Shown: positions 1 to 64,000 of the stretch, piece by piece
Layout of the letters: the number at the start of each line of letters is the position of its first letter
Position numbering within the stretch: position 1 is the stretch's first letter
Assembly: GCA_976226885.1 (NCBI GenBank)
Contig: OZ320321.1
Location: 43,524,001-43,588,000 of the forward strand
Length of the DNA stretch: 64,000 nucleotides
Direction: 5' to 3'
Source of the DNA: Iphione sp. A-MEVVRFRX5
Taxonomy: Eukaryota
Made by a program: the position numbers and the translations under genes
Notes under the pieces: model-generated
What the model was told of the DNA's origin: nothing
The model's input: only the letters and a program-made list of their open reading frames with translations
Database searches by the model: none

Positions 1-375
1 GGTGCTGAGATGATGTGAGGATCTTGTACATTGTTGCTAGACAGGTGATGTGTCTATACATGTAGTTCCTTAGGTTCTGTGTCTCCTCCCCTGTCTTTCA
101 GTGCTTATATGTGATACCTTGTGTGAGGCAGTCTGAACAGTTGTCTGGATTCTCCATGGTGTTGTATACACTTGCTAGATCTTCAGGAGTGCTGAAGAGA
201 TTCTGTATCCACATTGCTTGTTCATTATGACGCTTTCCATTTTTCAATACTTTCAATAAGTTCTAATACTCTAGAACCCCTTGAATAGGAGGTGTTTGAT
301 TGAGATCGTTCTTCTTTTCCCCCAGCTCTCTGTAGAACTTCTTTCCCTGTATCTTTTGCTTCGATGTCATCATTT
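1..375 (-). mobile_element. Degenerate, 5'-truncated non-LTR retrotransposon RT fragment, R4/Dong-like
   Basis: Minus translation with stops/frameshift: IEKWKAS..WIQNLFSTPEDLASVYNTMENPDNCSDCLTQGITYKH*KTGEETQNLRNY..RHITCLATMYKILT, resembling R4-clade WKAPG.D / W.T.G.T.L.PK / NYRPITCL.T.YK.LT; abuts an (ATT)n array. Confidence 0.65.
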
Positions 376-388
376 TTATTGTTGCTGC

Positions 389-422
<34 letters not shown>
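389..422. repeat. (ATT)n microsatellite
   Basis: ~11 copies. Confidence 0.95.
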
Positions 423-452
423 GCTATCGTCATCATCAATCATCAATCATCA

Positions 453-1430
453 CAGGAGACCCAGGGCTGCGAGCCTGCGAGGACGTGCTGTGGTTGGTAG
501 GTGTGCATGACAGGCAAGCACTGGCACACAGTTGTATAGGCTGGGGTGTTGGTATGACCACCCTGTAACCTTTGGGAGCCAACTCATAGCTAGGTTAACC
601 CCTTACTATTGAGTATTTACAACGTGCCCATGTTCTGGCTGGCTGAAGAGCTGTAACCCGTAAGGGGGCCTGTGTAACCTGGTATGGAATGAGCTTGGTT
701 ATACATTCAGAGGAACATGTGTGTGCATCTAGCTATCTGTGTAAAGCTGGGGCGTTGGTTTTGACCACCCTGTAACCCTTTGTGGAGCTGACCTCAGGCA
801 GGCTAACCCCTCACCTCTGGTCTTCACAGATAGTTTGGAGGTCCCAAGCTGGCCTACGGGCTGTAACCCTCGGGAGCTGGTGTGACCTGGTTCAAAGAGA
901 CCTGGTCACACCATGGACCTCCTCGCCTGTCGTAGACCCAGGCTGGCTGAAGGCTGTAACCCCATTCAGGGGGGCCAGATAGACCTAGGCAACTTGGTCT
1001 ATCTTGGGTCTACGTGAGAGTGAGTCCTGACACCGGCGGTTTTGCACCCGCTGTAACCCTGAGCATTTGGGGGGTGAGCGTAGTGGTCTGTGTTACACTG
1101 TACTGCCACCAGTAGACTCCTCTCGATTGCCTGTTTGACGTCACCTGTCAATCACTCCGCGCCTGAGTGGGCACCGGTCCTGGGCCTTCGCCGTCGTTCT
1201 CCCCTGGCCCGACGTTAAATATAGCCTGGGGGGGCCCTGTGGACTCGCTGTTTGTGGCTCAGTTTAGATCTCGCCAGTCGGTTGCCGGCACCTGCGGTGC
1301 ACTGTGCGACCCCTTCACCCCCCCCCCCCCCCCCAGAATTACACCTCGCCACAGTAGGACAAGCCAAAAACAGGTCTGCCTGAATGGGGATGACCAGGGG
1401 TCATTGCCCAACCCCCACCGTCAAGTCAAG
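453..1430 (+). mobile_element. Non-coding retroelement-like insertion with 20-bp flanking direct repeat and (GTCAA)n tail
   Basis: TCATCAATCATCAATCATCA at 433-452 and 1431-1450; 3' stem-loop 1385-1410; tail GTCAAGTCAAGTCA 1420-1433; no credible ORF. Confidence 0.65.
531..1124 (+). ncRNA. Array of six structured RNA modules resembling SRP-RNA Alu domains (UGUAA three-way junction)
   Basis: Modules 531-623, 629-719, 733-833, 837-922, 931-1014, 1016-1124, each with its own closing stem and core stem4-G-hairpin-C-TGTAA-CC(C)-loop-GG(G)-stem4; covarying stems, G-U pairs and UACG/GUAA tetraloops favour the plus strand. Confidence 0.7.
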
Positions 1431-1555
1431 TCATCAATCATCAATCATCAAAGTACATGTACTTCATGATGTTATCCACCATGCCATTGCTGCTCCAAAT
1501 CTTTTCTTTATGTCAATTTGGAACTTAACTTATTTGTGTCTTTTTTTGTCCACAG

Positions 1556-4500
1556 TTCGCAAATTTACTTCTTAAGGAATTCGTCTTCACGTGGTACAGG
1601 TGAGTGATTGCGTTGTCACTCATTGCAGCGTCAGAGTGAGTGAGTAAATGAGTGAGTGGGTGATATTGTATATTGCCTCAAATGAAAAAAACTGTAAATC
1701 CACTTCTAAAATGAGGTCAGTTTACCAAAGAAAGGCTTGGAGGTCCTGAGCTTATACAACTTGAAATCTGTTTGGGATGTTTGTCCTGATTATGTTTCTT
1801 CTATGTAGGTGGTATTTAATTTTGAAACGTAAAATGTCCATCTATTCAAACCATTCTGTGGACCAGTTGTAATCTAAAAATTAGGCCTCCCATAAGCTGA
1901 TCCATATAGATTCACATCTTTCTGTTTTATAGGGACTTAAGTGAAGATGAAGCTTTTGTAGATGAATTGAAGACAAGTTTGAGATTTATAGTGTCAGTTC
2001 TACTTAGAAGAATTAAAAAGGTAAGTTCAAATGTGAATGTAACTACAAAGTCGCTCTCAGTGATAGATAATGGCTATGTAGTTATTTCTGACTGATGGTG
2101 TCGTGCCCTGCTGACTTTGCCTGATGCCGACACGAATGCTGGTTATAGTGCAATTTTAATAATTTAATGTTGGAGCTCAATGATCTACTTTGTGAAAACT
2201 ACTGTTCTCACTGCGACCTGATAAATCAGTAAAAATTGTTTCTGTTCTGTTCTATTCTCCTTGTTAGTGCTAAACCTCCTTGGAATGTTATGGTTAAAGA
2301 TAAAGTCCCATTTAAAATGCGCCATTGCTGCCTTTGTTGCAGGTTGATCTCCCACAGCTAATATTAGACAGTGTATTGAAGACGTCCATACGACATTTAC
2401 ATTTTTATGTACAAGTGAAACAAAGAGGTAAGCTTCTGACATTATTTGAGAACTGTTTTAAGTAATGCTTAAAAGTTTATTGAGGCAATATCAATCAAAC
2501 TAACTGGGAGAACAAGTAAAAAAAACATCCAGGTATCTTCATGGAAGGAGTATTTGTTGGAACATTTTTATATTATAATTACTTGTACATATAAAGTCAA
2601 GTATCTTTGTCTGGATCCTTCAGTATCTCATGATATGGATATATTTTCCGGGGCCCAAATGTCGTTTTCCTATTCTTTCTCATGTTTTTGATCTGCGTTT
2701 TCCATTATCCGGATAAAATTATCAGAAAGACGGGGGATCCAAATAGTGAAGCCTGACTGTATAGGGTGACCATTTGACACGGGCAAATACACTTTCCTGT
2801 TCTTTCTTTTTATGTTTTTCCTTTATGTGACGAAGCCAAAGGTGATACCGATCTTCAAGCTGCAATGATAGAGTATTATGGGGCCCATCTACACTGTGCA
2901 GCTCGGAACCGGCAGTCTGAACTAGATTATTTAAGGGCTACCGCTGAGCGAATATTCCCATATATCTTACCTCTACAGTCCCTGCGATGCAGGTATGTTT
3001 TGAATGTTCTCAGTAGTTTCCTCCTTTTTAATATATGCAATATTAATAAGTGTACAGTGTGTATTTGTTAATATGGAAGTGTTGTGTGTCTGATATGGAA
3101 GATTTTGCTTTACTTCTTAAGTTTGCAATTTTCACCCAGAGGGAGATTTTGCTTTAATTTAAGGTAGAATGACTAGAGAGAGAACTGCTATAACTAACAC
3201 AAACAGATGATTAACCAGCTAATGATCAGTACATTAAAACATGATACAACGGTCCACATAGTTCTAAACTGTTATTAAATGTTATTTTGTAGGTAGCAAC
3301 TCTTATAGAGTGATGGAGATGTCTGTGTACCTCCTTTCTGTTTTTTCACTTATCTTGGCCCTACTCAGATTCAATGAGAGGTGTTTTCTAGCCCACTTCT
3401 GCCGTTATCTCATGCCAGTATCGCATGTGTGATACGTAAACAGTTACACTGAAGCTGAATCACTGAAAAGGCCCCCAGCAGAACTACGAAGTACGTAGGT
3501 GGCTGAAAGGAAGCCATGATACAGTGAAACTTATCTTATAAAAGCTTTCAAAAATTTGCGACACTTGCAAGATTTGCCATTAAATAATTTTTAGGGAGGA
3601 ATAGATAAGTGATGCACGTCCTGTACCCAGGATAGGACAGTATTCAATTGAAGTGGATAGAAGAAGAGGACTCAAACTGACACAGTGGGGGCCACATAGG
3701 CCCGGGCTACAAGACAGGGGTTGTAGGTCGCAATTTTAAATGACATATCTGGGCATCTCTGGAGCAAACACAGAGCACTGCTGTAGATGGTGAAAAGGAA
3801 AATTTAGGGGGGGGGGTATGCAGTGTATAGACCTAGATATGTTTTTGATATATGGAGCACAGAATGCAGGAACAATTTAAGTGTGTGTGTGGGCGGGGGG
3901 ATGTTGGGGGAATGGATCATGTGTAAACCCTGACATGTTTCGCACAGGGCATTAAGGGTGCAGGGAAAAGGTCTGTACAGTTAGAGAAGCAGTGTCAAAC
4001 CAGGTTAGGAGAGTTCGGTTACTAATGCACTGAATTATATCCTGAAGTGGAAAGATGTGAAAATTTAGTCCAGGATGGAGAGGGTAAAAACACTCAAGTC
4101 CTAGTGACATTTGAGGTACAAATGATGTACCATGTGCAGGAGTTTCTGGCGAGACATCTTGTAGAAACGTTCTTTCTTGTAATCACAAAGGCTAATTTTC
4201 CCATCTAGTATTCCTGTTGCACAAACTGAGCGTTGCTTTCACTATAAAAGACTTGCAGGCAATACAGCACTTGGGTGTTCATGTTTCTGTTAGTGGTGTG
4301 GGTGTATATTCATCCAAAGTCAATTGACACATCACCATACTGTCACATAGACACGCCCACCCATCACAACATGATAGTTACACTACCTATATAAAACGTT
4401 GCCTGAAAGTAGTCCGGCCATGGTGGCAGACATCTTGGAATAGTATCACTACACCTATGTGCAATCAAGCATGGCCGAGGGTTGTAAAAAGTAGTACCAG

Positions 4501-7500
4501 CCATGGCCATCAAAGAAGGTGACGTTTGGGCAGTTAGCAGTCTGTACTTTGACCCCTTGAGTCAACCCCCAAGTCGGTGGCCAAAGGCGCTTGTCATATT
4601 TAACACTACGGTCATGTACAGTGTTCAAAATGAGGGAAAAATAGGTTTCTAGTCATAGTATCAGTGTACTGCACTTTCTCATATTCTTAGATAAATATAG
4701 ATGCCTCAGCATGTTCTCAATGGATATTATGTTTAATACATTTACATAACCACATAATGACATGTGGCAGTCATTATTCTAATATGGTCACATGTGAGTG
4801 ACTGTTGCTTAAATGTCATCTGCATGGATTGGTTACATGAGTTAAATGACAGAATAGCATAATGTCATTGGCTATGGAACAGTTTGATTGACTGATATTG
4901 TGACCGTAATACATGTCATCCTGTCGCACAGTGATGCGTTAATTGAGTCCCACTATTCAGCAATAGTCTAGCCGTTGCAGGATTTTCCTTGCGGGGACTG
5001 TCTGACATCCTGATGAGATGAGGGAAGACATCCCAGCATGCGGATCACGAGTGAGTTTAGGTGTTCCTGCAGAATTGATATCAGTAGTCAAGGGGGACAG
5101 ACACTTCATGAACCCAGATCTGACCAAGATGATCTCCAGGTTCAAAGGATATCAGTGAACAAAAAACACATTGTGTTATTGGACTAGTGGGTGCTCTAGA
5201 GTCTGGTTTAGCACCTGCCAGTTCTTGTTGACAATGCAAGGAGAACTGTGCTGTTAAATGGTAGAAACCAGATCCTGTTTGTCCTCAAGTGTAGCTGTGG
5301 TAGAAGTGTGTTCTCTCAGTTCTAAGAGTTGTAGTCTTCTAGGTTTCTGGCCTTTAGGAGGTTCTGTGTTATCAGGTCCATTGATTGCAATGAGTAAGCT
5401 GTTAAGACCTGGCTATAGTAGATGAAGTTCATGATGCGTGACTGTTTCTACTGGAGGCTAAAGAACTGGTACTTGAGCAATGACTGTTTGTAGTTTTTAT
5501 AGTAATTTAGTTAGCTATATGTAAGAGTTGGCTAGGTGTAAGTATCCTCTTAAAATTATTTGATTGGGTTCCTTTGTAAACTTTGTAGTACTAAAGTGAT
5601 CGAAATAAAGGAAATGAGTTTTACTTCAGGATTGGAAGTGTTAAGCAAAGAAAAGAAATTGATGCATATGCCCGCACCCTCAGTCCTGATAAAGAAGGGA
5701 TCTTTGCTGAGGGGTTAGGGATGTATGTGTAGATAGAGCATTTCTCCAGCTCAACCATGGAGAGGTTGGCTAGACTGAGGGTATCTCAGTATTCATGGCT
5801 GTGCGACCTATATATAAATAGTCAGACACACGGAATCAAACGTTGTTACAGACAGTACCTTCTGGAGGTAGTTGCAGGGCTAAGTTGCAGATCAGAGGTA
5901 CCCGTGGCCTCAAGAACTATAGTACTATCTAGACACCCGTTAGCACGGACAGTGGAGGACAAGAAAAGACCGCAGTACCAGAATTGGTCAGACGTTCACT
6001 TTCCACAGTGTTCAATGTTGTGTGTAAGACACACATAATATACACAGTGCACACCCTTGCTCACGCATGTCTCCCTCATTCTCCCCCCTTTTTCCTTTTC
6101 CACTCATCGTCCCTCTGTCTTAGCTTGTTTCTCCTACACTTCCCATCTCTACTTCCTTCTAACTTCATCCCCATCTTTTCTTTAATCTTCGCCTCTGCTT
6201 CATGCCTCCTAGGCCTTTCTCCTGTCTCTCTGGCATTCTCCCTATCCCTCCCTTGTTCCCTCACCTCTCTTCGGTTCCCCCTCACCCTCCTCTGCAGTGT
6301 ATCTCCATTATACTCCTCTGCTCACTACAGGTATTTCATTCTTGATTTCCTTCTTCGCTGCTCCTCTTTGTCGTCTTTTGTCCAGAATATCTCCCCACTC
6401 AGCCATCTCTTTGGCAGCCTCCAGTGTCTCAGTTTTGCAAACTTATACAGCTGATTTATTTTATCATTGTCCCACACCTCATAGAGTTGGGGGACCTTAG
6501 GAATGCTGCTGGCTGACTGTCCAACCTTCTGTCACACTCTTGTGGGTCTTATAACTCTAAAACCCTTCAGTCAAATGAATTAAGTTTGATATATGATACT
6601 TATATACATGAGCCTATGACACTGTTTAATTTTGGTAATAATTCAAATATTCTAAAGGTGAAGTCATGCCAATTTTACTCTTTTGCTAGCATACTGGCAT
6701 ACATACCTCATTTAGGAATTTCTAAGTCTGACAATGCATTCACATGTACATACACACACAGCCACCAATACCCTCCTTCTACCAGCACCACGAAGTGCCA
6801 ATACAAGGTAGTTGTAGAGAGAGAGACCCTCCTCCCACCCCTCCAGCCTTGGAAGCAATCAACCAATGATGGTGGGGGATACTAGACCTCAACGGTCCAC
6901 AGTTTTGCTCATCTTGCATTTGAGTGCATGTGTGAAGCATACTAATTTTGATTAGTTTACAATAGTAGGCTAACTCTAGTGTGTTGTAGGAAGTAAAATG
7001 ATTTCGTTTCATTCATGCCGGACCCTTGTATTAAGTGAAAATCCCATGGTGACGCACGGATTTATTATAACAGTTGTAACAATTAGGACCATAACATTTG
7101 ACATAACACACAAGTCAAAGGGGTGTACGTTTCTTTTGTGAACAAGATATGCCTTAAAATTACTCTTGAAAATCTTTCTAATAGTACATGCATGTTCCTT
7201 AAAAAGTATTAAGTAGCTTAATTGAAATATAAACAGTTTTATTCAAAAGTTTGAATAAAAAATTTCATTTCCATAGACTATGAAATCCATGCTCTAATTA
7301 CTTATATTCCTTGCTGGGCGATTCTGAGCTTTATTTGTCATAATTTCCCACTGTGAAAACTACGCAGCTAAATAATGAACTTCTCTAAGAACTTCCTTTT
7401 CAAGAGAGATTCTTACCACTGAGTACCGTGTTTCTCCCTCTTATAAACCAATCTATGATTGAATGGACGCAGGACTTACTTTTATCTAACAAGAACCCCA

Positions 7501-10500
7501 GTACACAAGAATGGGTGCTAGTTACGCATGTGCCTTGATCATAAACTCTTTCTTCTTCGGTCAGTACATATCTGTTTTGTTAACATGCACATTTTCTCTT
7601 TTGTTTTGAGTAATATTATGTATGAAGAGATTTCCTGTTTAATCTTTGGTTAAAAAATATCTTCGTATGTACATTCATACACCTCTCTAATATATCTCCT
7701 TGCTTGTCGAAATTATGTTTTTTGAATGAAGATACATATATTGTATTGTGGTGAGATTCACTTTTATCTACATTCCATCTACAGACTAATCGTTGTTGTT
7801 GAGGTGAAGTGTATTCACTATCTTTGAGGTATTTTTTGTTGCAGCAAAACTGATGATGGCCCCTACAAAACGTAATTTCATAATTTGTCAAATTCGTCTC
7901 TGCAGTCAGTAAAAGGGAAAAAAATAACAAAAGGCATAAAACAAATCCCTGTGGAACCCCACAATTAACTGATCCGCTTCTCCAGATACTGACCCATTAG
8001 CTTTTTTTTTCTTAATATTACCACGTAGATAATTCGCAAACTGTTCGGTAACTATTAATTACACTTTTGCATTAACTAGTTAAAAATAATCCAATGGCTA
8101 ATGGAATAATTTTTTCGTAGTCTGTCAACGTCGTGCTCATGCTTGCAGACATTGTTGAAAAACTAACATTGGCTCTTCCTCTGTGTAAAGTGGTTACAGG
8201 ATGGTAATATGGTATTGTTCCAAAAAAGGACTTGAAGGTAATTAGATATATTATTAGGAAATGGCTTTATATATGAAGAACCTCTTGGTTTCCCCAATGC
8301 TCCTTGTTTGTTGATTAAATCCTGGCAAGAACGGAACTAATTCCTCAAAGAGTCGCTGTCTCATCTCTTAGAATGATTCGACCACCTGATTCTTGACCAT
8401 ACACTGATTGTCTCCAGTGTTAGTCAGTCGAAATGGTAGATACGATTTGAATTTACCTTTTCGTTCTTTCTGATATTATTGCTCAGGAGTGATTGTAGAT
8501 CGACAGTCAACTTTTCCAGAGGAGGGCAAACCGAGACAGAGATAACGTTTTTGTTGAACCAAAGCATTCCTGTGTAAGATGATACCACAGAGGAGACACG
8601 ATTTTCCTAATCGACAGTGTCCTGTATTCTCTTTCGTTTGCCAAGATTGAGCCGCTCGTATCTGTTTGAGGATACGCCCATGACACTAAAAACAAGTGTC
8701 ACGGCTTGTTATTGTAGCAGAAAACATATTGCTGTACCGATTTTATCCTGGTGTAAACAACCAAGTCATCGTTAATGCTTTTCCCTCGTGTCCGTGGTCC
8801 ATCCAGAATTCTCTTCGTCTGATATGTCGGCTATTCCTGCTGACTCGGCGCAGGTGGATGATGAAGCGAGCCCTGGTTGTTCGTCTTATTACAGAAAATA
8901 CATATAGCTTTGCCCTGGTTGCCTCAGAGAGCAATTTTTCAAACCTATCAGAAACAAACCCTCTGGCCTTTGTTGGTGGAGACGACTATAGACCAGACAG
9001 CATTGGCATATGTTTGGATGGCTATGCACTGTTCCTTTTTTTTACACATACTGTATTTAGGCTGTTTTCATCTGAATTATCGGTATGTTTTGATGGATAT
9101 ATGCTGTCCATTTTTAGACATAAGTATCTACAAAGGCTGTTTTCACCCGAGTAATTGGCATCTATTTTTATGGCTATACAATGTTCATTTTCGGACAAAC
9201 TGTGTACTGAAGTTATTTTCACCTGAGTAATTGGTATATGTCTTGGTAGTTACTCATTTTCTGACATTTTTACTGAGGCTCTTCTCACCTGAGTACTTGG
9301 TATACATTTGGGGTTAAATTTAGGTCGAATCTTATCTGGTACATTGTTTTCTTTCTTGCGTGCATTTCTAGCATAGATTCACTCTCCAACTTATATAAGA
9401 TAAGGCTTGCTTCATAATGAGCCCGAGTTCAGCCTTCTCCCTCCAACGGTCCTGTATATGTGTATACATGTACTAGGATTGTTGATAAGCATTGATAGCA
9501 TAGACTAGGCTGTTGGGTCGTTGAACTGGGTTTAGTCCAGGCTATACAAATTTTAGTGTCTCTTCTGGTTCTTCATCTAAAATGTCTCCTACTGTCCAAA
9601 TTTTTCTTTTTGTGAATGATGTTTGCCAATCTGTAAGTTCTGCAATACACTGGTTCTTATACTTATCTGAACCCGGTTGACATAATAGTGCAGCTTAGTT
9701 TCAGCAGCAACTCCGGTTTTCTTTTCAGCATTATTCGACAGCATTCTGAGCTGCAGGTGATTCATACTTGCCAGCTGGCGTTGTCAGGGAGTTCATTGTA
9801 AAGTTAGCTCATTTGTTCCCGCCTTCAAAAGGGTAGGTAATTAGCATATCATGATTTTTTAGGATTTTTATATAAATATCTCCCGATTGTGACTTAAACA
9901 GGTTAGTTACCCTACTCTCTAATAGGTGTTTCGTCAACTTTTTCTGTTTTGATTAAACACGTTTCTTGGGAACTGTCTTAAAGGAATCTATTAAATTTTC
10001 TAACAGCTTCATTTATCAGCTACCCATTTTGTTTTTGTTCTTTTTTGCACTGTTAGTATTTACATATTATGTTGATGTTGTTCGCCCCGAACAAAGAAAA
10101 ATGCTTGGATTTACTGTGAGATGTTTATTACTGGAGAACATAAATGCAAATGGCAAAAGTCTCCCCCAATATGGCCCCTTATATAGTCTCTGTCACCTGT
10201 GTGGTGGAATATAACAGCTCTGGCGTGGGCTCCATCGGAGCTACCTTAAGCTCACTCGGGCTCTGCCCAACAATATTTGAGTGATCTGTATGGTATACAA
10301 GGATAAAAGGGAGCATGTCCCAACCATGAAACTGGGAAAAGGTGCAGCCTAGTATAGCACACCTGGGCAGCCGGGGAAACTATGCCTGGACGCCTAAGGA
10401 ACAGAAGCCAGAATACAAGGTTTAAAACTTGGCACTCGGGGGTATAAGTATAGGATGCCACAGCTCTGTGGTTAAGAGTAGGAGTTCTGGCAAGACACAG

Positions 10501-12521
10501 AGAACAGTTACAGCTAGTTGTTGTGTAGCGAGGCGGTGTGGAAAGAGAAAGACTGTTCCGTTTTATTTGTACGTCTCTTGTTGAGTTATTGTTGTTTTTT
10601 TTTTTAGTTTCCGAAGGTATATATGATGTTTGTGAACAACGGCTGCTGATAGCTGTTGAGTATTATATTCACACACATGCACACACGTACACACACGACA
10701 AACACACACATTGGTTTAATATTTAACATATTAAACACTGTTAGATGGAGTGTGTTCTGGACTCGATCCCATATGTCCGACATTATGAAGGAGTCGCAGT
10801 AAAACACATCCGTCATGTTGCCAGCTGCAACTAGTGCCATCATGGACGTATTGGATTCTTCAAGCTGTATTGAGAGTGTTCGTCATGCCTGTGTTCCTGC
10901 AGAGAAGTGGGGACGTTGGGGCATGGGGGGGGGGGCGTTAGCTAGATGTGTGTCGTGACGTAGGTATGGCCTACCTCCCTTTTCGTTCCTAGTCATGTCC
11001 AGCCTATGTAAGAGGTGCTAGTTGCGGTCATTATATCCCTCTCACCGTGCATAACACTAGCAAATGTAGTACAGTGGAACCTCTCTCTATGGACGCCCGG
11101 ACACAACAGACACCCCCTACAGTGGACACCCCAAACCTTCTTTATTATGTTTATTCTAGCCCGGACACAGCGGACACTCAGAGACAGCGGGCACCCCACC
11201 TCTGGACACTCATTTTACAGTCCCAAACACTTGTTTTACAAGGTCTACAGTGGACACATACATGCCTTGGAGAAGGCCTCTCATCCACTCCCTTTGATGA
11301 GTAGCAACACCTGGGAGGTGTGCTACCTTGTCCTCACACCCTGGAGAAGGCCTCTCATCCACTCCCTTTGAAGGGTAGCAACACCTGGGAAGTGTGCTAA
11401 CACTCTGGAGAAGGCTCTGTACTAGTATCAGCGGGACTGAGTTCTAGTAAACGACGCCACAGTTAGTCTGAGAAGCTGGCCCGCCTGTATAAGAGACTCA
11501 ACACTCAGTTTTCTAGTATATACTTTTACAGGTATGCATGCCTTATTTCGACATTTGCGCCTGTGGCTAATAGCCGATTCAACGTGTCTGCTATTACATC
11601 CTTCTTGTAGTTGCATATTGATGGCTTTCACATGAGAATCTTACCAAGTATTCCTACTGTTACCTTCGACAGTGTAGCATTGACGCATTCTCAACTTTTT
11701 AATTATCTTTTGTTGAGGGATATAAGTTCAGCATTACTGATTTTTTTGGCTTTTAAACTCATTATAGTGCCAGCGAAAATCACTCTAGGGCGTAGATAAT
11801 TAGTCACCCGGAACTGTAATCGTGCAACGTCCGTATTAAAATGTACCATAAAATATACCATCGTACACAAGACAAAGTATACAAAGGTATCACCTTACGC
11901 ACAGAAGGTTCTACGTAAAATTTAAGGCACATTTCTCCGTTGTACACTCTGAAGCGTATTCTTCATACATTTTACAGACTTTCGAGTTGTGTTCTAAGAA
12001 CCTCGTAAAAAAATACTGCCGTGAACAAGGTTTTCCCGTCGCTATGTAGCAGTCTTTCCTTTTTCACCTTCAGGTCATTGTTACTATTACTCTCTTCCTA
12101 CCTTTGTCTGTCGGCTTTTGTCTGTCCTCCGCCACCAGTATTATGTACATGCAAAGCGACCGCCTGATTCACACGTACAATAAACTGTCTATTGATAACC
12201 TTTCATCTTTTCAACACCAAATAGGGGCCTTTGTGTGTTGCTGAGAGAAATCTTAGCCGGAGCTATACTGCTGCCCGCTATGGATAAAATAGCTGATCCA
12301 GTAAGCGGACCTTTGCTTCCCATTTTCATATTTGTCCTCTGTAATTATCGCAGTAGAACTTTAGTCTGAAATTGCAGTGTAAATATTTTTGTCTGAAGTT
12401 GTTCTCTTTTCCACTATGGTTTATTGTAGATATTAATTATTGTGGTTATACATTTATACTTTTTTTTACTTTCAAGGATATCATCAACAATTTATTGCTG
12501 GTGTTCTTCGATAATTCCCAG
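1556..12521 (+). CDS. SNX14: SNX14 PXA-domain exons (6 exons, interrupted by a 9.2-kb intron 2993-12224)
   Basis: FANLLLKEFVFTWYR / DLSEDEAFVDELKTSLRFIVSVLLRRIKK / VDLPQLILDSVLKTSIRHLHFYVQVKQR / AKGDTDLQAAMIEYYGAHLHCAARNRQSELDYLRATAERIFPYILPLQSLRCR / GLCVLLREILAGAILLPAMDKIADP / DIINNLLLVFFDNSQ. Confidence 0.93.
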
Positions 12522-15500
12522 GTAAGATCTGGTACCATCGCAGAAAAAAAACCTTTCACCAGTTTCTTGAGGTTACACCGTTCACTTTCAGCCCTCTATC
12601 GAATGGAGCGGGGGCCTTATATTGTTCCTGCATGTACGTTGATATCTCAACTGTGTTTCTTTCTTTATTTGAAAAATTGATGACGATTTGTATAAATTCC
12701 TTTTAGGTTTGTACTCTGTTGTATTAAACACACGTGTGTGTATTTCAGACGCCACGCAGTCCTCCATCCCAAAAGCAAGTGCAAATTCTTGCCAACTTTG
12801 CAACTCCACTTAGCAAGAACCGATCTGTAAGTCTTCCTCTTATTCTAACCAACGTATTCTTGTTACCATAAAACTGTTTAAATTATTACATAAAACGTCA
12901 TGTGTTTTGTTGAGTATCATAACGGGTTGTTTTACTCAGATTTGTTTGTTATATGTATTTGGTTATTTTCAAACTTTGAAAAGCTTAACATAACTCCCTG
13001 TCTTTTTTTGACAGTGTCTACACTTGGAATTGAGTGATATTTTATCGAACCCGGATGCGCTGTTCCCTTTTATGCAGTTCATGAAGACAGAAGCTTCAGT
13101 GAATGTCCTGCAGTTTTACTTGAGTGCCGGTAGGCTTTGCTTCAGTTACATGTTAGCATAGCATGACAACATAAAAAGATGATAACGGGAGTTGAAGCAG
13201 TAGTGATTGCCAAATGAGTGCCAAATTGACATTTTGCCCAGTAGCTAAATCTGACCGGTACAGTGTGCTTTTGCTAGAGTTTTACCACCACGTCGGTAAA
13301 TAGAGTTGATTTGGTTTGGTGGAAATCCCAGTATAGCTTTGTGTTTTAAGCAATATGGCCGACACCTTGGTAGTAGGTTAGGGTTTTTTTCTTTGGTTTT
13401 CCTTCTCATATTGGTTATACACCAGTTTGCCAATATTACAAGAGACTTTTTGTCTCGGACGAGGCGAAGAACACTGTAGTGCAAAAGAACAACACAAGGG
13501 ACTTTTTCTGCATGCATAACTTATGATGTCGTATCCTTATATAGGAGAATGCTTCGATACATTCTAATCCCTTACACTTGCTCACAGTTGCTCAGTGTTG
13601 CTCCTTTCATCTCTCCCTCTAGAGGAGTTCAACAGTAAGATGTTAACGCCCGAGCTGAGCCTCGATCAGCTCAAGCGGCTCCACTCCGACCTTGTCGACC
13701 TCTATCGCATGTACTGTGCACCCAACGCCGCCGACCGCATTCAGTTCGATGAAGATATAGTGACGCAACTCAAAGAAAGTACGTCCCAGTCCAGTGTCCC
13801 AGTCCTAATATTTCTAACTTTGGGGGTCCAAATATTTCCCTTTTTGGGGTGTAAGTTTCTGAGCCAGATGATCAATGCGGAAAACAAGTTATGGTAAACC
13901 CTGGTAAAGGCTAATGTAAACTTCCCACGTATATAGGTGCTTTATATGTTCAATTGTTATTCAAGCTCAAAGTGTTCAGGGAATGCGTCGAACATTGTTG
14001 TTATTTACTGGTCTGTACTTCCTTTTGCAGTCTGTGATGGCCCCCCTGAAGACGTTATCAAACTACAGACGACAACTCCGTTATTCAGGTAGGTTTCTTA
14101 CTTGGTCAGAACAATTGCTTTCATCGCAAACAAATCTGTCGGAATAAGCTGGGCTTTTCAGTAAAGCGAACAGGATGGCGTCGTTAAGTTCATGGTATCA
14201 TATTGCATTTTCAGATTCAGACTGACAAGCTGAAATTGCAGGAAGTCTTCTTATTAGCCCGCTGTTATTTATATATTGTATGTGCGTATGATATAATGTG
14301 GACTATTTGATACAGCAGAATCGTGTAGCTTATATGTGTCCAGTCATCATATGTATAAGTTCTGAAAATATTTTCAAGGATGTCGTACTGTGAACACTTA
14401 GATGACCCTACATGATTCGAAATAAGACATATCATTACAGCAGTATAGTCAATAGATATTGTTACGACCCAATCTTAGCATTTTGAAGAATAAAGCGTCT
14501 GATATACAGAGATGTTGTTTATTCAACAAAAAGGCATGAACTAACTATACTCCGCATGCGAAGCATAACACACTTGTGGAACATATACATGCGGAACACT
14601 TTTACTGGCGGAGTATGACCGCAACAATATCATTCTTTTACTAAATTTGTTCTGAAGATGTTTAATTTGACTTTTCCAGGGCATACGAGCACGCTTATAC
14701 GTTACTAGAGACAACCTTTCTACCGCTCTTTCATCAAAGCGATGACGTAAGTATTCCTTCAGTCCTGTTCAGGTTGCCGATTCACGAGATAGTCTAGTAA
14801 AGAAGTTAAAGGAATCGACTGGATATCTGATGCGTCCGGATACACATCCAGATATACGTTATGTAGTCAGTGGGGATCAGACCTAGTGATAAGTGTTTTC
14901 TAGTAGGTTGTCTGATCCTCATTATAGGAAGCATTCCACATGTGCGCCGAGCAGTTGGAAGTGTGAGTCGGTGCTGAGCTGCCGTGTCTCCCTACTGGGT
15001 GCTCTTGGGGGGTCCTGATCAGATAAGGCGAGCATGTGGCTGAGCAGCCCCCTCCCCCTCTTGTTTTTTTTTTCTTCATGTACACGTCCTTTTTTTGTTA
15101 TCCCCCAGCTCATGGAAAGGAGGTTGGGGGCCTTAGGAATACTATTTCCCAACCATTTGACTTTCTGTCACAGTCTTGTGGGTCATATCTGTGAAACCCG
15201 TTAGTCAAATGCACTGGTTTTAATATATGATAATTATATACAGACCTATGGCACTGGGTAATTTCGGTAGTAATTAAAGTACTCTAAAGGTGAAATTGTG
15301 TCATTTTACTCTGTTGCTAACACACCCATAAACATACATACCTTGTTTGGGATTTCTAGATCTGACAATGCACTTACACACATGCACACACACATACATG
15401 TACATATATGTATACATATACATATCCACAGGCATGCTTATAGGACAATGCAAAGGATTACTCCCTTCAACTTTCTCTTGGCTCTGCTGGCTGCCAACAC

Positions 15501-18500
15501 CTGGCCACACCCACATAAGTGACCAGGACTTGATTGCCACTTGAGGGCGGGGGACAAAAGACCTTACAGATCCACGCTCTTGTTTATTCCAGCAGTGAAG
15601 GTGGGGGACAGTAGACCTTACAGGTCGACACTCTTGTTCTTAACATTTTATCAACCACCAGTCATTTAATAATTCTCCTCTTTCTATTCTAGTATTACAC
15701 AATGCTTTGTGGGGAGCGCCTGCCAACGAAATTGACTCGGAGTCTTTCAAAGTAAGTTGGGAACATTTATTTTATTTTAAAGCTTGAAATACGTAGGTGA
15801 CGCGATTTATTTTCTTCCTTGTTTCTGCATTGGTTCATTTTATGACCGGTTATAGGCAGGCATATGAACTTGTAGGTCACACAGTATGCCTAAAATTGTA
15901 TCATTATACTAATAGTATCGATCAGTAGTTGCCCAACTCAACTGCAGACATTTTTGTGTATTTGTTTATTATTTTTAATAGGCAATGTGGTTTCAGAAAG
16001 ACCAATAGTAATTCAGACAGTGCTTTTTTGAAGTATGGTAGCCACTGAAATGAACTTAGGTTCTTTTCATATTTTGAGGAAATTTTGATACCAGCTACCC
16101 TGTTTCAAACGTTTGCTTCGATTTTGAAATGCTACGTAGTTTTTATAACACTAACAATCTGTTCCTGCTAACTTAATATATGTCCAGTAGAACGAAGGTC
16201 GTTACATATTACAAAACACAACGTATTCTACGAGAAAAGATCGTATCTGATAGCAAACTATGATAAACAGAGAATTTTCTCTTTACATTTTCGTTTCACT
16301 AGCACTTCGATAGGCGCAAAGTGTAACAACAACTCTAGGTAAAACTCCTAACTGTCTGGTATATTTGATCCCTGTTTACGTACCATCCCGTCCTGCGATC
16401 CTATCCCGTCCGATTCCAGTGTGGTCCGTTTTGTGTTGAAGGTGTTAGAAGGGGCACTTGGAAGAGCAGTGTACATAAACACATCTGACTTTACGCGCAT
16501 TATCGGTCAACCAGATTCTTTCCTCTCATCCCTCAGGAAGAAAGAGGTTGCTGCTGTGTAGTGGAAGAAGCGTTTTCTTTTGATGGTTCACCATTAGTTT
16601 ACCCTACTAGTGTTAAAGTGTATATTCTCAACTTTATTTGTGTCAATCCCATTGGATTACATGAACTTTGTGTTTCCTCTATTCTCCCCTTGCCATTGTG
16701 GCCTTAACGTTTCGAACTGGATCCAGAATGGACGACACTTAGCTTGGATAAGTGTACACCTTGGTACATGTATCTGAAGTAGATTTGTGGCTATTGTTTC
16801 ACTTGTAAAACTAGACCAACACCAAAGTGGAAAAACGTAAATAGTTACATTTATTAGATATCTGTATTTTGGCTCCACATCGGTACAGATTCTTGCCTAT
16901 CTTCAGAGCATAGGCGTCATATAGTTTTATGAGCTGCTCATCGCATTTATTTATAAAGCTTATCCTCCACCGGTTCTATTTCGACAGAGTAAACAAGAGA
17001 GCCGGCGATGCTTTAACGTTGAGTCGTCTGGGGAACAAGATCAAAGGTGTTTTCAAGAGTAACACAGGTGAGCTTTCAATGGGCTGACAATTGCCTTCGT
17101 AATAATACCTTATTCTTTCCACATTAACATGTACACCGAGTCCACCGTCGCCATCGAGGCATAGGTTGTGGCCTCTGGCTTCTCTTATTGCCTGCTTAGA
17201 ATTAAAGAGCTAATCATTATTAGTGCAGCATGTTTGGTCTGCAAATAATGTGACTTTTTTTTAAATGTTGTGATCTATAAATTGAGTTTTTTTTATATAC
17301 ACGAGTATCGTTTATTTGTAATTCTTAGGACCCAAACATAGACATCGTATTGAGAGAAAGTGCCATAGGAATTGTAGATGTCATCGTATAGAGAGAAAGT
17401 GCCATAGGAATTGTAGATGTAAATGTGTGTGTATGTATGTGTGTGTGTGATACACTCTACGCACGCCTTTTGATTGGATATCAACGCGACCATTTGTTCA
17501 GGGAACTAAAAGTAATAGTAGAATTTTATTTACGAGGGCTGTTTGCCCTGACATGTCTAAAGTTCTCACCAGGCACATGGCTTGCTGTGAGTAGATTGGA
17601 TTGTGGCATGTGACTGAAGTACCCTCTCCATGCTAACACCAATGCAATCCTGTCTGCATCGATTTGTTCTCCTTTCGTTTTCCTCCGCACAAGTTGTTAA
17701 ACTTGACAGTGACAACGAACCACGTATGTACTAACCTCTGTCACGGCTCAGCTAGAGTAGCACTCCTCATTAGAGCCTCACTTGGTTGCCTCAGTGCCTG
17801 CTTAAAACCTATTTTTTTAAAATACTGCTAGGGCTTGTGCTTTTAAACAACGTGAGCCGAGCAATTCTTTCATCAGCATTGAAACAAAATGTGAAAACTC
17901 TGCCAAAGCTTCTGTATCGTGTGGCATTGTCTATGTTACTCTAGAGTTTGCCCTGTCCTTGTTCGAGATTAGAAACAAACACTTGCACCGTGCAAAAATT
18001 CGTTACTTTTTATTGTTCCAGATGATTTTAAACAAACCCAGTGTGAACACATGCATCTCAGAGATGTGCTTGCCTTCACATATGTATATATATATTTACA
18101 TGTACATATATACAGTGAACTCTCACTTAAAAGACCAGATTGCATGGGAGACCAGATCGCAGAGATGACCACTATATCATAGTCCCAAACAGTACATTTC
18201 CTATATGATAAGAGACCTCAGGGGAGACCCGATCGCAGGGGAGACCATATTTCTTCACTCCCAGAGGTGGTCTCCGAAGCAGGAGTTGACTGTGCATGTG
18301 TACATGTATATAGCTGTCAATAAACGTATAGTTTGATATGGATTGCTTTGTCGCAGTTTTTGTGTGGAAAGCTACCCATGGCATAGCATATGTATATTTA
18401 GTGTACAAAAAAAACCGCAGTAAACAAGCAAACTGATCCACACTGTGTCTGTCCGCATGTGAATAGTCCATCTGTGCCCCGTGCTTCAGACTGCTGTGTA

Positions 18501-21500
18501 CAGTCATTATCTTTCCGATGCCCCCCCCCCCCCCCCCACCGCCAAGTGTCGGTGACATTGACTGTCTGCCTGTTGTTCATGATATATTGTCTAGACCCCG
18601 CCGAGGTGCGGCTCGCCTGGTCCTCGTCGGATGACAGCCTCATCATTGAGAAAGGTTGATTTGCCCGCTTGTGAACGTTGCTGCTGCTCCCCTCACACCA
18701 CTGACTTCTTTAAGTGCTTGACACTAATCCTTGACTCAAATGTACCACTTGAAAAGAAAAACACTTTACATTTAGTCTCACTGAGCCTCACAGAGAGACT
18801 AGCTGACTGAGAGAAGACCGAAGTAGTCCACACGTTGAGTCCACTGATGAACTCATCAGAATTACGTAGACCCCTTGCTTGTGTCTTATACCGTGCACAT
18901 GCTATTTATAACCTCACCTCAGAGGATGATTTCTTGTAGTAGCTGAAGTATTCCGATCGTTAAAATTTGCTGGATAAGCGCAGCGTATGACTGAAAAAAA
19001 TCCTGGGGTGAACAGTGGCGATTTGAATCATCACCCTATTGTAACTTTGTCATATCTCAAGGGCATCATTGATATCAGCTCTTAAAGAGAACGGTGCAAG
19101 TCTTGATTGTGGACTGTTCAGTTTCCTCTTACATATTTTGTTCAGATTTATCCAGATTTGTTTTTATATGAATTCATTGTTGATATTATCTTAAAATGGT
19201 GTCTATAACGGGACAATATTATATTCTCTTGTATGTTCTATTGAAGTTTACTCTCATACTTGTCCACGTGTTCTCAAATCAGATGGTTTCATTTATTTAG
19301 AATGGTTTACATTCAGCTGTAGCAGACACAGAACATAGTTTCCTTTTACTGCTCTTGCAATGTTAGTTGCCAAACTCTCGATAAGCTGACTGTACACAAA
19401 GACGTAGTTGCACCTGAATTGATGTTTTCCAATTTTTTATATATGTGTACTCTAACGCTAATATACCTAAATCTGCAGTAAAAGGAAAAATAACAGTCAA
19501 CATTTCAGAAGTAAATGTGTTTTTGTTTTAGCCTTTAATTTAACAATATAACTGTCGGTGACGATTTACACAAAATGCGATAGTATTAACATTAATACCC
19601 CTAATATCGAAATTAGCGGGGAGTTGCTTGGGTGCGGGGATTCTTGACAGCTATAAAGATATAATGCATAGTATGAGACAAGATTCCCCTTAAATTAAAT
19701 GGTCATTTTATTGCTCCGATTTATATGCTTTCACCTCCCTTCGTACCTCATGCTCAATCTTTAAGGAATTGCTATATCTGCATTTTCTTTATATATTATC
19801 ATAGGTTCCTCATTTCAATATGCTCTTAAAATATACCAACCGTTTTTCCTTCTGTATCTAAGCTGGAAAGGTGTAGAGACTTTTGAGAGATTCTTCCTTT
19901 TTATTGCTCTGGGAATGTGATATGGGAGTTTCATTTGTATAACCTTTTCCACTCTTTGAAAACAAATGTTGCTCAAGAATTTCTGAAACTGAGAAACATT
20001 TTCGTAAACTCACGTTGATAACAAACAGGAAATGTTTAGAGTACCCATCAGGAGGTCTATGTCGGTGATTTCATGAATAATATGTATTGTATACTTAACC
20101 TATTTATATTCTAGCTATGAGTATGTCCATATTAAATATTGTAATATATCCTAAGCACATAAAGGAACAAATAAATTGTGAAAGTTCATGTGCTTGTTGA
20201 TTGAGCTTTGTCAAACATTAATTTACATGTTTTGTTTTCACAGTGGAGGGAGACCGGCTGTTAGATGAGGTCGACTGTGCTGTCGAAGAAGCAGAGGCAA
20301 TTATTGTAAGCTGTTAAATATTTCGGCCAGGTTACTATAGTTGGCTATCCTTCTCAAGTTGATTTTGTGCTGTGTAAGCAATGCAAAATTAAGGTCGACT
20401 TTCGAGAGAACTCAAAGCTATAAATTGACTGTATGCTCACAAACAAGGGCATATTTAAAACTGGGCAAGTGCTACTATTTTAAATTGAGGCTGATGTTGA
20501 TGCAAGAAAAAAAAACAGTCGAATGCCACTTTGTGACCATACCAGAATGTTTCCCAAACCCTAAATATGACCATTTGAGCTCAGAACGGAAATATTTTGC
20601 AACAAATGAACTCATACTGCTATGCAACCAAAACCACTAATGCAACCACTTGAGCTCGGGAATAGAAGGGTGGTCCCAAAACAACATTCAAATGTATTAT
20701 GGGAAACTTGACCGGCAGACGTTGAAGTAACTGTGTCAAAGCAGAGTAATAGCTGTGTTTACAATAATCAGTGCTGTCCCTGAAATTCGCCTGTTAGCTG
20801 ACACTTTGACAACAGCAAAAGGAAACACTGCGGTAACCGTGCTGGGTTGAAATGTTAAAACGTAGTTTAGAGCTATTGGTGGAGATGAAAAGAATAACCC
20901 TAGTTGGTTAATACAAGTGTTTTTAAGTACCGTTTGGAATTTTGAGGAAAAGATTGATGTCTCTCAGCTGAACAGTGTCTGTTACTAGCACAGAGTCGAG
21001 ATCACATTTCACTGGTAGATTCATGTAATCTACTCATTTCGTTTTCTCCCGCGTCTTCACTCAGCAGACGGACCCGTTCGACGGTTTCATGCCTGAGTCC
21101 CTAACGTTCACGGATGATGGCGGCCCATTGCACGACCTGAGCGCCTGGCGGGTGGCCGTGCCGGAAGTGGCGGCCCGCCCCGAGCCCGACAACTTCCGCA
21201 AGCTCTTCCACACCTTCGTCATCGAGATCCGGCGGGTGGATGTCATTGAAGGTAAAGCATGGTGTTCATCAATGGACAGAGTAATGCTGACATTTTCTTA
21301 CGCTTGTCTTAGGTCTGATAAGTCGGCACTCTTAGGGAAAGACCTCCATCTGCATTTATGGCTTGAAGATGATGGACAATATGAACCACCAAATAAACCA
21401 TGTGTTAAAATAAAAAACGCCTGGGAACAGAAAGTATAAAGACAAATGATTTTAACCACTGCACGTTTCTCATGGAAATGCTGCCATATTCGTAATTTCA

Positions 21501-24500
21501 GATGACTTCGAGCCATCGAATTGGAGAGTAGAACGGTATGTTATATTTCCTTAACTATCAAATGTTTATTAACCACAAGGATATACCGATATAATCTCAT
21601 TTCTTAAAGAAGTGTATATCGGCTACTTACAAACAGTAGGTCACTTATAAATGTGTACATGTCAATTTATCAAGCTACATATTCACACCTTTTGTGCTAA
21701 CTTTCTGTAAGGTTAACATGTTCTTTTCATTTTATTCAACGTAGGCGTTACCATGAGTTTTATGTATTGGAGCAGAAACTCTCTGAATTCCATGGTAAGT
21801 CCAAGCTAATTACCCAATACTGACGTGTCAGTGTTGATTGTTCGCTTTGTCAACCGTTCAGTTTACAGTCATTCCATATAATCAATGGAGGTCATATCTG
21901 CTGCAGGCTAAGTGTAAGGTCAGCAGATAGGATGACCTCCATTATATGCAGCCACTCAAACCAGAAAAAGGGGGAGGAGCCTGTTCTTTGATGTTAGAGC
22001 CAAATTGGAGGCTGAGCCTCCAGTACCACTTTATCTGAAGCCCTATGGGATTCCCTATGTCGGTAGTAGATCTTCTTTTTCTTTCAAGTTGAGTGCAGGA
22101 GGGAGGAGGACAGACTGGGAGGGAATCAGATAAGAGTGACTGACAGGCCCCCAGGTCCTGCTGTGTTGCCAGAAGGACGCTCAACCACGCTCCCGTCAGC
22201 GCGAATGACGGAGGGGAGGGGGTGCGGACGCTCAATCATGCCTCCATCAGCGCGAATGACGGAGGGGAGGGGGTCTTAGTGTGAAGGAACCTGGTGGGGA
22301 GGACGCTCGCGGGTCGTCCCGTGGCGTGACAACAGCAAATAGGCCAGGGGGGAGGGGGCTGGAGGACACTACAGCAGAGTGAACCGGGTGGGGACGCTCA
22401 AGCACGCTCCCGTCAGCGCTACCGACCGAGGGGAGGGGGGTACAGTGCGAGGGAACCGGGTGGGAAGCGGCCGGCCGCCCCTGCTTGCCGGCCGGCCGCC
22501 CCTGCTTGCTGGCCCTCCTCCTAGGCCAGGGGGAGGGGGTTGGTCCCTCAGTACCAGCCTGTTGTCCTCAGTCACGCTAAAAGTCTGCGATTTGCATGAA
22601 AATTAGTGACAGGACCACTGCAGAGCTGCTTGGCTGCCTCTGTCGCGCTAAAAGTCTGCGTTCTACGCGAAAATTAGTGACAGAACCACAGAAAAACGTC
22701 CAGGGCCATCCTAGCAGTATTTTGGTTCAAGTCCCGTCCTTCTATGTGCAATAGTTGCCCAGTTATGACAGTTTGTCTCTACCGACCTTTTGACTAGGTG
22801 ACCTGATGCCGCCTGTATCACCTGCATCATTTCGTCGGTAACATTTTGGTTGAAGTCCTGTCCTTCTATATGCAATAGTTGCCAAGTTATGACAGTTTTT
22901 TCTGCAAAATGCCACCGACCAAATGATGCAGGTCATAGAGGAAGAATATGACCTCCATTTGCAGCCCTGGCTGCATCTGTTACTTGTGAGCCCTTCTTGG
23001 CTGTCGGTTAGATATGACTTGTTTAATACATATGGTAAAGTCATGCTCAATAGCTCCCTTCAGAGCCAAATGAATATTATGTATGTTCCTCTTTTTTCCC
23101 ATTCGTCAACAGGCGACTTTGAAGATGCTTTGTTGCCTCCTAAGAAGTCATTTGGTACCAAGAATAAAGAATTCCTAGATGCACGGAGAGCGGAGTTTGA
23201 ACAGTATTTGCAGGTACCTATCTTTTGTTGTACATTATATGCAATAGATACTAGCCAGACTCTTAATAATTCATTATAAATGAGTGTTCCTCCCCATGTG
23301 GATTGATTTAAGCAGTAGTTTATGTTATCGGACTGACAAGATAAGTAGAATTCATATGGGAACTCCATTTATTTTTTTTAGAAACTATTGACGAAACCCA
23401 AACTGCGCAGTAGCGAACTTCTGTATAGGTTTCTCACCTCGAAGCTGGAATTTACCACTGGTTTCTTGACAGATATCAACTTAGGTAAGTTTAATTGTAT
23501 CTTTTACTTCTAGTTTATGTGTCACTTGATTGCCTTCCTGCGTCCAGATATATGTAAAAGATTATGGTATATGTTTGAAAATGCAGATTCTCTTAATATT
23601 TATTCAAACGGATATTGAAATTTGATATCTTCGTACAGGAAAATTTGTGAAATCTGGTGCTATGAAACTAGTCAAGGAGGTAAGTTCGTATAAATAATAT
23701 TTATCATCTTTATTCAGTTTACATTTCAATATCAGTACTGATTTGTAACGTAACATTATTAGGCTATCATTAGCATGGTTGTCTAAGATATGCCTCTAAG
23801 GGGTTACTTTGGAATATGTGAAGAAAATTATTGATTTCATTATTTCCTTCTCATTGGGCACGGAGAAGACTTGCCACCATAAAAATGATAAAGGATAAAT
23901 ACATGTACAGATGTGCCTCTGTCAATGAATGTTCTCAGAACAAATGCTTTTTTTTAATGAAGCTGGTTTTCTGTACTAGTTATGTGGCCTGATGCCCATT
24001 TCTACCAAGTTTTGTTGACTGTTATGTGAAAAAGGAGGAGACATATGTAGACATGAAGGATAAATGAATTATTGATAAATTTTAACTCAAAAGCTGCGTG
24101 ACAAATGCTTGACTGGTGTGCCTCTGATAATGAACTTTCCCACAAAGAAAGAACACGTGCACTTCGTTACAAGAGATATACCTGTACATTGAGTACAAAT
24201 CATTAACGTATATTCACCTTTCATTGTTTATATATAATGTTGTGTATTGGGCTCTGGGCAAGTAAAGTTGCAGGCAAAAAGACAAACACAAAACATTTAT
24301 CAAGTGTGGAAACCTCTATTTCAGAGAGGTCAACATCTTGAGCCGTTCTTGCAGTCACTGTTATCTTCAATAGAACCACCTAAGGCTAAACCAAGGTAGG
24401 TGTAAAATATGTATTGCGAGTCGCTTGTAAAGGTAAAAATACATTCTAGATGTATACCGAAAGGTTGTTTTATAGAGGTGATGAAATTAACACATGATCT

Positions 24501-24738
24501 CTTCAAGTTCTAAGCAATAGAAATAACTTGTCCCTTCTTTGGAAGGAATGGAGAAATTGGTAACTTTTAGCCATACTTGCATGATACAGTTCCTGTTAGT
24601 GATCGGCGGATTTCATTTCTCTCTCTGAAGTGTAGTTAGGCACTGCTGGCTTGCAAGGTAGTAGTGCATTAATGGAACATTTTTAGCGGGGTCCCTTCCC
24701 ACATGAAGGTCAGAGAAAGAGAGGCAGACATACAGTTG

Positions 24739-24809
<71 letters not shown>

Positions 24810-25754
24810 GATTTTCCCTTGGCTCATAATTGTTATTTCTTTCAACAGCCGGTTTGACGTAGATGGCGATACAATATCGATATCAAGCGAACAGGTTCGT
24901 AGTTTGTTACAAATGCCCATTGTATCGACGTTGACATTGTGTAATTGTTCTAGTAAAGGCGTTCACAATCACCTCAGTTATAACCGCTAGCAAATGGCAT
25001 AGATGGCTTCAAGTTGAATGTTCTTGCATTTCATTCAGAGTCGTTAAGTAAGTATAGTCGAGTACCGTGAATGCTCAGTGAAGACGTGTTCCTTAATTCC
25101 ATCACCGCCCCCGCGTTGAACGATTTACAAGTTCTTTTTCTTGGTGTTAGATGGCCAACTCGCTGTACGAGAACAACGCCGACATGGAGTTCGATCTCTC
25201 GCCGGCCACGCCTGTCGTTCTCTGTCCGGGGTTTGAGTATCCCGTGGACGGCGCCTTCGACACCATACTCTACCTCAGTATGTATTTTTCTTGTTAAAGT
25301 CTCGTGTCACCTGATTGACATCTGTAGGTATGTCAAGTAGAAACTTTTATTCTTTCTCTCAAGACTGTCAGCCTGATATGATACCAGTAGGCTCTATATT
25401 ATACTATGAGGAAAAGCTCTTTCCTAGTGTACTTCATATCTTTGCTTCATATTTTTATCGCATCTACTTAACAGCTTCTCTTACTTTGTTTGATGATTTT
25501 CCGTAAACATTGTAAGTTAGGAGAATTGTTACATTGTGTATCCCATGTTGATAATCAGTGTAGGATTTGCACATCTATCAATAGGTAAAGTGTGTGCGAT
25601 GTTTATGTAAGTCTGTTCAACTGTTTCATGTATGCTATCCATGAGTCTTATCAATATGTCCGTCTTCTGTCTTCCTTTACCATCTTGTCTTTGGTTTATG
25701 TTTCCCTTTTGCTGGTCTTGCTTTTTCTGCCTCTTCTCTCTCCCTCACTCCCTG

Positions 25755-25844
<90 letters not shown>

Positions 25845-28009
25845 CCTCGCTCTCTGCCCCTCCTGCCCCTGCTCTCCCTCTCTCCCGCCCCTGCTTCATT
25901 GAAAACATTTGTCTTTCTCTCCCTCTCTCCAGTCGAGCATATCTACCGAGTACCGCGATGGATGCTCACCACGCTCATGTCGACGCGCCTCATTTTTCGC
26001 CAGACCATTGACACCTTCCTTGACTCGTATCTGGCCTCCAGACTCGACCGTGCTCTGCAGGAACACCGCATTGTACGGCTTGTACACCTCCTCAGAGGTG
26101 GGAAACCCATTTCACATATTTGCTTATGATCTTATATGTAATTTGCCTTCAGCTGATTCGCCCTCACTAAACAACTTTAGGTTTTGTCAACCTCCACCGA
26201 CCCACCCACTTCCAAGAGTTCGCACTTATTATAGTCTGTTTATTAAGGAGAACTGTTGAAACCTGTCTAAAGAGCACCTTAACTCACAAGTAAATACGAA
26301 TGATACCGACTGCATTAATAGTGGGAATGTTTTGTTTCAGATGCGATCTTTTTCAATACAGATCCACCGAGGTAAGTTAACGAAAATTATATCTGATACA
26401 CACAAACGGACGAGTGTACGTCTATGTGGGTGTTTAACTGTGCATGTATCATGTGTCTATATGTGTCTACGAGTTTATATATCCTTCAGATCATTATTTG
26501 TTATTTGCTTCATGTTCCGTTCCTGAGATCTTCGTCTGATAAGGTAAACATGTAAAAATATGAAACAGTTCCCGACTTTGCCTTAATTACAGGACAGACG
26601 AACAAAAACAGCAGAGGCGAGACGAGGCCCTTTCACAATTGAAAGATTACATTCCAAGTAAGAATGATAGAATTTGGTTTATAATGAGGGAAGGGACAAG
26701 AACACAGTTATACCCTATGGTCATCTTCACAAAGGATGTTCCTTATACATGTATTCAGAGAAGGTGAGGGCAACAGTGAGCGCATGTAACTGGGTACTGC
26801 CATAAAACTCATTTTGATGCAGTAGTGTGGTGCACAGTCAGTTTCCTTTGATGTTAACCAGTTCCCTGGCCACTCAGTGGGCAAAATAACTTATTTAAAA
26901 CCTAAAGCAATTGTTATATGGAGTAGGCTTGTATCAGTAGAGGTAGAGAAGGGGTTAAGACGTAGGCCTTGTTTCTCCCTATCATGAAAATTATCATGAA
27001 AATCTATAGATACTAAAATATTTATTCATCTAGCACATAGTTTGTCAAGTGATAAAGTATTTAGTTTAAGAAATAGTGGTACGGATGTGTTGGATAATAA
27101 AGAACACCTTAAGTTTCGATAATCAGTAAGGGCTTTTAGCATAAAAATAGTATATTGAGGAGGAGGAAGGGCAGGAGGTATGGGAGGAAGGGTAGAAGGT
27201 AGAAGAGGAACGGCAAAGGGTATTTAAGGAAGGGTAAGGGAATAAAAAAGAAATAGTGAAAAAGAAAGTGGAGGAGTAGATCTCGAGACTGTGAAGGAGG
27301 GAAAGAGAGAAAATGATGGAGGAGAGGAAAGGCAGGATCAGGAAAAGGAAGAAAAGGAATAATAGAAGAGGGAGGTAAGGAAGAGGAGATGAGGAAGTGG
27401 CTTAGATTTGGAAAAGAGATCGAAAATATGATGAACAAAGCGGACAAATGTTGATTTTTAATGAATTTCTAAAAATTGATAATCGATAAAGCGTCACAGC
27501 ACAAATTGCTGGAGCAGAGTTCCACTCTTAAGTTCCCTAACTTGAGGCAGTAACCCAACTAAATTTCGTGGGTTGTTCTTTTCCAGAATTATTCGTGCAC
27601 ATATTAGGCCAGGACAGACATGAAGAATCTATGGAACTAATATTTGAACTACTGCAGTACCCTAAACTTAACAAACAGGTAAGACAATTTGCTGTACATC
27701 TTTTGAATGCCTTATATCAGCATGTCTATGTGACTTGTCTTTATAAGTACATATTGCATAAAATCAACTGAAAGTGATGGACTGTGCCTACGAAATGTCT
27801 CATAACTGTCCTTTGCAAGCTTTTGGACAGGCCATACAATTCTTTCACATTCCACTGAGATTTGTAATTTGGGTTCTTTTTTTTAATATTTGCAGCTCTC
27901 TTATATGTTGTTGGACTCTGTGATTGAAGAGCTCTTCCCAGAGGTGCTCGTTGCCTCTGACGATGACCCTCTGCGGGAGTTATTTAGAGCAGCTCGAGCA
28001 GATGACTAA
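1556..28009 (+). CDS. SNX14: Sorting nexin-14 (PXA-RGS-PX-Nexin_C), 5'-partial, 28 exons, ~798 aa in window
   Basis: GT-AG exons with continuous phase: 1556-1599,1933-2020,2343-2427,2836-2992,12225-12300,12477-12521,12749-12826,13015-13129,13623-13778,14031-14088,14680-14746,15693-15751,16988-17067,20244-20305,21065-21251,21502-21535,21745-21794,23113-23213,23382-23484,23639-23679,24325-24395,24849-24894,25151-25277,25933-26097,26341-26371,26593-26657,27587-27678,27896-28009 (TAA); total 2397 nt. The translation follows vertebrate SNX14 as I recall it (FVFTWYRD..DEAFVDEL; LGNKIKGVFKS; RRYHEFYVLEQKLSEFHG; RGQHLEPF; QEHRIVRLVHLLRDAIF; LNKQLSYMLLD.VIEELFPE). Upstream transmembrane exons not found in 1-1555. 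Confidence 0.95.
4950..5860 (-). mobile_element. Degenerate Penelope-like element fragment (RT C-terminus/linker)
   Basis: Minus translation: RTAMNT..PS/LANLSMVELEK (cf. GTAMGT..APSYANLFM..LE) near 5760-5810; VNKNWQVLNQ...PLNLEIILVRS (cf. KHW.IL...NLRD.LVRS) near 5118-5230; many stops. Confidence 0.55.
6485..6930 (+). repeat. Dispersed repeat copy A (related to 15120-15640)
   Basis: Alignable by eye: gttggggg(a)ccttaggaat...tctgtcaca.tcttgtgggtc...tctaaaggtgaa...tctgacaatgca...ggggga.a.tagacct. Confidence 0.7.
7050..8800 (-). mobile_element. Heavily decayed CR1/L2-type LINE reverse transcriptase
   Basis: Minus frames: KSYLPFRLTN (cf. NYRPISLT) ~8430; LPGFNQQTRS (cf. QHGF..GRS); SVNCGVPQGFVLCLLLF (cf. 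GVPQGSVLGPLLF) ~7950; RWNVDKSE; VLGFLLDKK*; frameshifted. Confidence 0.6.
8995..9310. repeat. Degenerate ~70-bp minisatellite, ~4-5 copies
   Basis: Recurring ttttcacctgagtaattggtatatg-like units. Confidence 0.6.
11072..11421. mobile_element. Probable pogo/Tigger-type MITE remnant with internal ~72-bp duplication
   Basis: TA|CAGTGGAACCTC start; repeated ggacac motifs; ggagaaggcctctcatccactccctttga twice; right TIR unclear. Confidence 0.45.
12749..15751 (+). CDS. SNX14: SNX14 RGS-domain exons and flanks
   Basis: TPRSPPSQKQVQILANFATPLSKNRS / CLHLELSDILSNPDALFPFMQFMKTEASVNVLQFYLSA / EEFNSKMLTPELSLDQLKRLHSDLVDLYRMYCAPNAADRIQFDEDIVTQLKE / ICDGPPEDVIKLQTTTPLFR / AYEHAYTLLETTFLPLFHQSDD / YYTMLCGERLPTKLTRSLS. 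Confidence 0.93.
15120..15640 (+). repeat. Dispersed repeat copy B (related to 6485-6930)
   Basis: Same motif order as copy A, diverged; probable non-autonomous TE. Confidence 0.7.
16303..16338 (+). CDS. SNX14: Candidate 36-nt alternative exon of SNX14 (phase 2-2)
   Basis: Pyrimidine tract ttttctctttacattttcgtttcactag | 36 nt (N)TSIGAKCNNNS(R) | gtaaaa; frame-preserving between exons 15751 and 16988. Confidence 0.5.
16988..23679 (+). CDS. SNX14: SNX14 linker and PX-domain exons
   Basis: VNKRAGDALTLSRLGNKIKGVFKSNT / VEGDRLLDEVDCAVEEAEAII / ...PLHDLSAWRVAVPEV...FHTFVIEIRRVDVIE / DDFEPSNWRVER / RYHEFYVLEQKLSEFH / GDFEDALLPPKKSFGTKNKEFLDARRAEFEQYLQ / KLLTKPKLRSSELLYRFL...DINL / GKFVKSGAMKLVKE. 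PX RRY motif and LP.KK proline segment present; NAGNAG acceptor at 21062-21067. Confidence 0.93.
17345..17420. repeat. ~38-bp tandem duplication
   Basis: catcgtat.gagagaaagtgccataggaattgtagatgt x2. Confidence 0.85.
18113..18292. mobile_element. pogo/mariner-type MITE
   Basis: Imperfect TIRs cagtgaactctcacttaaaagacca / tggtctccgaagcaggagttgactg; TA on left flank. Confidence 0.6.
18595..18654 (+). CDS. SNX14: Candidate 60-nt alternative exon of SNX14 (phase 1-1)
   Basis: ...attgtctag | (D)PAEVRLAWSSSDDSLIIEK | gttgat; GC-rich, stop-free, frame-preserving between 17067 and 20244; donor is weak. Confidence 0.5.
21885..22975. repeat. Complex GC-rich block of internal direct and inverted repeats in an SNX14 intron
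   Basis: Hairpin 21885-21942; ggacgctcaa...gtcagcgc...ggaggggaggggg x3; cgctaaaagtctgcg...gaaaattagtgacag x2; ttggtt.aagtcc.gtccttctat.tgcaatagttgcc.agttatgacag x2. Confidence 0.65.
24325..28009 (+). CDS. SNX14: SNX14 C-terminal Nexin_C (PXC) exons and stop
   Basis: RGQHLEPFLQSLLSSIEPPKAKP / SRFDVDGDTISISSEQ / MANSLYENNAD...DGAFDTILYL / IEHIYRVPRWMLTTLMSTRLIFRQTIDTFLDSYLASRLDRALQEHRIVRLVHLLR / DAIFFNTDPPR / TDEQKQQRRDEALSQLKDYIP / KLFVHILGQDRHEESMELIFELLQYPKLNKQ / LSYMLLDSVIEELFPEVLVASDDDPLRELFRAARADD*. Confidence 0.93.
24742..24810. repeat. (GA)n(GACA)n microsatellite
   Basis: Direct reading. Confidence 0.95.
25762..25840. repeat. (CT)n microsatellite
   Basis: Direct reading. Confidence 0.95.
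27130..27450. repeat. Purine-rich low-complexity tract
   Basis: A/G-dominated, no exon signal. Confidence 0.8.
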
Positions 28010-30849
28010 CTGCTCAGAGGATGGGGACTCCGCCAATGGAAGTCAACCAAGTTGGCCATGTCGACGGACACACCCAGCCACGTAGACGACGCCTTGGACA
28101 GGTTTCTAGATAGTACTTACTGTGGTAAATTGCTACATACAGATGATCAAGTTCCATGGGCGGCATTTCTTGACCACTTCACCTTATCAAGTTCACTTCT
28201 GGAGGTCCCTCTTGGAGTCAAGATCGTGCTTCTTATGTAAAATTTGCAAACCAAATCATGATCCATGATCTACGTTATATTTGGTACTGGTAATAGTAAG
28301 AATATCTTTTATCAAGTCATTTTTCAAATCTGTGTGAAAATTTTGTTCTCTTCATCAGGTGAATCCTAGATGATAGTGAATACACCTCCCAAGAGTTGGT
28401 ATTGTTTGCATCTGTTTTTGTGCGTGGATGCCTTCTTTCAGCTATGTGAAGTTGGGATGATTTGAGGAAAGCAAGATGTACATCAGTTCCAGTCTGGAGC
28501 TTGAGAATGCGACATACCTGTGGGTATATTTATCACATCTCTTAGATAGGAAAGAAAAGCAGTTGTTCATGTTTCCGGTGAGGTCTGTGCCATTGATTGT
28601 GTGCATAGTATATGGACCGGTGGCTTGGGTAGAGGGTTCAGTCATCTCTCAGTAGTCATGACTTTCATTTGTTTCAAATAGTCGGCACTGTGAATTTAGT
28701 GGACGAGGGACGTAAAGCAGCCAGATCTATCTGTGTTACAAAATTCTTTAACAACCAGTTGACAGTCTGTAGCCTATCTATGGCGTTCTTCTTATTGGAA
28801 ACGTTCAACGGTCTTTGTTATTAATATTATTAGAAGTTGGACTCAGTGGCCTCGGCAGTTGACGCCGCTGTATATATATATCATCTGAACATATGCTTTT
28901 TGCGTGAAAATTAACTGATGATCACCATACCCCGTGACAGAATAGGAAATGACGAAGGAGACGTAGTTGACTCGAAGTATGGATTTTTGTTATGTCTAGA
29001 ACTTTTGAAGTTATTCGAAGTGTACATATGTACGTAATGATGTAAATATGTGATTTGTACATACACTCCTAGTCGTATGCAATTATACCATAATTATCAT
29101 TCAGGTTTTAGGTATATTTTCTTACTTAAGCAGCTGGTATAAAAGCGCGGAAAGGAGAATGTTGGCGATTTTCTGTGCTACTGCTCGAGTGATAAAAAAA
29201 AGAAGTACAGAATTACGAGTAAATGGTCGAATATCTGGTGACTAATGCCAAGTTCGCTTGATACGAGTTCATAATTTATTTCTTGTTAATCAAGATGTGG
29301 AATAGGATCAATTCAAAGTCACGACGGAACGTAGTCCTCCTTGCTTTTAGAAGTCAAACTAACCGTATTATGAAAGCGCTTGTTTGTAAATATGAAATAG
29401 ATTTTATCAAACCAGGCAGTCCTGAGATGTTATACATCCGAATCGAGCGCAATACTAGAAAATTGTATTGGTTATGTGCATGAAGCCAGTATTGGTGGTA
29501 AAGATATCTAGGCAGTCTTATCACCATGATCGTACAAAGTGTGAATTACTTTATTCGCATGGGTTTCACAGGCAGTGTCTGTTGATATGTGGTTCCATTG
29601 CTGTTGATGTGTGTCTCTTGTAAATAGTTGGCTCAGTCACCATTCGCTCTTGTCACACTGCAGAAAATCACTCCATAGGGAATTACCTGGATAGCCAGCA
29701 TGACCGTTCGGTTTTCATCTGATACAAATTCACTTGTGTGCCACGTTCCATTCCACGGGCGCTCCAGGAAATGCTCGACTTTATGACATTATATGCTTCG
29801 TTTTAGACCAATTCTCGCGTTCACAACAGTTTCAACATTGCCACAGAGAATCATCCGATTCATGCGTTTACATATCTTGTGTGGCCTCACTCTTGCACTA
29901 TACGGACTATGTCTTACGTAAAATGTTATTTTTGCTTCTTTTTACTTTTTAGAAGTAACTGTAAAATTTCAACAGCTTCGTCCATATTTCATATCATGCA
30001 ATGTATTAACACACCGAGAACATTTATTAGTGTTGCAGTACGAATTTTTTATCAGTTTTTTTCCCATAACAGTGCCCTATTTCATCTCTTCTGCCCACTC
30101 TAAAAGAAAGAGCACCACTACACAAACACGAACGTTTAGGTTTCTCCGTTTGGAAACCGCTACGATGGCATAAAATTTGCTTCCAAGTCAGGATACACAG
30201 AAAATGTATTTTTTTTGCGACGAAACTGCCTACGTAGAAGCAATATCGATACTAGTTCATGGATGCAGAGTGCGATATGATTTGGTTATATATACAATAT
30301 ACAGTGTCTTTATCCCGGATTTAAAATTCTAGAAAAGTTGCATAGAAAAGATAATTTATCAGCACATGTATATTCAGTTGACCGTTTCGATGCTACATGT
30401 TTATGATATCGACGCTGCAGATTGGGAACTGCTTAAAAATATATAAACGGAAGGTGAATATGTAGAAATCTTTTGAAGCTGGTCTCCAGTAAAGAACAGC
30501 AAAGTATTTAGGAGCAGAGAGTATGATTCATTTGAAGGTTCGATATATCTACAGATAGTAACTCCGTCGAAATTGAGTCTCCAAAAATTCAGATTCGCTG
30601 ATATATGATGTAGGGAAAAACACTGAAATATGTAGGATAATTGAAGTACAAGTACCGAGATAAGCCTTTCTGGAAATAACATCAAGGATTTGAACTGAAA
30701 TGTTTAGTATAAACTGGTTGTGCAAGTTCAAACTACACTGAAGCGACTGACTGCTTCCTTTTCATTCGAATAGGTATATCTATTTTTCGACTGCATATTT
30801 TTGTATTAGGGTCGGGATGTGTTAAAAGAAAAACTGACGTCCTAATACG

Positions 30850-31830
30850 AATACATATTGTCATCATCAGAAGTAGGTGTGATATTTTCAAATAGAAGAA
30901 TGAGTTTCAACCAGGAAAAATTATTTACATTTGATCATGACGTCTATATATTCGCCAAATTTCCTGTACAATGTGGATACATTCCTTTTTTGTTGAGTAA
31001 CGTTATTTTCCGTTTTTTCTTTCCAGATTCGTTCTCACATGCATTGATATTAGATTCCAAATGTCTTTTCATAATCTTGTTCCATCTAGGCGTTGCGGTA
31101 TAACGTACCTTCGTGCACTCGTACAGAGTATTTACCAGTGATCTGTGACCGAAGTCACCTTTTGGTAACGCTGGACAGAATTGTTGCTTAGGAGTATATC
31201 TAGCACGTTCACCTGTGAACTCTTGTTTTCTGCTCAACTCGGCGTTTGTCTGCATTTACTTTTTACTTGAAATCGGGAGTCGTCGTTACGTCCTGAGTGG
31301 AAGCGTTTTCTTCTCTATTCTGTACTCTGGCATTTGCCCGGGTCCACAGGTTATTGTCTCACCCTTTAAACATACTGTGTGTACATCCTTACCAGATGCT
31401 TGACTTGACCATTCGTCCTTTTCTTTCCATTGCCAGTACTTTTCATCAAGTCGTGATTTTCACCATTTGACCATATGTTACTCAACGAGGACCATTTGGA
31501 GAGCGACTCCTTTATGTACATGTACAGTGTACTTGAGAGCTTCTTCAAGACGATTTATCACGAATCATTATTTAAAAAAAAACGAACATGCCCTATGGCT
31601 TTTCCTCGGCGCGTTTTGCTGCAAGCAAGTTTTCGTCTTGGTTTATAGCATGGCCAAATAATAAATAGGTAACTTTGATGTAGGAACGGCCAGGCATGAA
31701 GGAGTAAAATATAATTTGGAGTATCGGACACATAATGTGTCGGCCATTATCATTAAGAAGGACAGTTAGATGTTCCCAGGGGCGGAATGGGATGGTATCT
31801 TGTTCACCGCGATTTCCTTGAAGTTCCATC
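30850..31830 (-). mobile_element. Possible very old CR1-like LINE RT remnant
   Basis: Weak echoes in RT order: CPILQIIFYSFMP (GPLLF.IYINDM), LLFGH (LFADD), LSKWSS..IWSNGEN (L..WS..W...FN), HRSLVNTLYE (YKSLVRP.LEY). Confidence 0.3.
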
Positions 31831-32033
31831 CCGACCCCATCCCATCACCAACCCACCCACCCAGGTGACCTGGTAGGCCTCAGTCAGCCTTGTGTGACAT
31901 ACTTTATGATTACCTAGTTCCGTCAGCCTGTGATGTATGCATTGCCTTGTGCTCCATTACCTAGCAGTGACACTGGACAGGACAGTTGTCTTGTCACTTC
32001 AGTCATGATGCAGTGCCCAAGTCTGCTGTTTAT

Positions 32034-32034
<1 letters not shown>

Positions 32035-32108
<74 letters not shown>

Positions 32109-32116
32109 AGAGAGAG
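32035..32116. repeat. (GA)n microsatellite
   Basis: Direct reading. Confidence 0.95.
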
Positions 32117-32636
32117 CGATGTTCAGTTCCAAGAAATCCCCTGATATCGCCTTGGTTAAACTAATAAGATTTTATCAATAATTTCACTTATCTGTTAAGG
32201 AGTTATTCGCTTGAAAATAATCTTAAATAGGGGTATCACCATGAGCATTTAGACGTTTGCTATTATTTCACTGTTAGTCGATCGTTCATTCATAGCAAAA
32301 TGACCAATGGACAGATTAGAGAATTTAGGTCTGCCACGAGATGTTTTTATGTAAAAACAGATGTAAAATGTGCAATATGAACTGACGACCGAAAGATCTG
32401 CAAGCCTGCTAGCAATCAGATAATAAACGGAATTTTTATCTTGTGATGGAAAACTAGTAACTGTGTCACCAGCGTTGTACTTGTTATGTAACACACTGGA
32501 CTTAATAGTCTTAACCTCTTTTCCTATAAGCAATAATGGTTTATTAGGTATGTCCAGACCATTTATATAACGGTTTCATCAGCATTAATTGATATAACAA
32601 CACATATTCAAGGTTCCCACAGCACAGGGAAAACAC

Positions 32637-33035
32637 GGAAAATCGACCCCAAATATTCTTTGCCCAGGAAAAAAGGGAATTTGGAAATATGTGGCAAACA
32701 GGGAACACACAGGGGGAAACAATTCTGAAAATCAAAGAAAAAATAGTTTTCTTCCCTTTAAGACAGGGTCAACATCATTGATGAGAATTTCATCCATATA
32801 CAGTCAAATAGTATAGAATTTTGGAGGAAGAAAACAGGGAAAATCGACCCCAAAAATTCTTTGCCCAGGAAAAAAGAGGGAATTTTGAAATTTGTGGCAA
32901 ACAGGGAACACACAGGAGGAAACAATTCTGAAAATCAAAGAAAAATTGGTTTTCTTCCCTTTAAGACTGGGTCAACATCATTGATGAGAATTTCATCCAT
33001 ATACAGTCAAATAGTATAGAATTTTGGAGGAAGAA
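32637..33035. repeat. ~201-bp near-identical tandem duplication
   Basis: ggaaaatcgacccc at 32637 and 32838; both copies end ...gtatagaattttggaggaagaaa. Confidence 0.9.
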
Positions 33036-33489
33036 ATCCTTCATGGTAGTCAAACATTAACTGCTTCTGTTTACCTTTAGGTCATTTCTGTCTATAGATG
33101 AAATTTCTATAACTCATATATGGAACAAACCTGACAATCATGGAGACAAACCTAATGACAAGTTCATAAACAGCTATGTAGCTGGAAGCTGTGGCACCTG
33201 AGGAAGAATAGCCAATTGAAGTATTGAAGTGTGGTTTTTATTAATGAAACATTGAATTTAAACTTGAGTAAACTTACTTTTGGAAAGGCATTTTGGTTAC
33301 TGGTGATTAACTGAATTACATAGAACTTTGTATTCGGAGCTACTGGCCTTGAATTAATTATGTATGCATCATTAGAGAGGAGAAGCTCATACATTTTCAA
33401 TGCATATTGCATGAATATGCTTATGTATTTAATGGACAGCCCCTATTCAGTATGCAATTATAAGTTCCATTTAGGAAAAAAATTGTATA

Positions 33490-33666
33490 CAGTTGAAACC
33501 CTATTTCTGACCACAACAATTTCTGACCAAATCCAATTTCCGACCATTTAAGCTGGGAACGGAGGTATTGATCTCTACATTATCAATAACCCATGCACAA
33601 CCAAAATTGCCAATGCAACCACTTGAGCTAGGAACAAAAGGTTGGTTGCACGTAGAGTTTCCACTG
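33490..33666. mobile_element. pogo/Tigger-type MITE with TA target-site duplication
   Basis: TA|cagttgaaaccct ... agagtttccactg|TA; related internal sequence at ~20560-20680 (gaccattt.agct..gaacgga...atgcaaccacttgagct). Confidence 0.7.
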
Positions 33667-35024
33667 TAGATATTTTGAATCAACCAGCTCTTGTATAAAA
33701 TTAGTACATTTTTCAATGAGAGCACCAGTCAGTTCATTTTTCAGTAAGCCAAAATGGATCTGAGCAACCAACCAGTAGACAGAGGATAGCTAGAAGGGGA
33801 GGATGAAGGCCATACCTCATAAACTGAGGATTGAATGCATGTCAGGCTAAAGTGCAAAACTTCCTTCAGTCCAATATTATAATATATGCATAGTTGATAA
33901 CTTTGGTTTTCTAACAGCATGATCTGTTCACACAGGAGTGAGCCTAAGTCATGGAATTTGGGGTAGGAAAACATTTTCATAATCCTGTATCTGACACCAG
34001 ACCTTGTAACTTATTGTACAAAAAGGATACATATTACATGTAGAGAACAAACTTGGACTATAGTTTGATAAATCAAAGCCCTGCCATGTAAACTTGTGCA
34101 GAAAACAACACAGGAAAAACTGCCATGGCACAGGGTAAACCCAGGGCATTTGAAAATGAAATTTGAGTGGGGACCCTGTATTTGAGACCCAAATTTCCTA
34201 CTTTGCTTAACATATAGCTTGTAAGATGGAGATGGTAAAAATATGCATTGCATACATGTATGTGTATATAAAATTACCCATTCAAAACTTTACACAAATG
34301 TCTTGATCTCACCCTAATTAAGCTTGAAAATTCATAAGGATTATGTATTGTATGAATAGCGCCACAAAAGTTGGAGGCAATTCATAAGGATAATGTATTG
34401 TACGGATAGCACCGTAAAATTTGGAGACAATATTCATTAAATGACCTGTGACCTTATACGTCTCTCATTGTGTGGTACACAATTGACCTATCGGTAGGAG
34501 GTTTGGTCAGTGTCCATCTTCACTTATCTTTGCTAGCCCCACTGAGTTCCCTGTACATTTCCTGATTACGTACAACCTTTCTCTATTCAGAAAGTATCTG
34601 TAGGACGGAAACGTTTTCGAAGCATTGGCAGCTAAATACAAAGGAAAAAGTCCCAGCCTGTAGGTCATGGGTAAACTGGTTAACAGTTGCTGGTAAGAGT
34701 GTGGCATAGTGGTACGTATACCACACATAAGTGAGCTAGGGATAGAGTAGCATCCGAGTTCAGGCCACAAATGGAACCAGACAATTTTGCCCATAGCTAC
34801 AAGTTACCCTGCTTCCTGAGTTGGTTAGATTATAGTAAATAAAGCATTGGGACCGACCAAATGTGCCTGTAATACTGAATTGCTTCCCTAGTTGAGTTGC
34901 CCAAAGGTGAGTTAATACTGTACGTGAATGGACTTTCAGTCCTTGCTGTACGGCCTTTCACTTTGCTATAAGAAAAAAGTTGCTCACGCTGAAAGAATAT
35001 AAGACAATGACAACGTTTGCTTGC

Positions 35025-35030
35025 TTTATT
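35025..35030 (-). terminator. Probable polyadenylation signal of the Zasp-like gene (3'UTR ~1.65 kb)
   Basis: AATAAA on minus strand followed downstream by a GU/U-rich tract (gttgtcattgtcttatattctttc). Confidence 0.45.
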
Positions 35031-36677
35031 TATTTACTAGTGACACAGCGGCAGGTTCCGGTCATACGGTCTTTACCACGCAGAGACATCCGATAATACT
35101 GTGGGTTGGACCGAACACAGCATATAGCGGCATGGTAAAATAACATGTCTCTTTAAAGAGGGGCAAGACTGCCATTTTACGTTACTACTACAGTCACTCG
35201 TTAGATAAAGGGAGGATGTTGGTTGGAGGGATTTGTGTTCGTTAGAGGTGGGGCCTAGGGTGGGTGTTATCAAGAGGAGACCGATTTTCCTGGCCAAGAC
35301 GCACGAGAACAGGTGTACGGCAAGACATTACCACCAACAATGCATTCCTAGATCTCTTGTGTTTGTGAGGGTTTGGGTTGCACGAAGCTACATTTGAACT
35401 GCCGTCATTGCATGAATAGCGCGCTGGATGGCGTATGCCTATAGGTTTGTCTATGCATACGTCTTGAAGACAGGTACATTATATCTCGGTGGGCAAAACG
35501 GGAGGTTAGTATTGGTCGGGATGGTATTCTGGGTAGATCTTCTAGTCGTATGAAGAATCTGACTCATTTCTGATACTGGATTAATTCCCTTTTCGCTGAA
35601 ACTTAGCTCATAGCCCAGCCGTGGGGAAAACCAGAGGGGTTGGGATTCAGTGGACGTACATGTTGTATATGGGAAGTTAAAGGGAGGGCATTTTTTTCAT
35701 TGTTTACAATTACACTCTCTGCCCATGCATGGTGTTCTGCGGCCGCACTTCTTTAACGCACTCAGTCATGTCCCAATCAGTGGTGACAGCTTGGTACGTA
35801 TAGATAAAAGTGCCAAACTAAATAAACAGAAAACTGTAAGGCAAAAAATAAACCAACTACACAATCCTCGCATAATCATTAAAACTGATGGCAAAGACAA
35901 GTCTGCGTCCATAACCCGACAGATAGAGGAGTCGGGTCGAAATCGTGCGATGTAAAAGAAAACTGGGTTAGCAGAGCTGTTTTGTACGAAAAATGCTAGA
36001 AAATTTCCGGTGGACAAAAAAATTAAACGAAAATGACCTCTCCACCCGTTAGTTAAGACATTGGGAGTGTCAGTCACACTGAAAGACGTTGGTCTCACCA
36101 TCTGTATATAGTGGCGTAGCATTTGTAATACATAGCGTTCGGCCTCTGGTAGATAGTACAATTAACTTAGCGCCCCTTCTCTATCGTACACGGTACACAG
36201 TCATGACAAAACCTTCCTCTAGGAGCCTTTCCGGCACCTATTGAGGATTCTCATTATATCTTCCCGTCATAACATTCACGAATGTCACCCACTGCTGCAT
36301 AACCTTCCAACTGACTCGAGGCAGGGCAGTTCTACTGTTCTTTTAACTTCTTGTCAGGCTTTGACTTCGCATCCGCCCAAGCAGGGGATAGCGCTACGCT
36401 GCTTGCTTGACGAAGATAATTTGTTATCGAATTTACTTTACTGGTCCTGGACAACGTTCAAGCTAACCAGGATGCATTTCCTACTCCGGCTCTTCTTACG
36501 GCTATTATCATTTTCCTGAAAATCGACACTTCATCCCCGCTGGTAACCTTGTGAGAGTGTGACTTCGCTCTACGTTCCGTGCGGTCTTCATACCTTGCGG
36601 TCTGTCTCCGTTTTTTCCTCTCTCCTTTGGGTACTGGTGCCTTTTTGGGTACTCGCTCGTTTTTTTGTGTAATTTTA

Positions 36678-36966
36678 TTAGAAGTCCGACGTACCCACAC
36701 CGCTGCCGCCGCCGCCGCCGGCGACCTCTTGTGGCTGAACGGACATATTGCTCATGTTAGATTCGAGGGCGTGCATGGACGGAGACTGCTTGAAGTGGTC
36801 CATGTAGCCGGCGTACTGCATCTCCTGACCGGCAGCGTGCTCCATGTAACGTGCGGACTGGTCAGCCGGACGACGAGGGCCGCCCTCTTGTTCCTGCAGC
36901 ATACGCAGCACCGACGACTGTCGCGGGTCGAACTGCTTCTGGCCCGGCGGGCCTCCGCCAGTTACC
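36678..36966 (-). CDS. Zasp-like gene last coding exon
   Basis: ttgttgcag|G GTA ACT...GAC TTC TAA; FDPRQSSVLRMLQEQE. Confidence 0.85.
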
Positions 36967-39900
36967 CTGCAACAAAGAGCAAGCATCAACCTGTATATAA
37001 ACGCCAACCCGTAATACTCTATTTGTGGATGTACAACAAAATACTAGCAGCGCTAAAGGACTAGTTCCATTGCTAGGATAACCAATGGAGTGCCTTGGTA
37101 GGGAGACCATATGTAACCAGCCATGGAAAAGGGGTATTCCAGGCATCGGGTTAAACTTAAATAACCTGAAACGAAGAGGATTGTCATGGAAACTTTATTC
37201 GGTTATTTGCTGCACGCATTAGTTTTGGAAATCTTCAAATCCCAATGTAATTTTAGTCATGTGATGAGATACAGTATACACTGAATTACAATATTTGTCA
37301 GGAAATTCGAAATAATACCATATCAGAACTCGTATTGTTGGCTGGAGCTCAAAGTTGATAAAACCAGTCTTCGGCCTCAACCTCTAAACTTACCCTACCC
37401 CCTGGTCCATACTTAAACAGAAAGAATTCATTGTGTAATTCATAATTCCGTTCTCCTCTCTTTTGTATGGTACAACAGCCTCTGTGCCTAAAGTATAGGC
37501 CTAATCACTATGATGACAGAGGGCAAANNNNNNNNNNNNNNNNNNNNNNNNNNNNNNNNNNNNNNNNNNNNNNNNNNNNNNNNNNNNNNNNNNNNNNNNN
37601 NNNNNNNNNNNNNNNNNNNNNNNNNNNNNNNNNNNNNNNNNNNNNNNNNNNNNNNNNNNNNNNNNNNTGATGATCCTTCTCTAACGAAGCGTCACAACTT
37701 ACACCATGGTGCCCTCTCCGGGCGTGCCAGCCGTCTGAGCCTGTAGAACCTCCTGCACGTTCTCGCGCGAGTATAGGCCCAAGGGCGTGTTGTACTGCAG
37801 GTGGGCGACCTTGGCTTCTCCCTCGTGCTGGCTGGGAGCGTGCTGTTGGTACTCGGGCGCCTGGCCGGGCGCATAGTGCACGTTCTGCACGCGCGGCTTG
37901 TGCACGGCCGCAGCGGCCTGGCCAGCGTCTGGCAGGGGTGAACGCTGACGTCGACGCGGCTGTTCCTGCGGTTGCAGCTGCGGCTGGGGAGACGCCGGCT
38001 GCTGCTGCTGCTGGGCTTGCTGCGGCTGGGGCTGAGGCGCTACCTGCCGCTGCATTGCCGGCTGTGGAGATCGGCCTCGTTGGCCACCTACGGGACTCGG
38101 CGACGTGGTGTTCTCCGGCATGACGGAAGCAGCGGCCGCCACTTCCCATGGCTTCACGCCACCACCCGACTTCAGCGTTCCTGCCCAGGCAGGCGTATCC
38201 GGTTCTTCGATTCTTGGCACCTGGTAGGGAGCCGGCGCTGGAGCTGCAGGGGGCTGCGGGTGGTGTGCGGGGGCAGGGAACCGTTGCGGAGAGGTGGGGG
38301 CCTTTACAGGGGACCAGCCGCCCTGAGCCGCTGCCTGGGGCTTCTGCTGCTTCGGCGCCCATCCTGGCTCGTAGAATGGCTTCCCACCGTAAATGCCGGG
38401 GTCCGGTGGCTTCCATTGCTTAGTCGGACGCCCACTAGGTCGAGCTGTAAGCATGAAATGTAAATTGTACCTATCAGGCGAGATTGTGTTGCACATGTTT
38501 TCAACATGAGTGAATCCCACATATCCTAGACAGGTAGTAGTGTATTGTATTTAAGCCACTACACTCATCAGCGTTAGAACAGGCTACGTCTAATAGCGAC
38601 ACAACCATAGCTAAACGACTAAATGACTCCGCTGGATCACCTCCATGCTTTCAAATAAAATATGTTAATAACACATGACTATACTAATAGAGTAAAAACA
38701 TGTAGTTATCTCTTCGACATTTCTTTAATATTTTACGGAAGATTATAATAAAACTTCATGGCGGGGGTATGATGAATCCCTAAACTAAATGTTGCTTCTC
38801 GAATTGAAACACGTTCAGTTCAGGAGTTTGATTAAATAGGGGTCTGCAGGTAGGGATCTAACGCCAGACGAAACACATGGGTTGTCAACTCGAGCATATG
38901 TCCCCGAGTTTAAGCAAGGGGATGGATTTAGTGATTCTGAAAAGAATAGCAGTTAAAAAAAAGATTGCCGGTTAATAGGATTTTCACAGGGCTTCACAAT
39001 CATTGGTTCTGTTCAAGTGTGGCAACAATGAGCCGATTGCCAAACTTTGAAGAAACGGGTAGTGTGGATGTCACTTTAACAAATTGTGATGTCATAATGA
39101 GAATCAAGTAATCAGATCGCTTAATTTTTTTTGGACAATGTAACAATTTGGTAAAAGTTATATCTACAGTGCCCGGTTCTTTAACTGTTGGCGATAGGCC
39201 CATTCAGTTCATGCCCATCGTTTTACTCCAGTTATCCAACCTGCACAGGCCATCGGTAACTTTCCAGCAGTCTGTGTCAGGGACTTAAAAGTAGTAGGCA
39301 CACATACCAACTGAATTGCGAGTTTTAACTGGAGAGACAGAGAAAGTATCTTGGCAGTAATATCGTGGCTGAAAATAAATGAGAGAATTACGGAGAAGGA
39401 GGACGATGTTAAATTGCAAATACACGTACATCAAGGCGCACCGAGAGAACGGAGACAAAGGACAATATGATTCGGTAAGAGGACTCCAAAGAAGACGGAT
39501 CGGTGTCATAGAGCAGCACGAGAAGGGAACGGCCAGATGTAGTCCAAGAGCTGAGAGGGCAACAGTACGGAGACGGTCAATTGGTCACGAGCAGCTCATA
39601 GCGAGCCGCTCAGGGTGGGGACGCGCTGCTCCTACTTACAGTCTTCTTCGACTTGAATATCTCGTGTCATATCAATCTGTGGTGGCGGCGGTGCGCGGTT
39701 GGCGCCTCTTGATCGCCGGGGCTTCGAACCGAATTTTTTCTTAAGCTCTTTGACCGGTGTGTGCTTATACTCCTCCACTTCGACTGTAAGTTAATGACAT
39801 GTTTATTGTCCAAATAGACCGTTCTTATTGTGTAGGTGGCTTTTGCTTAATTCAACGCCAAAGAATGTACATGTGCGTTCGTTTACAGAAAACAATCGAT

Positions 39901-42900
39901 GTTCGTGTTCAAAGAATATTTTAAAGTAAAATTCACTATACATATAAACTAAACCAGAAAACAAGGCTGAAAAGACAAGCCAGCAAGGACGGACTGAAGG
40001 ACAGGGACGCCACTACCACTGCTTTTATGTAAAACTATTCTTGAACAGAACCAAAGATATAAAATATTTAGTAACACATCTTTAATGCCTGCAAACAACT
40101 CCGCCAAACTTGAAAGTAAGATGCAATCAGTAAATATTTTATTATAAAAGACATTCTACTGTTTCAAAACTGTTATCACCTTTAGTTAATGCTGCGTGTT
40201 GCATATACGAGCAGGACAAATATGGACATGTCCATAGGATAAAATATACATATTCTTGGCCTTACTAGTGACATTCTTTAGTTGCATTGATAACACCTAC
40301 TTATGTTGGTTGTAACAATCTTTATTTAGCACATTATATGTACCATGAATATAACCTTTTCCATTTCAGAAATATGTTGCTTCAAAATATCATTGGAATA
40401 AATGTGTATATACTTGTATATATAATCAGAAGATTATAATACAGATCTTATCATTATGAAGACTAGTTTAATTTTTTTTGCATTCTTTACTGTCGCTGCA
40501 ATATACCGTTGTAGAATTACCAGTTCCTTAGTTGTACATTTTTATAGAAACTACAAATATCTATATTACTGCTTCTATGAGATTTTCACATTCTGTGTAA
40601 AAAGAGAATGAGGAAATGTGCTAATCCTGGAAGTTTAATGGTATTATTTTGTTTGAAGCACATACATGTATATAAGCATGTCAATCCTGTCTAGTGAAAG
40701 CTTCCTTAGCTCATGACCATAATTTTGAATATAGGTTTTCCATAACCTCTTAATAATACTTTGTAAGAAATAAATCGTCAGTCAGCAGCTTATGGCAATT
40801 ACAAATACAATTATATTCTTCTGATATGTAAAATAATAAACGATCGACTCTCAGTGAAAGGAATGTCGCAGTCTGTTTGCGTTTTCAAAGCGATGCATCG
40901 GATATACATGTTTTTATGTAAAGGAAGCAAAGAATTGGTCCAGTGTATCATTAGAATAATTGAATCACATCGAGGAAATCGAGTTTTGATTTAATTTTAT
41001 TAAAAGTTAATCCAATATTTCTATATGAACAGTCTAGGAATGTTTTTCATAATGACGGGTAACTATAAACACTAGTGGAAACGTGGTATATCCAGAGAAA
41101 ACGCTACTGATGAACAACACGGGGATTTACACGGAACAAACACTTAACTAGAGTATATATATATAACCTCTATAACAAAATGAGAACAATTTAGTAATCA
41201 ACGGAAATCGTATACGTACAGCATGCCATGGTGGATGCTACGGCGTTACTCCATTCTCACAGAGGGGAGGGAGGAACAACTAAAGGACCCGCACACCGCC
41301 CACTCTGCATGCACGTGGCCGTCGCGCGAGTAGCTCCAAAGGGTGCCAATCACTATGCTTGAAAGGCAGCGAGAGGGCAATGGCTGCAAATGGTGGTGGT
41401 CACCGGTGGTAGCTTCTCCAGGAGGAGGGCGGCAGACTGGGTCGGCGGCCGAACTCATACTCACGCCGTGGAGGCTGGGGTCGTTCAGTGAACACGCCCA
41501 GCAGGTCGCGAACCGACTTCTGCGAGAAGTCCTCGTCCTCGTCCTCGCCAGCTCCTGCCGAGGCCTGCTTCTGGTACTCCTGCTGCTGGCTCGGAGGCTG
41601 GACTTGCTGCTGGTGTTGGGCAGGGGCTTGGGGAGACCTCATTTTGTGCGAAGAGCCATGCTGCCCGTAACTTTGCCCTGCAAACGCACACACACACTCT
41701 CCATGCTGGGAAGAGGACAGACTCAACAATGTTTACAAGAAGGTAACTGAATCAGGTATACGAGTGGGTTGAAAATGGATTTCGGGGGGTATGGAAAAAC
41801 ATGAAATAGCTCCTGGACACCTTCCAGAATAGTTTGCCTTCAGTAGCCATTCAGAAAGTAAGCTGGAACATCATGCTTGTGCGATGAAATGTAATTTAAA
41901 ATTGTTACCAGCCTCATTTATAAATACAAGATCTTTTCCTATTGTATTAGATGTTTGCTGTGATTTTGAAGCACTCTTGAATAACATATTGTACTAAATT
42001 TGATAGAACAGCATGTGCAGAAGCTGTTCACAGGACTCAAAATGTTGGGAGCCAAATTAAGATCGACTGAACAATAAAAATGGTGCGACAATAAACTTAC
42101 AATTAAGGATGTTTCAAACCAGGTAGCACGCCAATGGAGGTTTGAACACATACATGTACATTCGAACACCATTAGACATGATTTTTGTAGCAGGGAGGTG
42201 AAGAAGACAGACAAACGAGCAAAATGTTTCTTCAGATTTGAGAAGTGGGAAAGGACGCAACGGGACTGGCAAGTTGTTATTGTTAATAATAGGTTACAGA
42301 CATGGGGCGTGAGGGTGCACAGAACAAACCAATGTATTGCCTGAGAGTTTCACCTTTCAAAAAAATAACATTGAAAATACATTGGCCGCATGTAATGTCT
42401 TCTGTGGGTTACTTACCATACTGGGCCGGCGGTGGGGGCTCCTGGAAGGTCCTGGTCCTGTCATGGACCGAGCGATATTCGTACTCGGGATCTTCATCGT
42501 ACGCTCCCGGCTGCCAGATGGCAGCATTTAGCGACCTCTGCACCTTGGAGAGCATGCCCCGCGGACCGCCACTGGGGGCGCCAACACTAACGCCACCGCC
42601 GGAAGTAGGAATTGTTTTCGGGAAGCGAGGGCCTTTGCTGTAGTCCTGTCCGAAAGACGGCACGTTAGTGTAGGTGGGGACCGGCGGCCGCGGTTTGGGG
42701 ACGAAGGCCAAGGCACCAGCAGCTGTCGCTGGACCTGGGCCTTGGAAGAACTGTGAATGAAAGAAAAAAACAAGAACCCGTATCATTTATAAGTTCTCTT
42801 AGAGAACCACATTCCGATTGTCAATGCAGATCAGTATCATGTTCCTAAGGTCAGACATAGTAGAGGAAATGTACCTCCTTATCACATTCACAGTTCAGGG

Positions 42901-45900
42901 ACAAATCTGGCCTAATTCAACGTTCCTCCTAATGTAGTCAATATTAGGTTGAACATTGTACTGGGTTTGTAACCTTCTACATGGGCGCAATATCGCAGGG
43001 GTGTAGCATTTTGGCACATTCATACTAATACATGTAATTTCTATGAGTGGTGATGGTATTGTCCCATCATTTCTCAGGACACAAAAGCATATATGACACA
43101 TATCTGTGTTGTAGCAAATGCAAGGGGGCATCACTGCCTGTGTTGAGCTGCAATATTGAACATACCAGAAGACAATTGAGTAAGAATGCTTGGAAATGTT
43201 CAACTAAAAAAACAATTCTTTCAAAGAACCAAAAGGGAAAGATAGAACATTAGTGTAAGCAGGAGCTACTAGCAATAGCTGCAGAGGAACAGGAGCTGTA
43301 AACAATATTCTTGCTGAAAAACGAAAGACGCTGACAGCACATAAAACTTTGCCAATAACCATGGCAGGTTTCCTGACGACTAGTTGGAAACTACAATAGC
43401 TTCCAGTCTCCCTAGTTTTTCCTCTTTCTCTAAAACTATTTCCACTCTTCGAGGTGAAGGCGTTATATGTTGAAAATGGGGCATATGCATATGGTCTAAT
43501 TATATGAATGTCACACCTTGGTTCTCTAGGGTTGTTTTTGATGATCAATTTACCCTCGGGACAGAAATTCAAAGTATGAAATTTGACACAAAAAGAAATG
43601 ACAAAAAAGTTCAGGCCTGCAAGGGTAAATCTGTTGCAGGACCACTTGACATCTTTGTATAAGACTATTACTTGAATTGGGGATGATAAAAATGCGAATA
43701 AAGCACTTCCTGTTCCTAAGTACAGAAAACAATAAAGACTCTCCGTAAGCCTTGTCGAGAAGTATGATAAATAATACCTTTGAATAATAATGCATGTATA
43801 TGTCAGAAATGTACGATGCCCCATACTTGATAAGACATACTATGCTTTCATTCATGGTCTAACAAGGACACGTAGTTCCTTTCCCCTGAACTAACCAGCT
43901 AACAGTATAAGTTTGGTTTCAAGTAAGAAGAAACTACGAGTCCAGCTGAGGTGAACATTTTTTGCTGCTAACTCCTAGTCTGGTAGGGGGATGAGGTTGG
44001 CAGGGTTACAACCTCCATCCTGTGGCTTATGTTGTTATCTTGGGAAACGATCGTGGTAGCTCTAAGACAGCAAAGTTGGATCTTTGCATTCCTTACCTGA
44101 TATTCACTGTGAACTTCAACGGATCCCATTTCCCTACCTTATCAGTAAACACTTAGTGTGCTACTGAATACGTGTTCCGTGACATTATAGTCCGACTTAA
44201 ACTTCTCGAAATACTCATGGCATCTTTAAACTAAGGTTTCAAAAACGGGTGGATGACTGTTGAATCGAACATATTGTGAAGTTACGCAACCTGTGTAACA
44301 TCTGCATATGTGTCTACATTTTCAAATTATATGATCTATTAATAGATGGTTATTTTCTCGAAATTTCTTTTAAGCACACCAGATAATAACTCTCACAGTA
44401 GGAAAGGGCGTCCATTTCTCTCAGCCACCTAACGAAAGGTGTCCTCCCGTACCCTATGATAAATGATATATACCGGACTTACCTCGTTTAAATCGAAAAA
44501 ATACATGACGTCATGGTATTCCTCTGACGTCAGAGATTGGGCGCACGTGCATATGGAGCACAGGGACGCGCAGCGTTTTGAGGGATGAGTGGTCAGATAC
44601 AAGAGGCTCTACTCCGAGGATCAACTATCATCCACCACCCTCCCGGTGGCCTCCAGGATGATACTGGAGCTGCTATCTTGGCTTATTCCACAGGGTCTGT
44701 CCCCGGTGGCCGAGTAGGCGGCCGCCCCCCACCTCTAATGGCACCACCTAGACTTGATCCACATGCTCCAGCATCAGAATTGCACCAACAGCAATAATAT
44801 GTGCATAACATTGGAATGAGTCGCTCAGCTGCGACTGTTATTTACTTTCTGAACATTGTCGAGTAGAAAGTAGCATTGCGAAGGTAGGAAAACAATGATC
44901 CAAGCAAGGGGTGGCCATCTGCTCTCCTACACAACCGATGTGAGCAAAACTAGCGTAGAGGGAACGTGCCACCACCAACACCTACCCAACCACCACCATC
45001 CAGTTCTAGGCTGTTCCAGGGTAGGTCATACCGGGCCTACGTACATCCTTGTCCGCCTGTTTTTAAGCCTAGTATTTTAGTGCTACTGATTGTTTACCAG
45101 TGGTAAGAAGTGGCTTCCGACATGGCTTCACACAATTGGCCCATATCTATTCGCCGACTATGAGTTTCATAACGCTATTTCAGGTAACCCAATATAACAT
45201 TCAAGAAATGTAATAAAATTTGCAATGGTTTTTTTTCCAATCTCTAGTATATCGGCCCACGAACTACACAATTTTGGAATATATGAATGAAATATACATC
45301 ATTATGACATTGGTCCATATCCCTTGACTCCTTGGCATTTACGTTGTATTTGATGATTTACATGTTCATGCATGTGCTATTATAAATATTGGTTCTCAAT
45401 TTAAAAAAAACAATTAAACAGATCTATTTCAGATTTCTCACTCTTCGAACCTTACAGAAGCTTTGTCACTGATATTATACAATGAATTTATACTCTGGAT
45501 GACGCAATACTTTAGACCAAATTCTGACAACCATAGAAATCCCACGAAATGATATCTGGCTGCAATAACAGTGTTATATGAATTATACGTGTCTGACTTT
45601 TTCACCCGGAAGTGTTTTCCCCCCTTTCAAGCCAGGGAGATACCGCCCGAGCTGAATTTACCGGCTCTAAACCATTGCCTATTTGTTTTTGTAGATTTTC
45701 CCTGTTTACAGCCCATCACCGCATGCTTGATGCCCCGACGGGAAATCTGTACACAACCATTTCGCCTTCTCCCTTCCTTTCATTTCTTCTTTTCTCAATA
45801 TTCAAGAAGAAATTGTACTGATTATAGGCCTACTATTGAACAAAGAACAGTTCAGTATATCATAGAATTCCTTTGCCCTAAAAGGAGGGTCTGAACAACT

Positions 45901-48900
45901 CTTTTACAGAACGGGCATGAGTATGAGAGAAAAGGAGAGAGAGAGCGAGGGAAAGAGAGAAGGAGGGAGAGTAAGAGAGAGAGAGAGGCGGGGGGAGAGA
46001 AGGAGAAAGGAGGAGAGGGTGTGTGTGGAGGGGAAAGAGAGAGAATTATTTCTAATTTTACTATTCTTTAAAATGTAACACATAATCGAGAAAACGCCCG
46101 ATATTGAGATAGTGGGTATACGTGGCAAAGTTAGTTTACACAGTTAGATGATATACATAACACAAAAACGAGGCTATGGAAATGTGCTTACCTGTCCGCC
46201 AGGGGGTGTGGCGAAGACCGGAGCGGGTGCTGGTTCTTGGTGGCCAGAAACGTAGCTGGATCCTCTGAAAGAGAACAGGGGCATAAGTAGATCATAACGA
46301 ATGCGGATAAGTACCCTCTGTAATCGAAACAACTAAGTCAGAACTCTCTAAGTGTTCCATGATACTTCGCTAGGTGAACCTCTCTGGATCATTCTACCTT
46401 CATTAGATAATTCTACAGATATTGGAAAGCGTCATTGCTTAAGGTGATTGGCAGTACATGTATGAAACTATGTTTAACTGACCATACTAGTACGGCGAGT
46501 ACGGCAAGTATTCAAAGGAATACACTGGATTTAAATACTTTATGTATGCTTTCCTCCAGTTGAATAAAAAAATAAGGAAATATATGTATATCTCAAATTT
46601 TACACTGAACCTATTTTTGCCCAGAAATCTTTACTTAGATGTCAATAAGATGTAGTTTTTAGATTCAGACGACCATTGCTTTGATCTAAAGGTGTGTGAC
46701 TATCTTTTATCATATTATTTAACTTACATGCAGATCGGAAACCATATGACAGTGTCAGAGGCTAATCCCAAGCGATACTCGCAAAGAGATTTATTCTATT
46801 AGCTTCTTGTAAAACGGTAAAAACGAGAATGTTTGCATAGAATAGTGGAGCTGGCCGCCGTTTCCATTAGCTAGGGAAATACCGCAGATCCAGAGATGCC
46901 ACTACGGTCGAGCCAGGCTAAAAATAACCCCCGGTAAACAGATACAAAGACGTTGGGATAGGGCTGCGATGGAGGGGTCGGCAAATCGGTGTCGGTGGAT
47001 GCTAGCGGTAAGGAGGGAAGATGGGAGGTTGAACCCTGCCTGTTGGGAAACCATTGGCCGGGCCAGGAGCTCCACTAGTCTATTGCATGGGACAAAAAAG
47101 TTCTACAAGGGTCTCTGAAAAGGTGGGTTACCCTGGTAGTCGTCTGAGCAACGATGAGTGACCTATATTTGTCATACTATCCGAACAGGTGTGTCAACCC
47201 ATTTGTTAGACTAGTGAGAAAAAAAAACTTCGAGCAATGGTACAGTTGTTATTACTGTCAAAAGCAACAAACTTTTCGTATTTGTATTCAATGTCTTCCT
47301 CGGTTTTGTTATTCATGGATGATGATGTTTTTTTGTAACTAGGCGACACGCTTTCACGGAATTTAAAAGTGCAGAGACTTTCCCGCCCAACACGTGCGGT
47401 TATGCTGAAGGTGTACCTCCCTAATTATTGACCGTCTGAAATGCTATCTAGTATTCAACAAACTTCAACACCTCGAGACAGCGTATCGGTAACTGTATCA
47501 TAACGTTCAGTGGGTCTCAAAGAATGCTAAACATAATATGGACGAGACGAACAGGTATCTCTTGGACAGACCAGCCTGTTTGTCAAATGTCCGGTTGTTG
47601 GCAAACCTAAGGAACCATATACATGTATATGTGTAACCATTATATCGCTAAGCATTTCTTGAAGGTCATGGAAAGGGCAAATTGTTGGGAACGTTGAACT
47701 ACATTAGAACTCTTGAAGGTAACATGTGAAAAGGACCGTCTGGGTAAAAGGTTCGCAGTTGTTTTGAAGGGTTGTTACTCTAAGCTTAAAGATTTATAAA
47801 ATAGATGTCTTCAGCCGTACGTATTAAAGACACACAAACTGTATAGCTTTGTACGTTACCTTTTTAGCTGGGCTTACTTTCTCTATGGTTTCAGGCGAAA
47901 CTGATGATAACTACTTCGTATTTTCCAAAGTAAGGTCTCTAATTTGTGTTCCAGCACTTAAAGTACGACAACGAGCGAATAGCTGGGTGTCTGAGCTATA
48001 CTTCAGACGTCGCCTGTAGACGGCGCGCGCGTTTGTGAAAGTGTGGTGGGAACGTTTCCGTAGAAACCACCTATGGAGGACTGAGTGGGAGCCGGGGGGG
48101 GGGGGGGTTACCTGCGGGCGTCAGCATATACGCGGAGGAGGGAGGAACCCATACACACCCCTCTACTCCCGAGGCTGCTTCGGACGCCAGGTGTAAACGC
48201 CAAAAAAATCCCGTGTCCACCCCCGAGAACCCCGCAGGTGACCTTGAGGTCAATATATCCCGCCTGATCCTCACCTGTTAGTCCCGCAGTCTGCTTGTGT
48301 ATTGTGCCTTCTTCTTAGGTATACAGAGTCAATGTTTGGAAATACCTGTATATATAAGTGCAGCGTTGTAGTAGACTACGTCAACTTTTCTTAAATCAGT
48401 TGTGTTTTAAAACTCGAATCAGACAGACTATCCTGTACATCTCCGAGGGATACACGGCGTTCCGTCACGACGAAATGTTCAATGGGCGGGGAAATTTTCT
48501 TACTGAGCTACACACAGGTCGATATTCTTAGAAACCTCTTTGTAGGTCATCTTAGCAGAGAGGGAAAAACGTGAAGTAAAGACCTTGCGTGTCTCGAGCA
48601 GACCGGCTTCTCGCTATGTGGCTTTCTAGTTAGGATGAGCTGCTCTTTATCTCGTTGAGACGGCCCTGTGTGGAGTATGCCGGACGGGAATCGTTTGGTG
48701 GTGTTGCTGGGGAAGGCGGGGTCGACGATGGATTGGCTGCAGATATCCTTCATAGTTTGGCATTCCTGTACCCCTCCGCTTTGGGGAATTTCTTATGGCT
48801 GCGTGTGAATGAAACCGTCCCATCTAGTGAGCAAACTACTTTTCTGAAACTGCAGTTCTGGTCGCTTGAAGCGCAATGAAGATTTAGGTGCCATTTTTTT

Positions 48901-49699
48901 GCTACCTGCTGAGTTCTGCGTTGATGTCCGAAACAAAATTTATTCGCCCTAAATATCCCTATCAAAACGGCAATGCATGCGTTTCACATACCGTTTCTAG
49001 GTGATAAAATTTAATGCACAGTGTATTTGTTATTTGATGTTGCTATTTTAATTTAAAGGGAAAGCAAGAAATATGTATGAAACTAAGAGGACGGATACAA
49101 AATTAAATTGTGGATTGAGGAAACTGTCCTGGGTGAATTTTCCCATCGTTATCGTTTTCCTTTGAAGTCCACAAATTAGAAGACCAAAAGAGAATTCAGA
49201 GGTTCAAGATTACTCATTACCACGATTGACTTTTGCTTATAGGTTATTGGACGCGTTCGTGAAGCCATATAGTACATGAACATCAGTGGTTTGACCTTCA
49301 GCTTTGAAACCCTGAAAATGATTTTTTTTGGATAATGGAATCCTGTGCTGAGTGTTAAAGGGGTGATGGGAGGAAAGCAATACGGTAACCTTTCAGTAAA
49401 CCTTCATGGACAAAAAAGATCTTTGCCTCGGTTAGCTGAAGTTAGGCTGAGTGGAAGTGCAAGGATTAGAATAGGTAAACCCTCCAGAACACACGTGGCT
49501 TCAATAAAAAACAGGAGAGGAAAAAAACCCCAAAAGGTACACCCACTGACCTCCTGACGCGCATGCGAAGAGTCCCACCGGCTTGCTTGATGATGTCCTG
49601 AGCCTGTTTGTGGAACAAGTTGGTGACGTCATGGTTGTCTATGGATACCAGGATGTCTCCTCGGTGAAGTACACCGTCGGCCGGACTCCCAACGAACAC
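36678..49699 (-). CDS. PDZ + ZM-motif protein of the Zasp/ALP-Enigma (PDLIM/LDB3) family, no LIM exons seen, 5'-partial
   Basis: Phase-continuous exons 49699-49551, 46264-46192, 42750-42417, 41677-41465, 39783-39640, 38444-37703, 36966-36678 (TAA); 1944 nt. PDZ: VFVGSPADGVLHRGDILVSIDNHDVTNLFHKQAQDIIKQAGGTLRMRVRR. ZM: AHLQYNTPLGLYSRENVQEVLQAQT. Followed by FDPRQSSVLRMLQEQE and KQSPSMHALE, resembling the family motifs (E)S.V.KMLQE and QS.SF..L. First PDZ exon (PWGF-loop) not found in window. Confidence 0.85.
37528..37667. other. Assembly gap (140 N) in the last intron of the Zasp-like gene
   Basis: Run of N. Confidence 1.
37703..38444 (-). CDS. Zasp-like gene large P/Q-rich exon ending in the ZM motif
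   Basis: atgcttacag|CTCGACCT...ACCATGGT|gtaagt; KVAHLQYNTPLGLYSRENVQEVLQAQT. Confidence 0.9.
39308..39328 (-). CDS. Candidate 21-nt microexon (KTRNSV)
   Basis: actttctctgtctctccag|TTAAAACTCGCAATTCAGTTG|gtatgt, phase 1-1. Confidence 0.45.
39640..39783 (-). CDS. Zasp-like gene symmetric cassette exon (EVEEYKHTPVKELKKKFGSKPRR...)
   Basis: ttaacttacag|...|gtaagt, 144 nt, phase 1-1, stop-free. Confidence 0.72.
41465..41677 (-). CDS. Zasp-like gene symmetric cassette exon (Q-rich, EDEDEDFSQKSVRDLLGVF)
   Basis: tttgcag|...|gtgagt, 213 nt, phase 1-1. Confidence 0.75.
42417..42750 (-). CDS. Zasp-like gene exon, Pro/Gly-rich (FFQGPG...PPPPAQY)
   Basis: ttcattcacag|...|gtaagt, GC-rich ORF, phase 0-1. 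Confidence 0.82.
44097..44129 (-). CDS. Candidate alternative start exon MGSVEVHSEYQ (PDZ-less isoform)
   Basis: ggaaATGG context, 11 codons, CAG|gtaagg donor in phase 0 matching the acceptor at 42750. Confidence 0.4.
44506..44549. promoter_or_regulatory. Cluster of two perfect CRE (TGACGTCA), CCAAT and E-box (CACGTG)
   Basis: TGACGTCA 44506-44513 and 44525-44532, ATTGG 44536-44540, CACGTG 44544-44549; minus-strand donor gag|gtaagt at 44482. Confidence 0.45.
46192..46264 (-). CDS. Zasp-like gene exon, RGSSYVSGHQEPAPAPVFATPPGGQ
   Basis: ctctttcag|...|gtaagc, phase 2-0 fits neighbours. Confidence 0.8.
46837..47083. mobile_element. MITE with ~16-bp TIRs
   Basis: atagaatagtggagct / agctccactagtctat; tgc on both flanks (possible 3-bp TSD). 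Confidence 0.6.
49551..49699 (-). CDS. PDZ domain exon (C-terminal part of PDZ)
   Basis: tctttacag|GTGTTC...AGGAG|gtcagt; GSPAD...GDILVSID..DV..L.H.QAQD.IK.AG..L.M.V.R. Confidence 0.9.
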
Positions 49700-50372
49700 C
49701 TGTAAAGACGCCGCGAACAACTTCAGCCGTGAAGGATGGCAACCTTGACCGTCCCTGTCTGCGTGCTTTTAAACAAATAGCTATAAATACAAAAACAATC
49801 TCCCCCATCTTTGTTAAGTCGGAATAAAGAATAGCTTGCACTTTGTTTGCCGCAGACCTCCCAGCTCTGTGTACCATGTCTGATAATGTCAGCAGTAACT
49901 GATTGGAAAAGTCACCGAAGAACAGAACACGCCCTATTGGAACACAGTTACATGTTTTTGTATCTAATTTAAACATCACAATAACACCATTTGAACGTCT
50001 CTTCTCGGGTAAGGTATTCTTATCACAACGGAAATGCAATTTTACACTGAGGACATCATTTAGAGACGATTGTGTGATAAAAAAAGATATCCATGCACCC
50101 ATATACATGAACACGTATACATGTATATATGAAATCATAAGAGAGTATTCATGACTGAAACGATTGAGGGGTATTTGGAAAGACCAGTTTCAGGTATGTT
50201 GAAATACGCACAATGAATATAAAACACGGCGTATTGTAAATTATTATGAGTCGTCCTTAACAGTGTTTATCCATTCGAGATAGGCCATGGGGTTGGCCAG
50301 GATACAAGCGTTGTAGTCAGCTAAAATTCCTCGCAGCATGATTGATGTTCAGCGTGCTGCATGTCCCTTGAG

Positions 50373-50386
50373 CTGCCATCTAGTGG
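50373..50386 (-). promoter_or_regulatory. CTCF consensus site
   Basis: CCACTAGATGGCAG on minus strand matches CCASYAGRKGGCRS. Confidence 0.35.
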
Positions 50387-50683
50387 TTTCTAGTCAAACT
50401 GCATGCAGACCACTTGAGAAAAAAAATGCTATGCATAAAGCTCACATCCAAATAGTCTCTTAGAAGAAACGACATTCTACTGTCTCAATCTTTTGTACTT
50501 CTGAGTCAGTTTCAAACCATAAGCACCTTCATTTCTCAGTTGAGGCATTGTAGTCAAAAGACTAAACTTTTCTTAATTAAATACATATACATTGTACCTT
50601 TTTGATTATTTTCACTTGAATTTCCGATGAAGAAATTGATATACGTGCTTTTTAAACTACATAGGCTGAATACATTTAACACG

Positions 50684-50684
50684 A

Positions 50685-50738
<54 letters not shown>

Positions 50739-50750
50739 GAGAGAGAGAGA
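50684..50750. repeat. (GA)n microsatellite
   Basis: Direct reading. Confidence 0.95.
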
Positions 50751-53048
50751 CAGCGACCACCAGAGACGGAGCTGTGTGGTTGAAAATAGAGCGTTGTTGC
50801 GGATTCTCATTAAGCTAATTGATATATTAGATATCTGTACTGTAATATGTATAGCTTTATAAATAAGTTCACATTCAGAAAAGGATCTTGTGGAAATGAA
50901 ACTGATACACCATTCAAGATGATTCAGGACAATTAATACTAACCAAGCGTTACAGTAAGGGTATAAACGGACATAACCATGGTCTCGTTAAATAATTCTT
51001 TTAAGTAATTCGACGTTTCATTAGGTATTGCATGAAATCTCACCTGAAAAAGAATTTTGAGAGGACTAGGGTATACATGTACAAAATGGGATGAAAAATG
51101 CAAGCGTCGGTCAGCAACTTTGATTAGGTTCTGTTAAATGCCGAATGTACAGTGATCGGCATGTATTGATTGACAATGAAGGGAAGACATCGTTCGGTTT
51201 AGAAGTAATGAGGAAATAACTCTCTGTATCGTGGCCATAAAAGTGGCTATGCAAGCAGAATATGATGTCTGTGCGCAGCAACATTCACACGAAGCAGCTG
51301 TATTTAAAGTTGTGACACTTCACTCACAATCCCAGTATCGACGTTTCACTAAGTTGTCAGAGAAACGGATGTACCTGGTGTGTACGTAGAAGTACATTTT
51401 TTTTCGAAATTTTATATAACCTGGCATTTCCATTGGTGCCAGGACAACCTGTTTACAGTGTGACATCGGTAAACATACTATATACAGTAAGAACATATGA
51501 ACAGACAGTATTTACATATATACATACATAACGCAAGTAAACCAAACCACCACCAAATCATGCCTTTTTCAAATCGCCCTTTGCAAGACTAATTTTATCC
51601 TCTCCAAGTCACGCCTTACCAACTTGTACATTGCCAGATAACACCATTGCTTAATAATATCATCAGCAAAGTATTGTCAGCACATTGTAGTCAAAGGGAG
51701 ACACATTCAGGGGACTTAAGGGAACTACAGCGAAAGAAAATATAGTAACGCGTGAGGAAGCAATTGAGTAAGGTGGTGGTGTAACAAAATGGTATTTGAA
51801 TGAGTTTGGCAATGTCAATGTAGGTTTGGTAACGGAGCATAAAAGGTAAAGTCAAATGAATTAAAGTGGCATCATTTGGTGACGGAGCTGCTGTAACACT
51901 GAGCAATGCAGAGGTGGCACTATGAAACTTGAACCAATATATGCCATCAGGTAATCCAAACTTAATTGCATCATTTTGTAAAGGATCGTCTAGCATGAAT
52001 GCTTTCATTTTCGATCAGCATTGGAGAATTGAATTATGTTGAGTCCTTCCAGGGGAGTTACAGGTCATTACCGTATACTTTTTGTAGATTCTTCTATACA
52101 TGGATTTTGGGGCTTAGTCCAGAGGCCTTAGGTGGAGCCTTGCTAAGGACTGATTAAGAGCAAGGTTTTTTTGTGCAGTCCTAACCCAAAGCAGTCATCC
52201 ACCTCCTAACGGGTTTCTTTGGTTTTATCATCCTTTGAAACCATAGACATCTACAGATAATTGTAGCTGAACGTCTTAATGCATCTCCTCCAAGGGATAA
52301 ACTATATAGTAGTAGGACCTGTTCCTACGTGGAAGGTGTCTAGACAGGGCTACTTTTTCACACTGATTTATTGCTGCTTGTCCAAAATGACATCTAAATA
52401 TTTGTATCCTGTAATTAGCTCACCTTCCGCATCAACTATGTTCACACATCTGTTACCATCGAAATTCTCGAGTCTATCTGGGAAATACATACAATCATAG
52501 GGTGGGGTTTTTAAAACCGCTGCAAGATCTTTCTTAACTTACACATTCCAATTCCGTCTGCCTCAGATGTAACCTTAACTCATGGCATACAATCCCATTC
52601 ATATACCAAGAGGAGCAATTTAGGGAGATTATGAACCTAAAACATTTTGAATACCACGATCTAACATGTGTAACCCTATACAAAATGCTTGTCCAAATAG
52701 CTTTCGGAAAGAACCGAAACACTTGTGGACTAAGCCATTCCCTTGTGAATATGTTTCGTTAAACAGCCAGCTACGTATTCTGCGGAGTATTTGGGAATAA
52801 ACTGAATTAGTCTAATCATATGTGACCCTAACTTAGATGGCAGAAGGCTGTATGGATTTTATTAAATAGTTGAAAATAAATTATAACCCTTTTATTTATT
52901 GTCACTTTTAATGCAGAGGAAAACAGGGAAATAATGAACTTGGTGGGACTGATGTCAAAACCGAAGCATCTATGTCAGTATTTTACAGACTTACAACCTT
53001 TCTCGTAATTAAAGAAATAGCCTTATTATCTGAGCAAGCGGCAACATA

Positions 53049-53827
53049 CAGGAGAAACTCACTTTCCGACCTCCTCACTTTCCGACCAAATCGACTATTG
53101 CGACCATTTTGGGTCGGAACGAAATTATTTTTAGTACATTTCTATAATGGTAGAATCTTACTTTGCGACCATATTGCTTTCCGACCAAATTCGCCATACG
53201 ACCATTCATCTTAGGGTCGTTTTTAGTACATTTTGATATCACTTTGCGACCATCTTTGATGGTCTCTCACACCGTGGAGGGGTTGGCCGGGGTGGTCGCG
53301 GGCGTCAACGGCGACGTCTTTGATGGTCTCTCACCCTGGAGGGGTGAGGCCGAGAGTGGTCGCGGGCGTCAACTTCGACGACTTTGATGTTCCTCACACC
53401 GTGGAGGGGTAGCCCGAGAGTGGTCGCGGGATGTCGAGGCGTCAACTTCGACGACTTTGATGTTCCTCACACCGTGGAGGGGTAGCCTGAGAGTGGTCGC
53501 GGGATGTTGAGGCGTCAACTTCGACGACTTTGATGTTCCTCACAAGCCCAGACCCCCTCCACAATCACTTAAATTTTTGGATTTTTTGGACTTAAAGTCA
53601 TCAAATTCAGCACTTTTTGGACCTAAAGTCATCAAATTCAGCACTTTTTGGACCTAAAGTCATCAAATTCAGCACTTTTTGGACGTTTCATATGTTGATA
53701 AAGAGAGAGGGAGAAAAGGATATGATTTCAAGCCCAGACCCCCATACAAAATCACTTTGAGACCATATTCGCTATTACGACCATTTTGGGCCGGCCCAAG
53801 TGGTGGTCTCAAAGCAAGTTTTTCCTG
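53049..53827. mobile_element. Mariner/pogo-type non-autonomous element (TA TSD) carrying two internal minisatellites
   Basis: TA|caggagaaactcactttccgacc ... ggtctcaaagcaagtttttcctg|TA; ~60-bp unit (ctcacaccgtggagggg...gtggtcgcggg...cgtcaac) x4 at ~53265-53545; 31-bp unit (ttttggacctaaagtcatcaaattcagcact) x3 at ~53585-53680. Confidence 0.75.
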
Positions 53828-54057
53828 TACACCTCGGATAGGGGACAGCAGTCTATATGTACACTCTTTTTCGTAGTAGGAGTAATAAACCAGTGAACAT
53901 ATCTGGCTGGAATGAGAATGGTCAGTCAGTCAGGAATCTTTTGGTGTGTGAAACATGAAGTAATAAAGGCCAGGCGGTCCTCTCTTGAAAGCGAACTGCC
54001 ATTTTCACAATTCTTAATATTATATGACTGGTCCCCTAGAAAGTCAGGCCAACACCT

Positions 54058-54265
54058 AGAATAGTTGGTGGAATGATAATAGAATAGTTGGTGGAATGAT
54101 AATAGAATAGTTGGTGGAATGGTAATAGAATAGTTGGTGGAATGGTAATAGAATAGTTGGTGGAATGATAATAGAATAGTTGGTGGAATGATAATAGAAT
54201 AGTTGGTGGAATGATTATAGAATAGTTGGTGGAATGATAATAGAATAGTTGGTGGAATGGTAATA
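54058..54265. repeat. 23-bp minisatellite, ~9 copies
   Basis: tagaatagttggtggaatgataa repeated head-to-tail without spacers. Confidence 0.95.
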
Positions 54266-57200
54266 AGTTTGAGAAGACAACTGTAGGTCATAAAAGAAAC
54301 ATGATCTCCTGGGAAAAAAACGGGTACAACAATATGCATTCTAGTAAATGTATAAAACTTTTGGAAGAGACCTCGAGAGTACTTACAGGTGTAACACACA
54401 GTATTGGTTTTCATAACTCGACCACATAACTCTTGAAAGAGAACTTCTCTTTTTCATCAAATTATCTGTTCTCGCCCATATTAGCAGAACTAAAGAGACT
54501 AAATCAAGTGTAACATTTGTTAAATGGAGAATACATTCCATTCTATTAGGCTCTGCTCAAAAGCGTATCTTGATCAGAATCGCCGTATCTTTATCTATCT
54601 CTGTCATAACCATTTTAGTACATTAAACGAAATTTAACCAGTTCTACGTGGATTATAACACCTTAATTTCCTAATAACCCCCTCCTACTTCTGGTACTGT
54701 TTCTCTAATCATAACAGTCACGAAGCTTATATAGGTACTCAATAGCTGATTTTCAATATTTCCACCAACATCACAAAGGAATTGCTTCCTACTGGTAAAA
54801 AATATTTTCTTCCGTGTTTCTTATAAATACATGTACCGCTATCCTTCCTTCATTCATTCGGTTAGTTAGTCAGTCAGCCATCTATTCGCTTGTTCTCGCA
54901 GCAATGGCAGCCTTTTCAACTTGTCTACTATTCGAAATATTCAACTACAACATCCTCAGCTTAAGACTACCTTCTTGACTCATATTTTCCTGAAGAATAT
55001 TAAGCAATGCTTTCTAAGATGTGATTCGATCATTTCAGTCAAAACTCATGTAGGAGACCAACCTTGGGACTGGAAGATTTTGGTCTCTCCTCAGGGTTGG
55101 TCTCCCGTGTGAGTTAGTCTGTAAGACTGTATTGATGTGTGGAGCAAAGAGATACACTCTATTAAGCTTGGTTTGTTTCCTGTGATGGTCTGTCGAAAAT
55201 ATTTTGACGTTTATTGCTGACATTGTATCCCTAACACATTCCATATTTCTGAAGTTTCATTCCTTTATTCTTAGCCTGTTTTTTAAAATTAACTTAATGT
55301 AATCATGATCATCAACGTTAGTGTTTGAAGTTTAGGAGTCAGTACAAAATGACTGAATGGTTAGTATTGTACGACTCCTTAGTGTGTACATCCGAGAAGT
55401 CGTTGAGCTGCGCCTAGTTTCATGTTCCTAACTTGTTGACGTTCAGGTTGTTTGCGTGGCCCGTGTCTAATGATAAGCTCCAATAGTCCTTCTTGGTAAG
55501 AATATTAGCTTGTCCAAAAGATGTGGGTAGGATTACATGGTAATTATCAGTCCCAATACATTTTATTTAAACATGTTGGTTATGGATGAAAGCCAGAAGG
55601 TTTAAATAAGTTGCCTAGTCCTAATGACACCTATCTGAGTTAACAGGCAAAATGGGCCTTAGAGCTTGTCCGATGTTGCTCTGAAAATATGAAACGTACA
55701 GGGCCTGCAGCTTCCCACGCCTCACCCGCCAGACGCGTGCACACCTCACCACCCTCTCCACTCCTGTAGTAGGTGGATAGCAAGTGAGTGGGAGTAGGTT
55801 GAGGGTAGGGCGGGTCGGAGGGCGAGGGGGGGAGGGGGCAGGGAGCTGCACAGTCTTGTGCTTGGCCTGACAATTTCTGGCTCGAGGGACTAAAATAGGT
55901 GAGGCACACGCGTGTCTATGAGGGCGAGTGTATGTCTGTTTGTATGTATGTTTTCTGTCCGAACCTACAAATATACATTTCGATGTGGAGTTATATAATA
56001 TAGGCCTGCTGGGATAAGCCCCTTACTCAGGACCCAGGCATAATCAGCGAAACGATGGCACATAATGTACTGTACATGTATGCTGGTTGTTCTAAGACTG
56101 TCGATGAGCACCGCTTCAACGTGGTATGTCAGGCAATATGGAATGTTACTCTATATGATAACTTTCTTGCCTACCTATTTCAAATAGCTATGTCACCAGA
56201 TAACTGGGTTACATTGACCGGACTGGACCAGGCGTAACCTTTACAAAGGAATGCAAAGAGAGCCAGCAGGAGCCTATTATTCTGTACCTGTTTTCTAATG
56301 GTTCTACTGCATGTGGTAGCCATTTCTACGCTTTTGCTCTGGTAACAAGGTTGTCAAAAGAGGTATGGAAAGTGCAGCTTTTAAACGTGGAAATGTCAAA
56401 CAGGTCTCACCCTCCACTTTTGTTTTTTTCTGTTGACTGTCGCAAGGTGATAGTAGGTGGTAAGACTCAATGAATAAAGACTTACGTACATTTATCACGC
56501 TTTATCAACTTTGTGACTATTCCACTCTCTGTCCTTGCGTCTGTGTACCTATGTGCGTCCCTCGGTGTCTTTTGTAATCTGTCTTCCGCATAGAATATAA
56601 TGAGCGTATATATCTAGATAGAGTAACCTACAACATGCCATAACAAAGGTCAAAGCTTATACATGTATATGCATGATATGCTTTCTCATCATAATGCCAC
56701 ATTTACATTACTTTCAGCCTGAAAGAAATCAGTTGTTATCATATACATGCACTTCGTGCACCTTTTTTGTAGGTTGCAATTGAGCTCGTTGAAGCTTGGT
56801 CTGCATTGACTGTCATATTTTGAAAAGTAGCATTCATGTTCCTGTCGAATCATAGATCTCAGGTCCGCCTTTGACCCATACACTGGCACAATGAGAAGAA
56901 ATGGTTTTTGAATGAAGGAACATCTGGGGTTTGCAATGAATGGCATTTCACTCGCCCTTCTGGCTATGTGATTTGCTGCTGTATTTCCGTTATCCTGGTT
57001 ATAAATATAGAGTGAGCTGCTCTAGGATGTAATGAGGAGCAGGTGTCGTGAGAGAGTTGGCCATCGATAAGAAGCTCTATGCAGATCTTAATCTACGCGT
57101 GGCTGATACCAATTATCAGGCTACGGTTATGAAGGCGATGTTAAGCTAATATTACTCTGTACAAAGGGGAACTTTAGCATCTTTCATACCGGAGCTTGTG

Positions 57201-57694
57201 CACGAAGTCAAACTGAAAAAAATATGGCACCAACAGATTCCTTACTGTTGGCAGGAAGGCATATTAGAGACCGATTTCCCTGAGCCATTTGAATTAAGCA
57301 CAAAGGACACAACCTGCGGCAATACAAGAGGAAATACGATGGCAACGTGTCGGGCTTTAAAAGGTTAAGACCTCTTTCAGGGTCAGTAGCCTAATCCTGT
57401 AGACAGAGGTCTCTCATCATTTTACCAACGATATTCTTAATTTTTCACGATACATCTAAGTCATTCAACTATGGTATAGAGTGCTGGGTGTGAGAGATTC
57501 AACCGTGAAAGCCGATGGTTGGGACGAAGTTGGGGTTGGGGTCGCTTGGGGCCACTCGGCCAAAAGTACATTGTCTTCTTTGTTTCCTCTTCATCCATTT
57601 TCCGACCACTCCTGGTCTTCTCTGCCTCATTGTATGCCATGGCAATGTACTCAATTTCTAACATGTCAGTACATAACTCAAATGAAACCTCATC

Positions 57695-57990
57695 AAGTAA
57701 GGTAGGCCCTTCTTGCCCCGGGGACCAAAGTTAAACAACTCTTTGAGTACATTTCCTTGTATTTCCTCCTGACACTGGCCTAGAACTGCTCCACTCTCAG
57801 GGCTAGGTCTGCTGCGGAGAGTTCCTCGAATGACACATCATATCCTATGGCAAAGAGCCAATCCATAAAAAATACGCTTGTTCTAAATTATGTTTTAATA
57901 TTATTTTAGCAAAAAGTTTCTAGGGATGTATTTGTTGAATGTACTCTTACGGTTCGCTTCTTTCTTTAATTCAGCCATGTTTTCCTGTTC
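57695..57990 (-). mobile_element. Crypton-like (tyrosine-recombinase transposon, DUF3504-associated N-region) fragment, pseudogenised
   Basis: DVSFEELSAADLALRVEQF*ASVRRKYKEMYSKSCLTLVPGARRAYL, cf. L..L..FY..VR...G..Y...SL...RA...RYL. Confidence 0.45.
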
Positions 57991-59129
57991 AATAAGTAGA
58001 GCCTACTTTCGGTTCCTCTGGATCATCTGAAATTTCTGCTTTGATGTTTTTGAAATCCTCTTCCATAAGATCTCAGAGATTGAAACTGCATATATTGTCT
58101 GCTTTCTTAAGTTGATAGGGAGCTGCAGTGCTCATCTTGCTACTCATAAGGTCCTGCACCTCGTTAACAAAGAAATCCATCCCTGGAGGTCTATATTTCA
58201 ATGGTATGATGACACTCTTCTCCAGAAAAACAAATTTCTCTCTCCTGGAACTCTGCCATCCCGTAGCAGAGTATCTTTTGCACCACGTGATTGTTCTGGC
58301 CATATCAGATAGGTATATTTTCCACTTCTGGTTCTGCCACATTCCTTTTGCTTACAAAACACATACACGTGTCAGTAAAAAATCAGATGGGTACTATGGT
58401 ATTCACCCTTACATATGCTACTTTCTATAAACACATGTACAGAATGACAATATTACTGGGTGCAGCTTTAATCCAGTAAATATTGTTCTTGAAATAATGA
58501 GTTGAATCCTTGCTTGCCATTCTGTTTCGTAGAAATCGACGGGTAACAATTCCCTGTTTCAAGAAGTGTGAAATGCACTGTATGCACATGTAATACTTAA
58601 TTTCCATATGTGGATGTTTTCATGGGCGTGGCAGTGTGTTTTTCAGCATGTTTTAGGGGAACTATGAATATCTACTGAACTACTTCCATGTATGTGTATG
58701 TATATAGCATGTACTGTGTAGCATGTATGCATGTCACATATTTTTGGATTGGGAAACCTGCCGATTGTCACAGCCGTGTGTATATGTGTTCACGTAAGTT
58801 TTCAATAGAAATTATGGAAATCCTGTTTGGGTGATACAAGGATCCACACCGTCCCATTACTATTTGATTGACTTTGTCAGTGAACCCTGTTAACTTTACA
58901 CAGTGCTCTTGGTAGCCAAACATGCTACAATTGAACACATGTGCAGTTGAATGTCTATTTGTACCACCCGTCCGTTCCCAGCTCAAGTGAATGTAAGAGC
59001 AAAATGGTTGGAAATCAAGGGGGGAAGCCCAGAAATAAACTCCTTTTCTCCCTTTCTCTCTACCAAGTAAATATATGAAAAAGTGCTGAATTTGATGAGT
59101 AAAAGTCCTAAAAAGGCTCACATGTCTGT

Positions 59130-59300
59130 TCTCACCTCAGACAATGAATAACCCTTCAAACATTGGTGTAAGGGAGGAGTGGTAGCCATCACACCTCTGG
59201 TCTCACCTTAGACAATGAATAACCCTTTAACCTTTGGTGTTCGGGAAGAGTGGTCACCCTCACACCTCTGGTCTCACCTTAGATCATGAATAACCCTTGA
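59130..59300. repeat. ~71-bp tandem repeat, ~2.4 copies
   Basis: tctcacct.agac.atgaataaccctt...ggtgt...gagtggt...tcacacctctgg. Confidence 0.85.
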
Positions 59301-62300
59301 GATGTGTAGTTGCAGGGCTTCTGAAGTGTCACTGTCACACCATTGTTAGTCTCAAATAGATATTAAAATGCAATAGAAATGACCCTAGCATGGGTGGTTG
59401 GTGAGTGATATCATTCGGACATTGATTTGGTCAGAAATTGATCACTTTGCGTATTGACTATCTACAGAAATTATTTTCATTCTGAGCTTAATCGGTCTGA
59501 TTAGCAAATTTAGTCAGAAATCATAATGTGGTTGGAAATAGGCATTTTAATGTATGCTGGAAAATCCAACATACATTAAAGGGCACTCAATAGGCTACAC
59601 TTGGAATTTAAACCAGTTTGTCTGAAGTGGAAGCAATCTCCTGTACATCTGAAATTCATTAACTCTGCTCACCCAAATCCCTGTTTAGAGTCACATTATC
59701 CACCTCTCCCTCCTCGTTTGGTCTATGAAAACAGACTGGAAGAGGAGAGGTTCGCTGCTCATGTAGGTACGGTATTCAAAGCAGTTTGACGGCAAATTAT
59801 TCAAAGTATCCCCAGGTTACCCGTATGTATATCAAAGGGCTGTTCTAGTGTTCTTACTTTGGAGGTGTGTGGACGAGCGTTGTTGTGTAAGTTTGTTAGT
59901 CGAGGCCACGTGGAAGAGATAATTGAATTAGCCTCGGACTCCATAATGCGATGGCTGGGCCGTGCATTTTTCTTGTCGCTACATGGACGAGGTCTGTGAG
60001 AGACTTCTCATTATATATAACATGGCGCACCAAAGCGCACTTCCCACTATGGTGCATGCTGCTTCATCTGTTGAAAGGTTGGAGCTGCTCTGAAGCTGCT
60101 CTAAACATACTTCGTCATGGCGAATAGAAGTTTTTTCTCCACCCATATGTATATTGTAAATCTAGCTTGCCTCACATCAGTATATTTGCTTCACACTTGC
60201 TCTCCGATTTCATTCTACAGATTTGTGTTCCTTGGCTGTGTGGACCCGCGGTTCTGAGTAGAGAGTCAGCTTTCCAGCCAATTCCATTTCAAGATTGTCT
60301 ATTTCGATGCAATCTTCGCCACATTCCTCTAGTCCTCCCAAATGGCGTGTTGAAAGTATCAAGTACTATAAAAAGTTATCATTTGATCTGATTTTATTGC
60401 CTTCGCTTTTGCAGAATATTTTTGTATACATTACTTTAAAGGATACCGTTTGCACTTGTCAGTATACATGTAGATTGACGTTGCTTTTCAAGATCGGGCT
60501 GGGTCAGGTACATGAACCTGTTTGGACCTGATGACCAAAGGCAACACGTGACATAACACCACTTATATTTCTAGCAAGCTTAAGGATATCTTTTCTTCAT
60601 ATCATTTTCAGAAAACTAGATTCTATGACCCATTCGTTCAGTTTAACTTTGCAGTGGTTATTTATTGCTCACACGCCCTTTGCACATACACGTGTCGTTA
60701 AACCTTTGTACACTTCTTAAACAAAATACCATTCTTGTTCTTATGTCTATTTAACACATTCGATATTATGAAACAATCGTCGTTCATATACATGTACTAC
60801 ACTTGAGTAAGTATCTCCAGTTCTTTAATCTTTTCATTGAATATCGATATCTATATTTATATGAATTGATTCCACCACCTGTACCGGTAGCTACAGTGGG
60901 CAATTCCCTCTGCCAAACGACCACCGCTTGAGGCCTTTCGCAAGCCAAGATCATCTGGTGGACTGCACATCCACGTGCCGTCTAAGGCAAGACGCCTACC
61001 AGTGTGCAGCCCAATGGAAGCATCGCCTAGCTTCATGCAAGACCACGTTAACCTGGAAGTTCACTTGTGTTCATTCAGATGGGCACATTTTCACCCACAT
61101 TCCCACTAAGATGTACAATACAAAGGCCAGTTGGATGCTCGTGTTACGGGAACCTTTTGGGGAATTTAATGGTTGTAACGCAAGTACATTTAGGAAACGT
61201 ATGATGTGGAACGCAGTGAAGTATTCTCTAGAAATGAACGTAGCCAAGCCTTTGGAACAGGTGGCATGTATCTCGGAGAAAGGTTCAGTTCCAGACAATA
61301 ATTGTACTTGTATATATAATTTGGCCCTTGAGAGTTAAGAGAACAGGGAATACCCAAGATCCTGTCGAAATCGGATAATTTAAACTGTGAACTGCTTCTA
61401 GCATCATTGGTGGTATATTTTCAATAAACATTCTATTATCTTTATGGCAAGACAAGCTATATACACGCGCATCTGTAACAGAGCCGAAAACGGCTTTCGT
61501 GTGCAGTTATTATTTGCATTTATAGAGAGCTACGTTGTCCATCACTAAACTGAAGACTGATGATGAAACGTAGGGAACTATGTTGATAAATTCCCCATGA
61601 CGAAATGAGGTCGTCATATGCACATTTAGATGGCATACATACATACAATGTTCCGATAGCGTGTGTGCAACTGATAAAACATCATTTGTTTAAGGTGATA
61701 ATGAAATGGGAGCAATTGTATTTGGCTTCCCTTATATATGCTTGTAATATAGATCAATTTTCTTCTGCTTTGGTGACTTCAGTAAGTCTTATAAACTAAG
61801 TAATTCTCAGATGGGCATCAAACATTATTTCTAACAAAAACGACTACGTGGCTCAGTATTTTAATCTATTTATGATATTTATGATATAGAAAGCGATTTT
61901 GCTAAGTTTGTTCAAGTTAGTGACTCGGTGGATGGTTTTGGTGTTATGTTTTCTGGATATATGCTTTCCACTCCGTGGTTGACACTAGGTTTAGACAAAT
62001 ACTTAATGAAGACATATATACATACTAGTTCAGCTACTGATTTAAGTGTATTGCCGCGGTTTGAGATTCCAATACGCCCATTAAAAATATCCTTCATTCA
62101 CTTGGAAAGCTACGGGTTCCTCTAAGTTATTTCGGCATTGGTTGGTCAGTATACTGGATCTCTCAATACCTCATACATTCATTGAAGTTTTGTTTTCCGC
62201 ATTAAAAATACTTTGGTTGATCAGTATACTGAATCATTATGATTGGTTTGTTCGAAAGATGATTGATAGTCAAAATGCTGAAGATCAAGTTACAGTTAAT

Positions 62301-64000
62301 TTGTAAAACAAACATCATAAATACCCTTTCTTTCATACTTTACACACCCTCTTTTTTCTTCATGAGAATATAGTCTGAATAATAAAGAATCTAAAGATCA
62401 ATTATCAATCTATATTTCTTGATTTTGGAGATACGTTGTCATGAGTCTGTACTACTGCTTGGTACAATAGGTGTAATTTTGATTCATCGATCTAATACAT
62501 GTTTTCACTGCAACAGTTGAATATGATCGAAAAAAATGATGCATTTTATCTTATACATTTATTTGTAGTTTCCGTTTCCTGCGTTGAAAAAAGGTCATGT
62601 CCTTACTTAAGAGGAACCATCTGCTTCACAAATACCTTCTTGAATAGGTTACAGAGAGGTATAATTATTAGCTTCGTTACTTTTATCACCCCTTGTTTAG
62701 TACGGGTGTACTGGTGCCGAAAGCTTTGCCACAGGAGAAATGTGGTGGCCCCTGTACCTACCTTCTGTAATGCCGAGTGTTTTTGTGCGCCGCACGATGC
62801 ATTAAGCCATTATGTGTGAGTAGGAAAGGTGGAGGAGGTGGGGGGGGGGGTCCTAGAGAACGACGTGTGTGAGGCCTGATGCTTCACTACCCAAGAACAT
62901 GTGGAGACCCAGATGTGCTCAGCATCACATTGGCAGGGATCAAACAGCAACACTATGGACCAACACTGTAGAGCAGCTCAGCACCTTTTCAACTCAACAC
63001 GAACGGAATCGAGAGCAACCCGGCCAGTACGACCTGCTGACACTATGTATAGACGCCCAGTGTGGCATGATCAGTGTTGGTCTACTCAGCTGCCCGTTTG
63101 CCCAAGGATGCGACTGGAAGTGGTATGTAAAATATGCCAAACGATGGGCTGAAGACGGACCACCAGTCACGCCAAGATAGATCCTTATGTATGGATATGT
63201 ATGGATGAAGGAATAATACCAACCCTAATGTCGATGGAGATGCACCGGAACTATTCTTGTTTATCAACATTTCACCTCTTATATGTTTTACCTGTCTACT
63301 ACAGATGTCTTTCATGGTGTATTTATTGTCAAATAAAGGGTGGCAATCTCGCAACTATCTTTAAACTGCATAAGAGCCATTGACAGTCGCTGGCATCTTC
63401 ATTCATGCCAGACAAGCAGTAAACATTATACTACTACAGTTAGCGACACCTTTGGCCCTTTCCGTGACCATAACCCTTCCTTTACTATGTTCACCTGGTT
63501 ATCGTGCCCTATGCCACGAGCGAAGTATCCGTTCAGCAAAACAAATGCACTGTGTGTTTTATAATCATTCCCAGATACCTTTTGGTTTAATGGTTTTCAA
63601 CTGTCTGCGCTATCAAATGCCAAGTAATGTTTTAGCTTTACCCAGCGCTTAGCACAGCAATTTAACGGCGGTCACAATGAAAATACGAGTCCTACCTCTG
63701 CATTGCTAAGCTATATCTCTATTTATATTCTACGCATATAGTCCTTAGAGAAAGAAAATAGTACTCAAGGAACGACTAGCAACTGGTGATATAGAGCCAT
63801 GAAAACAGTCTGATGTGGTTTGCGGTTGGTACGCTTTCCTCGCCAAATAATCGAGAAAGATGTTCGTTAATTAAAAACCATCCTCTATTGTCACAGCTTC
63901 TTTGATGGGTTTGCTGATCACAAGAAAGGTTCATGTAACCCTTTAGGCACAATTATCTAAGGTTTTTGCTTTTTGTACTCTACTGCATTGCTTTACTCAA

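Follow-up and report, generated by a model that had tools for sequence, protein, structure and literature searches.

A SINE-like retroposon of Iphione sp. with six tandem modules resembling the SRP RNA/Alu 5' domain

A complete retroposon copy and its partner LINE

Positions 453 to 1430 of the window (the whole 64-kb stretch of Iphione sp. DNA that we analysed) hold, on the + strand, one complete 978-bp copy of a non-autonomous, SINE-like non-LTR retroposon, as judged from its sequence and from comparison among copies. Its boundaries and 3' features are as follows.

433..452, + strand: left copy of the target site duplication (TSD), within a (TCATCAA)n microsatellite; identical 20-mer at 1431-1450
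453..1430, + strand: complete retroposon copy (40 scored genomic copies, TSDs, microsatellite tails)
1215..1224, + strand: conserved TATA-like TTAAATATAG within the element (sequence; conservation among copies)
1390..1430, + strand: LINE-derived 3' end, with a stem-loop at 1390-1404, then TTGCCCAACCCCCACC, then a (GTCAA)n tail at 1420-1430
1431..1450, + strand: right TSD copy, identical to 433-452

The family comprises dozens to hundreds of copies in the genome, of which 40 were scored out of 623 candidates, with identities of 81-95%. Copies mostly begin at an identical CAGGAGACC, giving a well-defined 5' end, and carry microsatellite tails, (GTCAA)n in the copy at 453-1430. TSDs were detected in 24 of the 36 copies examined; they measure 20 bp at this copy and 9-15 bp in others. 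An earlier note on this DNA, made from the letters alone, had taken the region for a non-coding retroelement insertion, and the TSD, the tail and the many copies bear this out: with its TSDs, its well-defined 5' end, a 3' tail that an autonomous LINE also carries and no ORF, the element is a retroposon. Reduced copies have also transposed, one with four modules only (L065) and one with about 2.5 (L066). One locus considered as a full-length autonomous version (L046) was rejected, as it consists of a SINE copy into which a Gypsy-type LTR element is nested. An exact-pattern scan of a metagenome collection returned 0 matches.

The upstream ORF2 that the earlier note had proposed to look for is absent; the element is non-autonomous and borrows its 3' end from a separate, module-free LINE. 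This partner is ~10 kb long, encodes APE, RT (RVT_1) and RNase H domains, ends in the same 3' stem-loop and tail, and has its closest named relatives, 34-38% identical, among proteins of crustaceans and insects. The final 34-110 nt of the SINE recur in the LINE copies L047, L050, L056 and L059, and mobilisation proceeds through this borrowed stem-loop and (GTCAA)n tail. At 453-1430 the stem-loop (1390-1404) is shortened by a ~13-nt deletion; elsewhere it is full, with a UUCG-type loop cap. We also considered the partner LINE as the source of the modules described below and rejected it: its 5' UTR consists of 232-bp monomers unlike the array, and across 10 kb of LINE no core-model match rises above background.

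Six modules branching off a long closing helix

The central part of the element (531-1124) is an array of six modules of 84-109 nt, as delimited by regular-expression segmentation. Each is made up of a closing stem of its own, a core and an additional hairpin, and the order within the core is a 4-bp H2, a single G, hairpin H3, an invariant TGTAA, hairpin H4 and H2'. The six-module segmentation put forward in the earlier note was reproduced letter by letter, with 6/6 modules matched by regular expression. Bit scores below are those of a model built from 7SL only.

455..521, + strand: 5' strand of a long-range helix of ~55 bp that encloses the array (MFE folds, copy pairing)
531..623, + strand: Module 1 (M1), type A; core 539-580, long L2 loop, TGTAA 564-568; 15.1 bits
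629..719, + strand: Module 2 (M2), type B; core 637-670, H3 and H4 tetraloop-capped, TGTAA 652-656; 16.2 bits
733..833, + strand: Module 3 (M3), type A; core 745-789, TGTAA 771-775; 9.0 bits, yet above all background
837..922, + strand: Module 4 (M4), type B; core 847-878, TGTAA 862-866; fold z-score -4.9; 9.6 bits
931..1014, + strand: Module 5 (M5), type B; core 941-976, TGTAA 955-959; fold z-score -5.8; 15.2 bits
1016..1124, + strand: Module 6 (M6), the odd one; core 1031-1076, H2 formed by CACC/GGTG, TGTAA 1052-1056; 13.1 bits
1125..1191, + strand: 3' strand of the ~55-bp long-range helix (MFE folds, copy pairing)

The array was not detected as a tandem repeat by TRF, so the primary sequence of the modules has diverged while the fold was kept. 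A covariance model made from M2, M4 and M5 only found M6, M1 and M3 as its next best matches, at 19.3, 18.1 and 17.8 bits, against a background maximum of 10.8 bits (64 kb, both strands). Folding with RNAfold, as the earlier note had suggested, recovered all closing stems and the majority of the inner helices, whether modules were folded singly or the element as a whole. Fold z-scores are strong in M4 and M5 and moderate in M2 (-2.2), and those of M1, M3 and M6 are weak; in M6, the GGTG of the H2' strand has an alternative partner in a CACC further downstream. The tail and the LINE 3' end identify the + strand as the transcript strand, and the + strand RNA is a long closing helix with six insulated modules branching off it. 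Across the 40 copies, 93% of the pair cells of the long-range helix are canonical (37-43% when the partner strand is slid), and at pair 465/1179 within it 20 copies have G-C and nine have C-G.

Selection on the fold

In the modules themselves, 96.7% of pair cells in the 40 copies are canonical, compared with 36-45% when partners are slid. Compensatory double changes occur at 15 pairs, and six of these are common to at least three copies, while 500 random re-pairings gave at most 13 double-change pairs and at most three shared ones. Examples are the closing pair 536/618 of M1 (A-T in 24 copies, G-C in 11), pair 671/705 in H5 of M2 (T-A in 23, A-T in 8) and pair 676/700 of M2 (A-T in 29, G-C in 6). 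Among the 40 copies, paired sites diverge by 4.0% and unpaired sites by 7.8%, with TGTAA the least variable stretch at 1.2%. Subfamily groups differ at 34/282 unpaired sites, 10-12/312 paired sites and 0/30 TGTAA sites; eight of the 9-10 pairs that vary between these groups remain canonical. The copies, the re-pairing controls and the subfamily groups thus agree with the earlier statement that the stems covary around a constant TGTAA, and the fold has been maintained by selection in the lineages that gave rise to new copies.

Likeness to the SRP RNA/Alu 5' domain

Each core is a minimal look-alike of the 5' domain of SRP RNA and Alu, with a UGUAA turn that fits the UGUNR consensus. A three-way junction of H2, H3 and H4 with a short conserved strand joining H3 and H4 is present in 6/6 modules, as is the UGUNR U-turn, here UGUAA, including its critical G, which corresponds to G24 of human 7SL. 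The genome has four real 7SL genes elsewhere, scoring 254-264 bits with RF00017, and its own 7SL reads GACU-G-H3-UGUAA-H4-GGUC. Covariance models run against these genes confirmed the layout reciprocally. With a model of the M2, M4 and M5 cores, the top match at each 7SL locus was nt 1-46 in full register, at 14.7-15.1 bits; with a model of all six cores, the top four matches in 72 kb of control DNA that included the LINE were the four 7SL 5' domains. In the other direction, a model of 7SL nt 1-46 only found the six cores, with exact boundaries, as its top six matches on both strands of the 64-kb window, at 16.2, 15.2, 15.1, 13.1, 9.6 and 9.0 bits, with the next best match at 8.2. At 9-16 bits (E 0.02-2.7 per 128 kb), these cross-model scores are low; it is rank and register that carry the argument, and the test is not independent of the impression given in the earlier note. 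A genome-wide search with the core model, in which 150 of 132,138 candidates were scored, was uninformative.

Several hallmarks of a full SRP RNA are lacking. The earlier note had excluded a 7SL gene, correctly, as no SRP model, RF00017 included, matches in the window, and the S domain (helices 6 and 8) and the long helix 5 are absent. The search it proposed with Rfam SRP models returned nothing at the gathering score in the window and nothing at E up to 10 in 400-1500 and 725-1020, these being full-length models and a weak test for a 40-nt piece. No tRNA, 5S or ribozyme family appeared in the same searches (window at the gathering score, the two sub-stretches at E up to 10), which gave chance miRNA and snoRNA-type matches only. 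The L2/L1.2 loop 'kiss' that had been drawn for M6 did not survive: in no module does it exceed chance (longest Watson-Crick match 0-3 nt, shuffle p 0.10-1.0), and in M2, M4 and M5 both H3 and H4 end in plain stable tetraloops. Similarity to 7SL is confined to motif and structure (9-16 bits), with no BLAST-level homology, and may reflect descent or convergence.

The cores share with the 7SL Alu 5' domain a 4-bp H2, the G, H3, UGUAA, a short H4 and an H2' that follows without a linker. They differ from it in being 32-46 nt long and often tetraloop-capped, in lacking L2/L1.2 tertiary pairing, an S domain and any Rfam match, and in standing as six tandem units within one long helix, each with an extra closing stem that is formally like helix 1 of archaeal and Bacillus SRP RNA. 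Binding of SRP9/14 depends critically on the UGUNR U-turn and G24 (PMC11581171). In human cells with L1, the 46-nt 5' Alu domain has been reported to be required for retrotransposition and to associate with SRP9/14; Alu sequences that are driven by Pol II or embedded retrotranspose as well (PMC11760393; Moldovan, Yin and Moran 2024). The module cores copy the H2-H3-UGUAA-H4 unit of this minimal domain, whereas the Alu result is experimental, in human cells with L1, and the present element is known from its sequence.

A putative platform for SRP9/14

We infer recruitment of SRP9/14 from this likeness and propose, at about an even chance of being right, that the modules together act as a putative multivalent platform to which the host SRP9/14 heterodimer would bind, placing the RNA at ribosomes. 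As proposed for Alu, SRP9/14 docking would bring the RNA to ribosomes making the partner LINE reverse transcriptase, and the closing stems and stable tetraloops would allow each small domain to fold independently in a tandem array. Against a true Alu domain, the loop-loop tertiary pairs that are needed there for folding and SRP9/14 assembly are not detectable here. An Alu-type ribosome-docking device may also not be needed, since the SINE already has the LINE 3' recognition stem-loop, and we count the transposed copies with four and about 2.5 modules against the full platform reading. Pfam searches for SRP9 and SRP14 gave 0 matches in this genome and 0 in the control genomes; since these proteins are small and intron-split and the controls are blank too, the result is uninformative.

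The strongest competitor, which we nevertheless consider rather unlikely, is that the array is a generic selected RNA structure of insulated three-way junctions with stable tetraloops, whose SRP likeness is coincidental and which has nothing to do with SRP9/14; it could, for example, bind ORF1p or ORF2p of the partner LINE or serve RNA stability, nuclear export or packaging. The missing Rfam SRP match and loop-loop pairs, the low cross-model scores and the lack of primary-sequence homology to 7SL beyond short junction motifs all suit such a convergent scaffold. Coincidence fits less well with the 7SL 5' domain being the best match to the cores in the about 270 kb tested, and the reverse, in exact register, or with an invariant motif that is exactly UGUNR including the critical G. 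The partner LINE is without modules, so they are unlike a normal LINE-protein binding site.

Among established families, SINE1 is one of the closest to the present element. In the literature consulted, well-defined SINEs with a 7SL/Alu-domain head are known from one mammalian clade and hagfish alone, and the 7SL-derived SINEs of hagfish arose independently while retaining the Alu-domain structure (PMC7245038). Like SINE1 (primate Alu, rodent B1, hagfish SINE1-1_EBu), the present element is a LINE-dependent non-autonomous retroposon with an Alu-domain-type fold; Alu is itself a dimer of Alu-domain units, and SINE1-1_EBu likewise combines the fold with a LINE-derived tail (PMC7245038). It departs from SINE1 in its invertebrate host, in its six much reduced, insulated units and the lack of clear sequence descent from 7SL, in a head that resembles a Pol II Inr/DPE promoter where SINE1 has a Pol III A/B box, and in a partner that is an RNase H-bearing LINE with (GTCAA)n and not L1 or RTE. 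An invertebrate SINE with several Alu domains is not described in the literature searched, whose coverage was limited and does not prove absence.

Head, candidate promoter and insertion near TATA boxes

Upstream of the modules lies a short head.

453..487, + strand: 5' head, candidate internal Inr/DPE Pol II core promoter; start CA(+1)GG, GGACGTG at 481-487, conserved among copies

The GGACGTG lies at +28 to +34 relative to the start CA(+1)GG, and the DPE consensus known from Drosophila core promoters is RGWCGTG at +28. ARAGORN found no tRNA-like head, and a TTTT run inside M6 is conserved among copies. The element is probably transcribed by Pol II from its first base through the Inr/DPE-type head, to which the target DNA often adds a TATA box. 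SVA and LAVA are composite, Pol II-transcribed, non-autonomous retroposons; the element resembles them and the arthropod LINEs with an Inr/DPE internal promoter (jockey, Doc, I factor) in its ~1 kb length, its apparent lack of Pol III hallmarks, its CA(+1)G start and its DPE-like GGACGTG at +28. Unlike here, SVA and LAVA carry antisense Alu fragments and not folded Alu domains, and the promoter of the present element is a candidate.

As a separate observation, many full-length copies have a TATA box 30-33 bp upstream, and a histone H2A promoter has received insertions repeatedly. Among 36 full-length copies, about 40% show TATA at -30 to -33, and the TSDs cover about -10 to +1 relative to the start site that is predicted. 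Known target-specific elements include R1/R2 (rDNA), TRAS/SART (telomeres), Dictyostelium TRE (near tRNA genes) and yeast Ty3 (Pol III start sites). The present element shares with them insertion at a set distance from a landmark of transcription and one site struck repeatedly and independently. It differs in that a Pol II TATA box or start site would serve as its landmark and in that only ~40% of full-length copies show it. The literature searched, again of limited coverage that does not prove absence, held no description of TATA-targeted non-LTR elements.

Human Alu RNA binds RNA polymerase II directly, and the modules could similarly bind Pol II or the pre-initiation complex and take the RNP to start sites, which would explain the 30-33 bp TATA spacing. 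The TATA enrichment, the position of the TSDs and the lack of TATA at the module-free LINE copies outside the histone cluster are consistent with such a tether. We think it improbable all the same: the samples are small, six-module subfamilies with (ACCTGA)n or ACATGTCAAG... tails mostly lack TATA, and the module-free LINE has itself inserted repeatedly at the histone H2A start site, so target choice tracks the 3' end and the partner and not the modules.

That the array acts at the level of DNA, as protein-binding sites around CTGTAACC or as functionless leftover palindromes, is already disfavoured and very hard to credit. The two strands are about equally stable by folding energy, which speaks for it, but the compensatory double changes, the retention of G-U-compatible pairs and the lower divergence of stems than of loops point to RNA pairing, and seven G-U pairs exist on the + strand only.

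Conclusions

The broadest reading joins these parts: an RNA with six arms, each a minimal SRP-Alu 5' domain, derived from 7SL or convergent, serving as a multivalent SRP9/14 or Pol II platform, with its own Inr/DPE promoter and homing to the start sites of TATA genes, so that new copies land with a complete core promoter. We hold this combination to be doubtful as a whole; if true, the Alu strategy would have been invented a second time, independently and in more elaborate form, outside vertebrates, and linked to a target choice as yet undescribed in non-LTR elements. Six reduced, insulated Alu-type junctions in an invertebrate element would mean that retroposons have repeatedly recruited this small fold, and the cores would be natural 32-46-nt variants with which to ask whether the junction and U-turn suffice for SRP9/14 or loop-loop contacts are required too. 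Such an array could sequester SRP9/14 or stall ribosomes, and may affect host translation. Should the TATA and start-site association result from targeting, it would represent a kind of target choice new to non-LTR elements, through which they could rewire 5' UTRs directly.

Architecture of the module array

The six Alu-like RNA modules (M1-M6) share a plan in which a closing stem of 6-11 bp leads into a core, a further hairpin and the return strand of the closing stem, and each core runs from a 4-bp helix (H2) through a single G, a hairpin (H3), TGTAA and a second hairpin (H4) to H2'. All module segments listed in the earlier note are present exactly as written, and RNAfold recovers the plan from single modules as well as from the whole element, where it also predicts a ~55-bp long-range helix (455-521 with 1125-1191) surrounding all six modules. 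The tail and the seven G-U pairs of the window copy identify the + strand as that of the RNA. A TRF run detected no repeat at the array.

Modules and carrier element (window positions, + strand)
453-1430, retroposon carrying the array
531-623, M1, long H3 loop (L2) containing GUUGGU...GACC
629-719, M2, minimal H3 and H4 stems under tetraloops (M2, M4 and M5: GAAG, UACG, GNRA or UUCG in the family majority)
733-833, M3, long L2 as in M1
837-922, M4, minimal stems as in M2
931-1014, M5, minimal stems as in M2
1016-1124, M6, distinct from both types

A non-autonomous retroposon and its partner LINE

The module stretch (531-1124) is enclosed by a 978-bp insertion at 453-1430, which ends 3' in a (GTCAA)n tail. 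It interrupts a (TCATCAA)n microsatellite, and the 20-bp target-site duplication on either side (433-452 and 1431-1450) is perfect. Searching the window's own 1.18-Gb assembly gave 623 candidate copies, 40 of which were scored, at 81-95% identity; most of these share the start CAGGAGACC. Of 36 copies examined, 24 have a target-site duplication of 9-15 bp immediately after the tail. Duplication, tail and scored copies bear out the earlier suggestion of a noncoding retroelement insertion, and we identify it as a non-autonomous non-LTR retroposon (SINE). Pattern counts suggest ~30 intact 5' ends, ~100 intact 3' ends and ~140 module-5 cores, so that many copies are 5'-truncated; in the window copy the 3' stem is ~13 nt shorter by loss.

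The last 34-110 nt of the element are common to a LINE found at several loci (L047, L050, L054, L056, L059 and L060), and this common 3' segment consists, in order, of a stem with a UUCG-type loop cap, TTGCCCAACCCCC... and the (GTCAA)n tail. The partner LINE is ~10 kb long (L056, L050, L062-L064), with a defined 5' end (CAGTTCGCTCTGCGAC), a 5' UTR of >2 kb made up of 232-bp tandem monomers, and two ORFs. ORF1 contains CCHC knuckles, while ORF2 encodes APE endonuclease, RVT_1 and RNase H domains; among named proteins, the closest relatives come from crustaceans and insects, at 34-38% identity. Comparison of the LINE with the module array found no similarity, and a core-model search of it gave no match above background, which together rule out the array as a deleted LINE UTR.

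Among the copies, L010, L014, L015, L018-L021 and L065 form a subfamily that has the same six-module set (modules 1-4 only in L065) but differs in its 3' region and ends in (ACCTGA)n, implying a second LINE partner or a tail variant. Two short variants have also transposed: L065 (C19:63.74 Mb) has modules 1-4 fused directly to the 3' region, an (ACCTGA)n tail and a target-site duplication, and L066 (C2:74.22 Mb) carries about 2.5 modules (1, 2 and a portion of 3), G-rich filler, the 3' region and a target-site duplication. Six modules are thus not strictly required for one insertion round. The SINE copy at L046 contains, at 1047-6002, a nested Gypsy-type LTR retrotransposon with gag, protease, RT, RNase H and integrase between 107-bp terminal direct repeats.

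Around the window copy, short + strand exons at 1557-1601, 1933-2019 and 2341-2400 read ANLLLKEFVFTWYR, DLSEDEAFVDELKTSLRFIVSVLLRRIK and VDLPQLILDSVLKTSIRHL and, judged by eye, resemble a PXA-domain (sorting-nexin-like) gene; if so, the element would be co-oriented with that gene and lie within one of its introns or upstream of one. Positions 37528-37667 are 140 N, an assembly gap or masked stretch.

Selection on the fold

With M2, M4 and M5 as its only input, a covariance model scored M6, M1 and M3 at 19.3, 18.1 and 17.8 bits, the best background over 64 kb on both strands being 10.8 bits. An alignment of 40 copies shows canonical pairing in 96.7% of pair cells, compared with 36-45% when the 3' partners are slid. 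Double changes there affect 15 pairs and 49 cells, with 6 pairs common to at least three copies (maxima in 500 random re-pairings: 13 pairs, 20 cells, 3 shared pairs), figures which, like the divergences that follow, come from mutually related repeat copies and are counts, not probabilities. Copies diverge from the majority base by 1.2% within the TGTAA motifs of the six modules, by 4.0% at paired and by 7.8% at unpaired sites, in agreement with the earlier claim of covarying stems around a fixed TGTAA. Between subfamily groups, 34 of 282 unpaired, 10-12 of 312 paired and 0 of 30 TGTAA sites vary, and 8 of the 9-10 varying pairs are still canonical. Despite the relatedness of the copies, this is the pattern expected from selection on source RNAs.

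Compensatory pairs among copies
536/618, A-T in 24 copies, G-C in 11
584/612, T-A in 32, A-T in 5
671/705, T-A in 23, A-T in 8
676/700, A-T in 29, G-C in 6
465/1179 (long-range helix), G-C in 20, C-G in 9

Likeness to the SRP Alu 5' domain

The genome's own four full-length 7SL genes (254-264 bits with the Rfam SRP RNA model RF00017) read GACU-G-(H3)-UGUAA-(H4)-GGUC at nt 1-46. The model of M2/M4/M5 cores has as its top match in each 7SL locus exactly these nt 1-46, end-to-end, at 14.7-15.1 bits, and a six-core model run on 72 kb of control DNA ranks the four 7SL 5' domains first to fourth (15.6-16.0 bits; next 12.9). In the reverse direction, a model made from 7SL nt 1-46 without any element information, run unfiltered over the whole window on both strands, has the six cores as its six best matches, with exact boundaries, at 16.2, 15.2, 15.1, 13.1, 9.6 and 9.0 bits (next best 8.2); these cross-model scores are modest, and M3 and M4 barely exceed background. 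Because rank and register agree whichever side supplies the model, the resemblance is objective and not just a matter of impression.

The SRP/Alu interpretation proposed earlier stands in part: the layout agrees and the reciprocal matches are in register, but the Rfam SRP models do not match the modules. The proposed kissing of loops is not supported, since none of the six modules shows more than chance levels of the tertiary pairing between loops by which genuine Alu domains are recognised. The array has no S domain and is, as had been stated, not a 7SL gene. On these grounds we class the cores as Alu-5'-domain-like and do not assign them to the SRP RNA family.

Candidate promoter and target sites

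The first bases of the element are CA(+1)GG, and GGACGTG follows at exactly +28 to +34 (window 453-487), conserved among copies. Arthropod LINEs use such an Inr/DPE arrangement, as known from Drosophila; the head fits a candidate Pol II core promoter of that type. The TTTT run conserved in module 6 is evidence against Pol III transcripts that span the whole element. A conserved TATA-like TTAAATATAG with G/C-rich flanks at 1215-1224, ~205 nt before the element's 3' end, might promote transcription out of the element and into the host gene that lies downstream.

Upstream of the element, past the duplication, the target DNA of 9 of 34 full-length copies has TATAWA starting at -37 to -25, mostly -30 to -33, against a background of 3.5% of windows (binomial p 1.7e-6). 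Tolerating one mismatch raises this to 15 of 36, whereas the remaining 15-nt windows of these flanks give 3-7 of 36 (Fisher p 1e-4). The association was noted in the 100 bp upstream of each of L002, L003, L005-L011, L020, L029, L030 and L034-L036; at the window copy (385-452) there is an (ATT)n run ending near -31 instead of a clean TATA box. Numbered from the predicted start site, the target-site duplications then extend from about -10 to +1. Two of the upstream flanks were tested, and in both the DNA near the TATA box is unique. L007 lies ~95 nt upstream of a histone H2A-like ORF; L006 lies, by eye, upstream of a kinase-like first exon, for which a Pfam search returned no match. The H2A-like promoter in a cluster on contig C26 (55.88-56.29 Mb) has CCAAT, TGACGTCA and TATAAAA elements, and one H2A promoter position there holds independent insertions with differing target-site duplication lengths. 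Head-to-tail LINE arrays ~9.9 kb apart also occur in this cluster, near the contig end.

Insertions at the H2A promoter position
L007 and L010, two SINE subfamilies with different tails
L047, 5'-truncated LINE in front of a full-length LINE
L050, another LINE

Five LINE copies examined outside the C26 cluster are without TATA, as are most SINE copies with other tail types, and the (ACCTGA)n subfamily rarely has an upstream TATA. The association with TATA boxes and start sites is thus genuine, though not complete; candidate causes are targeting, either by one partner lineage or by the RNP, and retention.

Proposed function

We establish here a LINE-dependent retroposon with a selected RNA fold and a core mimicking the SRP9/14 site. 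The main rival to a role in SRP9/14 recruitment is that the array is a convergent scaffold serving something else, a reading that we consider possible though less likely. Recruitment is plausible because the 46-nt 5' Alu domain is needed for Alu retrotransposition and associates with SRP9/14, Pol II-made Alu RNA still retrotransposes (both PMC11760393), and the U-turn G is critical to SRP9/14 binding (PMC11581171). By analogy with what has been proposed for Alu, we see about an even chance that the array RNA would recruit SRP9/14 and through it reach the ribosome, where docking would give the element access to the nascent reverse transcriptase of its partner LINE.
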